Shown here piece by piece: positions 1 through 64,000 of a stretch of 64,000 nt of DNA; position 1 is the stretch's first letter; every line of letters begins with the position of its first letter. Source of the stretch: Pseudomonadota bacterium. Lineage in GTDB: Bacteria; Pseudomonadota; Alphaproteobacteria; Sphingomonadales; Sphingomonadaceae. The stretch covers positions 375-64,374 of the forward strand of contig JAZKHF010000066.1 of assembly GCA_040385545.1 (NCBI GenBank), read 5' to 3'. The position numbers and the translations under genes are program-made. The notes below the pieces were generated by a model, which saw only the letters and a program-made list of their open reading frames with translations, was not told the origin of the DNA and made no database searches.

Positions 1-185
1 AACGATCGGCCGCGCGCCGTTCCGAAGATCTTCGCACCGCGATAGAGACTCCAAGCGCTCCGCCCGCACTACCGGCGCCAGGACCGGAATTACGTCGTGA
101 CGTGAGGGCCGGGACGCGCGCCGGCGTTAACGACGCGCTCGCCGACGTGGCGGCGGATGACGAAGGAACGGAGATCATTCGGTGA
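1..185 (+). CDS. 3' end of an upstream gene (partial)
   Basis: Frame open from base 3 (RSAARRSEDL...GTEIIR*); TGA 183-185 overlaps the endolysin GTG start. Confidence 0.55.
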   Translation, partial: RSAARRSEDLRTAIETPSAPPALPAPGPELRRDVRAGTRAGVNDALADVAADDEGTEIIR

Positions 186-898
186 GCCGCCTGGGCACCA
201 AGGCCGCGCTCGAGGAATTTCAAGAGCTCGAGTTTCGTCTTCGCGCGGCCGGGCTCTACTCAGGCCCGATCGACGACGATTGGGGCCAGGGCGTCAACGA
301 AGCGATCGACCGGCTATTCGCCAAGGCCGGCTTCGCCGCGGCAACACCACTCGACAAGGCTTTCAGCCGGCTCCCCCCAGGTTATGAGTGGCTTTCGTCC
401 GTCCAGCAGCTTCCACGGACCATCAGTGCCGCTTTGCCGCTGCTGGGCACGCTCGAGCTTGCCGGCTCGGCCAATTCACCCGTCATCATGGATTGGGCCA
501 ACGAAACCGGGCTCCGCAACGTCTACACGGCCGACAAGGTGCCGTGGTGTGGTCTCTTCATGGCGCTCGTTATCAAGCGCGCGGGTTACGAGATCCCGCA
601 AGGACCGCTCTGGGCGCTTAATTGGGCGAAGTTCGGCGTGTCGACCGGCCAGCCTGGTCTCGGCGACGTTGTATCGTTCACGCGTGACGGCGGCGGCCAC
701 GTCGCGCTCTACGTTGGCGAGGACAAGGGCCACTATCATATCCTCGGCGGTAATCAGTCCGATCGCGTAAGCATCAGCCGGATCGAGAAGAAGCGTCTCC
801 ACGCTGCGCGCCGGCCGAATTTCAAGGTTGCCCAGCCGGCGAGCGTTCGTCCGTATATTTTGACCGTTGGCGGCGCGGTGTCGCGCAACGAAGCATAG
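182..898 (+). CDS. Endolysin: peptidoglycan-binding N-terminus plus NlpC/P60-like (TIGR02594-type) domain
   Basis: GLYSGPIDDDWG binding-like motif; VPWCGLF, GGGHVALY and ILGGNQSD motifs. Confidence 0.88.
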   Translation: MSRLGTKAALEEFQELEFRLRAAGLYSGPIDDDWGQGVNEAIDRLFAKAGFAAATPLDKAFSRLPPGYEWLSSVQQLPRTISAALPLLGTLELAGSANSPVIMDWANETGLRNVYTADKVPWCGLFMALVIKRAGYEIPQGPLWALNWAKFGVSTGQPGLGDVVSFTRDGGGHVALYVGEDKGHYHILGGNQSDRVSISRIEKKRLHAARRPNFKVAQPASVRPYILTVGGAVSRNEA

Positions 899-907
899 GA
901 GAAGACC

Positions 908-1294
908 ATGAAGAAACTGCAGCTTTCGCTCGTCGTCGCTTCCAGCGTCGCGCTCACGTCATGTCTCGGCGCGGCCGTTGGTGCCGTTGGCGTTGCGTCG
1001 GACCTGATCGGCAAGGTCACGGCGGCCGGTGACGTCGTCCAGATCCGCGGCACTCAGGCGCTCATCATCGCCGAAGAGTTCTACCAGCCGGCAAACCGCC
1101 TGGCGCTGACGGCGGTTCGGAGCGGCGGGCTACCGGACGCGACCGTGCTCAGGATCCGCGATCTGAATCGCAAGATCACCGCGGCGTTCGTCGCCGGCAA
1201 GGAGGCGAAGACCGATGCCAGTCGCGCCGTCGAGGCCGCGAAGGCGATGACGAGCGTGCTCGAGCTCCGATCGCTGGTCGGATTGCCCAACTGA
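908..1294 (+). CDS. Lipoprotein in lysis cassette (spanin-like candidate)
   Basis: Signal peptide with lipobox LTSC; GGAGAAG RBS; directly follows endolysin. Confidence 0.6.
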   Translation: MKKLQLSLVVASSVALTSCLGAAVGAVGVASDLIGKVTAAGDVVQIRGTQALIIAEEFYQPANRLALTAVRSGGLPDATVLRIRDLNRKITAAFVAGKEAKTDASRAVEAAKAMTSVLELRSLVGLPN

Positions 1295-1321
1295 TCGAAC
1301 GAAGGAAGAGAGGGAGAGACG

Positions 1322-1555
1322 ATGACGTTTGAAGAGATCCTGGCGCTCGGCGCCAAAGCACAGCAGCTTGTCGGCGGCGCGCGCGACGCCTTCAAGGAAT
1401 TCAAGGATGCCTCGTCGAAGATCCGGCCTACGCTCGGGGACAAGGACCAGGCCAGTCTCGACGCTCGGCTCGAAGCGGTTCACGCCGAGACGCTGACCAT
1501 GAGCCAAGAGCTCGAGGACGCGGCGAACAAGCAGTTGGGGGCTAGTGGGCGGTAA
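1322..1555 (+). CDS. Small helical protein, lysis cassette
   Basis: Strong purine-rich RBS; last gene before terminator. Confidence 0.6.
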   Translation: MTFEEILALGAKAQQLVGGARDAFKEFKDASSKIRPTLGDKDQASLDARLEAVHAETLTMSQELEDAANKQLGASGR

Positions 1556-1576
1556 TAACCGCTAGTGCCAGATACG

Positions 1577-1615
1577 GAGAGGCCCGGCGCTGGGATGCAC
1601 CGGGCCTCTCTTTTT
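1577..1615 (+). terminator. Intrinsic terminator between convergent operons
   Basis: GAGAGGCCCGG...CCGGGCCTCTC hairpin followed by TTTTT. Confidence 0.85.
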
Positions 1616-1616
1616 G

Positions 1617-1841
1617 TCAGACGCGATCGCTGACGAATTCGAATTTCCGCAAGAAGTCGTCGATCCGGCGAACGAAGGTGAATTCGACCGTTTGATCGAT
1701 CGACGTGTAGCCGATGGCATCATGCCAGTTGGCGTCGCTAGGATCCTTCATCCGCAAGCGCTCCGTCTGTCTCACGACATATTTGGCATCCTTGTATGAC
1801 CAGACCTCACCTGGACCCGGTGCTCTTTGCTCTCCCATCAT
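1617..1841 (-). CDS. Hypothetical protein
   Basis: AAGGAGAAG RBS before ATG 1841; last gene of leftward operon. Confidence 0.6.
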   Translation of the reverse strand: MMGEQRAPGPGEVWSYKDAKYVVRQTERLRMKDPSDANWHDAIGYTSIDQTVEFTFVRRIDDFLRKFEFVSDRV

Positions 1842-2106
1842 CTTCTCCTTCGCCTTCCCGCGCGGCACGCTCGCCGCGGGTCTCGTTATGCTCGACGAAA
1901 TGGCGATCGTCGGGACTCAGCCCGTCGACCACCAGGTTCGCGTCTTCATCCGCCGGCGGTAGGCGGACCAGCACATAGTCGTTCGTCACCCGGCAAGCGC
2001 GCGCGATCGCTATCTTGCCCGTGGTGAGCTCAGTAGTTCGGACCTGGCGCAGCTGGCGCTCTTCCAACGACGGCAAGCGCCAGAATTCATCGCTTGTCTT
2101 TGACAA
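1807..2106 (-). CDS. Hypothetical protein
   Basis: Fills operon gap with overlapping neighbours. Confidence 0.45.
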   Translation of the reverse strand: MSKTSDEFWRLPSLEERQLRQVRTTELTTGKIAIARACRVTNDYVLVRLPPADEDANLVVDGLSPDDRHFVEHNETRGERAAREGEGEDDGRAKSTGSR

Positions 2107-2263
2107 CGTCCGCTCCCAGCACGAAGTCGCACCAATTGACCACTTGCTCAGCCGCCTCGCGCACCTGAGACGCGGTCAAGGTGGCCTTGCCCTCTGTCCA
2201 GTTCCGCAGCTGATGGATCGCGCGCAGATCTGTCGACGAGGTTTCGTCGCGTAGCTTCACCAT
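2087..2263 (-). CDS. Hypothetical protein
   Basis: TGATG coupling with the ASCH gene stop. Confidence 0.5.
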   Translation of the reverse strand: MVKLRDETSSTDLRAIHQLRNWTEGKATLTASQVREAAEQVVNWCDFVLGADVVKDKR

Positions 2264-2751
2264 CAGAGCGCGAGATCGGCCGGGACCGGCCAATTCCAAA
2301 GACCCTGATAGCCGCGCATCGGAATAGGGTCATCCCAGCGCTCGATTTCAAGCATCGGCCATCCCCAATTCGCGTGTTCGTCGCGATCGCTGTCGTTGAC
2401 TCGAGTCAAACCGAATTCCTCGGCGATCTCCGGGCCTGAGCGCGGTTCGCCGACGATTGCGGTGCCGATACCGGACGCCAGGGGTAAGCCGGTCGCGTTC
2501 CAGCGCGCTCTGAGCACGATTGGCTTGGCCAATTCTACGTGGAGACACGTCATGGCCGCTTGCTCACCACCGGCCTCGAGGTCCGCCAGCATTTCGGAGA
2601 GCTCAGACACTTTCGTCGGCCGCGAGGCGGCGTGGATGACGATCCGCTGGCCTATGACGCTGGCCGGCGGGCGCCAAGAGCGGAATTCGTATGGCTTGGC
2701 GCCTTCTATTACGAGCGAAGCCCAAGGTTGCCAGACGGTCAGGGTTTTCAC
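2263..2751 (-). CDS. ASCH (PUA-like) domain protein
   Basis: KTLTVWQPWASLVIEGAKPYEFRSW and IVIHAA signature; C-terminal RGYQGLW. Confidence 0.88.
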   Translation of the reverse strand: MKTLTVWQPWASLVIEGAKPYEFRSWRPPASVIGQRIVIHAASRPTKVSELSEMLADLEAGGEQAAMTCLHVELAKPIVLRARWNATGLPLASGIGTAIVGEPRSGPEIAEEFGLTRVNDSDRDEHANWGWPMLEIERWDDPIPMRGYQGLWNWPVPADLAL

Positions 2752-2759
2752 GGGCTCTC

Positions 2760-3749
2760 CTAATGACGAACGAACGAAATGGTGCGATCTGACGTCCAGC
2801 ACAGCGCGCAAGTGGCGCAGCAGCGCGCGGCATCGGTCTCAGCTGGGCAGCGGACGCCAGAGACGTCTTCCGGCCGCTCTACGACCTCGGAACAGTGCGT
2901 CTCGTAGCCGCCACCGCTGAAACGCATCCAGAAACGATCCTGGTGCTCGACCAGCGTGCGAAGGATGGCCATGCCGATCGGCTCGGACGCCTTGCGTGCG
3001 GTGAAACCGAAGATCCTGAGCGCGCGAAACTCCACGAGCGCCAATCGCCAGAATTCCACGTAAGCGATCGAGTAGAAATCGCCCAGGACGTGAAGACGGA
3101 CGAGGAAGCCGGCAGGGTGGGCGGCGTTGAGAGCGGCGAGCTCTGCCCAGATGCGCTTCGTCAGCGTGCCGTCGTCGTGGATTCGATGCGCGAACGGCAT
3201 ATTGTTGCCGTAGCACGTCGTCCATTCGAGGCAGGACCGTGGGCAAGTGTCGCGTTCCTCGAGAGTGAGGGTGAAGATCGGGATGCCGCGCCATTTCCCC
3301 TTGCCTACCTTGTCGCCGATCTTGCGGCTATTGTGACCCGATTTCAGGATCCGTTCGACCGTAGCGGCTGGTTTTACAGTGCTTGGGAAGAACGTCGTGG
3401 CCTTTCGAGACGCTGGATGGTGCGATTCGAGGACGATTTTCGGTCCTTTGTTGCTCACGACGCCCTCGAAGCGCCGATTTCCTGTGGAGTCGGGCTTCGG
3501 GGTCTTTTTTCGGCGCTTTCGTGTGCCTTTTCCAAGATTTCGCGTCGGAAGCCCCATTTTCGCCGCTGCGATGTAGATCGCGCCCGGCGAGGTCTCCATT
3601 TCGTCCGCAATCTGCTTCGTGGGCACCTTTTCGAGCCAAAGGCGCGTCAGCTGCTCTTTTCTGGCGCGATCCCACCGCCGCCACGGCCGACGGCGCCGGA
3701 TCTTGCCCGCGAAGGCCGTTTGCGGCCAATCTGGCGCCAATTCGGGCAT
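2760..3749 (-). CDS. GcrA-like HTH fused to Gp88-like Cys-rich (radical-SAM-like) domain
   Basis: N-terminal WDRARKEQLTRLWLEKVPTKQIADEM; TCPRSCLEWTTCY, VRLHVLGDF and C-terminal CCATCALC; TAATG coupling to upstream ATPase. Confidence 0.65.
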   Translation of the reverse strand: MPELAPDWPQTAFAGKIRRRRPWRRWDRARKEQLTRLWLEKVPTKQIADEMETSPGAIYIAAAKMGLPTRNLGKGTRKRRKKTPKPDSTGNRRFEGVVSNKGPKIVLESHHPASRKATTFFPSTVKPAATVERILKSGHNSRKIGDKVGKGKWRGIPIFTLTLEERDTCPRSCLEWTTCYGNNMPFAHRIHDDGTLTKRIWAELAALNAAHPAGFLVRLHVLGDFYSIAYVEFWRLALVEFRALRIFGFTARKASEPIGMAILRTLVEHQDRFWMRFSGGGYETHCSEVVERPEDVSGVRCPAETDAARCCATCALCWTSDRTISFVRH

Positions 3750-5428
3750 TATTTCTTGCCCGCATTGGGGAACAGCCAATCGGACGCTCTCAAATTACCT
3801 GGTGACGGGTAATCGATGGCTGTGAGCGTTTTCAGCGCGCCGCGCGCCTTCTGATAACTCGTCGAAAGCGGGGAATACTCGGATCGATCAGCGCATTCCT
3901 GGTTCGAAAGCGCTTCGGGATATACGTCCATCAATGCCTTGAGAATTCGCTGATGAGGCCCGCCGAGCTTACTCAGCACGCGGCGACGAAGTAGATCGCC
4001 GCTTGGCGCTTCGCCTGGACCCTCCGCTTCGGCCATGCCGAGATCGGTGAGCGAAATGCGGCCCGCGGACGGGTAATCGATCTTGCCGGCGGTTCGCAGC
4101 GCGCCCCTGGCCTTCTGGTAGCTGGTCGACTTGGGCGAATAGTTGGCGATGAACGCCACCTGTTCGTTGATCGGCTGGCCATGGCCAAGGACTTCCCACC
4201 AGGCCAGCGCATTGAGGATGCGCTGATGTGGCCCGCCAATGGTCTCGGCTGCAACAACCATCTGGTCTGCTGGCGTGTCGACCGCGATTCCCGCGACCGT
4301 GCCGCCGCCGTTCGGTTTCGGAACCACCTTGGTCTTCCCAACCAACTTCAATTCTTCGTCGATCATCGCCCGCACGCGCGTCAGGGCGAGCCGCGCACCG
4401 TTGGACTGTGCAGCCAGTAGAGCCGCCTCATCAACAGCTGGCGCGGGTAGAGGTTTTGGTGCCGGCGGTTGCGGCACCTTTTTCGCCACTTCGCGCGTGA
4501 GGCGGATGATTTCAGCCTTGAGCGCCGCTGGATCGTTCGCCTTCTGCTCTTCCTCGAGGCCGGCCAACTGTCCCTTCAAGGCGTCGATATTGAGCGGCTT
4601 GAGATCCCGCCGCTGCTTTCGTTCGCCGCGCTTCGGCGTGCGCGAGCTATCGAACGTCTTCTTCGGTGGGAAGGTGGCGGTTTCGAGGATTCCGCGGCCG
4701 GGAAGCCAGACGACGCCCTGGCCGCGTTGCATGGTCGGTAGCGAGGCGAGCATTTCCTTGCCAACCGCGCGATCCGCCTGTCCCTCGATCCAGCCGCCGA
4801 TAGCGTCGCGGTCCTGGCTGGCCATCAGCTTGAACGCAATGAGCCCGTCGGCCTGACTGAGCACGTCCTTTGACAGCACGGCCGGGCGCTGAGTGATAAG
4901 CCAGGGGATGAAGCCCTTGATCCGCCCGCGGCGCACGATCTCTTCCATGCGGCTCTGCAGCATCGGCTCCGTCGACCGTTGCGGCGCCCATAGGTCGGCT
5001 TCGTCGAAGACGACGTGGAAAGGATCTGCTTTCGACGGATTGGCCTTGCGGTAGAGCGAGTCCAGGAAGGCGAGCATGAAACGGCGTTCCGACGCCTTGG
5101 TGTGCATCCCGCCGAGACTGACAATGCAGCTTTCCTTCATGCCGGCCACGGTCTCGCCGATGAGGGCGCCAGCGTGGTCATTGAGCGGAATGTCCGCGTG
5201 GGCGCCGCCGAAGATAACGACGTTGTGCTTCGAAGGCTTCCCGTCGGCGGTGAGGCGAAGACCGAACCATACGTCGAGCGGATCGACGACGACGACGCGG
5301 GCGCCGCTTTCCAAAAGCCGCTCTACCGCGCCGCCAGCGCCGTATGTCTTTCCTGAGCCCGACGTGCCGACGAACGCCAGCCGGTCGTCCAGGGCTTCGT
5401 CAGGGATGGGGAATTCTCGTGTCGTCAT
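3749..5428 (-). CDS. HerA/FtsK-like (DUF87-type) P-loop ATPase with two C-terminal wHTH-like repeats
   Basis: Walker A GTSGSGKT, Walker B VVFDEAD, ITQRP; duplicated GGPHQRIL...STSYQKARGAL...IDYPS unit. Confidence 0.85.
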   Translation of the reverse strand: MTTREFPIPDEALDDRLAFVGTSGSGKTYGAGGAVERLLESGARVVVVDPLDVWFGLRLTADGKPSKHNVVIFGGAHADIPLNDHAGALIGETVAGMKESCIVSLGGMHTKASERRFMLAFLDSLYRKANPSKADPFHVVFDEADLWAPQRSTEPMLQSRMEEIVRRGRIKGFIPWLITQRPAVLSKDVLSQADGLIAFKLMASQDRDAIGGWIEGQADRAVGKEMLASLPTMQRGQGVVWLPGRGILETATFPPKKTFDSSRTPKRGERKQRRDLKPLNIDALKGQLAGLEEEQKANDPAALKAEIIRLTREVAKKVPQPPAPKPLPAPAVDEAALLAAQSNGARLALTRVRAMIDEELKLVGKTKVVPKPNGGGTVAGIAVDTPADQMVVAAETIGGPHQRILNALAWWEVLGHGQPINEQVAFIANYSPKSTSYQKARGALRTAGKIDYPSAGRISLTDLGMAEAEGPGEAPSGDLLRRRVLSKLGGPHQRILKALMDVYPEALSNQECADRSEYSPLSTSYQKARGALKTLTAIDYPSPGNLRASDWLFPNAGKK

Positions 5429-5440
5429 CTGCCCGTGCTC

Positions 5441-5752
5441 CTAATTCAGAGAAAGATTCCACGCTACCACCGCCATGAGGCCAATCGGGTAGATTGCTAA
5501 TACTATGAAGACTATGGGGCTGATGTAGAACGTATTCGGCTCATTGCCGTCGAAAGGCTCGTTCTGCTGCGTGCGCCACGTCCCTTCGTGCCATCGGAGC
5601 ACCCGGATCTTCATCTTCGTCTTCGGCTCGCCGCACTTCGGGCACACCGTAAGACGACTGCAACGGATAAAAGGTTGGGAAATATCGCCGAACGGAAATT
5701 TGTAGGACCAGCCGCAATCGCAAACGGCGCGCTCGTGGAACGGGCCGCTCAC
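5441..5752 (-). CDS. Zn-ribbon protein with C-terminal TM segment
   Basis: CDCG and CPKCG motifs, hydrophobic tail. Confidence 0.55.
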   Translation of the reverse strand: MSGPFHERAVCDCGWSYKFPFGDISQPFIRCSRLTVCPKCGEPKTKMKIRVLRWHEGTWRTQQNEPFDGNEPNTFYISPIVFIVLAIYPIGLMAVVAWNLSLN

Positions 5753-6144
5753 TTCTTAACCACGTCGGCAAATTCGGCTCGGCTTTCCGCAAGGTCGGCG
5801 ACAAGCTGGTCGATGCGTTGATCGACGATTGCTCCGAGTGCGTTCTTTAGCAGCTTAGCTTGCAAACTTTGCTCAAACATGTCCCCATCTGGCGTGCTCG
5901 GCTTTGCGTAGTGGAAGCATGGCCGGGCAATTTCAAATAACTCCGCCACCAGTTCCACCCTATCCCCTACAGCGTGAGAGGGTTCGAGAAACAACGGGCG
6001 AAGGCGACACATAAGGTTATCGACGGACTCATCCGACGCCGAACAGCCGTGTCCGGCAAGCCAGTCAGTGATTTCATCGCGCATCTCGTCTGTCATCTGC
6101 TCAGCCATTCGGCACCTCTTTTTCCGCGAGGGCGCGAGCAACAC
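5749..6144 (-). CDS. Hypothetical protein (start probably at internal MAEQ)
   Basis: ORF track; ends FADVVKK. Confidence 0.55.
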   Translation of the reverse strand: MLLAPSRKKRCRMAEQMTDEMRDEITDWLAGHGCSASDESVDNLMCRLRPLFLEPSHAVGDRVELVAELFEIARPCFHYAKPSTPDGDMFEQSLQAKLLKNALGAIVDQRIDQLVADLAESRAEFADVVKK

Positions 6145-6451
6145 GCATCACTGTATCGTTCGGCACGCCAAAGAGAGCCGTGATCGCTTGAACGCCGGGA
6201 TCGCTGTGATTTAGTAGTCTTTCGGTGATGAGGTTTCGGGCGCGCTCGATCATCTCATCTGTCGGCTTATCGGGCGTCAACTGGTGCAGTCCGGCTTCGC
6301 GTTCGGCCATTAGACCCGCATATTGCGGATCGCTGTGGTCAACCCGCGCATCGCATTTGAAGCACGTGAAATAGCCGACCGTTGGAGCATGGCCCCATTG
6401 ATGCGGCGGGCAAGGTTGAACGAACGTGATTGGTGTCGGCTTATCGGGCAT
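6101..6451 (-). CDS. Hypothetical protein
   Basis: GAAGGAAA RBS before MPDKPT; CxxC motif. Confidence 0.55.
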   Translation of the reverse strand: MPDKPTPITFVQPCPPHQWGHAPTVGYFTCFKCDARVDHSDPQYAGLMAEREAGLHQLTPDKPTDEMIERARNLITERLLNHSDPGVQAITALFGVPNDTVMRVARALAEKEVPNG

Positions 6452-6453
6452 GG

Positions 6454-6558
6454 TCAGGGTTTCCTTCGGAAGGAGGTGAACAGGAATATCCACACGATAG
6501 AGGCGCTACCGATACCGAGCATAAGGCCGAGGAGAAACATCTCGTGGAGGTCACTCAT
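6454..6558 (-). CDS. 34-aa single-TM peptide (below ORF-track cut-off)
   Basis: MSDLHEMFLLGLMLGIGSASIVWIFLFTSFRRKP*, GAAGGAAA RBS, fits the gap exactly. Confidence 0.6.
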   Translation of the reverse strand: MSDLHEMFLLGLMLGIGSASIVWIFLFTSFRRKP

Positions 6559-6591
6559 CAGGGTTTCCTTCCGGTGTAATGCTGGCAGGGG

Positions 6592-7158
6592 TCATTTCTT
6601 CACCACGTCGGCAAAGCGATCGTCCTGGCGCAGCACGCGCAGCATGGTTTCGAACGCACCGCCAATATCGTCAGCGCGCGCGTGCGGCACCTGGATCAGC
6701 ACCGCTTCCGGGAGCTCCGCCTTAATGTCGCCAGTGGGATAGCCCGTGATGCCGTGGAAATAGCGCACCAGGTCAAAATGGATTGCCTTGCCCGCCCAGA
6801 GCTCGATCGCGCCGAACATCGCGCGCGGCGCCTTCGTGTCCTCAGGGACTAACACCGCCTTGGCGGTTTCGCGATCGGCGGGCGAGCAAAGCAGCACCGG
6901 GCGATTCTCGGCGGCGAGGACGAAGGTGAAGACGGCTTGCGACTTCTGTTTCGCGTTCATTCGGTCGACATGGATTGGCACATGGCCGCGGAGCACCGCG
7001 TAGGCGGCTGGATGAAGGCCATCCGGATCCTCAACGGGCGTGACTGCGAACGGGAATGCGGCGCTCGAGGGCCCGCAAAGCTCGCGAATCCGGTTAGCGA
7101 TCGCGTCGACGTCGCCAGGAAGATTGCCGGTTGAAAACCAGCCGATCGAAACGCCCAT
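6592..7158 (-). CDS. Putative 2OG-Fe(II)/cupin-fold (DSBH) oxygenase-like protein
   Basis: PIHVD (HxD), hydrophobic strand VFTFVL, distal AGKAIHFD...YFHGI. Confidence 0.5.
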   Translation of the reverse strand: MGVSIGWFSTGNLPGDVDAIANRIRELCGPSSAAFPFAVTPVEDPDGLHPAAYAVLRGHVPIHVDRMNAKQKSQAVFTFVLAAENRPVLLCSPADRETAKAVLVPEDTKAPRAMFGAIELWAGKAIHFDLVRYFHGITGYPTGDIKAELPEAVLIQVPHARADDIGGAFETMLRVLRQDDRFADVVKK

Positions 7159-7159
7159 G

Positions 7160-7513
7160 CTAGGAACCTTTGAAGGCTTGGATGCCGACGGGATCATTCT
7201 TCCCATCCGCGATCGTGATGATGTGGAAGTTGCCGTGATGACCGGGGAGCTCACCCTGGGCGACGAGCTCCACGCTGTCGTCGAACGCCACGGTGTCCAT
7301 TGCGGCTCCCCATGCGCTTTCAATCCGACGGAACGGCTGGACGCGCCAGTTTGTCTCTCCCTCGTGGACGCTGATGACCGCACGGTGAGCGAAGAAACCA
7401 GCACGCCAGGCAACCGGGGTGAGGTTGAGCTTCGTCGCCCCAGCCCACAGCGTCGCCATCTTTTCGTGGATCTTCGCCGGGTTGGGGATCGCCACGATCA
7501 TCAGCTGCTCCAT
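7160..7513 (-). CDS. Hypothetical protein
   Basis: TGATG coupling to upstream gene. Confidence 0.55.
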   Translation of the reverse strand: MEQLMIVAIPNPAKIHEKMATLWAGATKLNLTPVAWRAGFFAHRAVISVHEGETNWRVQPFRRIESAWGAAMDTVAFDDSVELVAQGELPGHHGNFHIITIADGKNDPVGIQAFKGS

Positions 7514-7746
7514 CAGTCTTTGTCCGGCCCGCGAAGTGCACGATCGCGAGCGATGGTCTCCGCGACAGAGCGAACGACCGTCCACAGCGCCGCCGAACCC
7601 ACGAACCACGCCACGGTCATAAGGATCAAGGGCGTCCATTCGAAATTGGCGCCCATCAGCATGACGCCATAGTCCCAGGAAAGTTCGAGACCCTTGAACA
7701 TCAACAGGGCCATTGCGACACGCCAGAATTGCATATTTTCCTCCAT
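7513..7746 (-). CDS. Small membrane protein
   Basis: Two hydrophobic segments. Confidence 0.55.
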   Translation of the reverse strand: MEENMQFWRVAMALLMFKGLELSWDYGVMLMGANFEWTPLILMTVAWFVGSAALWTVVRSVAETIARDRALRGPDKD

Positions 7747-7809
7747 TGTCGGGCTCCCCGCCGCTTGACCGGACGGGGAGCCCTCAGACGCCCGAGCGCG
7801 CCTGTTCCT

Positions 7810-8064
7810 CTACCTGTTATCGCGAAACGTCAGCTGGTCGCGCGCCGGGACAGCGAATTCCTCGCGTGTCTTCGGATTGCGGCCGACTCGAGCGGCACGG
7901 CGTTTCTTCTGGAAGGTGCCAAAGCCGCGGATCGTCACGCGTTCGCCGGCATCCGTCAGCTTGGAAATGCTGTTGAGCACGGCGTCGACGGCCCTCTTGG
8001 CGGATTCAGGCGCCGCGAGCTCACCGCCCGCGGCCCGGACCTCATCAATCAGTTTTTTGGTCAT
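7810..8064 (-). CDS. hup: HU/IHF-family DNA-binding protein
   Basis: VTIRGFGTF...RAARVGRNPKT signature. Confidence 0.93.
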   Translation of the reverse strand: MTKKLIDEVRAAGGELAAPESAKRAVDAVLNSISKLTDAGERVTIRGFGTFQKKRRAARVGRNPKTREEFAVPARDQLTFRDNR

Positions 8065-9166
8065 TGTCTTCCTCGCTGGCCGGTTGTTTGTCCCCTGAGG
8101 CGGCGCCGGCATTGTCGCCCTCCTCTGGTGTCTCTTTCTTCAACAGCGCGATCTTTTCATCAAAAAGTCGGGCAAGCTCGTCGATCGCGGGCTGAGGCCA
8201 CCCCTCGTTCTCAGACGCCACGATATTCTGCTCTCTGGCCGCCACGAGGGCGACGAGATCGGTGGTCTTGTTAATAGATCCCTGCAGCCACCGGATTTCC
8301 TCCTGGATCTGATCGCCCCATTCATGCTCACGATCTCCGTGGTCCGGAGTCAGGTCGTGCCGCGTCGGCGTCTTCGGCTCAGCGCGCGTGGCTTCGCCGC
8401 CGTCGAGCGTCGGGCGGTGTTCGACAAGCCCGCCGCCGTCGTGGATGACCTTGCCCTCCATTTCCTCAGCGGTGAGCTCCCCGCCCATTTCCTCAGGAAA
8501 GGCGCGGCGGAGCGCGGCGGCTTCGGCGCACTTTTCGAGCATCCAGAAGGGCGAAGACTGCCATTTCTCGTTCGGGACGCGCAGTCCCTTCTTGCCCGAG
8601 AAGGACTCGATGAACCGCACCTTGGGGCCGACGAACGCGACGCGGTGGCCCTGCACGATCCGGTAAACGGTGATCTGGCACCATTCGGGGAAGTCGAATT
8701 TCGGGCATTCTTCGCGCGTGACCTTCTTCTGGTTCTGATAGGTCGACTCTCGACTGTCATCGAAACCTCGGCTCAGTGTCGGCCCGAACAACGCATCATC
8801 GTTGCCGGCCCAGCTGCCAGTCCGGCTCGCCGTGGTGCGGAGCTCGCTGATGCCCGGCCACACTGTTTCGACCTCGCGGCCGAGAGCGGCGTTATACATC
8901 GGCACGATGTGGACGACGCGCTTGAAAATATCGAGATTGCGGGCCTTGCAGTAATCGATCGCCAGCAGCACGCCGTTTACGGACTTCGCCGACGGGAAAA
9001 TGGCGTCGACCAGGGCTTTCCAGCGCGCCGGCGTAATCCCTGCCTCGAATGCCTCTTCGGGCATCGGCATCCGCGGCGGCTGGACGACCATCAGCTGCTT
9101 GGCCGCGTCGTCGCCTCGCCGCTGGTTTCCGCGCTCCTGCCGCTGCTGATAGGGCTTCTGGTTCAA
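8045..9166 (-). CDS. RecT/Bet-family single-strand annealing protein
   Basis: YCKARNLDIFKRVVHIVP, GISELRTTASRTG, MLEKCAEAAALRRAFPEE. Confidence 0.88.
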   Translation of the reverse strand: MNQKPYQQRQERGNQRRGDDAAKQLMVVQPPRMPMPEEAFEAGITPARWKALVDAIFPSAKSVNGVLLAIDYCKARNLDIFKRVVHIVPMYNAALGREVETVWPGISELRTTASRTGSWAGNDDALFGPTLSRGFDDSRESTYQNQKKVTREECPKFDFPEWCQITVYRIVQGHRVAFVGPKVRFIESFSGKKGLRVPNEKWQSSPFWMLEKCAEAAALRRAFPEEMGGELTAEEMEGKVIHDGGGLVEHRPTLDGGEATRAEPKTPTRHDLTPDHGDREHEWGDQIQEEIRWLQGSINKTTDLVALVAAREQNIVASENEGWPQPAIDELARLFDEKIALLKKETPEEGDNAGAASGDKQPASEEDNDQKTD

Positions 9167-9175
9167 CTCGCTCTC

Positions 9176-9856
9176 CTATGCCTTCACGCGCGATTGCGCT
9201 TGCTCGATCTTCTTCACGCCCGGCACCGCGTCGCCCTTGCGGACGTCGGGCAATATCTCGGCGCGGAGCGCGGCCAGGACCTTGGGGCGGGTGAAATAGC
9301 GATCCGGGATCGCGCGGAAGTCGACGATCTCGATATCGACCACGCTCGTCAGGTGAGCACTGGCGCCTTCGACCGAACGAACGCGAGACGCGCGGCGGCT
9401 GGTGTCTTGCGGCCGTTGCCAGCCGGGCTCCGGATCTTCAATTTCGGCCGCGCGGACAGCGGCACGCTCAAGCTCAATCCGCTTCTGCTCCGAAACTTGC
9501 CAATCGGTGAGACGGGCGCTCAGATCTGCGATCGCATCGCCGATCTTGTCGCGCAGCGCGCCGGCCACGCCATCGACGACGCGACCAGCGGATAGCCACG
9601 GTTCCTTGGAATCACGGTGGGCGTTGTTCACACGTTCGCGGCACGCTTGCAGCTGGGCGACGAGCGTGGTGAATTTCTCAGCCTCGTCGACGCTGCTGAT
9701 CTTCGCCGGAGCTTTGTCGATCGATAGCGCGAGCGCGGTCCAGCGCTCCGTCGGCCCCTCGAGCGCGGCGTCGATCTCATACTTGGCCCGTTCGTCCGGC
9801 GTCAACCAGGCCATGTTGTGGTCGCTGGCGTGCATCAGTCGCGATCCCCGGGCCAC
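9176..9856 (-). CDS. Coiled-coil phage protein next to the SSAP gene
   Basis: Helical, C-terminal VPGVKKIE typical of phage recombination-module proteins. Confidence 0.6.
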   Translation of the reverse strand: MARGSRLMHASDHNMAWLTPDERAKYEIDAALEGPTERWTALALSIDKAPAKISSVDEAEKFTTLVAQLQACRERVNNAHRDSKEPWLSAGRVVDGVAGALRDKIGDAIADLSARLTDWQVSEQKRIELERAAVRAAEIEDPEPGWQRPQDTSRRASRVRSVEGASAHLTSVVDIEIVDFRAIPDRYFTRPKVLAALRAEILPDVRKGDAVPGVKKIEQAQSRVKA

Positions 9857-10173
9857 GGCGCGACGCGGTCCAGCGCGTTGAGCAGGATTCCAGCCTCGAC
9901 CTGGTCCAGCCGCACGATCTCGCTCGCGCCGGCCTTGCGGACGATCATTCCGGAGCGGACGAGCGAGATTTCAGCGCCTCGCGCCCTCGCGTCGAATGCA
10001 GCTGCGCGCAGGGCCCGCTGCCAGTCGGGAAGGCCGGACGGGATTTCGTCGTTCGACGGAACGCCACGCCCAATGTCGAAGCCATGCTCGCGGATGGCGC
10101 GCAGAAGACCCATGCGTATTAGTGTTCCGGGCACGATTTCCCCTATTGAGCGAGTTCTGCTGGACATTTTCAT
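9835..10173 (-). CDS. Hypothetical protein
   Basis: ATGA overlap, GGAGG RBS. Confidence 0.55.
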   Translation of the reverse strand: MKMSSRTRSIGEIVPGTLIRMGLLRAIREHGFDIGRGVPSNDEIPSGLPDWQRALRAAAFDARARGAEISLVRSGMIVRKAGASEIVRLDQVEAGILLNALDRVAPWPGDRD

Positions 10174-10553
10174 CCTCCAATCTGCAGTTGGTCGAGCCTG
10201 TCGATCGCTTCGTTGAGGGCGTTCAAATGACCCTGCTTTTCTTTCGTCTGAACCGCGCCGCGTTCCAGGAAATCGATCGCTCGCTTCGCCGCGTTGATGA
10301 CTTCACGATCGTCATTGTCTTCGGAGATCCCCAGGAACGGCACCCCGCCCAAGAGGATGAGCACCCGCTTATCGAAGCGCCGGGCTGGATCTCGCGCTGC
10401 AAGGCCGTCTTCGAATGCCCGTTGCTCCATCAGTCGGATGGCCTGAGCTTCGCGCTTATCGTGGATCACGAGAGACCAGCGATGCCGGACGCCAATCTGG
10501 CTCAGCGCGCCTCTCAGGTTCCGAAGCGCTTCCTTGACGACGACGATGCTCAT
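10170..10553 (-). CDS. Hypothetical protein
   Basis: ATGA overlap with upstream small gene. Confidence 0.55.
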   Translation of the reverse strand: MSIVVVKEALRNLRGALSQIGVRHRWSLVIHDKREAQAIRLMEQRAFEDGLAARDPARRFDKRVLILLGGVPFLGISEDNDDREVINAAKRAIDFLERGAVQTKEKQGHLNALNEAIDRLDQLQIGG

Positions 10554-10678
10554 CGTGTCGCGACCAGGAAGATCACGCCAACGATGGCGCAAAGGACCAA
10601 GAGTCCGATGGTCACGTAGCAACCCTTGGGCGCCGGCCCCTCGATCTCGTCCTCATATCCGTAATCATACCCTGGCAT
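10550..10678 (-). CDS. 42-aa single-TM peptide
   Basis: GAGGGAG RBS, MPGYDYG...hydrophobic C-terminus. Confidence 0.5.
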   Translation of the reverse strand: MPGYDYGYEDEIEGPAPKGCYVTIGLLVLCAIVGVIFLVATR

Positions 10679-11636
10679 TGATCGCTCCCTCTGGAAAACC
10701 GTCATGGTGGCGCCCGCCGAGCGAACGGCCGGCGACTGTCTTGCCAAACCGGCCGACGCGCTGTCCGTCGGCGAATTCATGGACCAGGCGGAGATCGGCG
10801 AGCACGTCGGGCGGTGCGGGCGCCCAATCACCCCATTGTTTGAACAGGAACGGCACGCCCGCGAGATCGCATTGGATCATCAGCAACTCTACCCACACTG
10901 GATTCATCGGCCGCGCGCCGCGCCCGCTTTCGCCGCCGCATATGACCCAATGAATGCGCGGGGTGCGCGATAACTGGCAGTTGGAATGTTCGCCGCTTAG
11001 CGGATTGTATAGAGCCGCCGTTCCGCCTCCGCTGCGTAGTGGTAGCGTTGAGAAATCGATTGGCCCAAGCAGCGGTTCGCACGAAAGGAATCGCACCGCG
11101 GCCGGCGTCAAAAGAAGGGGAGGGATTCGCTGCTCGGCGCGCAGCTGGTCCTCGACGCTGGTTCCCAGCCACACGTTGGGAAGCGGCCACATCGGCGCGT
11201 GCGATCGCTCGCAATGCGCCAGCCAGTGCTCGCCGCTTCCCATCGCCTGACGAGCATATTCGCGCATCCGCTCAGGACGCTTCGTCAATACCTGGTGAAT
11301 ATGCTGAGGCGTCGCCGCCATGACGGCAAAGCACTTGTCGATCCACTCGACCGGGACGTCTTCATGGAAGAGGTCGCCGTGCGCGTTCCAGAAAATCTTC
11401 TTCGGCTTCGTCCACCGTAGGGGGAGCTCGAGCGCGGCTTCGTTAAAGCGGAGCTCGCCCGTCCATACGTGGCCATTCTTGGTCGGCCGGGTGAGCCCGG
11501 TGCTGGGATGGTGTGGAAGACCGCGCGCGCCGGAACGCATCGCGTAGCAGTTGGCGCAGCCGGGAGAGATCACGCTGCAGCCGTTGACCACATTCAGCGT
11601 CGCGTCCGTCCACTCGATCTTCGTGCCGTCGCCCAT
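10665..11636 (-). CDS. DUF5131 / phage Gp37-Gp68 family radical-SAM-like protein
   Basis: TKIEWTD, GCSVISPGCANCYA, QVLTKRP, FLSCEPLLG, WVICGGESG, FLFKQWG. Confidence 0.93.
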   Translation of the reverse strand: MGDGTKIEWTDATLNVVNGCSVISPGCANCYAMRSGARGLPHHPSTGLTRPTKNGHVWTGELRFNEAALELPLRWTKPKKIFWNAHGDLFHEDVPVEWIDKCFAVMAATPQHIHQVLTKRPERMREYARQAMGSGEHWLAHCERSHAPMWPLPNVWLGTSVEDQLRAEQRIPPLLLTPAAVRFLSCEPLLGPIDFSTLPLRSGGGTAALYNPLSGEHSNCQLSRTPRIHWVICGGESGRGARPMNPVWVELLMIQCDLAGVPFLFKQWGDWAPAPPDVLADLRLVHEFADGQRVGRFGKTVAGRSLGGRHHDGFPEGAINARV

Positions 11637-11639
11637 CGC

Positions 11640-11840
11640 CTATTCTCCGTCCGCGCGGGCTTTGATTGCCGCCATGATCCGCGTGAGGCACGTCCAGGGC
11701 ACGTTCGGCGTGAATTCCCCGAAGACGAACCGAAAGCGGTTCATATATGCAGCCTTCGTGTCATCGCTCGGCGTCAGCGCGGCTTCAAGCGCTGCCAGCC
11801 GCGCCATCGTGCCCACGGGTGCGGATTCGAACTCTGCCAT
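11640..11840 (-). CDS. Hypothetical protein
   Basis: GGAG RBS before MAEFES. Confidence 0.5.
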   Translation of the reverse strand: MAEFESAPVGTMARLAALEAALTPSDDTKAAYMNRFRFVFGEFTPNVPWTCLTRIMAAIKARADGE

Positions 11841-11841
11841 T

Positions 11842-12183
11842 TCAGTCTCCAAAGCTCGGGATGGTGCTGTCATTCCAGTTGGTCCGGCGCCGCGGATTGG
11901 CCGTCGGATCGAAGCCGTCGTGCTGGCGAGCGTGTTCGGTGCGGCGCTTGAGATAGTCGTATTCGGCGCTTGCGATCTCATCGCCGGTGCAAGCGGGCCA
12001 GACGCGGTCAAGGTCGATCGGATCGCCGTTCGCTTCCGCTTGCCAGCGCCAGGACCGATCCATGATCTCGCCGGTGAGCGGATCCTTCGGCCGGCCGTGC
12101 CAGATGCGGATGCCAACCAGCGGGCCGCCGCGGACCAGCCGCATCCGGTAGAATCCCGCCACTGGCTCTTCGACGCTCACCAT
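11842..12183 (-). CDS. Hypothetical phage protein, first gene of leftward operon
   Basis: PVAGFYRMRLVRGGP motif; abuts divergent intergenic region. Confidence 0.7.
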   Translation of the reverse strand: MVSVEEPVAGFYRMRLVRGGPLVGIRIWHGRPKDPLTGEIMDRSWRWQAEANGDPIDLDRVWPACTGDEIASAEYDYLKRRTEHARQHDGFDPTANPRRRTNWNDSTIPSFGD

Positions 12184-12377
12184 TGATGTTTGCCCGTGCT
12201 GTCGACGACGAATCGCCTATCGCCCAACGGATAAGCGCGATTGGCCGGACGACGCAAGCGGCAATTGCAAAAAAAACAGTAATTCGTTCACGCCCTCTCT
12301 CTAGCCACTCCTTGGGCTGAGTATTTTTTATGTGCCCGGGCTTGACGGCATCAGTAATTAAAACCTAGCCACGGGGA
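12184..12377. promoter_or_regulatory. Divergent promoter region
   Basis: AT-rich gap between divergent operons; rightward TTGACG (12342) N17 CTAGCC; two CAGTAATT copies. Confidence 0.6.
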
Positions 12378-12635
12378 ATGTCACCACACCCATTCCCCAC
12401 GCTCGCTCGCCATATCGTCGACCGACTCGGCGGACGCTCTGAGGCCGCGCGCCTCACCGGCTACCCGCTGACGAAGATCGACTCGTGGCTCCGCTCCGGT
12501 TTCATCCCATGCCGGTTGCACAGTCTCATCCTCGAGTCGGCCTGGGCGGCTGGGATCACGATGAACGAGCTCGATTTCGTCGCTCACCTTCGCGGCATCA
12601 CGCCGCCAAGCGCGGCTCCCGAACGGACAGCCTAA
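12378..12635 (+). CDS. Cro-like HTH protein
   Basis: IVDRLGGRSEAARLTG...WLRSGFIP; first gene of rightward operon. Confidence 0.75.
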   Translation: MSPHPFPTLARHIVDRLGGRSEAARLTGYPLTKIDSWLRSGFIPCRLHSLILESAWAAGITMNELDFVAHLRGITPPSAAPERTA

Positions 12636-12691
12636 CGCGGCTGATCTCGTCGCGTATTCCGGCCGGATGCGCGTTTTACAAAGGAGGGCTT

Positions 12692-13306
12692 ATGATGGCT
12701 CAACAGACCGATCTGGAAGAACAGCGGGACCAACCCCAGCCGTTTCTTCCGCCGAAGATCGACAAGATCGCGGCGCTGGTCGCGAACAACGGTTCGATCC
12801 ACGTTGCCGAAGAGAAGGCGCAAAAGGCCGCCTCAGATCTCGGCAATCTCTACAAGAAGATCGAAACCGACTTCCACGGCAACCGCAAGGCGGTGAAGCT
12901 GATTCGCACCCTGGTTGGCGGCACGCTAGACCAGGCGCACGACTTCATGCGCTCGTTTCTTCACCTTGCCGCGCATTTCAACCTGATGCCGCCGGCGGAC
13001 CTGGTCGATATTGCCGAGAAGGTGAAGGACCGGGATCCGGAAGATCCTGGCGTATCGGCGGCCGACATGGCGCCGAAGGGTAAGGCAAGGCCCGCTCTCA
13101 CGGTTGTCGGCGACAATGCAATCGATCGCGCCAAGAAGGCGCTGCAGAATGGCGGCAAGCCCGATATTCCAGCGCCGAAGGGCCCGCCGGGCGATTTTGA
13201 CCTCGCCGACGCGGGTTCGGACGTCGCGGACGACATTGCTCGCCAGCGCGAAGAGGACAGGGTCGCGTTCGAGGCGTCCGAAGCGGCGAAGGGCAAGCCT
13301 GAATGA
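12692..13306 (+). CDS. GapR/DUF2312-like nucleoid protein with acidic tail
   Basis: EEKAQKAASDLGNLYKKIETDFHGNRKAVKLIRTL resembles the GapR core; AGGAGG RBS. Confidence 0.45.
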   Translation: MMAQQTDLEEQRDQPQPFLPPKIDKIAALVANNGSIHVAEEKAQKAASDLGNLYKKIETDFHGNRKAVKLIRTLVGGTLDQAHDFMRSFLHLAAHFNLMPPADLVDIAEKVKDRDPEDPGVSAADMAPKGKARPALTVVGDNAIDRAKKALQNGGKPDIPAPKGPPGDFDLADAGSDVADDIARQREEDRVAFEASEAAKGKPE

Positions 13307-13878
13307 AACAGGCGGTGGTCTGCTACGACTTGTCGCGATCGGCGGGGTGGGCGGTTTGGGCGCCCAAACTCCACGCTCCGCGGTTCGGCATCCTGCAGCT
13401 GCCACCGCCGCTTTCGAACGGGAGCGTCGGCCCGGCGCTGGCGCTCCTGTTCGAACATATTTCTTGGGTCGACCGCAACTATGGTCCGCTGGCCCACCTT
13501 GGGCATGAAATGTTTCTCGCGCCGACGGGCGGCAAGAAGGATGCGAAGACGTCGTTCATCACGTCGCCGAAGACCGTCAAGGCCCTGGTCGGCTTCTCCG
13601 GAGTGGCCGAGCTTGCCGCGCATCTGCTCGATATTGAAAGCCACCAGATCCACAACATGAGTTGGCGACGGTCCTGGGTTGGAGCCCAGCCGCGCGGAAC
13701 GGGGCGCGATGAATGGAAGCGACTCAGCGTGGCGAAAGCGATGCGGTGCGGCTGGGCGCCACAGGGCGACGACGATGCCGATGCGCTCGGGCAACTCCAT
13801 TTCCTGCTCGCGAAACTGAAAATCGTCCCTCAATGGCAGAAAGCGATCGACATGGCCGACGTGAGGCTTCCCCTATGA
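13303..13878 (+). CDS. RuvC-like Holliday junction resolvase
   Basis: N-terminal YDLSRSAGWA, central E, C-terminal DDDADALG. Confidence 0.7.
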   Translation: MKQAVVCYDLSRSAGWAVWAPKLHAPRFGILQLPPPLSNGSVGPALALLFEHISWVDRNYGPLAHLGHEMFLAPTGGKKDAKTSFITSPKTVKALVGFSGVAELAAHLLDIESHQIHNMSWRRSWVGAQPRGTGRDEWKRLSVAKAMRCGWAPQGDDDADALGQLHFLLAKLKIVPQWQKAIDMADVRLPL

Positions 13879-14648
13879 GCCTTCACCTTTGGGAAGAGAC
13901 GGCGGCGCTGTTTCAGGACGTGGATTTGCCGCACTCTGATCTTCTGAACCTTCGGCGTGAAGATTTACGGGGTGACGTCGAGGCTGGCCACAAGGCATTG
14001 AGCGCCGCGCTTGGAACCGAACCGCCGCTTCATCCTGCAGTAGTGGCTCCGCTTCCCCAGATTGAGGGCGGTTGGCCTGTCATCATGGCAGATCCGCCGT
14101 GGAATTTCCGTTCGTGGGTCGCGAACGCGAACCCTACGTCGAGCCGAGCGGCGGAGCGGCACTATCGGACGATGAAGTTGGAAGAGATCATGGCCATGCC
14201 GGTCAAGCAGATCGCGGCCAAGGACGCTCATCTGATGCTCTGGATCACCATGCCGTTCCTCGCCGCCGGCGTTCACGTCCCGCTGATGAAAGCGTGGGGC
14301 TTTAAGCCGAGCTCGAGCGCTTTCGTGTGGATGAAATTGAAGCGCAAGGCCGGCGTCCAGTATGAGCTCATCACGATCGGCGAGCTAAATCGCTTCCTCC
14401 ACATCGGCATGGGGCACACGACCAGGAAGAACGTCGAGGTCTGTCTGCTCGGGCGGCGTGGCAATGCGCGTCGCGTGTCGAAGGCGGTGCTCGAGCCGAT
14501 CATCACGCCCGTTCGCGAGCACAGCCGCAAGCCCGATGAAGCCTACGAGCGCGCGATGGAATATGCTGCCGGGCCCTATCTCGAGCTCTTCTCCCGCGAG
14601 GAACGCGAGGGATGGACGACCTGGGGGAACGAGACCGGGAAATTCTGA
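13875..14648 (+). CDS. MT-A70-family adenine methyltransferase
   Basis: IMADPPW, HLMLW, REHSRKPDE, YLELFSRE, WGNE. Confidence 0.92.
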   Translation: MSLHLWEETAALFQDVDLPHSDLLNLRREDLRGDVEAGHKALSAALGTEPPLHPAVVAPLPQIEGGWPVIMADPPWNFRSWVANANPTSSRAAERHYRTMKLEEIMAMPVKQIAAKDAHLMLWITMPFLAAGVHVPLMKAWGFKPSSSAFVWMKLKRKAGVQYELITIGELNRFLHIGMGHTTRKNVEVCLLGRRGNARRVSKAVLEPIITPVREHSRKPDEAYERAMEYAAGPYLELFSREEREGWTTWGNETGKF

Positions 14649-14695
14649 CGTCGTTTGCAAACTGATTTCTGACTTTGAAGGCACGGGCACCCCAG

Positions 14696-16198
14696 ATGAG
14701 CGACGACATTCATGGATTTCACGATCGCGTTCCGCCGGCGCCTCCGCCGCCGGATGAGCCGATCCAGCCGCCTCAGAACATCGAAGCGGAAGCTGCGCTG
14801 CTCGGCGCGTTGATGATCGACAATCGGCTGGTTGACGACGTGGTGGCGCGGCTGCGCCCGTTCCATTTCTACGAGCCCCTTCACGGCCGCATCTACGAAG
14901 CCATCGTGAAGATGGTGGGCGAGGGCAAGGTCACGAATCCGGTGACATTGAAGCCGATTTTCCAGAACGACGAAGTGATGAAGCAAGTCGGCGGCCCGGG
15001 CTATCTCGGGCAGTTGACCGGATCAGGCGCCGCGGTGATCGGAGCGCGCGACTTCGGAAACCAGATCGTTGACCTGGCGGAGCTTCGGGCAATCACGGTG
15101 AAGTTGCGGGACGCGCTAGATGCGATCCACAATGCGACGCTCGAGTGCACCCCGACGGAGATCGTCGCCAACCTGGAAGCCGAGCTCGCAACCGTGGTCA
15201 CGGAATCGGGCCGGGTCGCCTCCGTCAGCATGGGCACCGCGGCGCGCGACGCGGTCAACACGATCGAAGAGACGGCGGCGGGCAAGGAACCGAACGGGTT
15301 CCTGATCCGAGGGTTCGAAGATTACAACCACGTCCGGGGCCGGATGGAAGGCGGGGATTTTGACCTTCTGGGCGGCCGGCCGTCGATGGGCAAGACCGCG
15401 ACGTCTCTGGCGATCGGTCTCGGCGCCGCGACGGCCGGCGAAGGGACGGAGATATTGAGCCTCGAAATGAAGCGGGAGCTCATGGTCCGCCGGACGCTCG
15501 CCAATCTCATCTACCGGCCGGAAGGAAGCTGCAGTTACGCCGATCTTGTGAAGGGCCGGTTGTCTAAGGACGATTGGGCGCGGCTGGCCGATGCCAAGGC
15601 CCAGCTGGAAGCGATGCCTTATTCAATCTCCGATCCGCACGGACTGATGATCGAGGACGTCATGCCGTTCCTTCGCAAGCGCCAGCGGTGGTTCGCCGCA
15701 CGAGGCCAGAAGATGCGGCTGGTGATCGTCGACCACGTCGGCCGGCTGCAGTCTCGTCGGAAAATGCAGGAAACGGAGCTCGTCAGCCATATCAGCCGCA
15801 CCTTGAAGAGCGCGGCGCGGGAGCTCGACTGTTGCATCCTCGCCCTGGCGCAGTTGAACCGCGGACTCGAGCAGCGCGAGAACAAGCGCCCGATGCTCGC
15901 CGATCTTCGCCAGTCGGGCTCTCTCGAGCAAGACGCGGACAATGTGTGCTTCGTCTACCGCGAAGAATACTATCTCGGGCCAGCCGAGCCGCCGAAGGAC
16001 AAGGTCGAGAAGTGGCAAGCCTGGGCGGACGCGATGGACGCGGTGCGCGACGACCTCGAGATCTATTCGTCCAAGCGGCGCGAAGGCGCGCTGGCGAAGC
16101 GGACGGCGAAATTCTTCACGAAGCATCAGGCGATTCGCGACCACGGTGATTATCACGCGGCGCCGAGTTTCTTCGACGAAGACAACCATATTTTGTGA
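14696..16198 (+). CDS. dnaB: Replicative DNA helicase
   Basis: PPQNIEAEAALLG, GRPSMGKT, SLEM, LAQLNR, DLRQSGSLEQDAD. Confidence 0.95.
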   Translation: MSDDIHGFHDRVPPAPPPPDEPIQPPQNIEAEAALLGALMIDNRLVDDVVARLRPFHFYEPLHGRIYEAIVKMVGEGKVTNPVTLKPIFQNDEVMKQVGGPGYLGQLTGSGAAVIGARDFGNQIVDLAELRAITVKLRDALDAIHNATLECTPTEIVANLEAELATVVTESGRVASVSMGTAARDAVNTIEETAAGKEPNGFLIRGFEDYNHVRGRMEGGDFDLLGGRPSMGKTATSLAIGLGAATAGEGTEILSLEMKRELMVRRTLANLIYRPEGSCSYADLVKGRLSKDDWARLADAKAQLEAMPYSISDPHGLMIEDVMPFLRKRQRWFAARGQKMRLVIVDHVGRLQSRRKMQETELVSHISRTLKSAARELDCCILALAQLNRGLEQRENKRPMLADLRQSGSLEQDADNVCFVYREEYYLGPAEPPKDKVEKWQAWADAMDAVRDDLEIYSSKRREGALAKRTAKFFTKHQAIRDHGDYHAAPSFFDEDNHIL

Positions 16199-16209
16199 GG
16201 GGAGAGTAG

Positions 16210-17124
16210 ATGGCGATTGAGTTGATGGCCCGGATCCTGGCGAGACCGAAAGAAGAAGTCGACGCGAGCGAAAAGCTCGTGCTCGTCGTCATGGCGGACA
16301 GGGCCGACGATGACGGGTTGCTCTGGTATGCGGTCGACACGATCGCCGGGCGCGCCAGCATGACGGCGCGCGGCGTCCAGAAGATCATGGATCGGTTGAT
16401 CGCGAAGAAGATCATCAGGAAGCAGAGCCGGCGAAACCGCTCGAATTACTGGATCATCAACGTCGATCGTTTCCCCGCGGTCGAGCGGGTGAAGAAAGCG
16501 AAAGAGCAGGGTCCGGTCGAGTTTCTGGATGAAGCCGATGCGGCTGAGCCGGACCTTTTCGGCACGGGTGAACCTCGTTCCGGCACGGGTGAACGTCGTT
16601 CGTCGACGGGTGAACCTGGTTCCGTGACGGGTGAACCCGGTTCACCCGATTCCCTTAGTGATTCCCTTAGTGATTCCCTTACACCAGACGCGCTCGGCGC
16701 GCGAGTGGTGGAGGCATGGAACCTCATGGCCGCGAAGCATCCGAAGATATCCAGCGTCTCAGTGCTTAGCGAGACCAGAAAACGCGGGATCGAGCTTCGC
16801 GCCAAGGAACACGCCGCTCGCTTCGAGCGATACGATCCCGGTGAGAGAGAGAATGCCGTCTGGCATCAGGCAATCGAGACCGTTTCGAAATCGCGACTTT
16901 TGACCGGATTGAAGACCGATTGGTCCTGCACCTTCGATTGGGTGCTGAAAAATGCTAATTTCATCAAGATCATGGAGGGCAACTATGGGCGCGGATCAGA
17001 CGAGATTGGTGGTCAGTCGCCAGGCGTCGGTGAACGAAGTGCCGCTGCAGCAGGATCCGAGGCTCGTCGCCTTGTTGAGCGTCATCGCCAGCGCGGACGA
17101 GCGGACGCCGCGCATCCCCGCTGA
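16210..17124 (+). CDS. Replication initiator (N-terminal wHTH, lambda O-like organisation)
   Basis: EKLVLVVMADRADDDG wHTH; internal iterons; C-terminal FDWVLKNANFIKIMEGNY. Confidence 0.85.
   Translation: MAIELMARILARPKEEVDASEKLVLVVMADRADDDGLLWYAVDTIAGRASMTARGVQKIMDRLIAKKIIRKQSRRNRSNYWIINVDRFPAVERVKKAKEQGPVEFLDEADAAEPDLFGTGEPRSGTGERRSSTGEPGSVTGEPGSPDSLSDSLSDSLTPDALGARVVEAWNLMAAKHPKISSVSVLSETRKRGIELRAKEHAARFERYDPGERENAVWHQAIETVSKSRLLTGLKTDWSCTFDWVLKNANFIKIMEGNYGRGSDEIGGQSPGVGERSAAAAGSEARRLVERHRQRGRADAAHPR
16561..16681 (+). repeat. Putative replication origin: 4 x 21-bp iterons plus 3 x 12-bp repeats
   Basis: ACGGGTGAAC...GTTC core at 21-bp period (16561-16644), then GATTCCCTTA(GT) x3 (16648-16681). 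Confidence 0.8.
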
Positions 17125-17473
17125 CATAGCGGCGGGCTTGCCGGCGCTCGTCGACGATGCCCGGACGAAGCTCGCTCCGCTGAGCGACGATGTGTTGGTC
17201 GACGAATGCACCGGCGTCGCCGGCACGATCGGTCTCGGCGCGAGTCAGTCGGAAAAGACGGAGTGGATCACGATGGCTGTCGTGCATCTTGGCCGCTTCC
17301 CCGGCTCGCTCGTTCGTGAAGCGCTGCGCGAAGCGCCGATCGAGTGCGAGCGGTTGAACCAGGTGGTGAAGTTCGTCGCCACCTATTGCGAGGACTATCC
17401 GGCGAGGATGCAGACGCGGCTGGCGCGTTTGGAGCAGCTGGACCAGATGGCAAGGGATCAGGGCAATGTATGA
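16985..17473 (+). CDS. Hypothetical replication-module protein (start uncertain)
   Basis: Lambda P-like position after initiator. Confidence 0.5.
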   Translation: MGADQTRLVVSRQASVNEVPLQQDPRLVALLSVIASADERTPRIPADIAAGLPALVDDARTKLAPLSDDVLVDECTGVAGTIGLGASQSEKTEWITMAVVHLGRFPGSLVREALREAPIECERLNQVVKFVATYCEDYPARMQTRLARLEQLDQMARDQGNV

Positions 17474-17714
17474 GCCAATCGTCCAGCGGGCACTCGATTT
17501 TCAGTCGTTCGCGCTCGGCTTGATCGCCGGCGGAATCCTCGCATCGCTGATTTCGGTGTTCGTCCAGCGGACGCGATACCGCGATCTCCACCGGAAGAAC
17601 CGCGCGCTGGCATCCTACCTTCGCACTCAGGCATCGCTGATTGGAGCTCTTGGGCAAACGATCGGTCAACTGCGCTGCGAGCTACGCTCTCACGACCGCG
17701 AACGCGCACAGTGA
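17466..17714 (+). CDS. Small TM protein
   Basis: Hydrophobic segment, overlapping neighbours. Confidence 0.5.
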   Translation: MYEPIVQRALDFQSFALGLIAGGILASLISVFVQRTRYRDLHRKNRALASYLRTQASLIGALGQTIGQLRCELRSHDRERAQ

Positions 17715-18616
17715 TTTCGGATGAGAAGCGCAAGAAGCGCGCCCGGCCGCTGGTCCGCTGGCATGGCGGAAAATGGATGATCGCCAACTGGATCCTGGAA
17801 TTCCTGCCAGCGCACGAGACGTATACCGAAGCGTTCGGCGGCGGCGCGTCGATCTTGCTTCGCAAGCCGCGCGCGTCGATGGCCGAAGTCTACAACGACC
17901 TGGATCAGACGATCGTTCGCATCTTCAAAGTGCTACGAGATCCCGCGAAGGCCGAGCAGCTGAAAACCCTGCTTCGCCTGACGCCCTACAGCCGCGAGGA
18001 GTTTCTGGCGGCCTATGAGCCGACGGATGATCCGGTCGAGGAAGTGCGCCGCACCTTGGTCCGCTCGTGGATGGGCTATGGTTCGGACGGCACGGCCGGC
18101 GTCTACCGCACCGGCTTTCGGTCGATCGTGAACCATGCGGGAAAAACGCCGGCGAGCGAGTGGGTCAATTACCGCTCTTCGCTGGACGCCACGATCGAAC
18201 GGATCGACGGCGTCACCCTCGAGTCGTGCGATGCGTTCGAATTACTTGTCCGCTACGACACGGAAGATACGCTTCACTATGTCGATCCGCCCTATTTGAC
18301 ATCTACCAGGAGTTCCGGAAACCGCCGCCGCGGTGCCGGCTATCACGTCTACCAGCACGAGCTCAGCGAAGATGACCATGTTCGGCTGCTTGAATTGTTG
18401 AACGGCCTGAGCGGCATGGTTGTGCTGAGCGGCTATCCGAGCGCACTATACGAGAAACACCTGGTGGGCTGGCGGCGCGAGGAACGCGCGGCATTCGCCG
18501 ACGGCGGATCGCCCAGGACCGAAGTGATCTGGATCAACCCGCGGTGCGCGGAGCGTTTGAAGGAAGAACAGCATTATCGGGACAGTCACGCGCCAGTCCT
18601 GCAGTTTGGGAGTTAA
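17711..18616 (+). CDS. Dam-like (D12 class) DNA adenine methyltransferase
   Basis: RWHGGK, YTEAFGGGAS, EVYNDLD, HYVDPPY. Confidence 0.93.
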   Translation: MISDEKRKKRARPLVRWHGGKWMIANWILEFLPAHETYTEAFGGGASILLRKPRASMAEVYNDLDQTIVRIFKVLRDPAKAEQLKTLLRLTPYSREEFLAAYEPTDDPVEEVRRTLVRSWMGYGSDGTAGVYRTGFRSIVNHAGKTPASEWVNYRSSLDATIERIDGVTLESCDAFELLVRYDTEDTLHYVDPPYLTSTRSSGNRRRGAGYHVYQHELSEDDHVRLLELLNGLSGMVVLSGYPSALYEKHLVGWRREERAAFADGGSPRTEVIWINPRCAERLKEEQHYRDSHAPVLQFGS

Positions 18617-19026
18617 TGATGGATCAGAAGAACGTCATCGTCAGCCGCCCCACCTTTGCCGAGCTCGTAACCGCCATCCAGCGCGGCGGGCTGCAGGACG
18701 CGCTTCAAGAGGATGGTTCGATCGTGCTCGGATCGGCCGTCTTCGTAAGTGCTTCGCCAGAGGACACGCACAAAGGCCGATGTGCACGCGTCGCCGCCCA
18801 GATCGCCGACGCGGCCACGCCCGGGCTTGAAGGGCCATGCTATGATGACGGCCGGATTCGCATCCTCACTCGATGCAAGGCCGACGGCGTGCACCTGATC
18901 CGGACTAACGGACATGACTCGACGTCGATGACCAGCATCATCCCGCGCGCTGCCCTTTTCGCGACCGCGGCAGAGCTAATTGATTGCATGGGGCGTCCGG
19001 CGATTGACGGCGAAGCGCCGGCGTGA
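18616..19026 (+). CDS. Hypothetical protein
   Basis: TAATG coupling to MTase. Confidence 0.55.
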   Translation: MMDQKNVIVSRPTFAELVTAIQRGGLQDALQEDGSIVLGSAVFVSASPEDTHKGRCARVAAQIADAATPGLEGPCYDDGRIRILTRCKADGVHLIRTNGHDSTSMTSIIPRAALFATAAELIDCMGRPAIDGEAPA

Positions 19027-19073
19027 GAGCCTTGCTCTTGGCCCTTAGACAAGGCCATGCTCCCCGCCCGCGG

Positions 19074-19112
19074 TGGCGCCGGTGTCAATATGGGCACCGG
19101 CGCCATTTCGTT
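19074..19112 (+). terminator. Probable intrinsic terminator
   Basis: TGGCGCCGGTGTC...GGCACCGGCGCCA hairpin then TTTCGTT. Confidence 0.6.
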
Positions 19113-19194
19113 ATGGACAGCCGCGACGGCCAGCCGCATTCTCACCACTTCCCGAACGCGAGTCGAACGGGTTTCAACCATAGGGAGCAATGAA

Positions 19195-19638
19195 ATGCAG
19201 GAAGAGATTGACCGGCTTCGCGCCAGCGTCGCATCGCAGAAAAGCGTCATCGGCGGCGTCGTGATCTTCGTTCGTGATCTACTCGAGCGCGTCCGCGCCG
19301 CGGCCGACGACCCCGACGAGATCCGCCAACTGACCGATGAAGTCGAGGCCAGCACCGCGGCACTCGCCCAGGCGATCGCCGTCCAGACGCCGGCCAGCGA
19401 CGAAGTCCATGCGGTCGACGGCGGCACCGGCGACGACGAAACCACGGTCGACGCCGACAATCCGGAGCTCGTCAGCGAAGGCACCGGACAGGTCGCGACG
19501 GCGGTTGAGGGTGATGAGCTCTCTGGCGAAGAAGCCGGCGACGGCGAAGGTGCCGGGGATTCGTCCGCCGGCGCCACTGACACGTCCACTGACACCGGCG
19601 CCGCCGGTGAAGGAGAGGGCGACGAAGATCCGGCGTAA
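19195..19638 (+). CDS. Helical protein with long acidic tail
   Basis: AGGGAG RBS, MQEEIDRL; D/E-rich C-terminal half. Confidence 0.7.
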   Translation: MQEEIDRLRASVASQKSVIGGVVIFVRDLLERVRAAADDPDEIRQLTDEVEASTAALAQAIAVQTPASDEVHAVDGGTGDDETTVDADNPELVSEGTGQVATAVEGDELSGEEAGDGEGAGDSSAGATDTSTDTGAAGEGEGDEDPA

Positions 19639-19659
19639 GCAACCCGCCTGATCGTTGGG

Positions 19660-19694
19660 AGGGCGTCGGAGCGATCCGGCGCCCTTTCGTTTTG
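19660..19694 (+). terminator. Probable intrinsic terminator
   Basis: AGGGCGTCGGA GCGA TCCGGCGCCCT then TTCGTTTT. Confidence 0.65.
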
Positions 19695-19735
19695 TCTCGG
19701 TTTGCCTCGCGAGACGAAACGATTATAGCAAAACG

Positions 19736-20386
19736 ATGCCAACGCCGATTGATCCGAAGAAGCTCCCTGGCCTTCGGGCTACGCTCAAGCGGTTCAAGCC
19801 CGGCGAAATGCTGCCACAGAAAGAGTTGGCGACAATCTACGGTGTCACGAATGCCCGCTTCACGACTTTGATACACGAGCGGTTCGAGAATTTCCCTCCG
19901 CCCGAGCGCCACAACGACAAGACCCACTGGTATGAAGCCCGGCCGGCGATCGAGAGCATGATCGCCTACCTGTCTGGCCAGGGTGCGAAAAAGCGAGCCA
20001 GCGCCGTTCGCGCCGCGGAGGTCATGGGTGCGGTCAAGAGAGAGACCGCCGGCCGGACGAAGAAGGATCCTGAGCCCGACGAAGAGCCGCTGATGACGCC
20101 GGCCGAGATCGACAAGCTCGCGAGCGGCCAGACGCGGGTGTTTCGGCTGGCGCAGGAGAAGCGCGAGTTCGTCCGAGCCGCCCTCGTCACGCACATTGTC
20201 CGCTTGCTCTTCACCACGGTCCAGCGATCGGTGTCGTCGATTCCAGCTGCGGTCGATCCCAACGGCGAGCTCCCACCGCTTCATCGCGCTCGGCTCGAGT
20301 CAGCGGTGCGCGACATGATGGTCCTGATCCACGGCACCGTGAAGGACGTCTTGGCCGACGACGACGTGGTGGCCGGTGTTTCTTGA
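19736..20386 (+). CDS. Terminase small subunit (Nu1-like)
   Basis: N-terminal wHTH (QKELATIYGVT), coiled coil, overlaps large terminase. Confidence 0.7.
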   Translation: MPTPIDPKKLPGLRATLKRFKPGEMLPQKELATIYGVTNARFTTLIHERFENFPPPERHNDKTHWYEARPAIESMIAYLSGQGAKKRASAVRAAEVMGAVKRETAGRTKKDPEPDEEPLMTPAEIDKLASGQTRVFRLAQEKREFVRAALVTHIVRLLFTTVQRSVSSIPAAVDPNGELPPLHRARLESAVRDMMVLIHGTVKDVLADDDVVAGVS

Positions 20387-22481
20387 CGTCAAGGCAGAGC
20401 TTCGCCGAACGGTGGTGGAGCTTCGGCACGCGAGCAGCGAAGCCGCCCATCCTAACGTCTTTGAGATTGCCAGGCGCGAGCTCGACCTTCTCCGCCCGGT
20501 CGAATCCATCAGCACGGCCGAAGTGGCGCGCGAATATCGCTTCATGCCGGCGTTCGGCGGCGGCAAGGTGCGCTTCCAGCCGAAGAAGACGCCTTACACG
20601 GGCGCGATCCACGACGCCTTCGACGACGTCCAGAAGCGTTTGATCCTGGTCGAAGGCCCGGCTCGATCGGGCAAGACGACCAGCGCCGAAGACTATCTCC
20701 TCAAAGTGGGCAAGTTCGGCCCGGCGCGCGGCGTGCTCTGGTATATGCACAGCGAACCGGACCTTCGCCGCTACGTCGAGGAGCGCGTTGAATTCTTCCT
20801 TCGCGAGCACGAAGGCTTGGCCGAGAAAGTTGCCGGCCGCCAAAAGCGCAATAAGTGGAACCTGAAACAGATCGACGGGATGACGTGGGAGTGGCTTCCG
20901 GCCAACGCGTCGACGACTCGAGCCCGATCGGCCGCTCTGATCGTCGCCGACGAAATCGACGCCATGCGGCCGGCGATCGGCGACGCGATCACCACCCTCA
21001 TCCGCAACCGCCAGCGCGAATATGGATCGCTCGCCAAGGGCTTCATCGCCTCTCACCCTGATCGCGGGCCGACGCACGGTATCGCGAAGCTGCTCGAGGA
21101 TAGCGACTATCGCCTTCGCTATTGGGCGTGTCCGGAATGCGCGCACCTTATCTCGCCCAACTATCAGGCTCCCAAGGAACGCCGCGTGACGTGGAATGTC
21201 GCCGCGCTTATGGACGAAGCGGGGGATGATATGACCCGCGACGAATTGATCGAATATGTCGCCAGCCGCGTCGCGCTGATCTGTCCCCATTGCAAGGCCA
21301 GGATCGATAATGACACGAGGCTCGATCTCGACGCCGCCGGCGAGTGGATAGGCAAGGGCCAGTCGATCGACGAGCACGAGAATGTCGTGGGCGAGCTTAT
21401 CAAGCACGACACGGCGGGATTCTCGATCCACGCGTTCATGTCGCCGTTCGTTCGACTGGACGAGCTCGTTCGCGAATATGTCGCCGCCTATCTGAATTTC
21501 CGTGACGACGGCTCCGATGAGCTCTTGCGCCAGGTCAACGTGAAGTCTCTGGGCGAGGTCCACGTTGATCCCGACGACGAGGCGGCGAAGCAGCGCGATT
21601 GGAAAGAGACGAAGGCTCAGCACCTAGATACCGGGTATAAGCTCGCGACCGTTCCGCGTGGCGTCGATTTCCTGACGATGATGGTCGACGTCCAGGGCAA
21701 CCGATTCGAGGCTGGCGTATGGGGATGGTCTCGCTATCGCGAATGCTGGCTGATCGATCGCTTCGCCATCAAGCAACGGTTGGGCCTGAAAGACATTAAC
21801 CCGGGCGAGAACATCGACGATTGGGACGTGCTCGAGACCGCGCTGGCGTTCACCTATCCGCTCAACGACGGGACCGGGCGTCACCTGGGCATCGCCAAGA
21901 TGGCCGTCGACACCGGCGGCGTGCCCGGCGTGACCAACAACGCGCGCATCTGGGCATCCAATCTTCTCGCCAGCGGTCGCGCCGAGGCGTGGAGGATCAT
22001 GCTGTCGAAGGGTGAGAAGGACATGGCCGGCGAGCTTTACGGCCGCGTGAACAAGATCCGCGAGGACGATGGTGGTCGCGAGCTCGCCGTCGTGGTGAAC
22101 GAGCGAATCGTCAACGTGTCAGCGATCAAGCGGATCATGTCGCGCCGTCTGGGGATCGACCAGCCGGGCCCGGGTTTCATCCACTTGCCGCAAGACGTCG
22201 AAGATCGGCACGTTAAGGAATTGGTAAGCGAGACGTTCACGAACGGCGTCTGGCTCCGCCGCGGCGCGAACGAAACATGGGACACGCTCATCATGTGCGA
22301 GGTTGCCCGGGCGCTCCTGGCGCCGGACAGCGCAGAGATCGACTGGATCAAGAACCCGCCGGCGTTCGCGTCCCCGTTCATTCCATCGCAAAAAGCGAAA
22401 GATGGTGATACCACGCCTGGCGAGGTCGATTTCTTCGATCGGCTGTCGAAACTAAACCGGGGCAGGAAGACGACCAGATGA
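20376..22481 (+). CDS. Terminase large subunit (lambda GpA family)
   Basis: GPARSGKT, IVADEID, CPEC/CPHC, MVDVQG, AVDTGG, NETWD. Confidence 0.95.
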   Translation: MFLDVKAELRRTVVELRHASSEAAHPNVFEIARRELDLLRPVESISTAEVAREYRFMPAFGGGKVRFQPKKTPYTGAIHDAFDDVQKRLILVEGPARSGKTTSAEDYLLKVGKFGPARGVLWYMHSEPDLRRYVEERVEFFLREHEGLAEKVAGRQKRNKWNLKQIDGMTWEWLPANASTTRARSAALIVADEIDAMRPAIGDAITTLIRNRQREYGSLAKGFIASHPDRGPTHGIAKLLEDSDYRLRYWACPECAHLISPNYQAPKERRVTWNVAALMDEAGDDMTRDELIEYVASRVALICPHCKARIDNDTRLDLDAAGEWIGKGQSIDEHENVVGELIKHDTAGFSIHAFMSPFVRLDELVREYVAAYLNFRDDGSDELLRQVNVKSLGEVHVDPDDEAAKQRDWKETKAQHLDTGYKLATVPRGVDFLTMMVDVQGNRFEAGVWGWSRYRECWLIDRFAIKQRLGLKDINPGENIDDWDVLETALAFTYPLNDGTGRHLGIAKMAVDTGGVPGVTNNARIWASNLLASGRAEAWRIMLSKGEKDMAGELYGRVNKIREDDGGRELAVVVNERIVNVSAIKRIMSRRLGIDQPGPGFIHLPQDVEDRHVKELVSETFTNGVWLRRGANETWDTLIMCEVARALLAPDSAEIDWIKNPPAFASPFIPSQKAKDGDTTPGEVDFFDRLSKLNRGRKTTR

Positions 22482-22717
22482 GCATCTACGCCGACATGAC
22501 CGTGGAGCAGCTGGAAGCCGAGATCCAATCGCTCCGCGAGAAGATACGCGGCGGCACTGAGCCGTCGATTCGCTCCGTTGCCGGCGAGGGACGTCGCGTC
22601 GAATTCGCCGGCGGCAACGCGTCCAATCTTCGTCAACTCCTTCGCGAAGCAGAGGCCGCGCTGGCGGTGCTCACCGGGGGGAGCGGCGGCCAGGCAATCG
22701 GGGTGTGGTTTCCATGA
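22478..22717 (+). CDS. gpW-like head-tail joining protein
   Basis: Size and position between terminase and portal; GRRVEF hairpin. Confidence 0.75.
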   Translation: MSIYADMTVEQLEAEIQSLREKIRGGTEPSIRSVAGEGRRVEFAGGNASNLRQLLREAEAALAVLTGGSGGQAIGVWFP

Positions 22718-24519
22718 ACAGCGATCACGTCACCGTCAAAGCGCCGCGCGCGCCGCGCCGCGGAAAGAATGCGATCCTGCCCAACGGCGGGATCGGTATG
22801 CTGCGCGATCCGGCTGGGCTGAATTTCGGTCGCGGCTACTATAGAGATGCTAGCCCTGGCTTCTCTGGCGAGACGATCTTCTCGCCGAACCTTCCGAGCG
22901 CGAACGAAGAGATTAATCGCTCTCGCGACTATGCCGTGAAGCACGCGCGAGACGCCGATCGCAACCAGCCGTTGATGAACGCCGGTCTCACGAAGCGAGC
23001 GATCAACACCGTCGGCGCGTCGCTCCGCCTCCAATATATGCCCAATTGGGAAGCGCTGGGCATCGATCCCAATGACGAAGCGGCGATCAAGTTCACGGAC
23101 ATGGTCGAAAGCCACTTTTCCCTGTGGGGCGAGGATTTCCGGCTGGGATGCGACGCTCAGCGCCAGGGCCAATTCGGCGCCCTGATGCTGCTTGCCGCCC
23201 GCGAGTGCCTGGGCACTGAGGGCGAGACGCTGATTATCAATCGCTACGACGAAGAGCGGATGGAGCGCTATCGGCTCGCCTACGCTACGTTCATCGAGAT
23301 CGTGTCGTGCGATCGCCTTTCGACGCCGGACTTCTACGTCGAAATGCCTGACAAGCCGAAGATCGTTTCCGGCCGGGAGCTCGACGAATGGGGCGCGGCC
23401 GTGGCGTTCCACGTCCTCGAGGCGCATCCGAGCGAGTCGAACGGACAGCGCAAGTGGGCGCGCGTCGTTCGCGAGACAGAGTGGGGCCGGCCAGTCGGGA
23501 TCCATTTCTTCTTCCGCCACCGCGCGGGACAGCAGCGCGCTATGCCGGCGATTATCCAGTCGCTTCGCAACGTGAAGATGCTGAACAAGTTCGACGACGC
23601 CCAGCTGGAAGCCGCGGTGGTCAACGCCATGCTGTCGATCTACGTCGAAAGCGAAGGCACCGCGGCCGAAGTCCTCGCCAAGCTGCAGACCGCGACGCCG
23701 ACGGGCGGGACGAGTGTGCTCGGCGAGCTCTGGGATAAGCGCTTCACCTTCTACGAGACGAACGAGCTCACCGCGGACGGGATGCGAATCCCGGTCTTGC
23801 CGCCCGGCGACAAGATCACGATGGAGTCAACGTCGCGCGCCAACGGCGATTCGAAGGACTTCCGCGCCGCGTTCCACCGCGCGATGGCCTCGCAGTTGAA
23901 CCTCACCTATGAGCAATTTTCCGGCGACTATTCGGAAACGACTTTCTCGAGCGCCCGCGCTGCGCTGCTCGACGTCTGGCGCCTCATCACCGCCGATCGT
24001 CTGCTTTTCACACAGCACACCGCGTATCAGATCTTCGTAGGCTTCATGGAAGAGTTGTTCGTTCGCGGCGATGAGGTCGGTTTCGAATGGCCGGCCGATT
24101 GGCCAGACTTCTACGAAAATATGACCGCCTACACTCAGTGCGAATTCCGCGGTCCAGGCATGGGTTGGGTCGATCCGGCGAAGGATGCCCAGGGTGCCAA
24201 GCTGCGCGTCGAGCAGGGTCTTACCAGCCCGACGTATGAGGCATCGCAGCAGGGCCAGAGCTTCGCGGACAACATCGCCCAGATCCGCCGCGACCACGCG
24301 TTGGCGCGGAAGAACGGCGTGGCGATTCCCGGGATGCCCGAGTTCGCCGATCTCACGCGCCAGGCCAAGACGGACCCGGATGCCGAGGCTGCGGCTGGGG
24401 CGTCGGATGGCGCGGACCCGGACGAGAACCGCGACGCCGACGGGAAGTTCGGCGAGGGCGAGCAGGAACAGCAGGACGAAGAGCGCCGGCGCAAGAAGAA
24501 GGAAAAGACCGATGAGTAA
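22714..24519 (+). CDS. Portal protein (lambda family)
   Basis: GRELDEWG, GQQRAMP, GDYSETTFSSARA, WVDPAKD. Confidence 0.95.
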   Translation: MNSDHVTVKAPRAPRRGKNAILPNGGIGMLRDPAGLNFGRGYYRDASPGFSGETIFSPNLPSANEEINRSRDYAVKHARDADRNQPLMNAGLTKRAINTVGASLRLQYMPNWEALGIDPNDEAAIKFTDMVESHFSLWGEDFRLGCDAQRQGQFGALMLLAARECLGTEGETLIINRYDEERMERYRLAYATFIEIVSCDRLSTPDFYVEMPDKPKIVSGRELDEWGAAVAFHVLEAHPSESNGQRKWARVVRETEWGRPVGIHFFFRHRAGQQRAMPAIIQSLRNVKMLNKFDDAQLEAAVVNAMLSIYVESEGTAAEVLAKLQTATPTGGTSVLGELWDKRFTFYETNELTADGMRIPVLPPGDKITMESTSRANGDSKDFRAAFHRAMASQLNLTYEQFSGDYSETTFSSARAALLDVWRLITADRLLFTQHTAYQIFVGFMEELFVRGDEVGFEWPADWPDFYENMTAYTQCEFRGPGMGWVDPAKDAQGAKLRVEQGLTSPTYEASQQGQSFADNIAQIRRDHALARKNGVAIPGMPEFADLTRQAKTDPDAEAAAGASDGADPDENRDADGKFGEGEQEQQDEERRRKKKEKTDE

Positions 24520-25444
24520 GCGCAGCCTCGTCAACGTCTCGCGCCAGCTGTTCAACCGCCCGGTCTTCGTCACCGAAGATTGGGCATCGGTGCTTATCAG
24601 CGCCGCCAGGAGCGAGCTCAATGTCGACATAATCGAGCAGTCGGACGGCCGCCGTCTCGATCGCTTCGAAATGGAAACGCTGGCCCGCGACGCACGCGCC
24701 GACGTCGACGAGAAGCGCAACCGCGTCGAACGGCGCATCTTCGACGAGGCCAATGGCATCGCGATCATTCCGATTTCGGGCACGCTGACGAAGACCTGGG
24801 GCCTGGACCCTTACAGCGGCTTCACCGGCTACGACGGGATCAAGGCGAAGATCGTCGCCGCGATGGACGACGACGGGATCGACGCGATCCTGCTCGACAT
24901 TGATTCGCCGGGCGGTGCCGTCGCCGGCTGCTTCGACCTGGTGGATTTCATCTACGCGGTGCGCGAATCGAACGTGAAGCCGATCGCGGCGATCGCAAAT
25001 GAGCTCGCGTGCTCGGCGGCCTATGCGATCATGTCGGCGGCGTCGCCCGGGCTCCGTTGGGCGCCGCGAACGGGCGAAGTCGGATCGATCGGCGTGCTGA
25101 TGATGTATACCAACGTCGAGAAAGCGATGCAGCAGGACGGCGTTGAGGTTCGGATATTTCGCGCCGGCGCTCACAAGGCGGAGGGCAATCCGTTCGAGAA
25201 ATTGGGCGACGACACGGCCGCCCGCATCCAGAAAACTCTGGACGAAATGCGCGACCTTTTCATCAACACCGTGGCCCGAAATCTAACGCGTGACGGCGGC
25301 GATGTGGACGCGTTCAAAAAAACTATTCGCGAAACTGAGGGTTTGACGTATATCGGCGATCACGCACGGGGCATTGGGCTAGTCGACACGGTCGGTTCCG
25401 AAGATCAGCTTTGGTCCCGATTGATGGAGAGTTTGGGGCGATAG
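24512..25444 (+). CDS. S49 prohead protease
   Basis: LDIDSPGG, ACSAAY, GSIGV, AGAHKAEGNP. Confidence 0.93.
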   Translation: MSKRSLVNVSRQLFNRPVFVTEDWASVLISAARSELNVDIIEQSDGRRLDRFEMETLARDARADVDEKRNRVERRIFDEANGIAIIPISGTLTKTWGLDPYSGFTGYDGIKAKIVAAMDDDGIDAILLDIDSPGGAVAGCFDLVDFIYAVRESNVKPIAAIANELACSAAYAIMSAASPGLRWAPRTGEVGSIGVLMMYTNVEKAMQQDGVEVRIFRAGAHKAEGNPFEKLGDDTAARIQKTLDEMRDLFINTVARNLTRDGGDVDAFKKTIRETEGLTYIGDHARGIGLVDTVGSEDQLWSRLMESLGR

Positions 25445-25466
25445 CTGCCAAACCGACAGGAGTTTG

Positions 25467-26114
25467 ATGATGAGCCTTCGTGATCGTTTCCCCTCAGTCG
25501 CAGCCTTGCTCCGTCTTGGCGATGCCGACGAAACCGAAACCACCAATGCTCCCACCGAAGACGAAGATGGCAACGACGACGGCGAGGACGGGGTCAAGAA
25601 GCCGAAGCCCGCGGCCGATGGCGAAGATGACGGCGACGGCGACGGCGACGGTCAAGGCGATGACGCCGGCCAGGCGCAGCCAGGCGCCAACGCGCTTGAA
25701 ACCGTTCGTTCGCTCGGCTCGATCGCCTCAGACGCGCAGCTGCTTGACGCGTTCGACCGCGACGCGAACCTTTTGGTCGCTGGCGAACGCCAGCGTTGCA
25801 TCGACATTTTCACGTCCCGCGAGGGCAAGGCGAATCCAGACGGCGCTGCCGCGGTGATTGTCGACACGGACATGACGGCGCCCAAGGCAATCAAGTTCCT
25901 GGGCACGTTCGGTTCAAACAATCGCTCGCTCGGCCGGGACCGTCTCAATCACGGCACGGAAACGAGCCCGCGCACCGGCGCGTCGACCGATATGGCCGCG
26001 GCCAGCGCCGACGTGCTGACGACCCACAAGGAAAAGCGGAAGGCGCGCAGCGCCGCCGCGGCAAAACGTGGCCAGGTCCAGGTCGGCAAAGAGCCGGCCG
26101 AGACCGAAGCCTGA
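25467..26114 (+). CDS. Capsid scaffolding protein (Nu3-like)
   Basis: Position after protease; acidic low-complexity region; GERQRCIDI. Confidence 0.6.
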   Translation: MMSLRDRFPSVAALLRLGDADETETTNAPTEDEDGNDDGEDGVKKPKPAADGEDDGDGDGDGQGDDAGQAQPGANALETVRSLGSIASDAQLLDAFDRDANLLVAGERQRCIDIFTSREGKANPDGAAAVIVDTDMTAPKAIKFLGTFGSNNRSLGRDRLNHGTETSPRTGASTDMAAASADVLTTHKEKRKARSAAAAKRGQVQVGKEPAETEA

Positions 26115-26141
26115 CTCGCGGCGAAGAAGAGGTAGAAGATC

Positions 26142-26519
26142 ATGGTAGCGAAAGTCTACAAGCGGATCCTTGACGGTGAGCACGTCATCACCGAAGCCAA
26201 TGGCTCCATGTCGCGCGAGCAGATCCTTCTCTATCGCGGCGCGAAGATCGCCCCGGGCACCGTGCTCGGCATGATTACCGCTTCGAAGCTGTGGAAGCCG
26301 CTCGATCTCGCCGCCGTCGATGGTAGTCAGACCGCGGCGGGCATTCTTCGTGACGGCCGCCGCGAGCTCACCACCGCCGATACGCGCCGCGCGGTTGCCA
26401 ACGTCCGCGACACGGACGTCAACGGCAAGAAGCTGATCTGGCCGGCCGGTATTACCGTGAACCAGCGCAAGGCTGCAGAAGTGCAGCTTGCAGGAACGAA
26501 CGTGCTGGTTCGCTACTAG
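26142..26519 (+). CDS. Head decoration protein (gpD-like)
   Basis: SREQI, GTVLG, DGSQTAAGIL, LIWPAG. Confidence 0.88.
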   Translation: MVAKVYKRILDGEHVITEANGSMSREQILLYRGAKIAPGTVLGMITASKLWKPLDLAAVDGSQTAAGILRDGRRELTTADTRRAVANVRDTDVNGKKLIWPAGITVNQRKAAEVQLAGTNVLVRY

Positions 26520-26581
26520 AGACTGAGGAAGGGATCGCCGTCTGGGTCAAGACAGGGGCGTCAAGAACGAGGACCGAAACC

Positions 26582-27616
26582 ATGCTCGCTTATGACGTTT
26601 TCACTGACGACGCTTTCTCCGTCGCCGAAATGCGGGAAATGGTCGACGACCTGACCTATATCCCTGACGAGCTCAATCGGATGGGCATCTTCACCGCGGA
26701 CCCGATTCGCACGACCACGGTGATGATTGGCCGCTCCAAAGAGAGCCTGACGCTGGTTCCGATCACCGAACGCGGTTCGCAGCGCACCCGGCTCGAGCGC
26801 GACGAGCGCAACCTGATTGGTTTGTCGACCGTCGCTCTTCGTCAGGAAGACCGGATCAACAGCCAGTCGTTGCAGAATATCGCGCCGGAAGGCACGCCCT
26901 ACGACGCCGCGCTGTCCGGCGCGCTCGACGAGGTCGAGAAGCGCAACCGCAAGATGATGCGGAAGCTCGAGCTCACCCGTGAATTCCATCGCATGGCCGC
27001 GATCCAAGGCTATGTGATCGACGCCGACGGCTCAATTTCCAGGGACGTTTACGACGATTTCGGCATCACCCGTCCGGCCGCTGTCGTCATCAATCCCGCG
27101 CTGGTCGAAGGCAATCTTCGCAAAGCAATCTATGCGGGCATCACGCGTCCGCTGACGGAAACTCTCAACCGATCGAGCCGGAACGCGCCGCGCGGCATTG
27201 TGGCGCTGTGCGGCGACGACTTTTTCGACGCGCTCATCACCGCGCCGGAAATCCGCGAAACCTATCTCAACACCGCCCAAGCTCAGGATCTTCGTCAGGG
27301 TTTCGTGCCCTACGAGGCATTCAACTATGCCGGCGTGCGCTGGATGAATTACCGCGGAACGAACGACGGGACCACGATCGCGATCCCGACGGACGAATGC
27401 GTGTTCATCCCCACCGGCGTCGAAGATATGTTCGCCGAGTTCCGCTCCCCGGGCGAGGATTTCGCGCACATTAACAAGCCGGGCGCGGAATTCTATTCCG
27501 TCGTCTCGCCCGACAACCGCATCAACCGCACCGAATATGTGGACGTCACGCTCGACGCCTACCCGCTGTTCGTCTGCCTGGTGTTGGAAGGGCTGCTTCG
27601 CGGCACGCTGCCGTAA
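26582..27616 (+). CDS. Major capsid protein (lambda gpE family)
   Basis: TREFHRMAAIQG, ALCGDDFFDALI; position after gpD. Confidence 0.92.
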   Translation: MLAYDVFTDDAFSVAEMREMVDDLTYIPDELNRMGIFTADPIRTTTVMIGRSKESLTLVPITERGSQRTRLERDERNLIGLSTVALRQEDRINSQSLQNIAPEGTPYDAALSGALDEVEKRNRKMMRKLELTREFHRMAAIQGYVIDADGSISRDVYDDFGITRPAAVVINPALVEGNLRKAIYAGITRPLTETLNRSSRNAPRGIVALCGDDFFDALITAPEIRETYLNTAQAQDLRQGFVPYEAFNYAGVRWMNYRGTNDGTTIAIPTDECVFIPTGVEDMFAEFRSPGEDFAHINKPGAEFYSVVSPDNRINRTEYVDVTLDAYPLFVCLVLEGLLRGTLP

Positions 27617-27670
27617 GCGGGATTGGCAATCGGCCGGCGACGGCGAGGGTAAGGTTCGGAGGAACGAAAA

Positions 27671-28252
27671 GTGGCAAAAGCATATCTGCAGGTCCAGCGC
27701 GAGTTCACGAAGCGCATCGGAGCCTCGACCGTCGTGGGCCACCCGGAGCATCGCGACATTCGCGGCCGTTATCTCGAGGTCGATGACGTCGCCCAGGTCG
27801 ACGCGCTCGTGTCGAGCGGTCATGTCAAACGCATCAGCCGCGCGGCCTATAACAAGGCGACGGAAAGCGACAACCGGCCCGACGCTGGTGAAACCCGCGT
27901 TGCCCAGACGTCGGGCAAGACTCCCAAGGTCAGCGCCACCACGCCGACGGCCGCACTCCACGAGCTCGCCGGGCGGATGCAGATCGACACCGCCGGTCTG
28001 TCACGAACGAAGATGATCTCGGCGATCAACAAAAAGATCGACGATGGCGAACAGGCCGAGGGCGCCGGGGAAGCGAAGACCGCGTTCGAACGACTGGCCG
28101 GCCTCAGCGCCGACTCGACCAGCCACCCGATCACGAGCTCGCCTCAGTCGCCGCCGCCCCTGGACAACCAGGTCGACGAAAAGGGCGAGGTCGGCGCGAT
28201 CGCCGACGCCGCTGACGCCGCTCCGGTGGGCGGTGCCAAGAACGACGAGTGA
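27671..28252 (+). CDS. Hypothetical head-module protein
   Basis: GGAGG RBS, GTG start, follows capsid. Confidence 0.6.
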   Translation: MAKAYLQVQREFTKRIGASTVVGHPEHRDIRGRYLEVDDVAQVDALVSSGHVKRISRAAYNKATESDNRPDAGETRVAQTSGKTPKVSATTPTAALHELAGRMQIDTAGLSRTKMISAINKKIDDGEQAEGAGEAKTAFERLAGLSADSTSHPITSSPQSPPPLDNQVDEKGEVGAIADAADAAPVGGAKNDE

Positions 28253-28599
28253 GCGTCTTCGAAACAATGAAGGACGTTATGGACGCCCAGGTGGATCATC
28301 ACCTGGGCGATTCCATTTCATATAAGCGCGACGGCACGCTGATCGAGCGCTCGGCTGGCGTTCTGACAATCCCGGGCTTCCTGGAATTGCTTGCCGACGA
28401 TGGCGGGATGAGTGGCATTTCGCCGGGACGTTCGCGCTGGCAGTTGAAGGTTCGGAAGTCCTATCTTCCCGGTGGAGTGGCCAAGGCCAGCGACGTCATC
28501 ACCGCGGCGAAGCTCGGCGGGACCAATTACCGGCCGGGCCCTAACAGCATCACCGATGATGGCAGTTACATCATCATGGATCTGCAGAAGGCACCATGA
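28249..28599 (+). CDS. Head-tail joining protein (gpFII-like)
   Basis: Size, beta-rich pattern, synteny. Confidence 0.6.
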   Translation: MSVFETMKDVMDAQVDHHLGDSISYKRDGTLIERSAGVLTIPGFLELLADDGGMSGISPGRSRWQLKVRKSYLPGGVAKASDVITAAKLGGTNYRPGPNSITDDGSYIIMDLQKAP

Positions 28600-29150
28600 C
28601 GCTCCCGCGCATCATCATCCTCGAGGCGTTGAAGCGTCATCTTCGCGCCAACGTGCCGCTGGATCCCGCCGATCCTTCGCGTCAACTGTTCAAGGTGCGT
28701 CACGAACGCTTCCGCGAGAGCACGCTGGAAGAAATGCCGTGCGTGGCGATTCGTTACCTTGGCGACGATTCGCCCGACGTGACGCGCGGCACCGACGATC
28801 CTTCTCGGATGAGCCTGGCCGAGACAGTCATGGAATTGCGTGTCGAGCTCATCGTCGACACCCCGATCGCGGCCGAAAGCGATCGCGACACCGCCGGCGA
28901 TCCCGACGATGGAGACGACGACACCGGCATGGAATTCGCCTCACGCATCGTTGAAATCTGCCTTGGCGCACTGTTCACGGCTGGGCAGGAGACGGAGACG
29001 ATGGGCGGCGTCATCTGGGATGCGCGCTACGACGGCACCGGCGACAACGACGACGTTTCGAGCCCTGATAATGTTCGGTTGGCGGAAAGGCTGACTCTTG
29101 TGTATCGTGCGCGCGCAGAAGCACCGCACCAGCTATTGGTTGGAGAATAA
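28596..29150 (+). CDS. Tail terminator-like protein
   Basis: PRIIILEAL, MPCVAI pattern, synteny. Confidence 0.55.
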   Translation: MTLPRIIILEALKRHLRANVPLDPADPSRQLFKVRHERFRESTLEEMPCVAIRYLGDDSPDVTRGTDDPSRMSLAETVMELRVELIVDTPIAAESDRDTAGDPDDGDDDTGMEFASRIVEICLGALFTAGQETETMGGVIWDARYDGTGDNDDVSSPDNVRLAERLTLVYRARAEAPHQLLVGE

Positions 29151-29151
29151 A

Positions 29152-29625
29152 ATGCCCGACACCGAAGACAAGCGCATCGCCCCGATCGCCCTCCCGGCCA
29201 ACAGCTTCGATCTGCAGGAGCTTGAAAAGAAGCTCGGCGCCGCCGTCAGCGTCAAGGACCACGAGCAGCATCCCGAGCGCGTCGCCAAGGCGATCGCCGA
29301 TTGCGCCGAGAATAAGGAAGTGCTCGCTAACGCGTCGCGTCCCGTCATCCCGCCTGGCGCGGTAGAGGTCGAGCGCGAGATCGTCTACGCCGAAGGCCAG
29401 GAGCCCGTGAAGGGCAAGGCGCTGGCATTCCAGGGTGTCGACGCCGAAAGCGGCACTGAGGCGTCGAAGATGCGCTACGCCGATCGCGACGGTGACATGG
29501 TGGGCACCACGGAGCTTGTAGACGCGGCCGAAGTGACCGGCACCGCGGACGTCACGATCGAAAGTGCGGCGCGCGAAGCGATCGACACGGCCGGCGAGGG
29601 CAAGGCGCCGGCGAAAGACAAGTAA
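29152..29625 (+). CDS. Hypothetical protein
   Basis: GGAG RBS, acidic. Confidence 0.6.
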   Translation: MPDTEDKRIAPIALPANSFDLQELEKKLGAAVSVKDHEQHPERVAKAIADCAENKEVLANASRPVIPPGAVEVEREIVYAEGQEPVKGKALAFQGVDAESGTEASKMRYADRDGDMVGTTELVDAAEVTGTADVTIESAAREAIDTAGEGKAPAKDK

Positions 29626-29675
29626 TTCCGGCCTGGCCGGTTGGTTCAGAGACTTAGAGGAAGGACACGTTCGTC

Positions 29676-30863
29676 ATGTCAGGCCACAAGGAAAGCATCG
29701 TCTCGATGGGCATCACGATCCAGCCGACGCCGGGGACGTTTAACCCGCCCACGTCGTCGGACTTGATCGCGATCTCGGCTCCCGACAACGGATCCGACGC
29801 CATCACCGCCGATGACGATACGCTCAACGGTTCGCTGTGGGGCGTGTCCCGTCAGTTCCTTGGAACGCGTGGCCGCGCTGGCGCGACCGCTCGTCTGCGC
29901 GGTCCCGGCGGTGCCACACCGCCAGCTGCAAACGCTTGGGTGCTGGGCCGCATTCTTCAAGCGGCTGGCTTCACTGAGTTCCGCAACTCCGCTGTCATCA
30001 CCGGCACCGCGGCGGCGAACGCGGCCCTGGACGCGATCGTGCTCGCCGCTGGCTCATCGGCGGTCGATGATTTCTACAAGGGCTTCCCGATCCAGCACGC
30101 CGGCATCGGCGCCGGCATCCGGGCCAACTCGATCATCCGCAAGTATAACGGGACCACCAAGGTCGCGGAATTGAGCGAGACGCTCGGCGCCGCCATCGCC
30201 ACCGGCGTTTACAATATCCCGATCGGGCTCTTCTACACGCTCTCGACCGGGCTCGCGATCCCGCTGCTCAGCTGCTCGATCTGGCGCCATAAGAAGCGCT
30301 ACGATTATCGCGACTGCGCTCTTTCTTCGTTCGCCCTCAATATCCCGGTGTCGAACGACGCACAGACCGACTCGCCCAGCATCGAATTCAGCATGGTTGG
30401 TGTCGATCATGCCGAGGTCGACCAGGACGCGCTGGCGGTGCCCGATTCGGCGCTGCTCCCGCCGCCGCCGGCCAAGGCGGGCAAGTTCGCCTTGAACAAG
30501 ACGCTGATCGGCCACCAGAGCTTGCGGCTGGAATTCGGGCTCGAGACGGGTGCTCCGCCGAACCAGAATTTTGACGCCGGCCAGGAGAGCTACGAGATCC
30601 TGTCTGGATCGCGCACCGTCACGCTGGATCTCAACCAGCAGTTGGAAAGCGCAATGTCGCTCCGCACGCTGGTCGCGAACCAGACGCAGATTCCAATCGA
30701 GTCGATCTTTGGTCTCGCCGCCGGCAACCGCTTCGCCGTTGGCGTGGCGAACGCTGCGCTCAATCCGCTCAGCCCGTCAGGCCGCAACGGCTTCGTCGGG
30801 ATGCAGGGCGACGCGGTGCCGGTCGACGTCGATCGTTCGATCGCGATCAATCTCATCTACTGA
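29676..30863 (+). CDS. Major tail tube protein
   Basis: LGRILQAAGF motif, upstream of chaperone, followed by terminator. Confidence 0.75.
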   Translation: MSGHKESIVSMGITIQPTPGTFNPPTSSDLIAISAPDNGSDAITADDDTLNGSLWGVSRQFLGTRGRAGATARLRGPGGATPPAANAWVLGRILQAAGFTEFRNSAVITGTAAANAALDAIVLAAGSSAVDDFYKGFPIQHAGIGAGIRANSIIRKYNGTTKVAELSETLGAAIATGVYNIPIGLFYTLSTGLAIPLLSCSIWRHKKRYDYRDCALSSFALNIPVSNDAQTDSPSIEFSMVGVDHAEVDQDALAVPDSALLPPPPAKAGKFALNKTLIGHQSLRLEFGLETGAPPNQNFDAGQESYEILSGSRTVTLDLNQQLESAMSLRTLVANQTQIPIESIFGLAAGNRFAVGVANAALNPLSPSGRNGFVGMQGDAVPVDVDRSIAINLIY

Positions 30864-30884
30864 TCCCCGCCCGAGGGGCCTACG

Positions 30885-30921
30885 GGAAGGGTCATCGCTT
30901 CGGCGGTGGCCCTTTTCTTTT
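30885..30921 (+). terminator. Intrinsic terminator
   Basis: GAAGGGTCATCGC TTCG GCGGTGGCCCTTT then T-rich tract. Confidence 0.8.
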
Positions 30922-30966
30922 GCGCGTCGTTCGTGCACGTCTGGCGCGTCACAAGGAGTCAAGCAG

Positions 30967-31845
30967 ATGGCAATTCCCCTAACCGCGCGCGAACCATTGG
31001 TCTTCAAGCCCGAAGGCAAGGAAAAGATCGAGATCCTGGTCCGCGTTCCCACGATGATCGAACGCGATCGCTATTCGTCGGCGATGGTCCGCGCGGGCAT
31101 TACCTTCCACACCAAGAACCAGATCCGCGACATGACGCTGGCCGGCATCCAGGCGATCTACCCGGCCGAAGAGCAGGAGTGGCGCGAAGCCTTGATGCAA
31201 GAGCTTTGGCAATATGGCGACGCCCAGCAGGAAATGGTCGCGGAACAGGGCCGGATATTGCTCGAGCTTCACGACAAGGCGAAAGCGGCGGGGAAGGTGC
31301 CGAAACCGAACGAGGTCCAGAAGGCGCTCGACGCCGTCACTCCTTCGGTGATGATGAACAAGCTCGACGTCCAGCGTGCGAACGCGATGGTGCACGAGCT
31401 CAGCACTCAGTTCGGAATCCTGAGGGAAGCGATGGCGTCGCTGGCCGAGCACGATAGCCGCCGCGCCTACATGAACGTCCAGGCTTACGTGATCGGCTGG
31501 ACGGGGACGGAGCATCAGCCGGACGTGCCGGCCGAATTGGGGTTGAAGCAGCACGAAATGGACTATCTGCGCCTCGAGATCGGCGAGGACGCGTGGGAAG
31601 AGCTCAGCGACTTCATCACGTCTCAGATGGTCATCAATGAGGACGAGGAAAAAAACTCGGACTCGCTGCCCGAGAATTCCGGCGACCAGATTGGTTCGAA
31701 AACGTCGGAACCATCGTCGGCGAGCAGCGATATTGGGACTTCGACGGACAGCGATTCTATACCGATCCCCGCAAAAGGATCACGGAGAACGACCGCATCA
31801 TCGTCCGGCTCTACGAAGAGCTCAGGAACGAAGAAGGCCGGGTAA
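30967..31845 (+). CDS. Tail assembly chaperone (gpG-like, zero frame)
   Basis: AAGGAG RBS; slippery A AAA AAC at 31650-31656. Confidence 0.75.
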   Translation: MAIPLTAREPLVFKPEGKEKIEILVRVPTMIERDRYSSAMVRAGITFHTKNQIRDMTLAGIQAIYPAEEQEWREALMQELWQYGDAQQEMVAEQGRILLELHDKAKAAGKVPKPNEVQKALDAVTPSVMMNKLDVQRANAMVHELSTQFGILREAMASLAEHDSRRAYMNVQAYVIGWTGTEHQPDVPAELGLKQHEMDYLRLEIGEDAWEELSDFITSQMVINEDEEKNSDSLPENSGDQIGSKTSEPSSASSDIGTSTDSDSIPIPAKGSRRTTASSSGSTKSSGTKKAG

Positions 31846-31943
31846 AGCCGCCATATCCTGACGGCCGGGCTCTTCTCGACCAGCCGGTGAAACTGCTTCG
31901 CGCCTTCCGGATCCTGGAATACTATGCGCGCGAGGACAGCTGA
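31650..31943 (+). CDS. -1 frameshift extension of chaperone (gpGT-like)
   Basis: -1 frame open from slippery site: KLGLAAREF...GRALLDQPVKLLRAFRILEYYAREDS*; stop overlaps next ATG. Confidence 0.8.
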   Translation, partial: KKLGLAAREFRRPDWFENVGTIVGEQRYWDFDGQRFYTDPRKRITENDRIIVRLYEELRNEEGRVKPPYPDGRALLDQPVKLLRAFRILEYYAREDS

Positions 31944-32635
31944 TGCGCGTGAAGTTTCGAACAAAGCTGCAAGGGCAGGGGATGGCCAAGGTGGTCATCC
32001 CACACTTGCGCCGCGCCAGCCACGAGGCAACCGATCGCGCCATCCAGGATGCCAAGACCCGCACGCGCACCACGATCCGCGGCGTGGGGCTTGGGCGGCT
32101 GGACAATGCCATCGGGGCGACGAGCAGTTTGAAGAAGCGCCGGACGAACGGCCGCGCATGGGGCGCGATCTTCGCGCGCGGCGGGATCTACAGTCGCGCG
32201 AACCAGGCCCTCATGTCCTACACCGAAGGCGCGACGATCTTGCCGACGGGCGGACGCAAGTGGCTGGCCTATCCGACGAAAGCAGCTGGGCGCTTGACGC
32301 GCTTGCCCATCCCTCGAGTCGGCGGGCGCGGCTACGCCAACTTCAAGAACCAGCCGAGCCGCGGTCGCAATCGATTGAAGTTCGTTCGCTTCTCCGTCAA
32401 CCGGGCTGCTCTGGTCCTCGAGAACGCCACGGTGAGCAATAAGACCGGCCGGGCAAAGCCGATGGGAAAGCGCCTGGGGCGCGGCGCGCGGCGCGAGAAG
32501 TTCGTCATCATGTTCTGGCTCATCAAGTTCACCCGCCGCGCCGCGCGCTTCAACCAGCACGCGATCGTGGCCGACGCGGGCGCGAGGATTGGCGTCTACG
32601 TCGAGGAATTTCAGCGGCGCAATCCGGTTGCCTGA
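31943..32635 (+). CDS. Basic neck/tail-completion-like protein
   Basis: Arg/Lys-rich; EGATILP...KWLAYP motif. Confidence 0.6.
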   Translation: MRVKFRTKLQGQGMAKVVIPHLRRASHEATDRAIQDAKTRTRTTIRGVGLGRLDNAIGATSSLKKRRTNGRAWGAIFARGGIYSRANQALMSYTEGATILPTGGRKWLAYPTKAAGRLTRLPIPRVGGRGYANFKNQPSRGRNRLKFVRFSVNRAALVLENATVSNKTGRAKPMGKRLGRGARREKFVIMFWLIKFTRRAARFNQHAIVADAGARIGVYVEEFQRRNPVA

Positions 32636-32654
32636 CGCATATTCGCGGCCGAAT

Positions 32655-32683
32655 TTGCATATCTGCGCGACGTGGTGCATATT
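32655..32683 (+). promoter_or_regulatory. Sigma70-type promoter for SEC-C/tRNA unit
   Basis: TTGCAT-N17-CATATT. Confidence 0.55.
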
Positions 32684-32759
32684 TTCGGGGCGCCAGCGGA
32701 GGCTGAGAATTCCGCCCGCCAGGTTTGGGCCTGGGTCACAACATCGATAGGAGTGATCT

Positions 32760-32978
32760 ATGGCTTGCCTGAGCTATCCAACCGGCAATGGTGTCGCGAG
32801 AGAATTCTTCGTCTCGTCCACCATGCTCGAAAACCACCAGAAGATGGACGCCCGAGTCGCCGAGCTCTCCGCCCAGGGTGTGCCGACGTTCCGGCGCGAG
32901 AAGATCGGAGGCAACGCGACGTGCCCGTGCGGCTCCCTGCTCAAGTTCAAGAAGTGCTGCATCGGCAAGGCCCGTTGA
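32760..32978 (+). CDS. Small SEC-C motif protein
   Basis: KIGGNATCPCGSLLKFKKCC; AGGAG RBS. Confidence 0.85.
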   Translation: MACLSYPTGNGVAREFFVSSTMLENHQKMDARVAELSAQGVPTFRREKIGGNATCPCGSLLKFKKCCIGKAR

Positions 32979-33015
32979 CGAGCAGCTGATCGCCGGACAT
33001 ATTCGGCGGCGATGA

Positions 33016-33092
33016 TGCGGGATGGAGCAGCCTGGTAGCTCGCGTGGCTCATAACCACGAGGTCGGGGGTTCGAATCCCCCTCCCGCCACCA
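33016..33092 (+). tRNA. tRNA-Met(CAT), initiator type
   Basis: Full cloverleaf with encoded CCA; U1xC72 mismatch, A11-U24, G2-C71/C3-G70. Confidence 0.93.
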
Positions 33093-33112
33093 TCGTCTGG
33101 AAGGAGAAGACC

Positions 33113-33385
33113 ATGCGCGTTAACAGATTTTTCGTCTTCGCTGCGCTGAGCACCGCGATCGCATCAGCTGGCGCGGCGCTCGAACGAATGGGCCAACGGA
33201 TCTCGGAAGCGATCTGGTCGGCCGTTGCGTTCGCGATTCGCACCGTGGCCTATGCGCCGCGCTTCTCCTTGGCCGGCGAGGGCTTTGGTGGCCACATGGT
33301 CCCCAGATCCTACGTCAGCCCGCCCGACACGCTGCTTCGGCATGAAGCCCGCGTGAAGAAGCGAGCGGCTGACCGCCACATTTGA
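33113..33385 (+). CDS. Hypothetical protein with hydrophobic N-terminus
   Basis: AAGGAGAAG RBS before MRVNRFF. Confidence 0.6.
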   Translation: MRVNRFFVFAALSTAIASAGAALERMGQRISEAIWSAVAFAIRTVAYAPRFSLAGEGFGGHMVPRSYVSPPDTLLRHEARVKKRAADRHI

Positions 33386-33743
33386 TAGTCTCTCCGCTCG
33401 GCAGTGTCTCAGTTTGAAATCGTCAGCCTGAGTTCATCGCTCCGAACGTAAACAGAACAAACCGAGCCGGGATGCGCCGATTCGCCGCTTGCCATGCGGA
33501 CATTGATTCGCAGTTGACAAAAGTTTCGGACCGGGTAAGGGGCCGAGGCCCATAGTTGTTTCGGCATCGAAGTCAACCGAAAAGCGCTCGTCTCGTCGCA
33601 AATTGATACTCGTCTCGTCGCATTTCTTATTGCCGAACACTAGGCGTCATCACTATGTACTAGATAATCGGTAGGTTGAACAAAGGCAGAACGGGACATT
33701 TCCGATTTGTCAATTGTTTAACGCGAGAATGAGGTTCGTACAA

Positions 33744-33953
33744 ATGCCCAAGGGTCCGCAAGGACAGAAACGCCCGGCAGACGCCATCGGATGTGCGGTT
33801 TTGGTTGGTCGGATTGCCGTGGGCGACTTTGAAGATATCTCCCCTAAGCCAAAAGGTGCGGCGGGAGGAAGGGCGAGAGCAAAGGTTCTCTCGCCTGATA
33901 AACGGAGCAAGATTGCAAGGACGGCCGCAGAGGCTAGATGGAGCGTGTTATGA
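33744..33953 (+). CDS. Small basic protein (MPKGPQGQKRPAD type) within the element
   Basis: GGRARAKVLSPDKRSKIARTAAEARW motif. Confidence 0.75.
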   Translation: MPKGPQGQKRPADAIGCAVLVGRIAVGDFEDISPKPKGAAGGRARAKVLSPDKRSKIARTAAEARWSVL

Positions 33954-34144
33954 CACAGAATATCGATCGCGCTGTGCGTGACCTATTCGAAGGGGGTCGC
34001 AGCACACGCAACATCAAGTATTATTTCCAGCAGGGCGAAAACACTGCTGACCAATTGGCGGACTATCGTTCGCGCGCCATCGCGCAGATTCAGGAGACCG
34101 TCTCCAAGGAGAATCTCGAACTGGATTCTGTCATTCTTGATTAA
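33950..34144 (+). CDS. Small passenger protein within the element
   Basis: ATGA coupling, GGAG RBS. Confidence 0.6.
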   Translation: MTQNIDRAVRDLFEGGRSTRNIKYYFQQGENTADQLADYRSRAIAQIQETVSKENLELDSVILD

Positions 34145-34272
34145 CTAATCCATGGGGGTAATAAGCCCCTCCAGCTCCGAAAGCGCGTGGTCCCTACAAG
34201 CCCCGCAATTCAAAGTGAGACACTACCCTCCGCTCATCGAGCGGGCCACGTTAGAGGGCGGGGGGACAGATT

Positions 34273-34307
34273 AAGCGCCGGCGCGGGAAACCACGCCGGC
34301 GCTTTTG
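34273..34307 (+). terminator. Intrinsic terminator
   Basis: AAGCGCCGGCG...CGCCGGCGCTT then TT. Confidence 0.7.
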
Positions 34308-34348
34308 CGTCTGTTCGTCCGTCCGTGTAGAAGCACTCACGCTCTGGG

Positions 34349-37300
34349 TTGGAGATCAAGGTGCGCGCTAACCGCTACGTCAGCTATCTCGCCGCCGAGA
34401 TCGAGCCCAAGGCGATCAGCACCCTCAACGAATTCGAGCGCCAAGCCTCAAAGGTGATGGAGAAGATCGGGGCGGCGCAGCAGCGTGGCACCGCGGGCTT
34501 CGCCAACGCGGCGCTTGGCACGGCGCCGATCCGCAACGTCCGCCAGTTGGGCGTCGCTGCCGACGAGGCAACGCGGAAGATCGATCGCGCGACGACGGCT
34601 CAGCTTCGCAACGCCAGCGCGTCGTCGGCTATGGGCACAGGCTTCCAGCGCGCCGCTCAGGCCCTCAACGTCGTCCAGGGTCCGCTAGGCCCGCTGGCCG
34701 GCCGTCTAAGCGCTCTCAGCGAAGTCATGCGAAACCTGACGGGTCTGTCCCTGGGCTCAGTGCTCGGCGGCGGCAGCGCGTTCGCTCTGGGCTCGATCGC
34801 TTCGCAATACCAAGGCGTGACCGATCGGCTCCGCCCGATGTTCGAGAGCCAGCGCGAATTTAACAAGGCCATGAACGACGTCGTCGGCATCGCTCAGCGC
34901 ACCCGGCAGTCGCTCACCCCGGTCGTCGACATTTACGCGTCTCTGACGCGCACCGGCAAGGACGCTGGCTTGTCTCAGGACCGCATCGGCCGGCTGGCGG
35001 AGACGGTGAGCAAGGCCGCACAGATCGGCGGCGGCACTCAGCAGGGCAAGGAAGCGGCCCTGGTCCAGTTCGGCCAGGCGCTCAGCGGTGATTTCAAGAC
35101 GGCCGGGCAGGAAATCCAGTCGATCCTCGAGCAGACTCCGGCGCTCGCCCAGGCGCTCTTTGACGGTCTCGGCATCAAGGGCGTCGGCGCGTTCAAGAAG
35201 TTGGCCAGAGAAGGCGAGTTGTCGAGCGAGCTCATCGTTCAGGCGCTTGAACGCTCAGCCACGGCGGTCGATGTGCAATTCAGCCGCATCCCGAAGCGAA
35301 TCGGCACGTCGCTCACAGAGCTCACCACGCAGTTCACGCTCTTCGTCGGACGAACGGACGAAACTGTTGGCGCGACCACCCTCATTGCGGTGGCACTGAG
35401 CGGTCTTGCGAACAATCTTGACTTGGTGGCGATCGCGGTCGCGACGGCTGGCGCGGCGTTTGCGGCGTCCTCCTTCGCGGCTGGCGCCAATGCGCTCGTA
35501 AACTACGGCAAGGCCGCGCTCACCGCCGTCGCGGCGTCCAATCAACTGCGCGCGAGCGTGGCAGCGGGGAACGCGGTGGTAATCGGCTCAGCTGAAGCCA
35601 ACCGCCAGCGCGCCGACTATATCCAGCAGGGCGCCCGCGCTGAGGAATCAGCAGCGCGCATAGCCAGTCAGTCGGCCGCTCAGCACAAGGTCGCGATCCA
35701 GAGCCAGATTAGCCTTCTGGACAAGCAGATCGCCGCGCAGCGCCGCGTGCATGAGAGCGCGCGGCTAGTCGATGCGGCGTCGCGCGCCAGCGGTGGCGGC
35801 GGGCGGCCGGACCTGGTCAAAGCGGCCACGGAAGATCTCAACCGTTCGCTGCGCGCCCGGATCCTGACGGAGCAGCAGCTTGTCGCCGTCGACGCTGAGC
35901 TCGCCGCCGCCGATGCCCGCCTGATCGCCGCGACGAACGGTCTCAACGCGGCCAACATTGCCAGCGTGGCGGCGAATGACGCGGCGGCGGCGGCGACGGG
36001 ACGGCTGGCACGCGCGAAGGTCGTCTTGCAGGGTGCGATGACCAAGGTGGGAGCGGCGGCGTCCAGCCTCGTCGGCTTCCTGGGCGGCCCGTGGGGAGTT
36101 GCGTTCACCCTCGCGGCGGCGGCCGTGGCTTACCTCGCGACGCGCACCAACTATGCGGCGGAAGCCGCCAGGGCATTCGAAGGAGACCAGGAAGGACTGG
36201 CCCGGCAACTCGGCTTCACGACCGGCGAGCTCTACAAGCAGGGTGATGCCGCTCGTTCGCTCGCCGTCGACCTTGCGAAGATCAACCTTCTGAAAGCGAA
36301 GCAAAAGCGGGACGACATTGCCGACAGCGCGTCGGCTGAGCTCTACAAAAAGGGCGTAACGACCACGACAAGCCTCGCGGACACGGTGAAGATCAACCAA
36401 CTTGGCCGCGTCATCCAGCGCACCGGCGGGCTCAGTGACCGCGGCTACTCAGAGCTCAGCGCGCTCATCAAGAAATATCCGAGTCTCAAGGAAGACCCTG
36501 AGTTCCAACAGACGATTATTGGTCTACGCGTCGGCGCCGCACAATTTCGAGACGCCATCGCGGACGCGAACAAGACCGTGGGAGAGCTCGCGAAGCCGCG
36601 CGCCGCGCTGGCGCCGCTGGTTGGCGGTGGCGGCGGCGGAAAGCCAGAGACCGCGGCTGAACGCCGCGCGCGCCTCAATCGCGAAGCCGCTGTTGACGGC
36701 GCGTCCGGCGAGCTAGCCCGTGCGCGCGCCGAGCTTTCCAAGGCCAAGGCTGAGGGCCCGGGCAAGGACGAGACTGACGCCGCCTATGTAGATCGCATTG
36801 CCGCCATGACGCGCGGCGTGAAGGCGCTGGCCGATGCCGAGAAGGGCGGGACCGCGGCGCGTAACAGCGGAACGGCCGCGCTGGCGAGGATGAACCGCGA
36901 GATCGAGAGCGCGAGCGACAAGCGCGATCGCTTGCTCGGCATCATGGACCGTTACACCGAAGACACTCCGATCAAGCGACTCGAGAAGATCCGTGACGAG
37001 GCCGAGAAGGCGAAGCGCGCGATCGACGATCTCATTGGCGAGAAGGTCGAAGGCTACAAGGGCGCGTTCACGGCCGACGATGCCGCCGCGGCCAAGGCGC
37101 GGATCGACGAGGGCGTGGCCCGCATGGGCGAACAGCCGCTCACCGATGCGCTCGAGCAAGGCCGCGAGCAGCTCAAAATTCTAGGGCTCCAAGCGCGCGG
37201 CCAGGGCAATCTGGCGGAGCTCACTCAGAAGCGGATCGATCTTGAAAAAACCATGAAGCCGCTGAGCGAGGATCAGATCGACGATCTTCGTTCGCAGCAA

Positions 37301-39235
37301 GCCGAGGCGCAGCGTCTCAATGACATTATCGAAGAGCGCAACGGCATCATCCAGAACAACGCGCGCTTCCTGGGCGAAGTGCGCGACGCCGGCCGCGACG
37401 CCATCCGGGCCTTCCTGGGCGGAGACCTTAAGGGTGGCATCAAGGGCTTCGCCAAGGCGGTGAAGAACGCATACCTGGACGCGAAGGCAAATGAGATCGC
37501 GATCAAGATCTTCGGCGATCCTGAGAAAAAATACATCGACAAGATGACCCGCGGTCTCGACGGCTCCGCCGAGCGGCTGGGCACCAGCGCTGACTCGCTG
37601 GGGAATGCGGCCGATGCGCTGGTGTCGGCGGCCGGCGCTATCCAGAATGGCGCGGCCGGCAGCGCTGCTCCCGACGTGGTGGCAGGGCCGGACGGCACGA
37701 TCTCAAGCTCGATGCTCGGCGGCAAACTGCTCGGCACGCTCAACGACATTTCCGGAGCGATCCAAGGAGCGAATGGATCGGGCCCGACAGAGACGTTCGA
37801 AGGTGACGACGGGCCGCCGATCGTTATCACGGGGAGCCGTAAGAAATCGCCGATCAGTCTGCCAGGTGGTATCGACTCAGTGCTGGGCGATCTGTTCGGT
37901 CAAATGAGCGGCGGCACCGCGACCGCGATTGCCGGCGCGATTTCATCAATCGTTGGAAAAGCGAAGCCCGGCGGCGGCAAAGTCGGGAACGCGCTTGGCA
38001 GCATTGCCGACATGGCCGGCCAGTTTGTCCCGCAGATCGCAGCCGGCAGGGCAATTGGCAGCGCGGTGAGTAAAATCATCGGCGTGCCAGAATTCGCCGG
38101 CGGCATTTTCGGTGTAGTCGGCAACGTGGTCGGTTCTGTCCTTGGTCTTACGAAGAAGCCGGCGGACAAGAAAGGCGTGGTTAAACTCTCGGCCGTCAAC
38201 GGATCGATCGTTGCAGGAAAGGCCACGGGCAACAGCAAAAAGTCCGAGGCCGGCGCGACCGATTTTGGCGATTCGGTATCGTCCGGGCTTCGCAACATCG
38301 CCGAAGCCCTGGACGCTACGATCGGGGCGTTTTCCGTTTCGGTCGGCATTCGCAATGGCCAGTATCGCGTCGATCCCACCGGCCGCGGCAAGACGAAGAA
38401 ATCCGCCGGCGCCAAGGACTTCGACGAAGACGCCGAGGCCGCTGTCCGCTTCGCCATTCTCGACGCTCTCAAGGATGGGGCGATCCAGGGGATCCGCGAG
38501 GGCACACAGCGCATCCTGAAAGCCGGGAAGGATCTCGACGAAGCGATCGAGAAGGCCGTGAAGTTCGAAGGCGTGTTCAAGGCATTGAAGCGCATCAAGG
38601 ATCCGGTCGGCGCGGCGATCGACGACGTGAACAAGAAGTTCGTCGATCTCATCGGCATCTTCAAGGAAGCCCAGGCGAGCGCCGCGGAGTGGGCGGACCT
38701 TGAAGAGCTCTATGGCTACGAACGAGCGGAAGCGATCAAGGAAGCCACCGCGAACGCGGTCAGTCAGATCGACGACTTTATCAAAGGCATCACGTCGGGC
38801 CCGGAAAGCCCGCTCAGCCGTCGCACGGTTTACGAAAATGCCAAGGCCGAAGTCGAAAAGTTCCGCGGCGATCTTGCGGCCGGAAAGCCGGTCGACCAGG
38901 ACGCTTTGATCGCGGCGCTCGAGAATTATCAGTCCGCTTCGGAAACGCTCAACGGCTCGCGTGAGCAATTCTACAAGGACTTCGCGGACATATTGGCGCT
39001 GGCGAACCAGGCCAAGGCGAATGTCCCCCAGCCGGGCACGGGCACCGGCACGCTTCCGCCGAGTCCGTTCGACGCGCTCCCCGCTATTGCCGAGCGAAAC
39101 ATCGTCATCGCCCAGGCCCAACTGACTGTGCTCGAGAAGATCCGTCAGGCCATTGAAGGCGGGCAACTGTCGATCGTCGATCTCCTGCCTGGTAATTTCA
39201 CGCTTCGCGACGATTCGAAGACGCGCGTTTTCTAA
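34349..39235 (+). CDS. Tail tape measure protein (likely start GTG 34361)
   Basis: About 1620 aa, Ala-rich helical; tape-measure domain AALVQFGQAL...EIQSILEQTP; LGGPWG. Confidence 0.93.
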   Translation: MEIKVRANRYVSYLAAEIEPKAISTLNEFERQASKVMEKIGAAQQRGTAGFANAALGTAPIRNVRQLGVAADEATRKIDRATTAQLRNASASSAMGTGFQRAAQALNVVQGPLGPLAGRLSALSEVMRNLTGLSLGSVLGGGSAFALGSIASQYQGVTDRLRPMFESQREFNKAMNDVVGIAQRTRQSLTPVVDIYASLTRTGKDAGLSQDRIGRLAETVSKAAQIGGGTQQGKEAALVQFGQALSGDFKTAGQEIQSILEQTPALAQALFDGLGIKGVGAFKKLAREGELSSELIVQALERSATAVDVQFSRIPKRIGTSLTELTTQFTLFVGRTDETVGATTLIAVALSGLANNLDLVAIAVATAGAAFAASSFAAGANALVNYGKAALTAVAASNQLRASVAAGNAVVIGSAEANRQRADYIQQGARAEESAARIASQSAAQHKVAIQSQISLLDKQIAAQRRVHESARLVDAASRASGGGGRPDLVKAATEDLNRSLRARILTEQQLVAVDAELAAADARLIAATNGLNAANIASVAANDAAAAATGRLARAKVVLQGAMTKVGAAASSLVGFLGGPWGVAFTLAAAAVAYLATRTNYAAEAARAFEGDQEGLARQLGFTTGELYKQGDAARSLAVDLAKINLLKAKQKRDDIADSASAELYKKGVTTTTSLADTVKINQLGRVIQRTGGLSDRGYSELSALIKKYPSLKEDPEFQQTIIGLRVGAAQFRDAIADANKTVGELAKPRAALAPLVGGGGGGKPETAAERRARLNREAAVDGASGELARARAELSKAKAEGPGKDETDAAYVDRIAAMTRGVKALADAEKGGTAARNSGTAALARMNREIESASDKRDRLLGIMDRYTEDTPIKRLEKIRDEAEKAKRAIDDLIGEKVEGYKGAFTADDAAAAKARIDEGVARMGEQPLTDALEQGREQLKILGLQARGQGNLAELTQKRIDLEKTMKPLSEDQIDDLRSQQAEAQRLNDIIEERNGIIQNNARFLGEVRDAGRDAIRAFLGGDLKGGIKGFAKAVKNAYLDAKANEIAIKIFGDPEKKYIDKMTRGLDGSAERLGTSADSLGNAADALVSAAGAIQNGAAGSAAPDVVAGPDGTISSSMLGGKLLGTLNDISGAIQGANGSGPTETFEGDDGPPIVITGSRKKSPISLPGGIDSVLGDLFGQMSGGTATAIAGAISSIVGKAKPGGGKVGNALGSIADMAGQFVPQIAAGRAIGSAVSKIIGVPEFAGGIFGVVGNVVGSVLGLTKKPADKKGVVKLSAVNGSIVAGKATGNSKKSEAGATDFGDSVSSGLRNIAEALDATIGAFSVSVGIRNGQYRVDPTGRGKTKKSAGAKDFDEDAEAAVRFAILDALKDGAIQGIREGTQRILKAGKDLDEAIEKAVKFEGVFKALKRIKDPVGAAIDDVNKKFVDLIGIFKEAQASAAEWADLEELYGYERAEAIKEATANAVSQIDDFIKGITSGPESPLSRRTVYENAKAEVEKFRGDLAAGKPVDQDALIAALENYQSASETLNGSREQFYKDFADILALANQAKANVPQPGTGTGTLPPSPFDALPAIAERNIVIAQAQLTVLEKIRQAIEGGQLSIVDLLPGNFTLRDDSKTRVF

Positions 39236-39275
39236 CCCACTCGCCTAGCGACGCTGTCTGAGGCATAAGTCCGCC

Positions 39276-41980
<2,705 letters not shown>

Positions 41981-41981
<1 letters not shown>

Positions 41982-42250
41982 TGGATTTCGAGACGGCCTG
42001 GACCGAATTGGCGATCGACGATCGGGTTGCGGTTTCGAACGGCCAGCCGCCGCCGAGCGCCAACCAGGAAGGCATTCCCTACAAGGCGTGGAAGAGCCAC
42101 AATTTCACGGGCGAGCTTCAAGAGAAGAAGACCGTGCTAGGCTGGCGCTACATGGTCTTCAAACTGGACGACGATGACAGTCCCGATGAAGTAGATCTCA
42201 TGTGCTATACCGTCTCCGAGGGCGCGGGCCACTCGTTCGTGGTGGAATGA
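41981..42250 (+). CDS. Small protein coupled to the fibre gene
   Basis: TGATG overlap. Confidence 0.6.
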
Positions 42251-42315
42251 AACGGCTGACTCTGGCGTAGTTTTTCGCTAACGACGAAGCATCACTCCTT
42301 GCGACGGAGCAACAA

Positions 42316-42918
42316 ATGGGTTTTCGCCTTCCCCGCCACTCTGGAACGCTGCTGATCGTCGCTCTTGCGGTCGTGATTATATTTTCGTTCTCGACTCTGT
42401 TCGGGCAGCAGACAATCTCTGACCAGGTGGCGCAGCGCTACGAGATCCCGCCATCGTTCAACGGCCATCGCGTTCTCTTCGGCCTCAACCTTGCCTTCGT
42501 GCTCAGCATGGCGCTGCTCTCGGCCGGGACGATCCTTGAAAATGCCCGCTGGCTTTTCTCATTCTCCGGCCGCTGGCACGAGCCTTCTAAGGTTGTTGTA
42601 GTCAACGAATCGCTGATGCTCGCCACGATCTTTTGCGGCGTGCTCGGCAATTGCCTGGTCTTGCTCGCTTGGGGCGAAGAGGGAGCGCCGGGACAAACCA
42701 CGCTTGTCACGCTCGACCGGGTTCTGGACATTATCGCTGGCCTTTTCCTCTTCACTTCACTCGTTCGCCGCATCCGATCGCGCCCTGTTGTGCTTTTCCA
42801 TTTGCAACGAGAGCCCCTTGACCTGAATATGAGCCCAACCTGGGCGCAGTTGGCACCGAAGCTCAGGATCGCGATTGTCGTGGTGGCGCTGAGTTTTGGA
42901 GTGGCGTTTGCAAAATGA
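42316..42918 (+). CDS. Multi-TM membrane protein
   Basis: About five hydrophobic segments; GGAG RBS. Confidence 0.7.
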   Translation: MGFRLPRHSGTLLIVALAVVIIFSFSTLFGQQTISDQVAQRYEIPPSFNGHRVLFGLNLAFVLSMALLSAGTILENARWLFSFSGRWHEPSKVVVVNESLMLATIFCGVLGNCLVLLAWGEEGAPGQTTLVTLDRVLDIIAGLFLFTSLVRRIRSRPVVLFHLQREPLDLNMSPTWAQLAPKLRIAIVVVALSFGVAFAK

Positions 42919-43301
42919 ACAGCAAGGCGCTCGCACCAGCGTCAGGGTTGGCGTGGTGGAGCGCTGACGCACTGATAATTTTCGGGATCACGGTCCCGAT
43001 CCTCCCAATGGTGATCGGCATGACCGGCCTCTGGGTAGGGCGTGAGCTCGTCCGCAACCGCGCCAAGAAGATGACGAAGCGCGAGTCGGTCTTCGTCAAC
43101 GTCGGTCTCGCTCTGCTCACCTTCCTCGTCATCACCGGGAAGCTCGTGGTGAGCCAGCCGCTCGAGGTCGGCTGGGCTCTGGTCTGGGGAATTGGGATTG
43201 GGATGAACGGCCCGGTCCTGTTCGAGATCTTCCAGCGCTTCACCTATGCGATCGCCACGTCGACCTTTCGCCCGCCGCCAGAACCGCCGTCGACGCGATA
43301 G
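42915..43301 (+). CDS. Three-TM membrane protein (holin candidate)
   Basis: Three hydrophobic segments, GIGIGMNG, ATGA coupling. Confidence 0.55.
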   Translation: MNSKALAPASGLAWWSADALIIFGITVPILPMVIGMTGLWVGRELVRNRAKKMTKRESVFVNVGLALLTFLVITGKLVVSQPLEVGWALVWGIGIGMNGPVLFEIFQRFTYAIATSTFRPPPEPPSTR

Positions 43302-43347
43302 CGTTGCGCGCGGTTCGTCAGTATAGGTAACGGAGAAGGGATTGCCG

Positions 43348-43731
43348 ATGCCAGTCGTGACCGCCACACCGGCCAGGATCCGCCGCTCGAGGCGCGACGC
43401 CGAATATGCCCGCGTCACCAACGCCGGCATCCTCACCCTCAATCCGATCGCAGCTGATGGTTTCGCAGACGTCCAGGAAACCTTCTTCGACTCGACCGAT
43501 GACGCCCAGGTGCTTCTGACGGAGAAGTCGACCTATCTCATGGCGCACCGCGTTCACCTTGGCATTGAAGCCGCCGCGTCGTTCGGGATGGGGAGCGCGA
43601 TCGCTATCTCTCCCACGCTGCCCAAGGCCAGGGTGCTCGACCGCGAAGCCGAGCTCGACCGCAACCTGATGGTCAAAGGCATGGCGCGAGATCTCCACAC
43701 CGATCGCGATTCGCTCGAGCTCATCGGATGA
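43348..43731 (+). CDS. Putative minor tail protein
   Basis: ETFFDSTDDAQ motif, tail-region synteny. Confidence 0.55.
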   Translation: MPVVTATPARIRRSRRDAEYARVTNAGILTLNPIAADGFADVQETFFDSTDDAQVLLTEKSTYLMAHRVHLGIEAAASFGMGSAIAISPTLPKARVLDREAELDRNLMVKGMARDLHTDRDSLELIG

Positions 43732-44798
43732 CGGCGCTCGCGTTCACGTCGCGCACCGATGCCCAGATCGTGCTCGCGCTCACGGCTGGCGGCGGCGAGA
43801 CGCAATTTGAAGTCGAAGCGAACCGCCAGCCTGATTTCTCGAGCGACGATTCGCTGGTCAAGACCGGGCTCGCGGCGGGCGCGGTGACATTCACGGGCTT
43901 GCCCGCCGAAACACCCTTTTGGTTCCGGGGAAGGTCGACCAATGGCGGCGTCAAGGGGCCGTGGTCCCTGCTGCTGCTGCAAGCGACCGCGGTGCCCGCC
44001 GCTCCCGCCGCCTATACCGGCTATTCTATCGAGCCGGCGATCCTCGTCGTGCCCGAAGCGCTGTCTCAGATGCAATGCGCCGCGGCCGACGCTGGTTCGA
44101 CGGCCGACAACCTCAACAACGACGATCCGCTTTCCGTCCTTCGTTCGTCCAGCGGTTCGCTCTCGATCATCTTCAACACCGGCGGCGTCCCGCTGGACGT
44201 GATTGCGCTCTTGGGCACGATGGCCAACGACGGCGCGACATGGCGCATTCGCTGCGCGTCCAGCCAGGCCAACTTGACCGCGTCGCCGACGATGGACACC
44301 GGCACCGTGGCCCTTCGCGTCAGCACGGGGATCGGCCGGCGCCCCAGCTATCACGCGTATCGCCGGCTGAGCGCGAGCCGAACCGATGCCTGGTGGCAGA
44401 TCGACATTGTCCACACCGCGCCTCAGTTCATCGCTCGCCACCTGGTCGTTGGTCTCGCGAGGCAAAGCGTCAACTATTCGCGCGGTGCAGGAGCGGTGCC
44501 GATGGATCTTGGCCAGATGGCGCGAACGACGTTCGGCGCTCCCGATCGCACGCCAGGATGGCGGGGAAGACAGGTCGACTTTGCGCTCTCGTGGTTGAGC
44601 GAGACAGAATATGAGACAAAATGGTCGCGGCTGGACCAGCTGGTCGGGACCACGTTCCCGGTGCTCGCCCTGCCTAACCCCAAGGCCAATCTCTACCTTA
44701 ACGATCGCATCGCCTACGGTCACATCACGGGGATGCGCGGCGAGAACGTCCGCGATGCCAAGTGGTCGAAGTCTCTGGATATTGCCTCGCTCTACTGA
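43728..44798 (+). CDS. Putative tail/baseplate protein with FnIII-like N-terminus
   Basis: TFTGLPAETPFWFRGRS...GPWS. Confidence 0.6.
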   Translation: MTALAFTSRTDAQIVLALTAGGGETQFEVEANRQPDFSSDDSLVKTGLAAGAVTFTGLPAETPFWFRGRSTNGGVKGPWSLLLLQATAVPAAPAAYTGYSIEPAILVVPEALSQMQCAAADAGSTADNLNNDDPLSVLRSSSGSLSIIFNTGGVPLDVIALLGTMANDGATWRIRCASSQANLTASPTMDTGTVALRVSTGIGRRPSYHAYRRLSASRTDAWWQIDIVHTAPQFIARHLVVGLARQSVNYSRGAGAVPMDLGQMARTTFGAPDRTPGWRGRQVDFALSWLSETEYETKWSRLDQLVGTTFPVLALPNPKANLYLNDRIAYGHITGMRGENVRDAKWSKSLDIASLY

Positions 44799-44799
44799 G

Positions 44800-44880
44800 C
44801 GTCCTGGGTGGACCGGCCATGTTGTCAAGCACATGACCGGCCCACCACTCGGTCGACGCACGGGCAGCGCAGCCAACGGG
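44800..44880 (-). ncRNA. Candidate small RNA
   Basis: TGGACT-N17-CATATA(AT) upstream on - strand; 16-bp hairpin 44807-44846 fully paired (2 G-U) only on - strand. Confidence 0.4.
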
Positions 44881-44990
44881 CCGATTATATGGCATCGCCC
44901 TTCACGGTAGTCCAGCGCTTCGTTCGTTCGTTGAAGCGAGACAAAAGGCGTCCGACGTGATAGCTCGAACGCGCCAGAGGGAGCTCGCCG

Positions 44991-45317
44991 GTGCCGACGA
45001 TCCAAGAAAGCCTGACGACGATCCGCGACGCCGCGCACATCAACGCACACGCGCTCGAATTGATCGCCACTGAGGCCGAAGAATTCTACGAGACGATTAG
45101 GACGTGGCCTGACTCTAGCGTCAAGCGCGATATGCTGGCGCAGCTGGCGACGACCATCACCGCGTTCCGCACCGCTCAGCGCGAGGCCAACGACCTTAAG
45201 ACGGTATCGCAGGAAGGTCTGCAGAGCTCGAGCAACGATCCCGTGCCGTTGCCGCCGCCTTATCCTGACATTCCCAGCGCTGGCGGCACGGCTCAGTGGT
45301 CCGTGAGGGATTGGTAG
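44991..45317 (+). CDS. Hypothetical protein
   Basis: GAGGGAG RBS, abuts next gene. Confidence 0.6.
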   Translation: MPTIQESLTTIRDAAHINAHALELIATEAEEFYETIRTWPDSSVKRDMLAQLATTITAFRTAQREANDLKTVSQEGLQSSSNDPVPLPPPYPDIPSAGGTAQWSVRDW

Positions 45318-45794
45318 ATGGCGCTCGGCGTTCGCTTTGAAGCCGTCGACGAGCTCCCGCTTATCCTGACGCCCGGCACGCTCTACTTTCGCAAGCGGGT
45401 GGACGGGGAATTCGACCTCGTGACGCCAGAGATCGACGGCTCCCCTGTCTTCGCGCGCCGCCCGCATCTGCAGATGGCCTTCGAAGCGAGCGGTGTGTTC
45501 ATTCCAGCCGGCGAGGAGATCGGCCGCTACCTCACCGTCGAAGATATCGAGCTCGACGCGTTGCTCAGCGGCGCGGTCTCGGCGACGCCGGCGACGGACG
45601 AACGAGATTTCACGATCCACCGCGGCGTCGACCTCGTCGCCCGCTTCCGTTTCCCGGCCGGGCAGAGCCAGGCGCAAGTCCTGATCCTCATGCCCACTGT
45701 GCCGATGAACAATCTTCTGATATTTCGAACCCCGTCGTCGTCGGACGCGACGTTGAGCGGCGTTACGGGCACGCTTGGAGCTCGAAGGACTTAA
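45318..45794 (+). CDS. Putative virion accessory protein
   Basis: Beta-rich, tail-region synteny. Confidence 0.55.
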   Translation: MALGVRFEAVDELPLILTPGTLYFRKRVDGEFDLVTPEIDGSPVFARRPHLQMAFEASGVFIPAGEEIGRYLTVEDIELDALLSGAVSATPATDERDFTIHRGVDLVARFRFPAGQSQAQVLILMPTVPMNNLLIFRTPSSSDATLSGVTGTLGARRT

Positions 45795-45805
45795 GGGAGA
45801 CCAAC

Positions 45806-46216
45806 ATGACCGTGCAAATTGCAGACTCGATCGCAAACGCCATGCTCGACTCGTGGGAATCCGCGATCGGGACCACGCCGAAGCTCCGCATCCGCACCGG
45901 CGCTCCGCCGGCGAACGTAGCCGCCGCGTCGACGGGCACCATCCTTGTCGAAATCGATCTCCCTTCGGACTGGATGGCCGCGGCGGCGGCGCGTTCGAAG
46001 GCCGCTCAGGGTAGTTGGGTTGACGCCGCCGCGAACAACCCCGGCACGGCTGGCCATTATGAGATCGTCAAGGCCGATGGCACGACGCGCCAGGAGCAAG
46101 GCACCGTGACGGCCACGGGCGGCGGCGGCGACATGACGATCGACAACGTCGTCATCGCGGTCGGACAACAGGTTACGGTCACGAGCTTCACGCGCTCGAT
46201 GCCCAACAACGCATAA
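45806..46216 (+). CDS. Conserved virion structural protein
   Basis: ANAMLD...LRIRTGAPPA...QGTVTATGGGGDMTIDN...VTVTSF pattern. Confidence 0.7.
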   Translation: MTVQIADSIANAMLDSWESAIGTTPKLRIRTGAPPANVAAASTGTILVEIDLPSDWMAAAAARSKAAQGSWVDAAANNPGTAGHYEIVKADGTTRQEQGTVTATGGGGDMTIDNVVIAVGQQVTVTSFTRSMPNNA

Positions 46217-46226
46217 GGAAAACGCC

Positions 46227-47762
46227 ATGCGCGCGCTTGCCCTCGCTTTCCTCGCCCTCTTCGGCTGTGCCACGGTCCCGGTCTCGGCCGCGACACCGCC
46301 GAGCTTCACCGTCGACAATGCCACCGTCGACGAGAACGCCGGCGTGGTGGCGGTCACGGTTCGCAAGCACGGCTCGAAGAGCAATTTACCGTCGACGATC
46401 AGCTATCAGACCGTCGACGGGAGCGCGACGAACGACAATGAATATAAGATGGCGGCCGGGCAGCTGACTTTCGCGCCGGCCGAAACGCGCAAGACGATCA
46501 CAGTTACGCTCATCAACGACAACGATCCGGGCCCGACGACCACGTTCGGAATGCGAATCCGAACCGTATCAAACGCTCGCCTCTACGACGCGAACGCGAC
46601 CTTGACCGTTACGGATGGCGACTTGGCGCCGCCGCCGGTGCCGACAACGAAAGTCTGTCCCGATGGCATGGTGGTTCTCTACGTCGAGCCTTGCCCTCCG
46701 CCGCCGCTCGCCTTCGACGGCGTCACCTTCCCGGCGCCGGTGATTCCAAGCGAGTTCGACTTCGCGCTTGGGCTGAAAACCAACAGCGGGGTTCCAAAGA
46801 GCGCCTTGCCGGACATGAACGGTGCCTTCCGCCTCATCTGCAAGGCGGGGCAGCTGAATAATGACGATCCACTGGTCTACCCTGGCCAGCCGGGCGCGTC
46901 GCATCTTCACCAGTTTTTCGGCAACCTTCTCGCCAATGCTCACTCTACGTATGAGTCGCTTCGCAAGACCGGCCGTTCGACGTGCGCGGAGGGCGATTAC
47001 CCGGTCAATCGCTCCGCTTACTGGATGCCCGCGATGCTTGACGGCACCGGCGGCGTCGTTCGTCCGGACTATGTGTCCGTCTATTACAAGCGGCGCTCGG
47101 CCGACGATCCCTATTGCAACCCTGAGATCGAGCCGCGCGCGATCGGCAAGTGCGTCGAGCTTCCCAACGGTCTCTCGTTCGTCATGGGTTTCGATTACAC
47201 CGGGCGCACTTACGTCAAGACCGGCTCGCATTATTTCAACTGCTCTGGCCCGACGGCGATCCCCGCTCACTATCCGGACATGGCGAACGTCGAGACCTGG
47301 TGTCCGTCGACGCCGACGAATGGCGTCTACAACAAACTCGGCGCGATCATTGAGGCGCCGGCGTGCTGGGAGGGCAAGCGCCTCGCGAGCGCGAACCAGC
47401 GCGATCACGTTTCCTATGTCAGCTACATCAACGGCGTTAAGAAGTGCCCGGACACGCATCCTTATGTCATTCCTGCTTTCCAGATGGGAGTTTGGTATAC
47501 GGTGGATCCCACCCTTAAAACTTGGCGGCTGAGCTCGGATGACATGGTCCCGGGTGCCGTTCCCGGGTCGACGTTTCACGCCGACTTCATGGCGGCCTGG
47601 GACGAGGAAGTGAAGAAGCTCTGGCATGAGCATTGCATCCGCAAGGCGCTGAATTGCTCGGGCGGCGACCTTGGCAACGGCCAGTCGATCTTCGCGGCGC
47701 ACGGATCTCCGTTCAAGGCCGATCCGCGCAAGGTGCCGGTGCCGCCGCGTCCGGCGAGCTAG
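46227..47762 (+). CDS. Lipoprotein with Calx-beta and DUF1996 domains
   Basis: Lipobox LFGC; YQTVDGSA...LTFAPAET; DPLVYPGQPGASHLHQFFGN, SAYWMP, FHADF. Confidence 0.82.
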   Translation: MRALALAFLALFGCATVPVSAATPPSFTVDNATVDENAGVVAVTVRKHGSKSNLPSTISYQTVDGSATNDNEYKMAAGQLTFAPAETRKTITVTLINDNDPGPTTTFGMRIRTVSNARLYDANATLTVTDGDLAPPPVPTTKVCPDGMVVLYVEPCPPPPLAFDGVTFPAPVIPSEFDFALGLKTNSGVPKSALPDMNGAFRLICKAGQLNNDDPLVYPGQPGASHLHQFFGNLLANAHSTYESLRKTGRSTCAEGDYPVNRSAYWMPAMLDGTGGVVRPDYVSVYYKRRSADDPYCNPEIEPRAIGKCVELPNGLSFVMGFDYTGRTYVKTGSHYFNCSGPTAIPAHYPDMANVETWCPSTPTNGVYNKLGAIIEAPACWEGKRLASANQRDHVSYVSYINGVKKCPDTHPYVIPAFQMGVWYTVDPTLKTWRLSSDDMVPGAVPGSTFHADFMAAWDEEVKKLWHEHCIRKALNCSGGDLGNGQSIFAAHGSPFKADPRKVPVPPRPAS

Positions 47763-48752
47763 GTGTTCGTCGGCCCTATCAAAACGACGGTCGCGTCGGT
47801 TGCCTCCGCGGGTCTCGGCGCCATCACACCCGGCGCGTCGGTCGACGGCGGCCTGACGTTCAGCGAAGCGATCCCCTCCTGCCACTATCTCTTCCGCGTC
47901 GAGAACAGTCAGACGGAATGGGAGAATTTCTACGGCTGGTGGAACGGAACGACCATCAGTCGCGCGGCTTCCCAACGGGTCTCGAGCAGCACCGGCGCAC
48001 AGATCACCGTCACGACTGCCTCCAAGGTGATGATCGTTATCGATCCCGACGACGTGATGCCTGGTCTTGGCTCGGGGAAGTGGGGCATTTGGAACGCGCC
48101 GTTCAACTCGACGTCAGTGCATAATCACGGCATTGCAGCCCCTACGGCGACAGGCACGGCGGCGGCGGTAAACTGCTCCAACACCGGCTTGCAGACGATG
48201 AGCGGTGCCGTCCAATATACCTCGGCCGCCTCGAACGGCGCGATCGTCAGCCTTGGCACCAGCAGTCAGACGATGCGCCACACTACAGCCGGACGCGGTG
48301 GCTTCGATATGAGGTCGCGTTGGGGACCATTAACCCTTCCGGTCAATTCGCGCCTGATGATCGGAGCGATCGCTACCCAGATCACGACCACTGAGCCTAG
48401 CGCTTCGGTCAACTGCGCGATGTTCGCCAAGGACAGCACCGATACGAACATTCAATTCATGGTCAACGATGCTTCCGGCGTTTGCACCAAGGTCGACACC
48501 GGGTTCGCGCCGGCTGGAAGCGCCGACGTCGTCTATGAAATGAGTGTCTTCTGCCCGATGGGCGGAGGATATGTTCGGCCGATGTTTTTCCGGCTGGACA
48601 ACGGCGATTGTTGGGTCGGGGCGCCTATCACGACCAACTTGCCCGCCAGCGGCACGGTGCTCGGGCCTCAGGTGGGCTTTGGTTCCGCGCCGGCCGCGAC
48701 GGTTTCGAGCGTAATGCGGTTCAATTCGATGTATCTCAAGAACGGATTCTAG
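47763..48752 (+). CDS. Putative virion fibre/lectin-like protein
   Basis: TEWENFYGWW...TISR N-terminal module, beta-rich C-terminus. Confidence 0.6.
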   Translation: MFVGPIKTTVASVASAGLGAITPGASVDGGLTFSEAIPSCHYLFRVENSQTEWENFYGWWNGTTISRAASQRVSSSTGAQITVTTASKVMIVIDPDDVMPGLGSGKWGIWNAPFNSTSVHNHGIAAPTATGTAAAVNCSNTGLQTMSGAVQYTSAASNGAIVSLGTSSQTMRHTTAGRGGFDMRSRWGPLTLPVNSRLMIGAIATQITTTEPSASVNCAMFAKDSTDTNIQFMVNDASGVCTKVDTGFAPAGSADVVYEMSVFCPMGGGYVRPMFFRLDNGDCWVGAPITTNLPASGTVLGPQVGFGSAPAATVSSVMRFNSMYLKNGF

Positions 48753-48755
48753 GTC

Positions 48756-51164
48756 GTGTGGGGCCTGGCCCTATGGGGTGAGAGCGCCTGGGCAGACGGT
48801 TCCTCTGGGTCCAACACGCGCACCGCGAGCTCAGCACAAGACTTCGGCGCGCTGGACACCGCCGCCTCGCTCACCAGCACGATCGTCGCGGCCGGTGCGT
48901 CTTCGTTCGGCGCGCTGGCCACTGAGGCGGTTGCCGATCTGCAGGACGGCAATATCAGCGCGTCGAGCGACACCGAATTCGGCGCGCTGGCCGGCGCCGC
49001 CGCGGCCGGGGCCACGATTTCCTCAATCTCCGCCGGATCCTTTGGCGCTCTCGACACGGTAGCCACAGCCGAAGCGGCATTGCTCGGCCTCAACGCGTCC
49101 TCGACGACAGCATTCGGCGCCCTCACCTATGGCTTGTGGGGCTCAGAGCTTGCCACGAATGGAGATTTTTCGAGCTCGAGCGGCTGGTCCTCTCCTCTCG
49201 GCGGCGTCACTATCACCGGCGGGGAAGCTCAGTTCAACACTGGCACCACCGGCGCGGGTCTCGCTCGCTCGGCCACACTTTCCAAAGATGCGGTCTACCG
49301 GGTCGTCTACACGCTGCGCGATTACGTCAGCGGCGGCGTCAAATTCAAAGGGATCGGCGGTCCTGGTGAGGACGTCGGCCAGGTTCGAAGCGCGAACGGA
49401 ACCTATGAAGAGATCGTTCCCGCCACACAGAACCGCACGTTCATCAGCCTGGTTGCCGACACCGGGGGATTCGTCGGAACGATCGACGACGTCAGCGTTC
49501 GCGAGATCGTCGGGCTATCCAAGGCCGCCTCGACCATCAGCGCCGCGTCGTCGGCGAGCTTCGGGGCCCTCGATACCGTGGCCGATGCCACTGTTGAGGG
49601 CGCCGCCGAGCTCGAGGCCGATTCGGCGACGTCGTTCGGCGCGATCACCAACACCGGCGAAGGCGCGGACGTCGTCATTAACGGGGACTTCGCCGATGCC
49701 ACCGGCTGGACCGTAGGCGCCGGCCGAACGATCACCGGCGGAGAGCTTGTGGTTTCCGTCGCGGGATCAACGCCGCTGGCGCAGCGGGCGGGGGTAATGC
49801 TCCCTGGCGTCACCTATCGGGTCCGCTTCACGGTTCGCAACTATGTGAGCGGGCACGTCTTCTTTTATGGTTTCAGCGGCGGCGCCACCATAGGGACGAA
49901 CTGCAACGCCAATGGGACATACGAGCAATTCCTAACACCCACCGCGCAGAGCAACCTGGTCTCCGTCTGGGCGGCCGGGGCTGGTTTTGAGGGTTCGGTC
50001 GACGACCTGAGCGTGGTGCCAGTCACCGTCACGGCGGCGGCGGCCCTGGTTCAAGCGGCCTCGTCTACCGCGTTCGGCGCGATCGCTGGTTCGGCGGCGG
50101 CCAATGCACCGATCTCGTCAATCGGTGGCGGTGACTTCGGCTCCCTCGCGCACGTAAGCGAGGCGACGGTCCTGGCCAGCGCCGCGTCCGCCGCTTCGTT
50201 CGGCGCTCTTGTCACCACGTCGGAAGCAGGGACGGTCCAGCGCGTCGAGTCGAGCACGGCTTTCGGCGCGATCTCCACCGCGGCGGCTATCCAAAGCACG
50301 CTCGAAGCCGAGTCGATCGCTTCCTTCGGCGCCATCGCCGGCGCTTTGGCGGCCGGTGCCACCATTTCTTCGATCGCGGCCGGTAGTTTCGGAGCGCTGG
50401 CGGGATCCAGTGTGGCGATCGTGGCCAGTGCCGCGGCGTCCACGAGCGCTTTCGGCGCCCTCGCGAACACGGGCGAGGCCAAGGTCACGGTCTCCGCCAG
50501 CGCCGCCACCGCATTCGGCGAGCTCACCAACAACGGTTTCATTTCCACGCTCGGCGGCCTCAACAGCAGCACGGCGTTCGGCGCCCTTGGCACGAGTGCT
50601 CTCATCACCGCGCCTATCCAGGCGGGCGGTGCCGGCGGCTTCGGCCAGCTGGGAACCTTGGCCGCGGCGACGAGCGAACAGCGCGCGAGCTCAAGCACGG
50701 CGTTTGGAGCCCTATCCACCACGACGTCATCGGCCGCCGTCGCGCGCGCATCCGCGTCACGAGGGTTTGGAGCCTTGGGCTCGAGCTCTTCGGCCGGCGC
50801 CACGATCTCGTCTATTGCCTCTGGTTCGTTCGGCGCGCTGGTGGGAAGTGGCGTGGCGAAGATCCTGGGCGTCGCCGCGGCGGCCGGGGCGTTCGGAGCG
50901 GTCCAGACAAGCGCCACAGCGACGGCGAGCTTCGGCGGCGTGTCGGCATCGAGCGCGACTGGCTTCGGCGCTCTGGGCACAGTGTCGACCACCGTGTTGC
51001 CGATCAGTTCGTTCGCAGCTGGGAGCTTTGGCCCGTTCGTCAATGCCAGCACGGTCAAGTCGAACATCAGCGCGGCCGGCGCGGGCCAGTTTGGAGAGCT
51101 CAGCGCCAGCGCTACTGTTGCTTCGAACGACAACGTGACGCTGAGCCTCCGGATCGTCAGCTAG
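48756..51164 (+). CDS. FGAL-repeat fibre-like protein with two CBM-like inserts
   Basis: More than 20 approx. 24-aa S-x-x-FGA(L/I) repeats; two NGDF...GW domains. Confidence 0.72.
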   Translation: MWGLALWGESAWADGSSGSNTRTASSAQDFGALDTAASLTSTIVAAGASSFGALATEAVADLQDGNISASSDTEFGALAGAAAAGATISSISAGSFGALDTVATAEAALLGLNASSTTAFGALTYGLWGSELATNGDFSSSSGWSSPLGGVTITGGEAQFNTGTTGAGLARSATLSKDAVYRVVYTLRDYVSGGVKFKGIGGPGEDVGQVRSANGTYEEIVPATQNRTFISLVADTGGFVGTIDDVSVREIVGLSKAASTISAASSASFGALDTVADATVEGAAELEADSATSFGAITNTGEGADVVINGDFADATGWTVGAGRTITGGELVVSVAGSTPLAQRAGVMLPGVTYRVRFTVRNYVSGHVFFYGFSGGATIGTNCNANGTYEQFLTPTAQSNLVSVWAAGAGFEGSVDDLSVVPVTVTAAAALVQAASSTAFGAIAGSAAANAPISSIGGGDFGSLAHVSEATVLASAASAASFGALVTTSEAGTVQRVESSTAFGAISTAAAIQSTLEAESIASFGAIAGALAAGATISSIAAGSFGALAGSSVAIVASAAASTSAFGALANTGEAKVTVSASAATAFGELTNNGFISTLGGLNSSTAFGALGTSALITAPIQAGGAGGFGQLGTLAAATSEQRASSSTAFGALSTTTSSAAVARASASRGFGALGSSSSAGATISSIASGSFGALVGSGVAKILGVAAAAGAFGAVQTSATATASFGGVSASSATGFGALGTVSTTVLPISSFAAGSFGPFVNASTVKSNISAAGAGQFGELSASATVASNDNVTLSLRIVS

Positions 51165-51493
51165 GCCGCCTCGAGCTTCCGCCGATCGAGCTCAGCAAGC
51201 GCAGCGTGCACGTCTTCCAGGCTGTGCTCCCTGGCGTCAATGAAGACCACATAGTGTTGAGAGCTCTGTTGATAGTTTCCCTCTTCCATACTTTGGAGCC
51301 TGAACGCCGGCCAGACGTGTTTATTATCGACCGTCATCCATGCTTCGCCGCCCGGCGTTGCCTTTGTAAATGAGCGGTTTTCTGGATTATCCCCTGTGTT
51401 GATTCCGTTGTCGTGGATAGCTTGGAATTTTATCTTTCGGCTCCATCCGTAGTCTTCGACGGATAGGACGTTCATCTTCGCTATAACGTGCAT
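51161..51493 (-). CDS. Conserved small phage protein
   Basis: ENRSFTKATPGG...VDN motif; GAGAGG RBS. Confidence 0.7.
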   Translation of the reverse strand: MHVIAKMNVLSVEDYGWSRKIKFQAIHDNGINTGDNPENRSFTKATPGGEAWMTVDNKHVWPAFRLQSMEEGNYQQSSQHYVVFIDAREHSLEDVHAALAELDRRKLEAA

Positions 51494-51516
51494 GGCGATT
51501 CCTCTCGCAATTTAAG

Positions 51517-51607
51517 GTGAATTCCTCGTCGGGACAGCGGCGGCGGGTGCTGGAATGGCTCATCAGCAGCGCGCCCCGGTGCCAGTCCGGAAAGGCGAGG
51601 AATTTAT
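51517..51607. ncRNA. Candidate structured intergenic RNA
   Basis: GTGAATTCCTCGTC / GGCGAGGAATTTAT closing stem with nested stems. Confidence 0.4.
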
Positions 51608-51614
51608 GCGCTTT

Positions 51615-52550
51615 CTATGATTTCCGCGCAAGTGCTCTCTCCGCCGCCTCGCGCTTGCTCTTCGCCTTGTGGCACGTCTGGCACCGGAGCCTCAGATTGT
51701 CGGGCCCGTAGAACGGCCGGCGCTCTTCGTCTGAAAGGTGCCAGATGCTCCATAGCGGTGTGTCGTGGTCGACCTCGAGGCCGCCACAGTGAGGCCGCCA
51801 TTGGATCGACGAGTAGAGCCCGACGATCACGCCATCGACTCGAGTCCCCGCGAGAGGAAATAGCCGATCCCAATCGGCGTTCGTCCGCGGCCGGGCCATG
51901 CAACCCGGGACGCCCTGCCAAGCATATTTCGGAACGACCAGGTCGAGACGCCACCAGCGCCCGCCCTGCTTGCAATCCCAGCAGTCGTAGCCGTCTCGCT
52001 CGATCAGGAAGCGTGTCTGGGCGTCACGATCATAGTGGAGCAGCCACGTTTGCTTGCAGTCAGGATGCCAGTTGCGGTTCTTCCGATAGCGCCCTTCGAT
52101 GTAGCCGCCGCACCATCTGCACCAGCCGGCGCCCTTCCAGTCCTTGGGAAGCGGCACCGTGCGCCGTTCGCGGGTGAGCCGTTGTCGATCGCTTTCGGTG
52201 AGGCCCAACTGAAACCGCTTCGTCCGTTCGGCTTGGGAGAGTGGTTCGAAAGAGGACCAGAACGATCGGCGCTGCTCATCCGGCCGGCAAGCCTCGCTAC
52301 AGGCGATGAGGATTGGTTTGCCTTCGTCAAGGTCGTGGAAAGCGCCGCGCCACGTCCAGCCGCGCGCCCACGGCCCGCTCCGCGCGCATTTCGAGCAGCT
52401 GTGTTTCCTCGCACGCTCCCACGAGACAGCGATTGGCGTCTTCCGGGCGAGGATTCGATCGCGCTCGGCCGTGCCCTTCACCACGACCGAAGGCGGCGGA
52501 TCGCCCCACTTCCCGCCGCGCCGGCGAAAGTAGATACGGTAGAGGCTCAT
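51615..52550 (-). CDS. Zn-finger HNH endonuclease
   Basis: CWDC...LEVDHDTPL...DNLRLRCQTCHKAK. Confidence 0.75.
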   Translation of the reverse strand: MSLYRIYFRRRGGKWGDPPPSVVVKGTAERDRILARKTPIAVSWERARKHSCSKCARSGPWARGWTWRGAFHDLDEGKPILIACSEACRPDEQRRSFWSSFEPLSQAERTKRFQLGLTESDRQRLTRERRTVPLPKDWKGAGWCRWCGGYIEGRYRKNRNWHPDCKQTWLLHYDRDAQTRFLIERDGYDCWDCKQGGRWWRLDLVVPKYAWQGVPGCMARPRTNADWDRLFPLAGTRVDGVIVGLYSSIQWRPHCGGLEVDHDTPLWSIWHLSDEERRPFYGPDNLRLRCQTCHKAKSKREAAERALARKS

Positions 52551-52990
52551 TCCCAGCCCATGATCCGATTGATTTCCGCGACGTCCAGGTCTCCTCGCGC
52601 TCGCGCGCGCACACGAGAGACTAGCCGGCGCCAGAAGCGCCAGAAGGACGCGCGGCTGGCCTCATTCCACTCGTAGCGCTTGGCCACGCGGAAGAAGCGA
52701 TTGTAGATACGGCGCTCCGGAGATCCTGGCGGCACGAACGAACGCCAGTGGGCGGCGCACAGATAGTCGTCGATCGAAAGGTCCAGCCACCGCGCTCCAT
52801 TGTCGTTCGATCGCCACGGCGCCGCTGTGGTGCGCGTGCATCCTTCGACGACACAGGGGTTGCGGTTGTAGTGCTTCTGGCACCTGGACTGATCGCCCGG
52901 CCGGTGCGGCTTTTCCGCGATCCTCGTCCCGCACACCCGACACCAGGTCCAGTTAGGAAAATGCCAGGTGTAGGGATCGACGGAGATCAC
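52547..52990 (-). CDS. Cys-rich hypothetical protein
   Basis: CRVC, CQKH, CVVEGC, LCAAHW. Confidence 0.6.
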   Translation of the reverse strand: MISVDPYTWHFPNWTWCRVCGTRIAEKPHRPGDQSRCQKHYNRNPCVVEGCTRTTAAPWRSNDNGARWLDLSIDDYLCAAHWRSFVPPGSPERRIYNRFFRVAKRYEWNEASRASFWRFWRRLVSRVRARARGDLDVAEINRIMGWE

Positions 52991-53448
52991 GCCGCTTCCT
53001 TCGCCAAAATCAGGTATTTACGCTTCTTCGTTATCCCGACACGTTGCCAGTCGGCCATGAGGAAGCAGAAGCCGGGATTGGTCGAGCGGACCTTCTTCGG
53101 ATTGACGTAAGTGAAGAACCGCTCGCCCGGCCAGCGCTGGTGAGCGACTTCTTCGGCCGCTAGTATGAGATCACTCGATAGGCCCGCGCCTTCGTTGCGG
53201 AAGATCGCACAATTCACCCCGGTCTGGTCGTCGTCGCTCTTGAATTTTCGCCATGCGAAGAGCGCTCGGGCGCACGGCGTGACCAGAACCATCTTCTCAC
53301 CCGGTCCAACTATCAGTTTCGGCCGGCGCCCGTCGGCGTAGACGTATCGGCTATAGTGCCTTTCGAACATCGCCCTCGCGCCCGGATCGCCGTCCTTGAT
53401 GACGATCCAAGTCTCGGCCGGCTCGAGGAGAAGATGCAGCTGCGCCAT
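52987..53448 (-). CDS. Mom-like GNAT-fold protein
   Basis: FERHYS, CAIFRNEG, SSDLI, FTYVNP, NPGFCFLMADW. Confidence 0.6.
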   Translation of the reverse strand: MAQLHLLLEPAETWIVIKDGDPGARAMFERHYSRYVYADGRRPKLIVGPGEKMVLVTPCARALFAWRKFKSDDDQTGVNCAIFRNEGAGLSSDLILAAEEVAHQRWPGERFFTYVNPKKVRSTNPGFCFLMADWQRVGITKKRKYLILAKEAA

Positions 53449-54296
53449 CAGCTTCCGCAATGATCGCAGTCGCGATCGAAGGGTAGTTGGGGGTCTGGTT
53501 CGGCCAGCACGCTCTCTCTGAGCGGCCGAAAGCCGCGGTGTATGTAGAGCTCACCGTTAAGTCCCGGCCAACCACCGCGGATTGACTCGTCAAACTGGCA
53601 CGCCTCTTCGAAGTCGATCGGATCATCGACGCTCATCGACTGCCAAGCCGCGTTGTCCCGAAAGGGGCACCATTTACACGACGACTTAGCGGGCAGACGA
53701 TATTGACGCTCTTCCGCCCAGCGAACGCAGTCCCGGCGTGTCATGTTCAATTCGACCAAGGGATGCCGATTGTGGATCCATTTTTTCTCGTTCGTCGCAA
53801 CTCGGGTGAGCTCGTCGCGCGACATTCCAATCCACATTTCAACGACGGGCTCGGCTGGTCCTCGAGTCTTAGGCTTGATCCCAAGCAGCCTCGCGACCTC
53901 TTTGGCGACCACCCTGGTCTTGAAGTCCTTAGAGCACTGTTTGGGCATCATCGACTTCGATCCGGCCTCATCCAGCGCGTAGAAAGGCGGTAGCGTCGAT
54001 CCAGACCTTGGCCTCTCACCGTGAACGACAGACAGCGCGAGCTCTCCCAAGGATGGCCCAGGCCGGCGTAAGATGACGATCGGGAAAGGAAGTTGTGTCT
54101 GTAGCCATGTTAGATAGGCGTATGTTCGCCGAAGCTCGCTCCCCGTATCAGCGAAGAGTGCGAAGTCGGGCAAAGGTCCGATTTCGCCACGAGCCGCCAT
54201 AAGGCAGAGCACGGACGTCTGGACACCGCCTCCATGCGATATAACGCGGAGTTTTGCATCATCTAGCGGACGGCTGAGTTGGGGCCAGTGGTTCAT
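53448..54296 (-). CDS. PAPS-reductase-like PP-loop protein
   Basis: ISHGGGVQTS, FADTGSE, QCSKDFK, HPLVE...TRRDC, KSSCKWCPF, C-terminal CDHC. Confidence 0.8.
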   Translation of the reverse strand: MNHWPQLSRPLDDAKLRVISHGGGVQTSVLCLMAARGEIGPLPDFALFADTGSELRRTYAYLTWLQTQLPFPIVILRRPGPSLGELALSVVHGERPRSGSTLPPFYALDEAGSKSMMPKQCSKDFKTRVVAKEVARLLGIKPKTRGPAEPVVEMWIGMSRDELTRVATNEKKWIHNRHPLVELNMTRRDCVRWAEERQYRLPAKSSCKWCPFRDNAAWQSMSVDDPIDFEEACQFDESIRGGWPGLNGELYIHRGFRPLRESVLAEPDPQLPFDRDCDHCGS

Positions 54297-54508
54297 CAGA
54301 ACCAATGCTCCCGCCGACAGTCCTTCAACGCGACTGGCGACGAAAACTGGCGCTCACCCCAGCGGCGGAATGCCGCCGCGGCCTCAGATCCCGTGGGGTA
54401 GAAGACCGAGTCGACGATCGCGACCTTGCCCTCCTCGTCGATGGCGTGCCACCGCCAGCCGAGCGTCGTCTGCTGGACCTCGCCCTCGTAGTAAGCCTGG
54501 ATGCTCAT
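54296..54508 (-). CDS. Hypothetical protein
   Basis: TGATG/ATGA coupling on both sides. Confidence 0.55.
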   Translation of the reverse strand: MSIQAYYEGEVQQTTLGWRWHAIDEEGKVAIVDSVFYPTGSEAAAAFRRWGERQFSSPVALKDCRREHWF

Positions 54509-54930
54509 CTTTTGGTGCCTTTAGGATGCAGGAAAAAGCCACCCTCATCGGCATAGTTGGCGGTTTTCGTGTAGCCTTCGCTCACCCTGTAGATGCCCAA
54601 CGAAACTGAGCCGTGGCGCTGCAATTCGAGAGTTTCGAACAAGTGAGTGGGCGCGGCCGTGGCAAGAGCGATCGGGCGAAAGGCTTGCATATTCGAAAGC
54701 CGGTTAGCCCTATCTACTTCGCGATGAAGAGAGGGGGGATAATCGTCAGACGAATGGAGTGGGGCGGCCGGAAAATAAACAGCGCAGTAAAGCGGATCGG
54801 GGCGGTTGATCTCAATCCAGATTCCATCGCGTTTTTTCCAACGCCAGTTCGGCGCCGCTTTCACGGAAGGGTATATCTCTTCCCCTCGCACGTAGCCGCC
54901 AGCGCTCATCCCGAGCACCAATCGCACCAT
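54505..54930 (-). CDS. Hypothetical protein
   Basis: ORF track, overlaps neighbours. Confidence 0.45.
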   Translation of the reverse strand: MVRLVLGMSAGGYVRGEEIYPSVKAAPNWRWKKRDGIWIEINRPDPLYCAVYFPAAPLHSSDDYPPSLHREVDRANRLSNMQAFRPIALATAAPTHLFETLELQRHGSVSLGIYRVSEGYTKTANYADEGGFFLHPKGTKR

Positions 54931-55142
54931 GCCAGGTGCGCCCAGGACGAGAGCTCGAATTGGCGGACGATTAGCGTCCCCCCTGGCCCATGCTTGGCCT
55001 CAGGGCTGATCTCGACGATGATTCCCGCGTCCAGCATTCGATCGAGAACGTCGGGATGGATGCGAGGCGTGTGGCCGGCGCCCATGTCGTCGATCGCTGC
55101 GCGCTCTGCCTTCGTTCGGCCGGGATGCTGAGCGCGGGCCAT
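54906..55142 (-). CDS. Hypothetical protein
   Basis: TGATG coupling. Confidence 0.5.
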   Translation of the reverse strand: MARAQHPGRTKAERAAIDDMGAGHTPRIHPDVLDRMLDAGIIVEISPEAKHGPGGTLIVRQFELSSWAHLAWCDWCSG

Positions 55143-55441
55143 CAGGAGAAATCCTTCTCGAAGACGTGCCAGACCAGGCCACGCTGTTCGTCGACGATCG
55201 TTCCGCGGTGCCCGAAGCAGTTGGGAACCAGGGCGCCAGTCGCGAATATCTCGAACACGCGCTTGTTGCCGTGGAAATCACGGACGAGCGCGCCATGAAG
55301 ATCGGCCCAGCGGGCGATCCAGATATGAGGCACACCCTGCTGCATCGCAACGTGGAGCACTTGGCATTGCCTCGTCAGTTCAAGCTCCACTGGCTCAGTG
55401 ATGCTCAACCGGAATCTATGAATGATCCCATTCTTGTTCAT
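55142..55441 (-). CDS. Conserved small phage protein
   Basis: VLHVAMQQG...IFATG...GLVWHVFE; GGAGG RBS. Confidence 0.7.
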   Translation of the reverse strand: MNKNGIIHRFRLSITEPVELELTRQCQVLHVAMQQGVPHIWIARWADLHGALVRDFHGNKRVFEIFATGALVPNCFGHRGTIVDEQRGLVWHVFEKDFS

Positions 55442-55478
55442 GCTCTTCCTCCATCCATCTGCACCGCCACGATCTCGT

Positions 55479-55727
55479 TCATGCCGTCCTCGTGATGCGC
55501 CAGAGTTGAACGGTCTCAGATGCGAGACACGTCTGAGGGACAGCCAGGAAGGCCGCCGCCGTGAAGACCCAATCGCGGATCGCTAGTGGCCGCCGCGAGA
55601 TCGCCGGCAATGGCGGGTGGACGCCGTCGCGGGCCACCCAGCGGGTCTCGCCAACGGCGAACCGCATAAGCTCGTCGTTTAGGCTTCCGGCGTGGACTCG
55701 CTCGCCTCGATATTTTCTGCTTTTCAT
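55479..55727 (-). CDS. Hypothetical protein
   Basis: ATGA coupling. Confidence 0.5.
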   Translation of the reverse strand: MKSRKYRGERVHAGSLNDELMRFAVGETRWVARDGVHPPLPAISRRPLAIRDWVFTAAAFLAVPQTCLASETVQLWRITRTA

Positions 55728-56035
55728 GTCCGCGCTCCCATTTCGAACGCGGTCATATTGAAAACGACGTTGTCGCCAACGGTGATGACGTTCGAGTCGA
55801 GCGAAATGTCGAAGCTCCCGCGTCCGGTGATGCCAACGGTGCCGAAGGCCACGATCTCTCCGCTCTTGCGGTCGACGACCTGGGAGTGCTCGGCCACCCC
55901 TGACGCCACCGCGCGCTCAGTCGCGATCCCTAACTTGGCCTCAAAGGCGACAAGCAGCGTGCCGAACGACGCCCCTGCCTCTACAGCGCGTGTGTTCAAT
56001 TCTCCGGTGCGGAGTTCGATCAGATAATTTGTCAT
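55724..56035 (-). CDS. Hypothetical protein
   Basis: Preceded by GCACGGGCA motif. Confidence 0.55.
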   Translation of the reverse strand: MTNYLIELRTGELNTRAVEAGASFGTLLVAFEAKLGIATERAVASGVAEHSQVVDRKSGEIVAFGTVGITGRGSFDISLDSNVITVGDNVVFNMTAFEMGART

Positions 56036-56060
56036 GTTGCCCGTGCTTTCCCTGGTTAAA

Positions 56061-56279
56061 TCAGCCCTTCGTGGGCGGTGGAGTCCATCCTAGTTGAATG
56101 AGCGCGACGCGAATACTCGCTTCCTGCAGATCGATTGCGCCCTGCCACAGAGCATCGCCGCGTTCCTTGCCGAAGATCGACGTGACGATCTCCTTCTCGA
56201 TCAGGAACGGCCGGTAGCGCGTCTTGACGATCAGCTGAGGGAGATCGTCGCTCCCGGTTGCGCCTTCCAAACGTCCCAT
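56061..56279 (-). CDS. Hypothetical protein
   Basis: AGGAG RBS; ALIQLGWTPP end. Confidence 0.6.
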   Translation of the reverse strand: MGRLEGATGSDDLPQLIVKTRYRPFLIEKEIVTSIFGKERGDALWQGAIDLQEASIRVALIQLGWTPPPTKG

Positions 56280-56291
56280 CTGCCCGTGCTC

Positions 56292-56426
56292 CTACGCAAT
56301 CGTGACGCCGAACCATCCGAAGATGGTGCGGATCAACCAGGGAATGCCGAACAAAAACGTCGGCCCCAAGAGAATTCCGATGCCGACGCCAGCAGCGATC
56401 GGATGCGGCTTGCCTTCACGAACCAT
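56292..56426 (-). CDS. 44-aa TM peptide (below ORF-track cut-off)
   Basis: MVREGKPHPIAAGVGIGILLG...GVTIA*, TAATG coupling to ligase. Confidence 0.6.
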   Translation of the reverse strand: MVREGKPHPIAAGVGIGILLGPTFLFGIPWLIRTIFGWFGVTIA

Positions 56427-57316
56427 TAGCTTGCTCCCTTGTCGTCACGAAATCTCAGGAATGAGACGCCTTTCAATAATCCGCCGGCGGTGCGGCCAAG
56501 ATGCTTGATCTCAACCATGCGCCCTGTCCGCCACTCGTCCAGCGCCCAACGGCTGGCCTCAGTGAAGCCCGTGGGCACGACGTTCGGCTTGCCTTGGAAC
56601 GTCACGATGATCGACTTCATCCGTCCGCCTTCGGATCGGATGCTCTGGATCGGCACGTCGACGCTCTGACAGTCCTTCACCTTGAGCCAGAAGGGCGAGT
56701 CGGCGCGGACGTAAGGCGCGGTTGCATCCTTGACTATGATGCCTTCCTGGTCCGCGTCGAACGCGATCCTCGCACACTCGGCGATGCGGATCGGATCAGG
56801 GCGATCGATCGTGTAGCGGTCGACCAGCTTCACCATGCGAGGCCGGACGTTCGCAAACACAGCTTCGAGCATGGCGCGGCGGTCCTGGTCCGGCTGGCTG
56901 AGCTCGTGCCCGTGCCAGACGGTGAGCGGTATCGCTTCCCATAGGACCACAGCGCCCTCGCCCACACCGCTCTGGAATGCGGCTAGCGTCGCGCCGAAGC
57001 CGCCGCGCTCGATATATTCGCCCTGCAGCATCATCGGACGCCCGTAGGCTTCACGGATGGCCATAAGCTCCGGACCCAGGTGCTCCGCCGCGTCGAACGG
57101 CACGCCTTGAAGCGATTGGAGCCGTCCGTTGACGTCCAGGAGCCCGATGCCGTCGGCCTTGATCTCGACGGCGGCCCGGCTGGGAACCAGGTCGTCGCGG
57201 AACGGGATCGGTCGCATGGCCAGTTGGCCGGCATTGATATTCCGCCGGCGCGCGTCTTCCATTGCGCGTGCGGTGGGATCAGCGAAAGCGAGCACAGTTT
57301 TTCTCCATTGCTTCAA
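56426..57316 (-). CDS. Minimal ATP-dependent DNA ligase
   Basis: EIKADG, LQGEY, EGIIVKD, WLKVK, C-terminal FLRFRDDK. Confidence 0.88.
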   Translation of the reverse strand: MKQWRKTVLAFADPTARAMEDARRRNINAGQLAMRPIPFRDDLVPSRAAVEIKADGIGLLDVNGRLQSLQGVPFDAAEHLGPELMAIREAYGRPMMLQGEYIERGGFGATLAAFQSGVGEGAVVLWEAIPLTVWHGHELSQPDQDRRAMLEAVFANVRPRMVKLVDRYTIDRPDPIRIAECARIAFDADQEGIIVKDATAPYVRADSPFWLKVKDCQSVDVPIQSIRSEGGRMKSIIVTFQGKPNVVPTGFTEASRWALDEWRTGRMVEIKHLGRTAGGLLKGVSFLRFRDDKGAS

Positions 57317-57593
57317 GGGCGCGGTCGCGCAGCTGGTCGTAGAGCGCCGAGTCTTCGAACGCGCGCCACTTCAACGCGGCGGCCACGGTGTCGAATGCCT
57401 TGCGCCGCTGGCGCCGCGCATGGCCCGTGACGGTCGACTCCCCGACGATCTCCGCGATGTAGCTCAGGCCAGCTTCCTTCGACGGCGTCACGTAGATCGT
57501 GAGCACGGTCCAGTTGCGCTTGCCTTCGCGGTAGCTCGACGCGGCGGCGACCACAGCCGCCGCGCCAAGGTCCAGGTCGTCCAGATCAGTCAT
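57279..57593 (-). CDS. Hypothetical protein
   Basis: WTVLTIY...YIAEIVGES motif, overlaps neighbours. Confidence 0.6.
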   Translation of the reverse strand: MTDLDDLDLGAAAVVAAASSYREGKRNWTVLTIYVTPSKEAGLSYIAEIVGESTVTGHARRQRRKAFDTVAAALKWRAFEDSALYDQLRDRALEAMEKNCARFR

Positions 57594-57873
57594 CTTCTTT
57601 TCCTTCGAACATCAGGCCGATGCGGTTCCATTCGACCATGAATTCCTCAACCAGCGCAGCGCGCTCTTCTTCGGGGAGCCAGCCTGACATTTGAGGAAAG
57701 ACCACTCCCCAATAGCCGTGCTTGCGCCGGTCCCACGGTGGCTGATGGCGCGCTCTCTTGGCCAAGGCCAAGGCGGCGTTCAACTCAACCCTAGCCTCGG
57801 CTGGGAAGTCCGGTCCTGGACGTTCCGTAACCGGAAGGTCGAACGCACCCTGAGGCGGGGTCCAATTATTCAT
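57586..57873 (-). CDS. Hypothetical protein
   Basis: ATGA coupling. Confidence 0.55.
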   Translation of the reverse strand: MNNWTPPQGAFDLPVTERPGPDFPAEARVELNAALALAKRARHQPPWDRRKHGYWGVVFPQMSGWLPEEERAALVEEFMVEWNRIGLMFEGKEDD

Positions 57874-59213
57874 CGGTTGCCCTTCTGTCGCTCACTCAAT
57901 TCGACGCTGCCCGCTTCAACGCGCGTTACCCAAGCGCTGTCTTGCGACAGGGTTTCTTCCCACACCCCAGCCAACGCTTCGCTCGCCGAGTCTTCATCCT
58001 CAAGGTCGACCAGCTCTTTCTCGTCGACTCCCTCTTGGTCGAAATCCGCGATGAACAGACGAACCGGGTAGACATGATTGTCGACCGAAGCGCCCGTGAG
58101 GCATCCGCCAGCGATTCCGACGGCGATCTTTACCGGCTCAGGCGTTCCGGTGAGTCGGCCGATTCCGTCCAGCGCACCCTTGATGAAATGCCGGGCTTCC
58201 GTGGCCTCTTCGGTCGCGGCAATCAATTCATCGTCGTGCACAAACTCTGACGGAGAGATTAACCGCTCGTTCGCGCTGGCCAGTCCGGTCAACGCGCCTT
58301 CCGCCGACTCGAGCGCGTTCGTGATGCCGGACAAGGCTGGCCACAGCGCCAGGACCGAAGCCCGCACGCGGTCGACGGTATTGCGCGCCGCTGCAGCTTC
58401 GTCGCGCTCGCTTTCTTCTATGTGCTCAAGCCAGTCATCTGCGAATTGGGTGGCAAGGCTGATGACGCTGAGAAGCTCGCCCAGGTCCAGACCCAGGGCT
58501 TTGCCGTTGTCATGGTTGAATTCCAGCGCCGTCACGGCTGGCATAACTGGTTGAACGCCGGCGGTGACGAGAATTTCGTCCAGGACCGCAACCACAGTGT
58601 CGGCTTCCTCATGGCCCGCCGTTTCGTTCATTTCGCCCGCCGCCTGACGTTTGCTCCACTCCTCACGCTGCTCGACCACATGGGCTATCATGGCCTTTCC
58701 ATCCATTGTGAGCGGCTGGCCATCCCGATAGGTGGCCGCCGAATTCCACGGCTTGACGTCGACCGTTTCCACTTGCTCGATCCAGACCATCGGGAAGTCG
58801 ATCTTCGAATCCGGAAGGTAGCGATCGTCTTCGGCCACGAAGTCTTCGAGCGCGGCCCGCGCGGCTTCGTCATCAAGGTTGAACGGGAGCGCGAACGGTT
58901 GAAGCGAGAAAGACCCTTCGACGTGGCGCTGCAGCCGCGCCACAGCCTCATCCACGCCATCGTCATAGCCGACAAGGCGGGCGAATTGCATTTCTGCCAC
59001 CACGCGCCGCCAATCGTCGCCAGCGTGAAGCGTGAGCGACGGCACAAAAGCCAGCGCCTCTTCATCGTCCCTGAGCCAGTCCCGCAAGTCGGGGAGAAGA
59101 TCGTTGACGAACGAGATCGCGTTGACGTCGGCGCAATCGCTGGTGTGGCTGGCCAGCTGGCGAATGCCGGGCACGCTCCAATGAGAGGCGACGGTGAGAT
59201 AGGTCTTCGACAT
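57870..59213 (-). CDS. Large acidic hypothetical protein
   Basis: 447-aa ORF, GAAGGGAA RBS. Confidence 0.7.
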   Translation of the reverse strand: MSKTYLTVASHWSVPGIRQLASHTSDCADVNAISFVNDLLPDLRDWLRDDEEALAFVPSLTLHAGDDWRRVVAEMQFARLVGYDDGVDEAVARLQRHVEGSFSLQPFALPFNLDDEAARAALEDFVAEDDRYLPDSKIDFPMVWIEQVETVDVKPWNSAATYRDGQPLTMDGKAMIAHVVEQREEWSKRQAAGEMNETAGHEEADTVVAVLDEILVTAGVQPVMPAVTALEFNHDNGKALGLDLGELLSVISLATQFADDWLEHIEESERDEAAAARNTVDRVRASVLALWPALSGITNALESAEGALTGLASANERLISPSEFVHDDELIAATEEATEARHFIKGALDGIGRLTGTPEPVKIAVGIAGGCLTGASVDNHVYPVRLFIADFDQEGVDEKELVDLEDEDSASEALAGVWEETLSQDSAWVTRVEAGSVELSERQKGNR

Positions 59214-59249
59214 AGGTAATTCCCTTCAATGATGCGCTTCGCGCGCCGG

Positions 59250-59471
59250 TTAAATGAATTGGAAGCCAAGACTGTAGTTGGCCACGTTGTCGCAAACCAC
59301 TTCGGAAAAGCAGTTTTCAAGGTTCGGCTGGTCGGCGGAGCCAAGGAAGGCGAGCGCGGCGCTCAGAGACACCCCGCCGCCGCTTTTCATATAAGCGGCA
59401 ACCGCCGCGCGATGAAGCTCCGCCGGATCGTTGACGTTGATCCGGATCGTCACCGTGACGGGCGCGCTCAT
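59250..59471 (-). CDS. Hypothetical protein
   Basis: ATGA coupling to clamp gene. Confidence 0.55.
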   Translation of the reverse strand: MSAPVTVTIRINVNDPAELHRAAVAAYMKSGGGVSLSAALAFLGSADQPNLENCFSEVVCDNVANYSLGFQFI

Positions 59472-61951
59472 GCCAATGACTCCTGGTCCGAACGTTCAGC
59501 ACGGCTGGCCAGTGGCAAGATGATCGACGGCGCAGCGTCTTCGGCTGGACGTCGATCCAGAGTGGCGGAGCGAGCGGCAAGGCTTTCCAGCGCATCGCAC
59601 CGCACGGTGAGCCGTCCCGCCATCGCCATCGCACCGCTGGCCTTGGCCCGATAGCGAAGCGCAGTCCGGACGCGCCGGAACCGCTGGCCAAGATGATCTT
59701 GGCGCATGGTCCGCGCTTCGTCGCGCTCCGCCGTAACCGTGGCCAGCTGGCTTACAAGCTCCGCCACCCTCTCTTGCGCCACGTTGGCACAGCGTTCGAG
59801 CACAGCGTTCGAAAGCGCGAAGCCCTGGCGCTGGCGACGAAGCGCCAGATATGCCCGGACAATCCGTTCCCGCGCAGCTGAACGCTCAGGCTTGGCCGCC
59901 GCCGGCGTAACAGTGGCCGCCGGCACGCCGCCGCCCTTCACCATCGCGGCGATGCTGGCCAGCTGGAATTCCAGATCAGCGACGCGGCTGGCCAGAGCAT
60001 CCGGCTTCGGCTCGCGTGGCGCCGCGGCCTGGTCCGCGCGGGCGCGGGGAAGTATCTCGCGCTTGATGTTGTCGCGGAGCACGCGCTTCCAGCTGCCGCC
60101 CTTCGCCTCAGGCTCGCACATCGGCACGCCTTCTTTCGTGACGCGCCGGACAAAGGGACCATCCCCGCGATAGGTGCCGCCGTCGACGAAGATGACTTGG
60201 CCGTAGACGGTTTCGACCTTGACCACGTCCAGAGGCCCGGCTTCATCGGCTGGCGCATCGATCGGCGGAGAGTCGATCGCTTCCGCCGCGACCGGCGCGG
60301 GAAGCTCTTCGCTCGCCTCTTCAACCGGCTCAGGCGCCGCCTCAGGCTCGACAACCGGCGCGACCGGCTCCGGACTAGGGCAAGGCTCCTGGACAGGCTC
60401 AGCGGCGGCCACGGGCGCGGCTGGCATGGCCACGGGATCGCCCGCCTCACCCTTAAGCCACGCCGAATAGGCCATTGAACGCCGATAGGTGGTCTGGTCG
60501 TTCATCTGGACAGCGGCCAGCGCCTTCACGATCAGGCGCGCTTCAAGGCGCGTCTTCCCACGGCTGGCGATGAAGGCGATTGCCGCTGTCATGGCCTTGC
60601 CCAGCGCCGCCCGCCGCTTCGTGCGAAGCCGCCGCGCCGCCCGGATAAAGTCAGGCCGCCGCGCTGTGTCGCTCGGCATCGGTCCAATAGGAGTCAGCGC
60701 GTCGCGCGCCAGTTGCGGGAGATCGGCCATCAGCCGCTCCATTGGGTTCATGTTCAGCTTGGCCACGTTCGCCTCGCTCATCACTTGCCCATGCGTGCGA
60801 AGCGGCATCAGGACAAGCAACAGGCCCGGCTGGCTTTCGCCTTCGATCCGGAACGGTGCCGTCGCATCTTCGCCGGTCAGCGTCACGTCGCCGTCGAAGA
60901 GCTTCAACGCCTCAGTGAGATAGCGCGCATTGACGCCGAGCGCATATTCGCCGCTCGCAATGTCCGCTTCGACAACCGCCGCGCTCGTGCCGCTTTCCGG
61001 CGAAGAGCAGCTGGCGACCATCTTCTGGCCAGCGACAAGGCTCAGCGTCACGCCTCGCGTTCGCTCATCCGACGTCGCGGTGACGGTGGCCAGCGTATCG
61101 GCGACCTTGCCAGCGTCGAACGTGACGCGGTGCTGGTTATGGTGCGGGATCACCCTGGTATAGTCGGGGAACGTGCCGTCGATTGTCTTCGTCGTCAGGC
61201 GCACGCGCCCAATCTGCAATTCAATCTTCGTCGCGCTGACCCGGACCCGAGTAAAGCGTTCCGCGCTCGCCTTCGCGCCTAGCAAAGCGTGGGCGACCGT
61301 GGCCGCCTTTTTCGGCAAGAGCACATCGGGCATGGTTTCGGCGCCCGGCTGGATCGGCACGGTATAGCGCGCCAGCCTGTGGCCGTCGGTCGCGGCGAAG
61401 CGGAGCACGTCAGGCTCGCCCGGCTGGTCACAGCGCGCGTGAAGGAAGACGCCCATCAGATAGTATCGCGTCTCTTCGGAAGAGATCGCGTGCCGCGTAT
61501 TGTCCAGCGCGCGGCGGAGCACGGAATGAGGAAGCTCGAAGTCGGCCGCAAATTCGCCGACGATCATTTCCGGAAAGTCATCGGCGGAACGGCTGGCCAG
61601 CGTAGAGCGCGCGCCGGTCGCGTCATTGACTAGCTCGACCTTGCCGCCGACGTCGATCATCGTGACGGTCTCGCCCTTCACCTTGGCGATAGCATCGGCG
61701 AACGCCTTCGCCTCTACGGTGAAGGAACCGGACGAATCGCCCAGCGCGGCGCATGGGAATTCGATCCTGGCCACAATGTCCAGATCGGTCCCGGTCGCGC
61801 TGGCCAGCCCGTCGCGGAACGTGAAAAGGATATGAGACAGGATTGGGATGGTGTTGCGGCGCTCGACAATCTTCTTCGTCACCTTGGCCACTTCGGCAAG
61901 GCTCGCTGTGTCGGTCTGGAAGCCGACGCTCATGCTTGAATAGTCGTTCAT
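59468..61951 (-). CDS. dnaN: DNA polymerase III beta sliding clamp with long C-terminal extension
   Basis: RRNTIPILSHI, GTDLD, AISSEETRYYLMGV, ATDGHRLA, IDGTFPDYTRVIP, LVLMPLR, then about 440 extra aa. Confidence 0.9.
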   Translation of the reverse strand: MNDYSSMSVGFQTDTASLAEVAKVTKKIVERRNTIPILSHILFTFRDGLASATGTDLDIVARIEFPCAALGDSSGSFTVEAKAFADAIAKVKGETVTMIDVGGKVELVNDATGARSTLASRSADDFPEMIVGEFAADFELPHSVLRRALDNTRHAISSEETRYYLMGVFLHARCDQPGEPDVLRFAATDGHRLARYTVPIQPGAETMPDVLLPKKAATVAHALLGAKASAERFTRVRVSATKIELQIGRVRLTTKTIDGTFPDYTRVIPHHNQHRVTFDAGKVADTLATVTATSDERTRGVTLSLVAGQKMVASCSSPESGTSAAVVEADIASGEYALGVNARYLTEALKLFDGDVTLTGEDATAPFRIEGESQPGLLLVLMPLRTHGQVMSEANVAKLNMNPMERLMADLPQLARDALTPIGPMPSDTARRPDFIRAARRLRTKRRAALGKAMTAAIAFIASRGKTRLEARLIVKALAAVQMNDQTTYRRSMAYSAWLKGEAGDPVAMPAAPVAAAEPVQEPCPSPEPVAPVVEPEAAPEPVEEASEELPAPVAAEAIDSPPIDAPADEAGPLDVVKVETVYGQVIFVDGGTYRGDGPFVRRVTKEGVPMCEPEAKGGSWKRVLRDNIKREILPRARADQAAAPREPKPDALASRVADLEFQLASIAAMVKGGGVPAATVTPAAAKPERSAARERIVRAYLALRRQRQGFALSNAVLERCANVAQERVAELVSQLATVTAERDEARTMRQDHLGQRFRRVRTALRYRAKASGAMAMAGRLTVRCDALESLAARSATLDRRPAEDAAPSIILPLASRAERSDQESLA

Positions 61952-62053
61952 ATCAATTCCCTTCGTTGTCGGGCTTCGTCGCCCGTCTGGCGAGCCTCGC
62001 AAGGCTGGCCAGAGGGACGGCTGGCGCGGCTGGTCCGCCGCGCCAGCGCGCCT

Positions 62054-62668
62054 TTAGGCTTCGCGGTCGGCTATGACGTCAGCGCACGGATCGCGGCTGC
62101 AATCGATCGACGCCCGCCCGCATCCCTCGCACGTCTCGCCTTCGGCTGCTTCGGCTAGATCGGAGTCCTCGGCTGGCGCCACGGTTTCCAACCGTCCAAA
62201 ATCCCACGCGCCAGCCGCGCCGCCGTCATACTCTACGGTGACAAGCGCCCGCCGCCCGGTCGCGAAGCTGTGGACAAGCCCCAGCATTCCGTTCGCGCAC
62301 CGCACTCGCATCCCTTCGGCAAGCATCGCTTCCGTCACGGGCATCCACGCTATGGGAGCACAGCCGGGCCAAGGGGTCACAAGTCGCGCCGAGTCCTCTT
62401 CCCATTCCTCGCGCCCGCCGTCGTCGAAGTCTTCTAGCAATTCGGGAAACGGCTGGCCCTTGAAGACAGGCCGGACGGCTAAGCAGATTCCGGCGAATCC
62501 CTTACCTTGTTGCGTGGTCGCGCCGGTCGCGCATTCCAGCCGCTCACGGAGCGCCGCTGCCATCCCGTCACCGATAGCGCATAGGGCAACTTCGAACGCC
62601 CTCGCTTGTGGATGATCGAGCCGGGCCAGCGCCTCTTGGGCTTCGTCCAATTTCAGAAATAACGACAT
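62054..62668 (-). CDS. Hypothetical protein
   Basis: GAAGGGAA RBS; C-terminal CEGC...C...C. Confidence 0.65.
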   Translation of the reverse strand: MSLFLKLDEAQEALARLDHPQARAFEVALCAIGDGMAAALRERLECATGATTQQGKGFAGICLAVRPVFKGQPFPELLEDFDDGGREEWEEDSARLVTPWPGCAPIAWMPVTEAMLAEGMRVRCANGMLGLVHSFATGRRALVTVEYDGGAAGAWDFGRLETVAPAEDSDLAEAAEGETCEGCGRASIDCSRDPCADVIADREA

Positions 62669-62728
62669 ATCGATTCCCTTCGGTTTGGCGCTTCGGCGCG
62701 CCTTTGAGTTAAGCCCTTAGCAGCGTGC

Positions 62729-63292
62729 TTAAGCGAGCAACTCGGCCGCAATTTCCTGAATTACGCCATCGGCATAAATGGCTTGGCCTGTCGTTGATCG
62801 CCCCCAGATTGTTAGCCCGGCGACGTCGCGGACTATGCGTTCGCCTTTGGCTTCGAGCTTCGCCGCGAAATAGTCCGTAACAAGCCAGTGCTCGTAAACC
62901 TCGGCGCCATCAGGACGGTCGATCATATCGGCGCGCGAGTCGAAAAGGTCGCGCCATGCGTCCAACTCGCTTTCGTGGCGAGCTACTTCGGGCGAATCCT
63001 CGTCGAAGCAATCGGCCTCGCTCGCGTCCAACCATATCCACTGGCCATCCTCGCCTTGTGATACGGTGAAGCCGTCCGGCGCCGCGTCGCGGTAGTCATC
63101 CGCCGTAGGATCGCGATAGGCCAGCGCGAGCATATCGTCTTCATCAAAGCCCAACTCTTGGCTTCTCGCGGATAGCACGTCGTTTGATATTTTCTGCAGC
63201 GACGAAACGAGGCCCGAGACGCAATAGCAAACTTCCCGTTCGATGAGCTTGCGGGCGAATTCGTCGACCGCTTTTTCTTGTTCGTTTGTCAT
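62729..63292 (-). CDS. Conserved phage early protein
   Basis: EVYEHWLVTDYFAAKLEAKGE...IWGRSTTGQAIYADGVI. Confidence 0.75.
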   Translation of the reverse strand: MTNEQEKAVDEFARKLIEREVCYCVSGLVSSLQKISNDVLSARSQELGFDEDDMLALAYRDPTADDYRDAAPDGFTVSQGEDGQWIWLDASEADCFDEDSPEVARHESELDAWRDLFDSRADMIDRPDGAEVYEHWLVTDYFAAKLEAKGERIVRDVAGLTIWGRSTTGQAIYADGVIQEIAAELLA

Positions 63293-63331
63293 TTTAGTCC
63301 CTTCCCTATGTGTTGGTGCTTCGCGCGCCGT

Positions 63332-63631
63332 TCATGCCCAATCGTGAATTGGCAGCTTACGCTCGGCGGCTATCTTTGCCGCGAAAGCGCGTGCCTCTTC
63401 GGCGGTTGATCGATCCGCGATGCAATCAGCACCTTGGCCCTCGCGCCATATGTAGACGCTCCAAAAGGTCGCGCCCGGTTGATCGTCGACTCGCTCGCCG
63501 CTTCGCTCGCCCATCTCGGCGACGCGTTCGACGCAATCGCCAAGGTCAACGCACCCGGCTATTTCCAGCGCGTCAGCGGTGGCCAGCCCGGCAATGATGA
63601 AGGGCGACGTCCAGTCAGTTTTGTTTGTCAT
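63332..63631 (-). CDS. Hypothetical protein
   Basis: GGAG RBS; FWSVY...CIAD motif. Confidence 0.65.
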   Translation of the reverse strand: MTNKTDWTSPFIIAGLATADALEIAGCVDLGDCVERVAEMGERSGERVDDQPGATFWSVYIWREGQGADCIADRSTAEEARAFAAKIAAERKLPIHDWA

Positions 63632-63632
63632 A

Positions 63633-63893
63633 TCAGGACTCCGTAGCCGCCAGCGCGGCGATAAAGAGGGAAGCGAAAGCAGCGCCGCCTAGAATGACGG
63701 CAAGGCCACTGGCGCGCGCATCGCCCCATTGCATCGCACCCAAGGCGGCAGCGCCGAGCACGGCGGCCAGTATACCTAGGCCAATTGCCCAATGGCGAGC
63801 GGTGGCCTTGGCCCTACGCTCACGCTCGCTTAACCAGCGGCGGCGCCCAAAGCCGGGCTTGTCAGCTGGGCGCCTCACAGTGCCGACTCCCAC
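63633..63893 (-). CDS. Small two-TM protein
   Basis: Two hydrophobic segments; start uncertain. Confidence 0.5.
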   Translation of the reverse strand: MGVGTVRRPADKPGFGRRRWLSERERRAKATARHWAIGLGILAAVLGAAALGAMQWGDARASGLAVILGGAAFASLFIAALAATES

Positions 63894-64000
63894 GCTTCAC
63901 CGTTCCACTTTTGCAAGCGTGCCACGTCCGGCTCTTCACCGCTGGAAAGCGACCTTGCGGCCTGTTTCAGCGCGTCGGCTGTGTCGCGCGCGCCGATGGC

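Follow-up and report, generated by a model that had tools for sequence, protein, structure and literature searches.

Does a 192-bp gap in the tail operon of a phage (44799-44990) hold the gene of an RNA that acts on leaders elsewhere in the same genome? The gap belongs to a stretch of 64,000 nucleotides, here called the window, which is nearly all of the 65.6-kb contig C66 from a genome bin of 2.6 Mb and 66% completeness. An earlier note on this DNA had proposed that one RNA, read from the minus strand of this gap in the tail operon, pairs with the leaders of replication and early genes, a reading that the conserved layout and the co-variation of seed and leaders support. The element is real and conserved. 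We predict with high confidence that it is a base-pairing RNA and consider it probable that, in either of the roles weighed below, it represses translation; with rather less confidence we favour a small RNA that acts in trans, keeps ribosomes off a regulon encoded by the phage itself and sets the pace of lytic development. In total, 18 loci were found in two sister clades, each antisense to the distal late operon. Class A denotes relatives at the same locus behind the same upstream gene, class B those of the sister clade with unrelated seeds.

The window phage is a lambda-like siphophage with terminase, portal, capsid, tape measure, DnaB, a replication initiator and a RecT-like protein. Its host is probably a sphingomonad, because the named homologs of one early protein come mostly from Sphingomonas and kin; binning is no proof of this. 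Searches of cultured phages found no close cultured relative, and among cultured phages, plasmids and 60 related genomes there was no close relative at the DNA level, only one weak match. The genome also holds a tRNA gene in the tail region (33016-33089, plus strand) and a gene for an 827-aa protein (59468-61951, minus strand) that contains a complete DnaN sliding-clamp domain, followed by a long C-terminal half without assignment; its relatives include similar long forms.

The predicted RNA locus and its sites in the window

The promoter-like site described in the earlier note was present on the minus strand, with a -35-like hexamer TGGACT (44914-44909) and, 17 nt behind it, a -10-like hexamer CATATA (44891-44886). 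Of 16 family loci, 14 have a -35 that begins with TTG and 12 a -10 that begins with CATA, the motif having been part of their selection. An E. coli-type promoter scan did not list this site. The terminator scan found nothing at the locus, in agreement with what had been said before; a U-tract is absent from the window RNA and from class A and present in most class B loci.

The predicted small RNA is about 80 nt long (44880-44800, both ends putative) and lies directly behind, and on the opposite strand to, a 356-aa tail-region gene (43728-44798, plus strand; phrog_8610 in PHROGs), the position of the class A RNAs. Its fold (z -3.9) has two abutting hairpins, a layout shared by five class A relatives. 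Hairpin 1 (44877-44852), drawn from fold prediction and comparison, has a weak, G-U-rich stem and a C-rich 5-nt loop. The 10-nt seed (44867-44858), defined by target matching and shuffles, takes up the loop and the start of the 3' arm, and a 6-nt extension, GUCGAC (44857-44852), is complementary to the leader of the first leftward gene. In hairpin 2 (44846-44807) the segment 44846-44831 pairs with 44822-44807, giving 16 bp with two G-U pairs around an 8-nt loop; it occupies the position of the U-tract terminator of class B. Seed, extension and 16-bp hairpin had all been recognised on this strand before, and the order of seed and hairpin stands, but hairpin 1 had been missed and the seed is not single-stranded. 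The preference of the fold for the minus strand was reproduced as well, with z-scores against shuffles of -3.0 to -3.9 there and -0.6 on the plus strand.

At all 16 loci the RNA has its own promoter-like motif in an intergenic gap (the motif was used to select them) and is non-coding; no reading frame is shared across the RNA loci. A promoter of its own and the lack of a coding frame are features of trans-acting bacterial small RNAs of the Hfq type, which typically also end in a U-tract intrinsic terminator and bind Hfq or ProQ. A 760-codon frame of the minus strand (43554-45836) was rejected as a shadow of the plus-strand genes, since it mirrors their codon bias and is not kept in relatives. 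Contig-level comparisons gave no variant inside the RNA; a contig of run X1, possibly the run from which the DNA came, carries it unchanged, and no holder of the RNA was listed among public runs. Short TTCG repeats lie in three intergenic places, at 44919-44931 and 2766-2778 of the window and near the right end of C66, and such repeats stand upstream of the RNA promoter in the class A locus L007 too.

A relaxed pattern of the RNA-promoter type has six matches in the window, one of them before the leftward early operon (12257-12230, minus strand). A second promoter-like site of the same type is found at the true late/early junction (51493-51631, minus strand), where a 110-nt leader holding CTGATGAG precedes a 110-aa AT-rich gene; this leader folds no better than shuffles and has no Rfam match. 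The CTGATGAG core is also enriched in leaders of the class B records G941, G950 and G963.

The complement of the seed precedes five of about 85 start codons (85-86 called, with a simple purpose-made gene caller), always in sense; in antisense it precedes none. All five sites reported earlier were found. Exact complements of 10 nt lie between the Shine-Dalgarno sequence and the ATG of a HerA-like ATPase gene (gene 3749-5428, site 5438-5429, minus strand), whose ortholog is a target under a different seed in G466, and of a 72-aa gene without family (56061-56279, site 56289-56280, minus strand). Exact complements of 9 nt precede the gene for a DnaB-like helicase (14696-16198, site 14681-14689, plus strand) and that for a 103-aa protein with a weak phrog_3758 match (55724-56035, site 56046-56038, minus strand). 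The first leftward gene (11842-12183, 113 aa) has complementarity of 6 and 9 nt with one bulge in its leader (12206-12191, minus strand); the predicted binding of -20.8 kcal/mol is the best among 86 starts, the other four targets ranking 4th, 7th, 10th and 12th, and an 8-nt core of the site is kept before the ortholog in G467. Between 0 and 7 nt separate each of the five sites from its start codon; two span the spacer behind AGGA, and many sites across the family likewise occupy the spacer between Shine-Dalgarno and start. The targets are unlinked, the nearest site being 11 kb from the RNA locus.

In GC-rich DNA such matches might arise by chance. The raw motif count, taken with up to one mismatch, is at chance level (11 found, 8.9 expected), and unconstrained duplex energies, dominated by GC content, did not discriminate. 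The placement at starts speaks against chance, as helices of at least 9 bp occurred at 5 of 86 start regions against a mean of 0.29 for shuffled seeds, and none of 300 shuffles reached five. In a blind scan, the seed motif was the top 8-mer in leaders other than Shine-Dalgarno sequences. Adding the own/foreign counts below and the independent recurrence in G467, G466, G950, G945 and G942, we give chance hardly any credit, and the co-variation counts largely refute it.

Two further matches were set aside: on host contig C162, a 10-nt site that precedes an ATG falls within a longer reading frame, and CACGGG in the protease gene of the window, G061 and G463 is within coding sequence. We also noticed that the window has two phrog_3758-like genes, an early one (55724-56035, minus strand), which is the one with the 9-nt site, and a late one (45806-46216, plus strand) with a 7-nt partial site about 35 nt upstream and weak predicted binding.

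Relatives behind the same tail gene

Class A loci were found through alignments, using 31 homologs of the upstream tail-region gene and a 901-aa tail protein. In L007, L009, G061, G462 and G463 the element lies behind the same gene, at a protein identity of 42-52%, and all five show the promoter-like site, hairpin 1 and hairpin 2 on the minus strand. The minus-strand folds have z-scores of -1.35 to -4.21, the plus-strand folds of -0.03 to -1.36. Across an alignment of five sequences, both partners differ in 10 of the 22 pairs, a value reached in none of 500 shuffles and with slid structures scoring lower, the tested structure being derived from these same five sequences. Four loci keep CCCGUG and their stem pairing partners drift, as would be expected if a partner outside the hairpin holds the seed in place.

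Sites for the own seed were found before late-region genes in G061 (9 nt) and G463 (12 and 10 nt), where changes in the flanks of the class A seed are matched. G467 is an early-region fragment without the RNA region; the 8-nt core CACGGGCA precedes 3 of its 42 starts, one of them that of the first leftward gene's ortholog (55% identity), and is the sole 8-mer found there at three or more starts. No 9-nt leader match was seen in the 70 starts of G462, which has a divergent loop, lacks the first leftward gene and is a record 65% complete, and none in the 20 starts of L009. In G468, whose record does not include the RNA region, the first early gene lacks the motif. The five-gene target set of the window was compared piecemeal, few of the close relatives examined having both the RNA and the early genes and none in class A being complete.

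The site in G061 lies in a leader hairpin before a membrane-protein gene (G061:C1:28836-28897; L027:13318-13379), one arm of which is a cis copy of the seed paired to the site itself; the tape-measure sites in G466 and G942 seem to lie within comparable hairpins. One perfect 13-nt complement joins the G462 seed to a leader of G476 (G476:C1:57701-57713, L185). As a single cross-genome match it was taken as chance, chance and cross-phage targeting both being possible.

Beyond these loci, 15 distant homologs of the upstream gene in genomes of the family gave no class A pattern. A 17-nt target pattern had two viral matches, both unrelated, and a promoter-plus-seed pattern had 33, of which only the two known loci are credible. 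A covariance model of five sequences (R1) missed the held-out L009 and all class B loci, and its negatives were dropped. In more distant phages, conserved hairpins stand directly behind a short form of the same tail-region gene (L069 from 11270, L077 from 18023, L057, L060, L074, L100); in L069 and L077 they come with a U-tract and a promoter-like GCATATC, both on the plus strand.

The sister clade and the co-variation of seed and leader

Class B was reached by a descriptor scan that gave 35 matches from 525 promoter-like sites, most of them inside genes. At 12 of 14 junctions of late and early operons, on the strand antisense to the late operon, a promoter-like site is followed by two hairpins, the second of them terminator-like (G466, G474, G475, G476, G939, G940, G941, G942, G945, G947, G950 and G963; seven of these were picked by eye among the printed junctions). 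Their 5' parts have 4-7 contiguous letters in common with the window RNA, and it is position, promoter, layout and shared targets, rather than sequence, that speak for homology between the RNAs of the two classes.

The class B seeds find sites in their own genomes, some of these matches being inflated where a seed overlaps Shine-Dalgarno-like letters. G466 pairs 14 nt at its HerA-like ortholog, 13 nt at the first leftward gene ortholog and 12 nt at the tape measure gene, and G942 pairs 16 nt at the tape measure gene. G950 has a 13-nt site at the tape measure gene and sites in four further leaders, one of 12 nt; G945 has 12 nt at the first leftward gene and 11 nt at the replication initiator gene. 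In G941, G942 and G947 the gene behind the major tail protein is paired over 10 nt each; this gene is weakly similar to tail assembly chaperones, a lead only. There is no perfect 9-mer in G476, which pairs 14 bp plus one G-U at the replication initiator, and G475 has three sites with one G-U. A seed-blind 8-mer pipeline run on 26 records flagged four, namely the window, G466, G950 and G946, the last an artefact that picks up a leader site from its opposite strand. Type II hammerhead ribozymes scoring above the Rfam cut-off are present in G940, G941 (three copies) and G942, at L202:19892-19958 (minus strand), L205:2680-2744, 3816-3887 and 4534-4604 (plus strand) and L208:2321-2393 (plus strand).

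Sixteen RNAs were then compared with the leaders of 25 records, leaving out L007 and L009, which have no surrounding sequence. Matches of at least 10 nt were found in 22 of 1088 own and 139 of 26128 foreign leaders, and those of at least 12 nt in 8 of 1088 and 16 of 26128, a 12-fold excess. Because the records are related, p-values for it are overstated, and some of the foreign matches are genuine cross-matches among class B seeds. The same-sense control gave 2 of 1088 and the mid-gene control 6 of 1091. Single interruptions were G-U in 6 own duplexes, A-C in 2 and other in 8, against 57, 49 and 169 in foreign ones. Counted by gene, sites of at least 10 nt precede the first leftward gene in 3 of 11 records (counted by seed), the HerA-like gene in 2 of 5, the tape measure gene in 4 of 16 and the gene after the major tail protein in 3 of 15. 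For each gene the recurrent targets are thus a minority of records, and orthologous genes recur as targets under different seeds. Twelve of the 16 loci fold more stably on the antisense strand. Comparison of relatives accordingly bears out the earlier note, in that promoter, position, strand and two-hairpin fold are kept and the seed changes with the leader sites of each genome.

The same counts bear on the reading, already offered as an alternative in the earlier note, that a phage protein binds the motif as DNA or as RNA, in which case the copy at 44858 would be a further such site on the late mRNA and the hairpin would be a terminator. The second hairpin of class B is indeed a two-way terminator where late and early operons meet. 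The window element, however, is 6 kb away from the operon junction, every locus has a promoter-like site in front of it, and the G-U pairs favour the antisense strand. The reading is weakened above all because the motif itself is not conserved across the clades, whereas its complementarity to the hairpin-1 loop is, and we regard it as very unlikely.

A different question is what pairing would do to the leaders. The RNA might alter transcription termination or leader folding, as P4 CI does, or switch translation on. P4 CI works by termination, according to PMC4825925; the G061 site forms one arm of a leader hairpin, the other arm being a copy of the seed; and the tape-measure sites stop 15-19 nt short of the start, lie upstream of the Shine-Dalgarno sequence and are often part of leader hairpins, so that activation or termination control is possible at these leaders. 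The position of the five window sites immediately before their start codons and behind AGGA argues the other way, as does the location of several sites inside operons, and for the RNA as a whole we judge such a mechanism improbable. Repression by occlusion of the ribosome-binding region is the reading we keep.

Life style, mechanism and known systems

In a terminase tree of 26 records, classes A and B are sister groups and ten records with RNA-less junctions form a separate group, with full support. The nine RNA-bearing records at least 90% complete contain no tyrosine integrase, resolvase, ParA or S24 domain over the cut-off; G939 has both the RNA and a weak S24-type gene and is labelled provirus. 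Eight of the nine RNA-less-junction records tested have an integrase, a serine recombinase or an S24 repressor (G702 was outside these searches). In the window, no integrase, CI-type repressor or antirepressor was recognised with PHROGs among the 94 ORFs scanned, and a Cro-like gene at 12378 is the only regulator of that kind. This gene looks nearly leaderless, and the interval 12183-12378 has divergent early promoters and the Cro-like gene with no CI in between.

The RNA may pair as described and yet be the master switch of dormancy and superinfection immunity in place of CI, its seed setting immunity groups like c4 in P1 and P7, which we hold to be unlikely. A resident genome would then make the RNA and keep early and replication genes silenced, a doubtful proposition in our view. 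The missing CI and integrase genes of the window agree with it, as do the lack of S24 domains in the RNA-bearing records beside their frequency, with integrases and recombinases, in the RNA-less ones, the early or replication functions of all five window targets and the housekeeping-type promoter. The contrast with the RNA-less records, however, is one event on the terminase tree and not nine, the RNA-bearing records lack integrase, resolvase and ParA and with them any known means of residence, G939 combines the RNA with a weak S24-type gene, and class B targets include late tail genes. The earlier suggestion that the RNA replaces a missing CI holds up as far as the association of RNA and CI absence goes, and loses ground on the single split, on G939 and on the tail targets of the relatives. 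That a whole alphaproteobacterial siphophage clade swapped CI for one rewritable RNA, with early, replication and tail-assembly genes held down, non-integrated dormancy and seed-set immunity groups, has a small chance of being right.

The role is the least certain part of our account, with lytic pacing the first choice and RNA-only dormancy or immunity the second; lytic pacing is preferred because the RNA-bearing clade is without integrase, resolvase and ParA. Host sigma70 would transcribe the predicted RNA, given that the leftward early promoter is of the same type. The C-rich loop of hairpin 1 would touch a GGG in the leader first, the weak G-U-rich stem would open, and 9-15 bp would form, excluding 30S subunits from the paired leaders, while hairpin 2 would protect or end the RNA. 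The weakest steps concern its use: as it accumulates during lytic growth, the RNA may damp early and replication genes, and in the sister clade it may limit low-copy tail proteins. In class A the late mRNA, crossing the RNA gene in antisense, would mop up the RNA in the late phase of infection. The shared terminator of class B would stop the late transcript short of the seed.

The nearest known system is the c4 RNA of P1 and P7. As PMC12197685 describes it, loop-exposed short sequences of c4 pair with the ribosome-binding region of an mRNA of the same phage, and seed differences accompany target differences between related phages; a loop-exposed short complement to ribosome-binding regions that co-varies among related phages was found here too. 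According to the same text, c4 controls one adjacent operon (ant) by way of a protein antirepressor, whereas the window RNA has several unlinked early, replication and tail targets up to 40 kb away, two hairpins, and no recognised antirepressor or CI. The Rfam c4 model did not match, and an adjacent antirepressor operon is not the target. In the window, only the tRNA reached the Rfam gathering score and the RNA region had two chance matches at E values up to 10; in seven loci holding class B RNAs there was no match at the RNA.

P4 CI is similar as an RNA that controls replication genes in a phage without a protein repressor; according to PMC4825925 it is cut from the leader that it controls, pairs with the flanking seqA and seqC and causes termination. 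The window RNA, in contrast, has its own promoter-like site, is antisense to the late operon and has sites overlapping start regions in trans; its nearest site being 11 kb away, cis-flanking targets and leader processing were not found. SviR of the PLE satellite, as summarised in bioRxiv 10.1101/2022.04.08.487710, is a mobile-element small RNA that regulates phage transcripts and has several targets, but it belongs to a satellite and acts on genes of the helper as well as on the satellite's own. The sar, OOP and aQ RNAs are mobile-element small RNAs as well, but cis-antisense to one gene in the account of PMC12197685, and in the accessible text of these two sources neither they nor SviR are described as a seed-rewritten family with a multi-gene self regulon. 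At the level of listings and abstracts, with few subscription papers covered, no description of this RNA was found. Six contig names are absent from three tables of a viral RNA catalogue of about 10,000 candidates (PMC10690425), where the motif may be listed without a function.

Where a phage small RNA has a proven target in a phage, that target is mostly a single neighbouring gene. The RNA gene described here holds one genomic address in two sister clades, and its seed and several unlinked leaders appear to have been rewritten together. The series of seeds and leaders amounts to a natural compensatory-mutation series, rare for any trans-acting small RNA. In phages without CI this would be an RNA-only regulatory circuit, and one that can be tested directly. 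It opens the question of how such phages pace their early, replication and tail genes, and it may supply natural orthogonal pairs of RNA and leader.
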